Below, in pieces: positions 1-14,609 of a DNA stretch of 14,609 bases. Position 1 is the stretch's first letter, and every line of letters begins with the position of its first letter. The stretch covers positions 1 through 14,609 of the forward strand of contig JAEOTC010000211.1 in NCBI GenBank assembly GCA_016840035.1, in the 5' to 3' direction. The notes below the pieces were generated by a model, which ran no database searches, had not been told where the DNA came from, and was given only the letters and a program-made list of their open reading frames with translations. The position numbers were made by a program, and so were the translations under genes. The stretch comes from Candidatus Hodarchaeota archaeon (GTDB taxonomy: Archaea > Asgardarchaeota > Heimdallarchaeia > Hodarchaeales > Hodarchaeaceae).

Positions 1-1875
1 AAACCGTACTTGACTCCCATATATGCCTATAACCTCAACGGTAGTATTTAACATTGAATATTGGTATGCCGATTCACGAAATAAATGCTCGAGGACAAGA
101 TTATCTCCTACATCAACATCTAGCTCGGTAGCTGTTTTTCTAGAGATAATAAGCCCGGGATGGTCTGGACTATTATCGATATCCCCTTCACTAAGCTCTG
201 GGGACCAAATCTCATTTTCCAGATCAAGAAAATGGATACTAAGGGTGAAAGAGTCTTCAGTCCCAATGATTTTTCCAGGAATTTCTATTGCTGGAACTGA
301 TTTTGCAATTTTTGAATTTCCAGTAATGTTGTTAATGACTTCTGAGGTTTCATTATAGAAGTCGTTCAATCCAACATGTAATCTATCAGGAGAATTTCCT
401 TCCATTATGGTTTGCTCCACATCTAATAAGTGTGCACCACCATCAAGTAGAGCAAGAATTGCGATAAGGACAGATAGTGATAATGCCACTCCCATGACTG
501 TTGAAAAAGTCCGTCGAGGATTACGTGCAAAATTGCGAAAGGGAAGTTGTAAGAAAATTGAACCTGGAAAATGAATTCGCTCGAGTAGAGGAGCAGCACC
601 TTTTCCAGTTGATAATGTATACCCTGTTTGAATTGCTTCAATAGGTCTGACTCGTGTAGCACGAATGATTGGGATCACTGTGGCAGAAAAAGGAATTATT
701 ACTCCCAGTAACGCACCTTGGATGAAAAGATCGACAACCAACCACTCTTTCCAAACTGGAAAGGGAATAACATCTGCTAGGACTGATCCAAGTCTCTCTC
801 CTAGAAATTGGGAAAGGAGGAATCCAAAAAACACTCCTCCAAGAGCAATCTCGAGAGAGAAGATCAGATAGCGAATCGCAAATTGAAATGGGGGAGCGCC
901 TAGAGCCATATTAATTCCAATTTGACGTCGATGAGAATTAATTACCCGAGAAACTAAATTAAATGTACCAAAAGCGGCAGCCAGAAGAATTAGAAATGAG
1001 ATGATAAAATACATCTGTTGATCATTAGGAATATCCTCTTTTTGGATTCTGTATGCTGGATAATCATCCTTTTCAGTAAATTTCACATCTATTGTTGGAA
1101 AGTATGTACTGAATGCATCAGTAATCTCATCCTGTAAGATTTGAAGGTTGGTATCTGAAGATAACAGAAATAATGCCTCATTCACATAACCGAAAGGTAA
1201 TCCAACCTGATAATGGAGAATCTGTTGTGCAGTCTCAATTGGAATAAACAAACCACAAAAGACTGACTCTGCTTTTACTGCATTCCCTTCAATTACCATA
1301 AAATACTCTGGACTTAGTCCAGTTCCCACACATGATAGGTTGATCCCTCCTGGAAGTATCAAATTCCGATTTTCAGGAATAACATTATAGTATTGTGCAA
1401 AATTATATTCCGCAATACATACAGATGCATTTGTCTCAGAAGAGTTAATATGTCTTCCATCAATTACCTCTATCCCGTTTACCTTCAAATTCTGTGATCC
1501 TGAAGTTACATTTATTCCAATAATTCTTCCATTCACTAAAATCGTTTGATTCGCGGTTGAGGCATTGACAGAAATTGGAAAAACAACTCTAAATTCAATT
1601 TCCTCTAGCCATTCCGCATGAGAAAGATTATCTAATGCAGTCTGAAATTGAGTTTGATTTATCCAGCTGCCAGGAGCTAATTCCACCTTTAGATCAAACA
1701 TATGCAGTTTTTCATTGCTTTGGTCGAAAGCATACTGCCTCCATTCTGTAGTCCCACTTAGCCCCACGTAAGCACCAGTCCCAAGTCCAATGATTAATGA
1801 TAAAGCTAGAACTTGGAACTTCCGTTCACGCAAGTCTCGGATTGACCAGCGTAGTAAAAACGTTAATTGTGCCAC
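1..1875 (-). CDS. FtsX/MacB-family ABC transporter permease with duplicated halves; 3'-partial (runs off window start)
   Basis: Hand translation from GTG at 1875 (GGTGA SD-like motif just upstream): MAQLTFLLRWSIRDLRERKFQVLALSLIIGLGTGAYVG..., a large extracytoplasmic domain, the FtsX-type motif 'SHRRQIGINMALG', and a second-half start 'FRNFARNPRRTFSTVMGVAL'. No stop found in the stretches translated, including 1-540. Starts 4 bp after the ATPase stop. Confidence 0.9.
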   Translation of the reverse strand, partial: MAQLTFLLRWSIRDLRERKFQVLALSLIIGLGTGAYVGLSGTTEWRQYAFDQSNEKLHMFDLKVELAPGSWINQTQFQTALDNLSHAEWLEEIEFRVVFPISVNASTANQTILVNGRIIGINVTSGSQNLKVNGIEVIDGRHINSSETNASVCIAEYNFAQYYNVIPENRNLILPGGINLSCVGTGLSPEYFMVIEGNAVKAESVFCGLFIPIETAQQILHYQVGLPFGYVNEALFLLSSDTNLQILQDEITDAFSTYFPTIDVKFTEKDDYPAYRIQKEDIPNDQQMYFIISFLILLAAAFGTFNLVSRVINSHRRQIGINMALGAPPFQFAIRYLIFSLEIALGGVFFGFLLSQFLGERLGSVLADVIPFPVWKEWLVVDLFIQGALLGVIIPFSATVIPIIRATRVRPIEAIQTGYTLSTGKGAAPLLERIHFPGSIFLQLPFRNFARNPRRTFSTVMGVALSLSVLIAILALLDGGAHLLDVEQTIMEGNSPDRLHVGLNDFYNETSEVINNITGNSKIAKSVPAIEIPGKIIGTEDSFTLSIHFLDLENEIWSPELSEGDIDNSPDHPGLIISRKTATELDVDVGDNLVLEHLFRESAYQYSMLNTTVEVIGIYGSQVRF

Positions 1876-1879
1876 TTCA

Positions 1880-2599
1880 TCACCATTCAAGCTTATCTAT
1901 ACTAACAGTTCCATCTTTTGGAGGGCCATCTGAAACTATTCTCCCAGCTTGTAATTCTATTACTCGATGCGCCAATCTTGAAATTTCTCTATTGTGGGTA
2001 ACAATCAACACCGTTTTTCTCATTTGTTTCTGTTCAACAAGAAGACGTAAAATCTGTCGTCCAGTTCTAAAATCAAGTTCTCCTGTGGGTTCATCAGCTA
2101 AAATAATGGGGGCATCTTTAACAAGAGCACGAGCAATGGCAACACGTTGTTGTTCACCTCCGGAGAGCTGGTGAGGAAAATGACGAATTCGTTCCCCCAA
2201 TCCGACCGTTTGTAACGATTCAATCGCTTTTTGTTTACTATGCTTGATTTTTGCTAGATCTGCAACATACTGTACATTTTCTAAGGCTGATAATGTCGGA
2301 AACAGATTGAAGGTCTGAAAGATAAAGCCTATCGTTTCACGTCTGTATGTAAATTGTTTCTGGCGTTTTATTCGACTAATATCGTTTGTTCCCACATGAA
2401 TAGTTCCACTAGTGGCGTTTTCCAGCGCACCAATTAGATTTAACAGTGTTGTTTTTCCTGATCCAGAAGGGCCGAGGACTACTACAACCTCTCCATGATC
2501 GATATTGACTGAAAAGTTATCCAAGGCTTTAACGATAGAACTGCTACCCATCACATAATGTTTGGAAACATTCTGTAGGCGTATATTGAAATTACTCAT
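1880..2599 (-). CDS. ABC transporter ATP-binding protein, LolD/MacB/SalX type
   Basis: Walker A GPSGSGKT, 'GFIFQTFNL', signature LSGGEQQRV, Walker B/D-loop ILADEPTGELD, H-loop VTH; directly upstream of the permease. Confidence 0.95.
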   Translation of the reverse strand: MSNFNIRLQNVSKHYVMGSSSIVKALDNFSVNIDHGEVVVVLGPSGSGKTTLLNLIGALENATSGTIHVGTNDISRIKRQKQFTYRRETIGFIFQTFNLFPTLSALENVQYVADLAKIKHSKQKAIESLQTVGLGERIRHFPHQLSGGEQQRVAIARALVKDAPIILADEPTGELDFRTGRQILRLLVEQKQMRKTVLIVTHNREISRLAHRVIELQAGRIVSDGPPKDGTVSIDKLEW

Positions 2600-2787
2600 C
2601 GTTTTTCAAGATTAGGTATGAATGATAAAAATACTTGTTGAACAAACACTTAAACGACGCAAGATAAAAACATATTTTTATGGACATTCAGTAATTCTTG
2701 GTATACACAATCTACTAGAATTTAATTCCATTAAAATTGATCTACTTTCAGATTTAAGTCGTAAAACAAGGAAGATTTGTCGCTAAA

Positions 2788-3930
2788 ATGACTAGAATTA
2801 AAATTGCTTGTATAGGTGGGGATTTTGTTGGTCCAGAAGTAATAAACGAGGGAATCAAGGTTCTAGATTGTCTAGCAGAGTTATCCGATATAAATTTCGA
2901 TTTACTTGAAATTGAAGGAGGAGGAAATTACTACTTAAAACATGGACGGGAATGGCCAGATGGTTCGTATGAGATCTGTACCGAAGCCGACGCAATTTTA
3001 TTAGGTGCTATAGGACATCCCAAAGCCAGACTCCCTGATAATAACATTGCAGGTGCTAATATTGTGTTAGGTCTCCGATTTGGATTAGATCTATACGCTA
3101 ATATCAGACCCACCAAATTATATGATGGAGTAAAACATAAAGTCTCAGAGAAATTTCTAAATGTCTGGAACCCCTCTAATATTAATTTTACTATAATTAG
3201 GGAAAATACAGAGGGATTATACTCATCTGCATTTCCTAAAAGTCCAGAAGATATTGAAAGTGCGAGTAAGATCATTGATAATCGAATAATAACTCAAGAA
3301 AAATCTCAAAGAATCATTAAGTTCGCATTCGAGTATACTAAAACCAACAGCGTTGGTTCTCCCATGGATGGAAGAAAAAGGTTGACTGCAATTCATAAAA
3401 ATAACTTACTTCGAGGATGTCAGCTTTTTACCAAAGAATTTTATTCTATCGCATCAGAATATTCCAACATTGAAGCTAATGACATATTAGTTGACGCATT
3501 CACTCAAGATATCTTAAGGTCGCCAGAAAAATATTCTGTATGTGTTACGACAAATATGTTTGGTGACATTCTCACAGATCTAGTTAGTGTTATGGCTGGG
3601 GGGATGGGAATGGCTCCTTCGGGACAGATTAACGGCTGGTTACCAAGTTCGAATGGGATGTTTGAACCAATTCATGGAAGTGCTCCTGATATTGCTGGAA
3701 AAGGAATTGCAAATCCTCTTGCTACAATTCTGGCAATTTCCATGATGCTAGAATGGTTAAGCCAGAAAAGAAAGTCAAGTAAACTGTCAAACATCGCACA
3801 AAATGTAGAAAACGCAGTCCAAGATTTATTACGAGAACGAAAATACCTTCCAATTGATCTTGGTGGAAGGACTAAGACTAGTAATATTGGAACCAGGATT
3901 TGTGAATTAATAAAACTAAAATCCCCCTGA
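2788..3930 (+). CDS. Isocitrate/isopropylmalate dehydrogenase family protein (LeuB/tartrate/homoisocitrate-like; substrate uncertain)
   Basis: GDFVGPEV (GDGIGPEV variant), LRFGLDLYANIRP, RENTEGLY, NMFGDILTD, FEPIHGSAPDIAGKGIANP. Confidence 0.92.
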   Translation: MTRIKIACIGGDFVGPEVINEGIKVLDCLAELSDINFDLLEIEGGGNYYLKHGREWPDGSYEICTEADAILLGAIGHPKARLPDNNIAGANIVLGLRFGLDLYANIRPTKLYDGVKHKVSEKFLNVWNPSNINFTIIRENTEGLYSSAFPKSPEDIESASKIIDNRIITQEKSQRIIKFAFEYTKTNSVGSPMDGRKRLTAIHKNNLLRGCQLFTKEFYSIASEYSNIEANDILVDAFTQDILRSPEKYSVCVTTNMFGDILTDLVSVMAGGMGMAPSGQINGWLPSSNGMFEPIHGSAPDIAGKGIANPLATILAISMMLEWLSQKRKSSKLSNIAQNVENAVQDLLRERKYLPIDLGGRTKTSNIGTRICELIKLKSP

Positions 3931-3958
3931 TCTAATAGTAAACCTGTTCATCCTCTGA

Positions 3959-5107
3959 CTATCTACTCTTCCCACTCTTTAATCTTTCAACTATTTCGCG
4001 TATTATCCGCAAATATTCTTCTTCCTGATCATATAACATATCTTCAGTCTTAGATAGATTGAGGAAGAACAATTTCGCAACCATCTCACTTGAATTTATA
4101 CCGGTGGCTCGTACCCACCGTTTAATTTTATCAATTTCGATACTAGCTGGAAAAGTGTTCCAAGAATTATATAAGCGAACTAAAAGCTGGTTCTGACGCT
4201 TTGAAAAGCTTAAATTCTTGCTTACGCTTTCAAAATGAGATTCTTTTACCTTAGAGGTATTTGAAAATATTAATAAAATCCCAAATAATCGAATAATCTC
4301 ATCCTTAAACTCTAGGGAACAGAATGTCTCTATCAAGGTAGGAAGTTGCTTACCAGATTTAAAGGAAAGTATAAATGGATAACCAGGGAATATTCCCTGA
4401 AAAATCTTATTGTGCAATAATAATGAGAGCCCACTTTGAATGGCCTGGACACGTAGAAATTTAAACAATTCAAGTTGAATTACTCGGATGCTTCTAAACT
4501 TAATAGATTCACCAATTGATTGAACAGCCGATAGGATCTCGGGTTCTGGAGTAAGATCAAACTTTGACATAAACCTGGCTAATCGAATGATTCTTAACCC
4601 ATCTTCTCTAAGTCGAATACTTGGATTTCCTATCATGCTAAGCGAATGATTTTGGATATCATCCCACCCTCCATAATAATCGACTATAGTTTGATTTTGT
4701 GGATCATAAAGAATTGAATTTATCCGAAAATCACGTCTAATCAAATCATCATTAAGTGATTCTACAAAGGTAATATTAGGAGGTTTTCCATAAGTAGTAA
4801 AAGTCTCTCTTCTGTATGTACTAATGTCAAACGCTTCTTTTCCAGCAATAGCTAGTACAGTGCCAAATTTTCCCCCTATAGGTTTAGTTTTGATATTAAC
4901 ATTACTTAACCAGTTAATAATCTGTTCAGGAAGAGCATTTGTTGCAACATCATAATCTTTAACTGGATGATCACATAAGAAATCACGAACCGCCCCTCCA
5001 ATAATATAAACTTCCTTTCCATGCTGTTGGAGTGTGTGGATGATTTTAGTTAATGCGGGGCCTAATAATTTTGAGAATTCTTCTCCTTTTTGTTTCAAAT
5101 CGGTCAC
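3959..5107 (-). CDS. cca: Class II tRNA nucleotidyltransferase (CCA-adding enzyme / PolyA_pol family), no obvious HD domain
   Basis: Motif A GGAVRD...KDYD, basic/acidic motif RRE followed by the flexible loop, motif B RRDF, motif C DYYGG, motif D EDGLR. GTG start. Confidence 0.85.
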   Translation of the reverse strand: MTDLKQKGEEFSKLLGPALTKIIHTLQQHGKEVYIIGGAVRDFLCDHPVKDYDVATNALPEQIINWLSNVNIKTKPIGGKFGTVLAIAGKEAFDISTYRRETFTTYGKPPNITFVESLNDDLIRRDFRINSILYDPQNQTIVDYYGGWDDIQNHSLSMIGNPSIRLREDGLRIIRLARFMSKFDLTPEPEILSAVQSIGESIKFRSIRVIQLELFKFLRVQAIQSGLSLLLHNKIFQGIFPGYPFILSFKSGKQLPTLIETFCSLEFKDEIIRLFGILLIFSNTSKVKESHFESVSKNLSFSKRQNQLLVRLYNSWNTFPASIEIDKIKRWVRATGINSSEMVAKLFFLNLSKTEDMLYDQEEEYLRIIREIVERLKSGKSR

Positions 5108-5245
5108 TATGTCAACTCACATAGGAGTCATTAGCTTAAACAGAGTGATAATAAAATCGGATTTTACTTTTTCGTTCATTCAGAGCATGAAATTTCAATC
5201 TAAAGGAATAAATTCTTTCCTACTGGTGAGCTAGGACGAGTACCA

Positions 5246-5971
5246 ATGATTCCTTCTGAAGCAAGAATTACAATAATCTCCGGTTCAGGTATATCTAAAG
5301 CCTCAGGTATTCCCACATTCCGAGGAAAAGATGGATTATGGAAAAATTACGACTTCATGGAACTAGCTACCCCAAAAGCATTTAGAACCAACCCCCAACT
5401 TGTATGGGAATGGTATTATTGGAGATTGGGTTTGATTTCCCAAACTAACCCCAATAAAGCCCATCTAGCTCTGAAATCATTAGAGGATGCAGAGTATGAT
5501 ATCGTAATCCTCACCCAAAATGTTGACAATCTACATGAACGAGCTGGGTCAAGTAGAGTCTATCATCTTCATGGGGAGATATACAAGAGACGTTGTATTC
5601 AATGTAACGATGTCTCTTACTGGGATGCTTCAGCCGATTTTGAGAATCCAATTGTTCCCAAGTGTACAAAATGTGATTCTATGCTTAGACCAAGTGTAGT
5701 ATGGTTTAATGAAACATTAGATCCCAATATTGTGGAAAAATCATATAGTAGACTACAAGAAACAGATCTTTTACTAATCGTAGGGACATCAGGATTAGTC
5801 TATCCCGTCGCTAACTTTCCTTTCATTGCTAAACAAGAAAATCGACAGATAGAAATTATTGAATTTAATATAGAATCTACCCCTTTATCTTCGATGGCAA
5901 ATAAAACGGTCCTAGGCCCAGTAGAAGATACTCTTCCCAAATTCGTTTTTGAGATAATCAAAGACTCATAA
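5246..5971 (+). CDS. cobB: NAD-dependent protein deacylase, class III sirtuin (CobB/SIRT5-like)
   Basis: GSGISKASGIPTFRG, TQNVDNLHERAG, HG, two CxxC Zn motifs, RPSVVWFNE, VGTSGLVYP; YxxR in 'WYYWR' is typical of desuccinylases. Confidence 0.93.
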   Translation: MIPSEARITIISGSGISKASGIPTFRGKDGLWKNYDFMELATPKAFRTNPQLVWEWYYWRLGLISQTNPNKAHLALKSLEDAEYDIVILTQNVDNLHERAGSSRVYHLHGEIYKRRCIQCNDVSYWDASADFENPIVPKCTKCDSMLRPSVVWFNETLDPNIVEKSYSRLQETDLLLIVGTSGLVYPVANFPFIAKQENRQIEIIEFNIESTPLSSMANKTVLGPVEDTLPKFVFEIIKDS

Positions 5972-5994
5972 AAATGATTTAGCATATCTATTAA

Positions 5995-6092
5995 GTGGGG
6001 GAGGGAGTGGTATGCTAGGATTTCTGTATCCTAAGATCCAGAGCTTGAGAGAAGACCAAGATTTCTATTTAAAAATTTCCTAGCATACCAAC
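5995..6092 (-). ncRNA. Candidate small structured RNA closed by the 13-bp stem, with a C-rich 3' tail
   Basis: Minus-strand TTATATA (6120-6114) preceded by A-rich AAAATC would place a start at about 6089-6092, i.e. at the stem start; the tail is CUCCCUCCCCCAC. No known RNA family recognised. Confidence 0.3.
6008..6090. repeat. Perfect 13-bp inverted repeat with 57-nt spacer in convergent intergenic region
   Basis: TGGTATGCTAGGA (6008-6020) and TCCTAGCATACCA (6078-6090) are exact reverse complements. Confidence 0.9.
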
Positions 6093-6222
6093 TTATTTCT
6101 AGGAGCTTCTTCCTATATAAGATTTTAGACTTTGAAGAGATATAAGGGATGCGGAAAATCGATCTTATGCATTATTTCTGTTCAACTAGCATATTCCTGA
6201 ATCTTTCCTCTCTCAATTTACC

Positions 6223-6765
6223 CTATTTGAAGCATTCTTGCAATAAAGCCATCGCCACGATGGTTTTACCATCCTTTATTTCACCTGCAAGTATCTTCTC
6301 ATTAATTTCTGCGAGAGAGAGGATTTCTAAACGAGAAATTTCATCCGAAGGATATTCGTAATCAGGAATTTGCGTGAGTGATGTACTTTTGAAGAAGTGC
6401 AATTTTTCATCACTATACCCAATCGCAGGGACATAAGTTAAAAGAAAATCAAGATTGTTGGGTTCGTAGCCTGTTTCTTCCACCATTTCTCTATAGGCGC
6501 ACTCCTCTGCTGTTTCCCCCTCATCGATCTTTCCAGCTGGAATCTCCAATGTTTCTTCCTGGATGGAATACCTAAACTGTTTGACAAGTAATATTCGACC
6601 ATCATCTAGAATGGGTATTACTGCTGATGCATCAGGATGGAGAACGCGAATCCGCTCGGTTATTCGTCCAGAGGGTAATTTTGCTTCATCGAGATTGACA
6701 GAAAATGATTTGGCCTTTATTGTTGAAACTGTTCTTAATTTTTCTTCTTTTGGCATAAAATTCAC
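6223..6765 (-). CDS. nudF: Nudix hydrolase, ADP-ribose pyrophosphatase (NudF-like)
   Basis: Nudix box GKIDEGETAEECAYREMVEETGY, upstream LLVKQFRY and EIPAG, downstream proline (VPAIGYSDE). The start may be ATG at 6756. Confidence 0.88.
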   Translation of the reverse strand: MNFMPKEEKLRTVSTIKAKSFSVNLDEAKLPSGRITERIRVLHPDASAVIPILDDGRILLVKQFRYSIQEETLEIPAGKIDEGETAEECAYREMVEETGYEPNNLDFLLTYVPAIGYSDEKLHFFKSTSLTQIPDYEYPSDEISRLEILSLAEINEKILAGEIKDGKTIVAMALLQECFK

Positions 6766-6789
6766 TTCTTACATGGGAGGATGATAAAT

Positions 6790-8325
6790 TTAGTATTGTT
6801 TCCCGACGTATACGAAGCATTTGGCTGGTTTTCCACAAATAAAGCATGTTTCCTTTTTTGAGGGAACTTTTTTCTCTTGAACATCAATTCCTCGTACTTC
6901 AGCCCCAGCTAGTTGATCCTTTATCTCCTCTGCACACGGTTCTCCGTCTAAGTCAATACTACACCAGGGAATTTTCACCATTTTTCGTGCTTTAATGTGC
7001 TCTACCAGTTCATCAAGTGTTTTCGCCTGACTTAATTTGGAATCAAAGAGTTTCTGAGCACGTTCTTTGATCGATTTGTTCAGATCGATGCTTAAATCTT
7101 TGATGGTTTCTTCTAAGTCAGCTTTCGCGACTAGAGTCTTTTCACGATTATCACGTCTAAAAACAGTGACTTTCCCTTCTTGTGCTTCTCTTCGACCTAA
7201 TTCAAGTCGTAAAGGAACTCCTTTCATTTCCCAAAAGTAATATTTATCTCCAGGACGTTTATCAGAATCATCGACTTGGACTCGATATCCCATGCTCCTC
7301 ACAAGAGAACGTAACTCTTCAGCATAGGCTTTTACTTTTGCTGCTTGTTTCTTGGCCAATATTGGTACAATAATTACTTGAATAGGAGCTACTTCAAATG
7401 GAAAAATTAGTCCTGAATCATCTCCATGGACGGCAATCATACCCCCAAATATTCGGGAGATGGCTGGACCATAGCAGGTTTGGTATGCGGGATGGGATTC
7501 TCCTTCTTCATCCATGTAATTAATTCCAAAGGCTTTGGAGAACTTATCTCCTAATAAATGAGTAGAGGGCAACTGTAGAAACCGACCATCAGGCATCAAT
7601 GTATCTGCAGCATATGTGTGAACTGCACCAGCAAATTTATCCCATTCTGGTCTTTGAAATTGAATAAAGGGGATACAAAATCGTCCATTCATTACATTAA
7701 TAGAGATCTGCATATCTTCACGAGTTTGTGCCTCGGCCTCTTTCATAGTGGTAAACACATTATGTGATTCGATCCATATAAATTCTCTACCACGAAGAAA
7801 TGGTCGAGTTGACTTACCCTCGTATCTAAAGACACTTCCACTTTGGTATAATTTCAATGGTAGATCCCTCCAGCTCCTAATCCATAAAGCATAAAGGGGA
7901 TACATAGCCGTTTCTGAGGTTGGACGAAGGGCTAACCGCTCCTCAAGGATATCTCCCTTGCCCGCAGTTGTAACCCAGAATACTTCAGGTGTGAATCCCT
8001 CAACATGATCTTGCTCGATTTGGAAGTTTGATTCTGGAATAACCATAGGAAAGATGACAGGATTATGACCAAAATCATTAAGTTCTTGTTCGTAAAGATC
8101 GAACATCTTCTTTATTGCAATAGTTGACCACGGCTGATAGACCAAAAATCCTTTTACTCCATACCGCATATCAGCTAGTTCAGCGATTTGCACAATTTTT
8201 GTAAACCACTCTGAAAAGTTTTTTTCCTTAGAAATATTAAATGTAACAAGAGTTAAATCCTCTTTTACTTGAGATTCTTTCACTGGTGATTTTTTTGTTG
8301 TTTTCTTCGTTTTTTTCTTCGTCAT
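6790..8325 (-). CDS. proS: Proline--tRNA ligase, archaeal/eukaryotic type
   Basis: HVEGFTPEVFWVT, LRPTSET, motif 2 FRYE..TRPFLRGREF, anticodon domain 'PGDKYYFWEMKGVPLRLELG', C-terminal Cys4 Zn domain ending in Tyr (KQY); no INS editing domain. Confidence 0.97.
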   Translation of the reverse strand: MTKKKTKKTTKKSPVKESQVKEDLTLVTFNISKEKNFSEWFTKIVQIAELADMRYGVKGFLVYQPWSTIAIKKMFDLYEQELNDFGHNPVIFPMVIPESNFQIEQDHVEGFTPEVFWVTTAGKGDILEERLALRPTSETAMYPLYALWIRSWRDLPLKLYQSGSVFRYEGKSTRPFLRGREFIWIESHNVFTTMKEAEAQTREDMQISINVMNGRFCIPFIQFQRPEWDKFAGAVHTYAADTLMPDGRFLQLPSTHLLGDKFSKAFGINYMDEEGESHPAYQTCYGPAISRIFGGMIAVHGDDSGLIFPFEVAPIQVIIVPILAKKQAAKVKAYAEELRSLVRSMGYRVQVDDSDKRPGDKYYFWEMKGVPLRLELGRREAQEGKVTVFRRDNREKTLVAKADLEETIKDLSIDLNKSIKERAQKLFDSKLSQAKTLDELVEHIKARKMVKIPWCSIDLDGEPCAEEIKDQLAGAEVRGIDVQEKKVPSKKETCFICGKPAKCFVYVGKQY

Positions 8326-8620
8326 CAGGAGACACCAATATTTACATTACGGGATATGGAATTTAGTTTCGAAGAGAAACCATAGAAAAAATTTCGTCTT
8401 AGAAACTTATAGAGTTGTTGTTGCATATCTAAAAGAGATTCCCAATTATTCTGATTAGTAAGGAAAACGATCCATCCTTTATAACAACTCCATTCGCACA
8501 TATTCAAAAGATATTTTTAAGCTTCTCATTCATGAGCAATGATTGATCCGAGGGATTAGACGTAGAGCTTCTAATATCGAAAAACCAGATTTATGTATCA
8601 GATGAGAGATTTCGAATCTT

Positions 8621-9450
8621 ATGAGGAAATTCACTGGTAACTGGTACCTGATTCTAATCTTACTAATTTTCATTACCAGTGTTTCTTCCATATCACAAGG
8701 TAATGTCGATTTGACTCTTACTGAAGGTTCTAGGTTTGATTATGCAGTATTATGTACAGATTACTGTGGATCGAAAGTGTGGGATGCTACTAATTTAGAT
8801 GCAGATTTATATTTTTATATTGAGAGTATTGATGAATCAAATGATCTTCTATCCGTTTATACTAGGTATAACAGCACACCAGCCCTTGAGAAACCTGACA
8901 GTTTAGATTATGGCATCTTTACTTTAAATGAATCATATAGGTTTTCCTCAAGAGAAAGTATTACAGAAGATGGAAAATATTTATGGCAATGGAGTAGGTT
9001 AGAACCTTCTTTCAGAATCTCCATCCCTTCATTTTTTATTGCCCATGCACATGCAGAATTCAAAAATAATAGTTTCCTCCTAAATAGAGTATCAGAATTA
9101 GAAGAGATTGAACTATCTGAAAAAGAGACCTTTTGTCATATAAATATGAAGGAAAATGGGTTTACGAGTATAATACTAGTTATGTATCACATACCGATGT
9201 CGCAACGTTAATAGCTAATTATGATTCCACTTCAGGTATCCTCTTAGGTCTAGAAATTGATATGGTATCGATACAAGTTACCCTAGGTCCTCTTTCTGAA
9301 GAAATTGCCGTGGATTCAGTAGGATCGTTCAAAATTAAGTTAATTCTTCCTTCAAACCATGAAACAAATGCATCCTCTCTTGGTTTCGCTGTTTCTACCG
9401 TCTTTTTGACGGTTATATTATTAAGGAAGTACCGTAGAGAACATTTGTAA
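8621..9450 (+). pseudogene. Secreted, C-terminally anchored hypothetical protein split by a 1-nt frameshift (about 276 aa if joined)
   Basis: ORF 8621-9211 has an N-terminal signal peptide. ORF 9133-9450 (-1 frame, open only after TGA at 9118-9120) ends in GF + hydrophobic segment + RKYRR. An A5 run (9120-9124) and a T4 run (9131-9134) lie at the junction. Confidence 0.7.
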
Positions 9451-9501
9451 AACGAGAATCAGAAAAGGAAGAAATAAATTCCATCCTGTTGATCATTCAA
9501 T

Positions 9502-10650
9502 ATGCCTCTACGAGACACACTAAAAGGAATCACAGTATTAGATCTTACTACCAACCTTCCCGGACCGTTAGCTACTCAGATGCTGGGAGATTTTGGTGCT
9601 AATGTTATTAAAATTGAATCTTTAATAGGAGATCCAGTTCGATATTATCCTCCTTTTATAGACCAAGAATCACAACTTAATTTATTACTTAATCGAAATA
9701 AACGATCAATAGCAATAGATCTGAAACAAAGAGCGGGGTTAGATATTTTCAACAAGCTAGTAAAAACCACTGATATTGTTATAGTTGGATTCAGACCCTC
9801 TACAGTTAAAAAATTAAAAATAGACTTTGAAACTCTTTGTGAAATCAATCCAAGCATAATTTATGTCCAATTGACGGGTTATGGTTCCAAAGATAATAGG
9901 GTAGGGCATGATCTAAATTACATCGGTGAAGCGGGGATATTGAATCTTACTGGACCAGAAGAACACCCAATTGTCCCTGGAGTTCCCATTGCGGATATTG
10001 GTGGGGGCAGCTTGCCTACAGTAATTACCGTTTTGGGTGCACTTCTTAAACGAACAGAGAAAGCTCAATATTTTGATATCTCGATGGTAGACCATCTATT
10101 TCCATGGTTATCTGTTGTCGCGGCAGAATACTTAGCAGGTTTGGGTGAACCTCAAAGAACATTGCACGCTCTTTCAGGATATATTCCATGGTACAGAATC
10201 TATGAAACCAAGGACAAAAAATTCGTCTCCTTCGCTCCACTTGAAGCAAAATTCTGGGAAAACTTCTGTCAAGCTATCGGACGTGATGATCTAATAGACA
10301 AGCAATACAATTTAGAGCTCTGTGATGAAATTCTTCCAAAAATCTTTCTCTCGCGTTCAACGGATGAATGGGAAGAAATTTTTGTTCAATTTGAAATTCC
10401 TGGTGGACTAATTCTTACATTAGAAGAATCATTTAAGAAACAGGGAATTATTAATAAACTAGAACATCATGAATTAGGTGAGGTAAATCTAATCTCTTCT
10501 CCTTATCTAAATCGAGATTCATCACCAATTTATGAATTTCCTCCAATATTGGGCCAACATACTGAAGAAATTTTAACAGAACTTGGGATGGTTACACAAA
10601 TTGAACAGCTCAGAAAAGATAAAGTTATTCTCACACCTGATCCAGATTAG
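9502..10650 (+). CDS. CoA-transferase family III (CaiB/BaiF), alpha-methylacyl-CoA racemase-like
   Basis: LDLTTNLPGP...LGDFGANVIKIE, NRNKRS, GFRP, GHDLNY, ADIGGG, C-terminal PPILGQHTEEIL. Confidence 0.92.
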   Translation: MPLRDTLKGITVLDLTTNLPGPLATQMLGDFGANVIKIESLIGDPVRYYPPFIDQESQLNLLLNRNKRSIAIDLKQRAGLDIFNKLVKTTDIVIVGFRPSTVKKLKIDFETLCEINPSIIYVQLTGYGSKDNRVGHDLNYIGEAGILNLTGPEEHPIVPGVPIADIGGGSLPTVITVLGALLKRTEKAQYFDISMVDHLFPWLSVVAAEYLAGLGEPQRTLHALSGYIPWYRIYETKDKKFVSFAPLEAKFWENFCQAIGRDDLIDKQYNLELCDEILPKIFLSRSTDEWEEIFVQFEIPGGLILTLEESFKKQGIINKLEHHELGEVNLISSPYLNRDSSPIYEFPPILGQHTEEILTELGMVTQIEQLRKDKVILTPDPD

Positions 10651-10680
10651 AATCTTACTTCTTAACCTTTATAGACAGGA

Positions 10681-10732
10681 TATTGGTAACCTAATCGCTT
10701 TGACCATCCAATAGGCACTTTTTTTGATTTTT
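10681..10732 (+). terminator. Possible terminator of the CoA-transferase gene
   Basis: TATTGG/CCAATA inverted repeat (10681-10686/10708-10713) followed by T7 (10719-10725) and a further T run. Confidence 0.35.
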
Positions 10733-10828
10733 AGTTTCTTACTATCCATTCTGGATATTATGAAGATTTTTTTCTAATATATCTCCTTTTCAGTCCAAAA
10801 AACGATGAAATAACCCGTTTCTCAAGAA

Positions 10829-10904
10829 TGCGCAACGTTGCGTAATGTTTATAAGGTATGATCAAAATGATATTATACGAAATTATATGAAGGATAATAT
10901 CCTT
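10829..10904 (+). promoter_or_regulatory. TATA-like promoter flanked by two palindromic operator candidates upstream of the vWA gene
   Basis: CGCAACGTTGCG (10831-10842, perfect 12-mer), TTTATAA (10848-10854), AAGGATA-A-TATCCTT (10890-10904). Confidence 0.6.
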
Positions 10905-10949
10905 AAAAAGAAGTATTAGTTTAATAAATAGAATAAGAAGGGAAAATTA

Positions 10950-13103
10950 TTGGTAAAACTGAATATAAAAACGTATTTTAGTTTAATACTCATCATGGTG
11001 AGTATTCTTACTTATATAAATATTAATCAATCCAGTAGTTTTGTTACTATTGAAAGTGCTAGTGCAATGCCAATGGAAACGTCAATTCAGTCGGAAGATC
11101 TCGTAATTGACATATCTAGAAATTCTACTGCCATTGGACCAAACTCTGTAATTGAGTTCTCTGTTGAGCTTACAAATAGCTTATCTGAATCGCTCTATGA
11201 TATCTCTGCGAATGTAACTGACATTTCAGATGGTTTAAATCTTATACCTGACATAGAACCCCTATTTGAAGTGTCATCTCTAGATCCTGACACCTCAGCT
11301 GACTTTCAATTTGTAGCGAAATACCTAGGGAACACATCTTCCTCAACAGTTGACGTTGTATTAATGATTGACGCAAGTGGGAGTATGCAAGAAGAAATAG
11401 ATGCTGTTAAAGCAGAATTAAATGACTTAATTGCCAATCTTACCAGTAGTATACCTGATCTTAGGATGGGTGTGATTGTATTTGGTTGGATGGAATATGA
11501 CGAATATCCAACAGTAGACCCCCGAAATTACGTTGAATTAACAAACGACTATGAGAGTGTTAAGAGCTTAATTAACTCCTTAAACGCTCGTGGAGGGATA
11601 GAACCATGGGGTGATGCCTTGTATCTTGCAAACAGCTGGAATTGGCGTGAAGAAGCTGCAAAGCTAATTGTATTAGTAGGTGATGAGGATTGTGACCCTG
11701 GAATCTACGTTGGAACTGAAATGCTTGAGTCTGATCCCAATGGGTATTATAATGGTTCTGATCTGTTGAATATTGTTACAACTCTTCAGAGTAAGGAGGT
11801 TATTATCAGTACAGTCATTTGTGGAGGCGCAACAGAATTAACGGTAGGACAATTCGAATGGATTGCAGAACACACCGAGGGTACTTCTGTATATTTACCA
11901 GATTTAGAACTAGAAGGAATAAGTTTACCAAGGATTATCGAAGAATGGACCCTTGAACTTGGCCGAGAGTTATACCTATCATTTAACCTAACTGCTTATT
12001 GGAGAGATGATGGAAATAATGAGTTTTTCAATTCTAAGGTTGAGTCTTTTTGGTTAGACTTTGCACCTCCTTCAGTAATCATCTCTAAAACCATCACACC
12101 CACTGGTATTGACGTTTTCTCTCTAGATTTTTACATTACAGTCGAAGATATCTCTCCGATCGGTTCGGTTACCTTCTTTCACGATTCACATGGGACGATT
12201 AAATCTGAAGTTCTTACTCCTATCGTAAATACATCTATTTATTTCTTCACACTTCAAGATCTCTCTGGAGGGTTAAATGTATCATATTTTGTGAAGAGCT
12301 CAGATGTTCTTAGAAATTCCGCATTTACACCCATTTTTTGGACTATCGTGGAACCAAAAGTTGATAGTTTCGGAGAAGAAGTGACTTTTGTCGTTGAGAT
12401 AAATAAAACCTTATTTTCAAACATAAAAATCGAATACGGAGGTTTATATCACTTTATACTATCTGGGGTTTCAAGCTTAGACCAGATAGAAATGCAACTG
12501 AATGCACGCGCTACTAATAACACCGTAAACCCAACTCAAACTAAATATATGGAAATTAGCACTTCACTTGATCATAAAATTTTCCTGTTCGATTTAGCAG
12601 CTGATACTTATGCAATCACTTTAAATATTCCATCATTATTAGCAAATAAATCTCTCTCGTATGTTTGGTTAAATCTGATACAACCAAGTGGAACTAGATT
12701 TTCTGGTACCATGAATGACCTCATTCGCGTTTATGGATTGGAATGGTCTGCTGCAAATGGGACATATTTGAGTTTTGATAATCCACCAAGCTCTCCTCTA
12801 GTCCTAAGAGCAGAAGTGTATAATAGCGAATGGGAGCTCGTTTCCATATTTAATGTTGGAGGAAGTCATCAAATCAATGGAACTGGAACCTACTATGTTT
12901 TAATCTGGGCAACATTACGTCAAGGAGATTTTATTGTTCAACTAACCGAGGAAACACCCTTTACAACGGACGATCCATATTATACCTACACCAATCCTCC
13001 CAACGCTACTGGAGCAGGGTTTACAGAAGCATTTGCCATATTATTTTCTACTTTGATAACACTTAGTATTCTAACGAGAAAAAAACGGAAAAATCGGGAA
13101 TAA
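10950..13103 (+). CDS. Cell-surface vWA (MIDAS) protein with Ig-like/beta-sandwich stalk and C-terminal membrane anchor
   Basis: N-terminal signal peptide; DVVLMIDASGSM, GGIEPWGDAL, WREEAAKLIVLVGDE; beta-rich C-terminal modules; ends AGF + TM + RKKRKNRE. TTG start. Confidence 0.9.
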   Translation: MVKLNIKTYFSLILIMVSILTYININQSSSFVTIESASAMPMETSIQSEDLVIDISRNSTAIGPNSVIEFSVELTNSLSESLYDISANVTDISDGLNLIPDIEPLFEVSSLDPDTSADFQFVAKYLGNTSSSTVDVVLMIDASGSMQEEIDAVKAELNDLIANLTSSIPDLRMGVIVFGWMEYDEYPTVDPRNYVELTNDYESVKSLINSLNARGGIEPWGDALYLANSWNWREEAAKLIVLVGDEDCDPGIYVGTEMLESDPNGYYNGSDLLNIVTTLQSKEVIISTVICGGATELTVGQFEWIAEHTEGTSVYLPDLELEGISLPRIIEEWTLELGRELYLSFNLTAYWRDDGNNEFFNSKVESFWLDFAPPSVIISKTITPTGIDVFSLDFYITVEDISPIGSVTFFHDSHGTIKSEVLTPIVNTSIYFFTLQDLSGGLNVSYFVKSSDVLRNSAFTPIFWTIVEPKVDSFGEEVTFVVEINKTLFSNIKIEYGGLYHFILSGVSSLDQIEMQLNARATNNTVNPTQTKYMEISTSLDHKIFLFDLAADTYAITLNIPSLLANKSLSYVWLNLIQPSGTRFSGTMNDLIRVYGLEWSAANGTYLSFDNPPSSPLVLRAEVYNSEWELVSIFNVGGSHQINGTGTYYVLIWATLRQGDFIVQLTEETPFTTDDPYYTYTNPPNATGAGFTEAFAILFSTLITLSILTRKKRKNRE

Positions 13104-13148
13104 CACGTTTTAAACAAGAAGCTGTTGAATCTGGTCAGAGGAATCAAT

Positions 13149-14609
13149 ATGAAAAACAAATTATTTACCATTGTTCTTGCAACTATTATTATCAGTCTTA
13201 GCATACATATTTTAAATTTCAATGATGGGATTGAGCAAGAAAGGGCCATCAATCATGAAAGCCTAGCAGAAAAGGTAATACAGGACGATTTTATATCTCA
13301 GATTTTCACTGGACACAGTTCAGAAGTGTGGGATGTAAAATTCTCCCCGGATGGCAAATTATTAGCCTCGGCTTCCTCTGATAATACAATTTTAATCTGG
13401 AATGTTAGCACAGGTGCAATTTATCGCAATCTTACAGGCCATCTTGATTCCGTCTATTCTTTATCGTTTCACCCCTATGATTCAGTACTGGCCTCAGGAT
13501 CTTTTGATCAGACAATAATTATGTGGAATCTTACTACTGGGGAGAAAATGTATAATCTGACTGGACACACAGCTTCTATTTGGTCACTAGAGTTTAGCCA
13601 AGATGGAACTTTTCTGGCATCAGGTTCTGGAGATTCAACTGTGCGAATTTGGGATTACAATACATCAAACTCAGTTTTAAATCTCACAGGACATACAGAA
13701 GCAGTTAGATCGCTTCATTTTCTTCCTTCAGGAATATTAGCATCTGGTTCATATGATGATAGTATTTTACTATGGAACATAACATCTGGTACCCTAGAAA
13801 CAATTCTTTCTAATAATACTGATAATATCCTTACTCTTACTGCTGATCCCTCTGGGATTATATTAGTATCAGGATCACAAGACAATTTGCTTGAATTTTG
13901 GGACTTATCGCAATATGGATTTAGAACTAGAAATCCGATTTCAACGAGTGATTGGATTCGTGCAGTAGCTTATAGTCCCAATAGTTACTTTCTTGCCTCA
14001 GGATTACAAGATGCAAACATTGACATTTGGCATGGAATATCTGGTTATCATATCAAAACTCTTACAGGGCATACCCAATCTATTCGTGGCTTGGATTTTC
14101 ATCCCACAGAACCAGTACTTGCTTCTGCTTCAGGAGATAGAAGTATAAGGCTTTGGAATGTAACTGATTTAGATAATGATCAAATTCCTGATTATTGGGA
14201 AATTGAGAACGGATTAAGCCCCCAAGATGAGAATGACGGAACTAGTGATCCAGATGGGGATGGTTTAACAAATTTTAATGAATTTAAGTTTGGAACAGAT
14301 CCACGAGTATTCGATACAGACCTAGATCAAATATCTGATTATTACGAATTCATTTATGGTATGAATGGTAACCTTAACGATGCAGATGGAGATATTGATG
14401 AGGATGGGATGCCAAATCTCTATGAATATCTCAATAATTTGAATTCTGCATTAAATGATACAGCTCTAGATTCAGATTCTGATGGAATGCCTAACTTGTT
14501 TGAGTATGAAAATGGTCTTCAGGCTGGAAAGGACGATGCGAATGATGATTTAGACAATGATGGGATGTCTAATATTTTTGAGTATCGATTTAATTTTATT
14601 ATTGGGATT
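13149..14609 (+). CDS. Secreted 7-repeat WD40 beta-propeller protein followed by TSP3-like DxDxDG Ca-binding repeats; 3'-partial
   Basis: Hand translation from ATG 13149: MKNKLFTIVLATIIISLSIHIL (signal/anchor), seven WD40 units (e.g. GHSSEVWDVKFSPDGKLLASASSDNTILIWN), then DLDNDQIPDYWE, DPDGDGLTNFNE, etc. Open to the window end. Confidence 0.92.
   Translation, partial: MKNKLFTIVLATIIISLSIHILNFNDGIEQERAINHESLAEKVIQDDFISQIFTGHSSEVWDVKFSPDGKLLASASSDNTILIWNVSTGAIYRNLTGHLDSVYSLSFHPYDSVLASGSFDQTIIMWNLTTGEKMYNLTGHTASIWSLEFSQDGTFLASGSGDSTVRIWDYNTSNSVLNLTGHTEAVRSLHFLPSGILASGSYDDSILLWNITSGTLETILSNNTDNILTLTADPSGIILVSGSQDNLLEFWDLSQYGFRTRNPISTSDWIRAVAYSPNSYFLASGLQDANIDIWHGISGYHIKTLTGHTQSIRGLDFHPTEPVLASASGDRSIRLWNVTDLDNDQIPDYWEIENGLSPQDENDGTSDPDGDGLTNFNEFKFGTDPRVFDTDLDQISDYYEFIYGMNGNLNDADGDIDEDGMPNLYEYLNNLNSALNDTALDSDSDGMPNLFEYENGLQAGKDDANDDLDNDGMSNIFEYRFNFIIGI
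13311..14159 (+). repeat. Seven WD40 repeats (coding)
   Basis: GH...LASxSxD.TI.IW[N/D] units of about 42 aa; blades 5 and 6 lack the GH dipeptide. Confidence 0.88.
14166..14609 (+). repeat. At least six acidic DxDxD[GQ]xx[DN]xxE repeats (bacterial TSP3-like, coding)
   Basis: DLDNDQIPDYWE, DPDGDGLTNFNE, DTDLDQISDYYE, DIDEDGMPNLYE, DSDSDGMPNLFE, DLDNDGMSNIFE. Confidence 0.85.

What the first reader, a model, noticed from the sequence alone, without database searches (positions are those of the whole stretch)
11094..12060. vWA domain has an integrin-betaI-like motif order and appears inserted inside an Ig-like domain
Seen: VDVVLMIDASGSMQEEI, DLRMGVIVF, VELTND, EPWGDAL, WREEAAKLIVLVGD occur in the same order as the integrin beta1 motifs as I recall them (IDLYYLMDLSYSMKDDL, DFRIGFGSF, LSLT, PEGGFDAI, WRNVTRLLVFSTD), including an acidic pair (EE) at the ADMIDAS-like position. 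Before the vWA is an apparently incomplete CARDB/DUF11-like sandwich (IEFSVELTN...SLDPDTSADFQFVAKY); after it are two strands (LSFNLTAYWRDDGNNEFFNSKVESFWLD) that look like the missing F/G hairpin. Inference: a domain-in-domain topology like the integrin hybrid/betaI unit or pilus tip adhesins such as RrgA, which can couple ligand binding to conformational change. Similar vWA subfamilies exist in bacteria, so motif similarity alone does not show orthology.
Basis: partly seen in the sequence, partly recalled or inferred. Interest (0 to 1): 0.7.

Follow-up and report, generated by a model that had tools for sequence, protein, structure and literature searches.

The report
Asgard vWA head plugged into Ig-fold
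A surface protein of a Heimdall-group (Hodarchaeales-like) Asgard archaeon has a metal-binding vWA domain inserted inside a CARDB-like beta-sandwich, which resembles the integrin beta head in layout only and is not an integrin orthologue.

Summary
Window 10950-13103 (+) encodes a 717-aa type I membrane protein, and every quoted motif is at the stated place. Residues 134-335 are a true vWA domain (Pfam VWA, 6e-10).

Residues 45-128 and 340-370 are predicted to form one beta-sandwich. The two pieces co-fold with ipSAE 0.77, against 0.01 for the best control. Pfam CARDB/DUF11 matches to the N-piece stop at about 70% of the profile, so the last strands are supplied after the vWA.

Foldseek ranks integrin beta chains first, because they share the order sandwich-vWA-sandwich. 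Orthology is not supported:
- Pfam Integrin_beta is below threshold (18.7 bits against 24.8).
- The sandwich alone finds no integrin hybrid domain.
- The insertion point differs (6+2 strands; ITIH1 has 2+6).
- There are no PSI, EGF or tail domains and no NPxY.

The beta-I-like signature (DxSxS, Glu for the MIDAS Thr, an acidic ADMIDAS-like residue) is invariant. It is also common in many non-family vWA domains.

The family was found only in Asgard archaea, mostly the window's own class. In 20 of 24 loci it sits beside a membrane protein, usually with a cytoplasmic RING-like tail.

This scan reached the same reading earlier on other genomes.

The parts
10950..13103 (+). Whole gene: 717-aa type I membrane surface protein (TTG start; 15 N-x-S/T sequons; only 2 Cys)
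   Evidence: About 65 full-length homologues of 700-740 aa. The TTG start aligns with the MKLN... starts of homologues.
10950..11066 (+). N-terminal hydrophobic helix, a probable signal peptide (aa 1-39)
   Evidence: AF2 helix 6-28, followed by a low-confidence linker 29-42. Read from the sequence; the cleavage site is inferred.
11082..11333 (+). N-terminal six strands of a CARDB/DUF11-like beta-sandwich (aa 45-128)
   Evidence: Strands 51-57, 67-76, 82-90, 96-99, 106-111, 116-125. Sub-threshold CARDB in 12/55 members and DUF11 in 9/55, covering only the first ~70% of those profiles. Best PDB match is the GH3 C-terminal Fn3-like domain, E 0.0016.
11349..11954 (+). vWA domain (aa 134-335), inserted in the sandwich
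11370..11384 (+). MIDAS D141-A-S143-G-S145
   Evidence: Invariant in 56 sequences and kept in the divergent sub-family.
11394..11396 (+). E149, an invariant acidic residue at the ADMIDAS-like position. It aligns with the second D of beta-6 SMDDD.
   Evidence: Position 148 is variable.
11601..11603 (+). E218 of the invariant E-P-W-G-D-A-L motif; it occupies the MIDAS loop-2 (Thr) column
   Evidence: In 321 aligned vWA domains this column reads E 126, T 36, D 19. It lies two residues before helix 220-228.
11682..11684 (+). D245, the MIDAS loop-3 Asp, followed by the invariant acidic/Cys cluster E246-D-C248-D249
11967..12059 (+). Post-vWA beta-hairpin (aa 340-370) that completes the N-terminal sandwich
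   Evidence: AF2 strands 340-352/358-370. pLDDT stays at 83-94 even when the downstream domains are removed. It co-folds with aa 45-128: ipSAE 0.77, best control 0.01.
12072..12947 (+). Stalk of about three further beta-sandwich domains (aa 375-666)
   Evidence: AF2 secondary structure and pLDDT. Weak profile match of aa ~397-450 to the Ig-like domain of P. gingivalis peptidylarginine deiminase, E 4e-4.
13017..13100 (+). C-terminal TM helix and short basic tail (…TRKKRKNRE)
   Evidence: AF2 helix 690-716. A TM plus K/R tail is conserved in homologues.
13125..14609 (+). Adjacent gene, cut by the window end: signal/anchor + 7-blade WD40 + thrombospondin-type-3-like DxDxDG repeats. Full-length relatives continue into a TM helix and a cytoplasmic Cys-rich RING-like tail.
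   Evidence: Relatives of 775-803 aa.

Best explanation
The gene encodes an Asgard-specific (mainly Heimdall-class) type I membrane surface protein. Its membrane-distal head is a metal-ion-dependent (MIDAS) vWA domain. The vWA is spliced into a loop of a CARDB/DUF11-like beta-sandwich, with six strands before it and the last two after it. The head sits on about three Ig-like stalk domains, a TM helix and a 7-8 residue basic tail.

The most likely function is ligand capture. An acidic group of a ligand would complete the coordination of a divalent cation held by D141, S143, S145, E218 and D245. E149 and the DEDCD cluster may form adjacent cation sites.

Both ends of the vWA enter one rigid sandwich, and the last helix (326-335) runs straight into strand 340. 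A ligand-induced shift of that helix could therefore re-orient the head on the stalk, as in integrin beta, ITIH1 and pilus tip adhesins. The protein has no cytoplasmic domain, so any signal probably passes through the product of the adjacent gene (ectodomain-TM-RING-like tail).

Shown here: the domain identities, the invariant motifs, the predicted one-sandwich topology, the taxonomic range and the gene adjacency. Inferred: metal and ligand binding, allostery, and pairing with the neighbour.

The module is an architectural analogue of the integrin beta hybrid/beta-I unit, probably assembled independently. It is not an integrin orthologue.
For: Architecture: AF2 models of the whole protein (pLDDT 85.4) and of aa 40-385 (85.8).

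One sandwich from two pieces:
- ESMFold2 co-fold ipSAE 0.77 against 0.01 for the best control. This mark was reached by 58 of 80 solved complexes and 2 of 110 mismatched pairs, and these counts hold only roughly here because my own alignment was used. The three runs agree in at least 95% of contacts and the partner's pLDDT is at least 80.
- CARDB/DUF11 matches to the N-piece are truncated at ~70% of the profile.

vWA domain: Pfam VWA in 55/55 members.

MIDAS set and E149: invariant. The E218 column is the Thr column of other vWA domains.

Layout like integrin beta, PitA and ITIH1:
- Foldseek ranks 1-27 are integrin beta (E 3e-11 to 4e-10, 314-445 columns), PitA is rank 28 and ITIH1 rank 44.
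- VIA aligns ITIH1 over 218 residues (model 11..332) and beta-3 over 243 residues (model 55..332).

Not an orthologue:
- PF00362 scores 18.7 bits against a 24.8 cut-off and matches only its first ~45 positions.
- The N-sandwich profile finds no hybrid domain.
- The split is 6+2 strands, against 2+6 in ITIH1 (PMC7170535).

Range: 44 of 301 Asgard-phylum genomes, concentrated in three families of the window's own class. Named hits are Hodarchaeales, Heimdallarchaeota, Thorarchaeota or Promethearchaeota, plus one labelled Bathyarchaeia.

Neighbour: 20 of 24 non-redundant loci have a directly adjacent bitopic membrane protein. Eighteen of these have CxxC-rich tails, and the 435-aa type matches zf-RING_2 at 27-31 bits.
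Against: - All 3-D evidence is predicted. I could not inspect coordinates, so the geometry of E218 and E149 at the metal sites is inferred from alignment and conservation.
- HMMER's own low-scoring alignment to beta-6 (5.8 bits) places E218 on the Asp of FDAI, not on the MIDAS Glu.
- No ligand is known.
- The paralogue in the same genome and three other loci lack the partner gene.
- Sequence-profile searches still put integrin beta-6 as the best single-domain PDB hit (26 bits, against 23 for BatB). A distant special relationship of the vWA to beta-I is therefore not excluded.
Confidence: 0.68

Rival explanations
1. True homology with integrins. The Asgard head (sandwich plus Glu-MIDAS vWA) is the prokaryotic ancestor or sister of the eukaryotic integrin beta hybrid/beta-I unit, and the adjacent propeller protein is the alpha-like partner.
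For: - Integrin beta chains fill Foldseek ranks 1-27.
- The best single-domain PDB sequence hit is beta-6 beta-I.
- The six-site signature reads D-S-S-E-E-D. From memory of the beta-3 sequence, the equivalent integrin beta sites read D-S-S-D-E-D.
- The HMM alignment to beta-6 runs from the last sandwich strands into the vWA.
- The neighbour is a propeller (WD40 here; FG-GAP-like by a language-model lead in other sub-families).
- The host lineage is Heimdall-class Asgard.
Against: - PF00362 is sub-threshold in P0001 and in the members scanned.
- The sandwich is CARDB-like and on its own finds no hybrid domain.
- The insertion point differs (6+2 strands).
- Under either alignment no side chain stands at the beta-3 SyMBS positions (positions recalled from memory).
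- There are only 2 Cys, no PSI, EGF or beta-tail domains, and no NPxY.
- The same signature occurs in bacterial, nanoarchaeal and protist vWA proteins.
- The propeller type is not conserved between sub-families.
Confidence: 0.1
2. The flanks are not one domain. The N-terminal strands form an autonomous, if small, Ig-like domain, the hairpin belongs to the stalk, and the predicted packing is a modelling artefact.
For: Both predictors are learned models. The family alignment has only 56 sequences. TM-scores to integrin heads are low (0.40-0.46).
Against: - Two different programs agree, and controls with unrelated chains score 0.01.
- The hairpin keeps pLDDT 83-94 when the stalk is deleted.
- The CARDB/DUF11 profiles are matched only up to ~70% by the N-piece, so a C-terminal hairpin is missing from it.
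Confidence: 0.08
3. A generic vWA protein with a non-adhesive role, for example a cytoplasmic chelatase-type or MoxR-partner vWA, as the JGI label 'Mg-chelatase subunit ChlD' on some homologues suggests.
For: Source annotation of P0005 and P0011. BatB-like vWA domains are close in sequence and fold.
Against: - The protein has an N-terminal signal-like helix, a C-terminal TM with a basic tail, 15 sequons and an Ig-like stalk.
- No AAA+/MoxR or ChlI gene stands beside it in any locus examined.
- There is no NCBIfam match.
Confidence: 0.03

Closest known systems
Integrin beta headpiece (beta-I domain inserted in the hybrid domain; e.g. beta-3, beta-6 and beta-8 PDB chains)
   Same: - A vWA is inserted in a loop of a beta-sandwich at the membrane-distal end of a type I membrane protein.
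- It carries DxSxS, an acidic residue at the ADMIDAS-like position, Glu in the MIDAS Thr column, and the loop-3 Asp.
- Integrin beta chains are the top Foldseek hits.
- Beta-3 aligns over 243 residues, including both flanks.
   Different: - PF00362 is below threshold.
- The vWA is compact (~202 aa). I saw no long disulfide-bonded specificity loop and no SyMBS side chains.
- The sandwich is CARDB-like, with the vWA after strand 6 of 8.
- There are only 2 Cys, no PSI, EGF or beta-tail domains, and an 8-residue basic tail without NPxY.
Inter-alpha-inhibitor heavy chain 1 (ITIH1/HC1, PDB 6FPY)
   Different: In ITIH1 two strands precede and six follow the vWFA; here six precede and two follow. ITIH1 is secreted, has a VIT-region sandwich and uses a Thr-type MIDAS. 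The rmsd is 5.2 A.
Gram-positive and Bacteroidota pilus tip adhesins with inserted vWA (PitA 7w6b, SpaC 6m48, RrgA 2ww8, GBS104 3txa, Mfa5 6to1)
   Different: There is no LPXTG sortase signal and no pilin polymerisation context. The protein is anchored by its own TM helix, and the host is archaeal.
Uncharacterised actinobacterial DUF11 + VWA + HYR proteins (ESM Atlas cluster) and PDB 4fx5 (Catenulispora vWA)
   Different: They are bacterial, with different downstream domains (HYR) and no RING-tailed neighbour known. The relationship rests on predicted models only.

Membership tests
vWA superfamily (Pfam PF00092 VWA) | Match to the family HMM above the gathering score | tested here: met
   40.1-43.1 bits against 23.8; matched in 55 of 55 members.
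vWA superfamily (Pfam PF00092 VWA) | Rossmann-like alpha/beta fold with MIDAS residues at the C-terminal ends of beta1 and beta4 and on loop 2 | tested here: met
Integrin beta chain | Pfam Integrin_beta (PF00362) above the gathering score of 24.8 bits | tested here: not met
   17.1-18.7 bits, covering profile positions 5-47 only. 29 of 55 members match at E<=0.1, best E 1.6e-4. Genome-level matches score 12.6 and 12.2 bits.
Integrin beta chain | Glu instead of Thr as MIDAS loop-2 ligand, plus acidic ADMIDAS residues after DxSxS | tested here: inconclusive
   E218 lies in the Thr column and E149 is invariant, but position 148 varies. HMMER's weak alignment to beta-6 shifts E218 by four residues. 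No coordinates could be inspected. The signature is not specific to integrins.
Integrin beta chain | SyMBS/LIMBS side-chain ligands preceding the MIDAS Glu (beta-3 positions recalled from memory) | tested here: not met
   If E218 is set on the integrin MIDAS Glu, the recalled beta-3 SyMBS positions (N215, D217) fall on A213 and the invariant G215. HMMER's alternative register puts the integrin Glu on the variable position 214. Neither register supplies conserved side-chain ligands.
Integrin beta chain | Beta-I inserted in a hybrid domain | tested here: inconclusive
   Insertion in a sandwich is supported. However, the sandwich is CARDB-like, is split 6+2, and on its own finds no hybrid domain by sequence.
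Integrin beta chain | PSI domain, Cys-rich EGF stalk, beta-tail domain, and a cytoplasmic NPxY tail | tested here: not met
   No such Pfam hits. There are 2 Cys in 717 aa, and the tail is TRKKRKNRE.
Integrin beta chain | Obligate heterodimer with a propeller-bearing alpha chain | not tested
   An adjacent WD40-propeller membrane protein exists.
CARDB / DUF11 Ig-like domains (PF07705, PF01345) | HMM match above the gathering score | tested here: inconclusive
   Sub-threshold only: CARDB in 12/55 members (best 19.4 bits against 22.7) and DUF11 in 9/55. The matches cover profile positions 2-72 of 101 and 1-87 of 114.
Sortase-assembled pilus tip adhesins (RrgA/PitA/SpaC) | C-terminal LPXTG sorting signal and a pilus gene-cluster context | tested here: not met
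   There is no LPXTG in the sequence; the C-terminus is a TM helix with a basic tail. The neighbours are not pilins or sortases.
PGF-CTERM archaeosortase substrates | NCBIfam PGF-CTERM model match | tested here: not met
   No NCBIfam family at E<=0.01. 'AGF' precedes the TM here, but the motif is absent in the divergent sub-family.

The most novel reading that the evidence does not exclude
The vWA-in-sandwich protein is the ligand-binding chain of a two-chain Asgard surface receptor. Its partner, encoded next door, has an exchangeable ectodomain (a WD40 propeller with Ca-binding repeats here; FG-GAP-like or other in sister lineages), a TM helix and a cytoplasmic RING finger. Extracellular MIDAS-dependent binding would then be coupled to ubiquitin-type signalling inside an archaeon close to the eukaryotic stem. 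This would be an integrin-like logic, either evolved independently or related to the raw material of eukaryotic adhesion receptors.
Probability: 0.25. Interest if true: 0.85.

Novelty: new variant of a known kind. Interest (0 to 1): 0.6.

Why it matters
vWA domains spliced into Ig-like sandwiches form the working heads of integrins, ITIH proteins and bacterial pilus tips. Having both termini in one sandwich is what lets ligand binding move the rest of those molecules.

This report finds the same design in an uncharacterised, conserved family that so far appears only in Asgard archaea, mostly Heimdall-class. It is built from a different sandwich with a different insertion point, which suggests the layout is a recurrent solution rather than an integrin invention. 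It also gives a concrete surface protein to study in organisms whose cell-cell contacts are central to models of eukaryote origins.

The conserved adjacency to a membrane protein with a RING-like tail makes an outside-to-inside signalling hypothesis directly testable.

Tried and rejected
1. In-frame TGA codons flagged in many sub-family hits suggested selenocysteine near the invariant Cys. Translation showed they are only the flanking stop codons, so this was rejected.

2. Searching PF00362 in 201 Asgard genomes found nothing over the cut-off. The controls rang nowhere either, so this says nothing about absence.

3. phmmer of the whole protein against PDB found no hit.

4. The N-sandwich profile alone did not retrieve the integrin hybrid domain. 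This is an absence at sequence level only.

5. The 'ELSLSFNAT'-like string after the vWA resembles, from my memory of beta-3, the first hybrid strands. It is not conserved in the family consensus, so I treat it as chance.

6. Meheust et al. 2022 (PMC9258230) describe an Asgard 'integrin beta 4-like' family always next to tubulin/FtsZ genes. None of the loci whose neighbours I looked at with Pfam annotation shows such a neighbour. It is probably another family; no accessions were available to check.

7. The ~1005-aa partner type gave nothing in PDB beyond a weak RING hit. Its FG-GAP character rests on a Pfam E of 0.15 and language-model scores of 0.81-0.86, so it is only a lead.

8. A paper on the PitA structure was not in the library.

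Full report
**Observation.** The ORF at window 10950-13103 (+) encodes 717 aa. The finding's coordinates correspond to aa 49-370. Pfam calls a vWA domain at aa 135-296 (6e-10). The protein has an N-terminal hydrophobic helix, 15 N-x-S/T sequons, only two cysteines, a C-terminal TM helix and the tail TRKKRKNRE. It is therefore a type I membrane surface protein.

**Family.** About 65 homologues of 700-740 aa share the whole architecture. Those with names are Hodarchaeales, Heimdallarchaeota, Thorarchaeota or Promethearchaeota MAG proteins, plus one labelled Bathyarchaeia. A second tier found by an exhaustive profile search is again Promethearchaeota where named.

In genomes, the family was found in 44 of 301 Asgard-phylum genomes. 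It is concentrated in three families of the window's own class (11/20, 20/29, 9/11) and was not found in the two largest other families sampled (0/76, 0/68). The window's genome has a second copy at 38% identity.

Invariant residues in 56 sequences include D135, D141, S143, S145, M146, E149, E218, P219, W220, G244, D245, E246, C248 and D249. The motifs D-x-S-G-S-M-x-x-E, E-P-W-G-D-A-L and D-E-x-C-D persist in the most divergent sub-family.

**Topology.** AF2 with the family alignment gives pLDDT 85.4 for the whole protein and 85.8 for aa 40-385. The order of elements is:
- six strands (51-125);
- an 8-residue weak linker;
- the vWA (134-335);
- a four-residue link;
- a long hairpin (340-352/358-370);
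- three further beta domains;
- the TM helix.

The hairpin keeps high confidence when the stalk is removed.

To test the one-sandwich idea directly I gave aa 45-128 and aa 337-373 to the complex predictor as separate chains.
- The score was ipSAE 0.77 (three runs: 0.76-0.79), against 0.01 for the best of three controls.
- This mark was reached by 58 of 80 solved complexes and 2 of 110 mismatched pairs. These counts hold only roughly here, because my own alignment was used.
- The runs agree in at least 95% of contacts, and the partner's pLDDT is at least 80.
- Strand 82-88 pairs with 347-352, and 51-53 packs against 347-363.

This is a model's confidence, not a measurement, but it comes from a second program and the controls fail.

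Independently, sub-threshold CARDB and DUF11 matches to the N-piece stop at profile positions ~72 of 101 and ~87 of 114. This is as expected if the last strands are supplied after the vWA.

**How integrin-like is it?** Foldseek, which rewards a shared linear order of local structure, ranks integrin beta chains 1-27 for the head model (E 3e-11 to 4e-10, 314-445 columns). PitA is rank 28 and ITIH1 rank 44. PitA is rank 1 for the full-length model. TM-scores are only 0.40-0.46, so the domain orientation differs.

|---|---|---|
| TFIIH p44 | 20.2-20.4 | generic vWA |
| 4fx5 | 19.9 | generic vWA |
| ITIH1 | 19.8 | 218 aligned, model 11..332 |
| BatB | 18.8 | generic vWA |
| PitA | 17.8 | |
| Integrin beta-6 | 17.1 | |
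| Integrin beta-8 | 16.9 | |
| Integrin beta-3 | 16.5 | 243 aligned over model 55..332, rmsd 6.6 |

By sequence:
- Pfam Integrin_beta scores 17-18.7 bits (cut-off 24.8) over its first ~45 positions only, and is sub-threshold in the 29 of 55 members that match at all.
- Against PDB, the vWA-only profile puts beta-6 beta-I first among single domains (26.2 bits, positions 2-43), just ahead of BatB (23.3 bits, positions 2-122).
- The sandwich-only profile finds a GH3 Fn3/CARDB-like domain (E 0.0016) and arrestin C-domains, not the hybrid domain.

In ITIH1, which is described as having an integrin-like hybrid domain, two strands precede and six follow the vWFA (PMC7170535). Here the split is six and two. 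There are no PSI, EGF or beta-tail domains and no NPxY tail.

I conclude that the module is integrin-like in layout, that the insertion was probably made independently in a CARDB-type sandwich, and that orthology is not supported.

**Metal-site signature.** The HMM alignment printed for beta-6 matches VDLvliiDaSGSMgeEi to VDLYYLMDLSASMDDDL. E149 therefore stands at the second ADMIDAS Asp.

E218 lies two residues before helix 220-228. I aligned 321 vWA domains from the 150 best representative hits. In that alignment its column reads E 126, T 36, D 19, so it is the MIDAS Thr column. HMMER's own weak second segment (5.8 bits) shifts this by four residues. I could not inspect coordinates, so the assignment rests on conservation and column equivalence.

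The six-site signature D-[ST]-S-E-E-D is frequent outside the family. Examples are:
- an Anoxybacillus Calx-beta protein (Integrin_beta 23.6 bits);
- a metagenomic protein that passes PF00362 (27.1 bits);
- a Nanoarchaeota protein;
- a protist protein (Cantina).

The Glu-type, beta-I-like MIDAS thus marks a broad vWA class, not integrin ancestry. Neither alignment register puts a conserved side chain at the beta-3 SyMBS positions, which I recall from memory. The invariant E246-D-C248-D249 cluster after the MIDAS Asp is specific to this family and unexplained.

**Context.** I examined 24 non-redundant loci, taken from contig look-ups and genome fetches. In 20 of them a bitopic membrane protein is encoded directly 3' of the vWA gene, on the same strand or convergent, usually within 50 bp. 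Its ectodomain varies:

| Partner type | Size | Loci |
|---|---|---|
| WD40 plus DxDxDG repeats (this window's type) | 775-803 aa | 6 |
| No Pfam domain; FG-GAP-like leads only | ~1005 aa | 6 |
| Unknown | ~1555 aa | 2 |
| Unknown | ~435 aa | 6 |

Eighteen of the partners end in a cytoplasmic CxxC-rich tail. In the 435-aa type this tail matches zf-RING_2 at or above threshold (27.3-31.4 bits). In one genome the WD40 part and a double zinc ribbon are separate genes. The paralogue in this genome and three other loci lack such a neighbour.

The vWA protein has essentially no cytoplasmic part. The simplest reading is that it is the ligand-binding chain of a two-chain receptor. Binding between the chains was not tested here.

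**Earlier notes of this scan.** After reaching these conclusions I found that follow-up agents had read the same family on other genomes in the same way. They describe a vWA plugged into an Ig-like fold at a different site than in integrins, beside a RING-tailed membrane receptor. These notes are not independent evidence, but nothing here contradicts them.

**Verdict.** The integrin-specific part is not supported.

The protein is best described as an uncharacterised Asgard MIDAS adhesin or receptor subunit with a vWA-in-CARDB-like-sandwich head. This is a new variant of the 'vWA inserted in an Ig-like domain' design. I found no paper that describes this family.

Noticed in passing
window 13125-14609 (+), cut by the window end; full-length relatives at L001:10206-12545, L015:8126-10453 (-), L016:8133-10493 (-): The neighbour is an externally exposed 7-blade WD40 propeller followed by thrombospondin-type-3-like DxDxDG repeats. 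In full-length relatives a TM helix and a ~230-aa cytoplasmic tail with five CxxC pairs (RING/zinc-ribbon-like) follow. It is 47% identical between lineages whose vWA proteins share about 40%.
   Followed up: partly
24 related loci (L001-L004, L009, L015-L038): The vWA gene keeps a directly adjacent 'ectodomain-TM-tail' gene in 20 of 24 loci, 18 of them with a Cys-rich RING-like tail, while the ectodomain type changes (WD40+TSP3; ~1005 aa FG-GAP-like lead; ~1555 aa; ~435 aa with zf-RING_2 at 27-31 bits). The constant parts are the vWA chain and, in most, the RING tail, not the propeller.
   Followed up: partly
own genome, contig C59:30952-33072 (-) = L009:8947-11088: A second family member (713 aa, 38% identical, all MIDAS residues kept) stands without a partner gene, between an M28 peptidase gene and an asparagine-synthase-like gene.
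   Followed up: partly
L002:9144-11466 (-): In a complete 3.16-Mb relative genome the partner appears split: a 524-aa WD40+DxDxDG protein without TM or tail, and a separate 222-aa double-zinc-ribbon protein between it and the vWA gene.
   Followed up: no
window 11685-11699 (aa 246-250): An invariant E-D-C-D-P cluster stands immediately after the MIDAS Asp. C248 is one of only two cysteines in the protein. This may be an extra metal site and has no counterpart that I know of in integrin beta.
   Followed up: no
L001:15547-18140: Two actin-family genes (389 and 453 aa) lie about 3 kb downstream of the vWA/WD40 pair in the closest relative's contig. This is beyond the end of the present window.
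   Followed up: no
window 13008-13025 (aa ~687-692): 'T-G-A-G-F' directly before the C-terminal TM and basic tail recalls the PGF-CTERM archaeosortase signal. No NCBIfam model matches, and the motif is not kept in the divergent sub-family.
   Followed up: partly
window 11121-11129 (aa 58-60): N58 of the sequon N-S-T in the N-terminal sandwich is invariant across 56 homologues. It is a likely conserved N-glycosylation site on the head.
   Followed up: no
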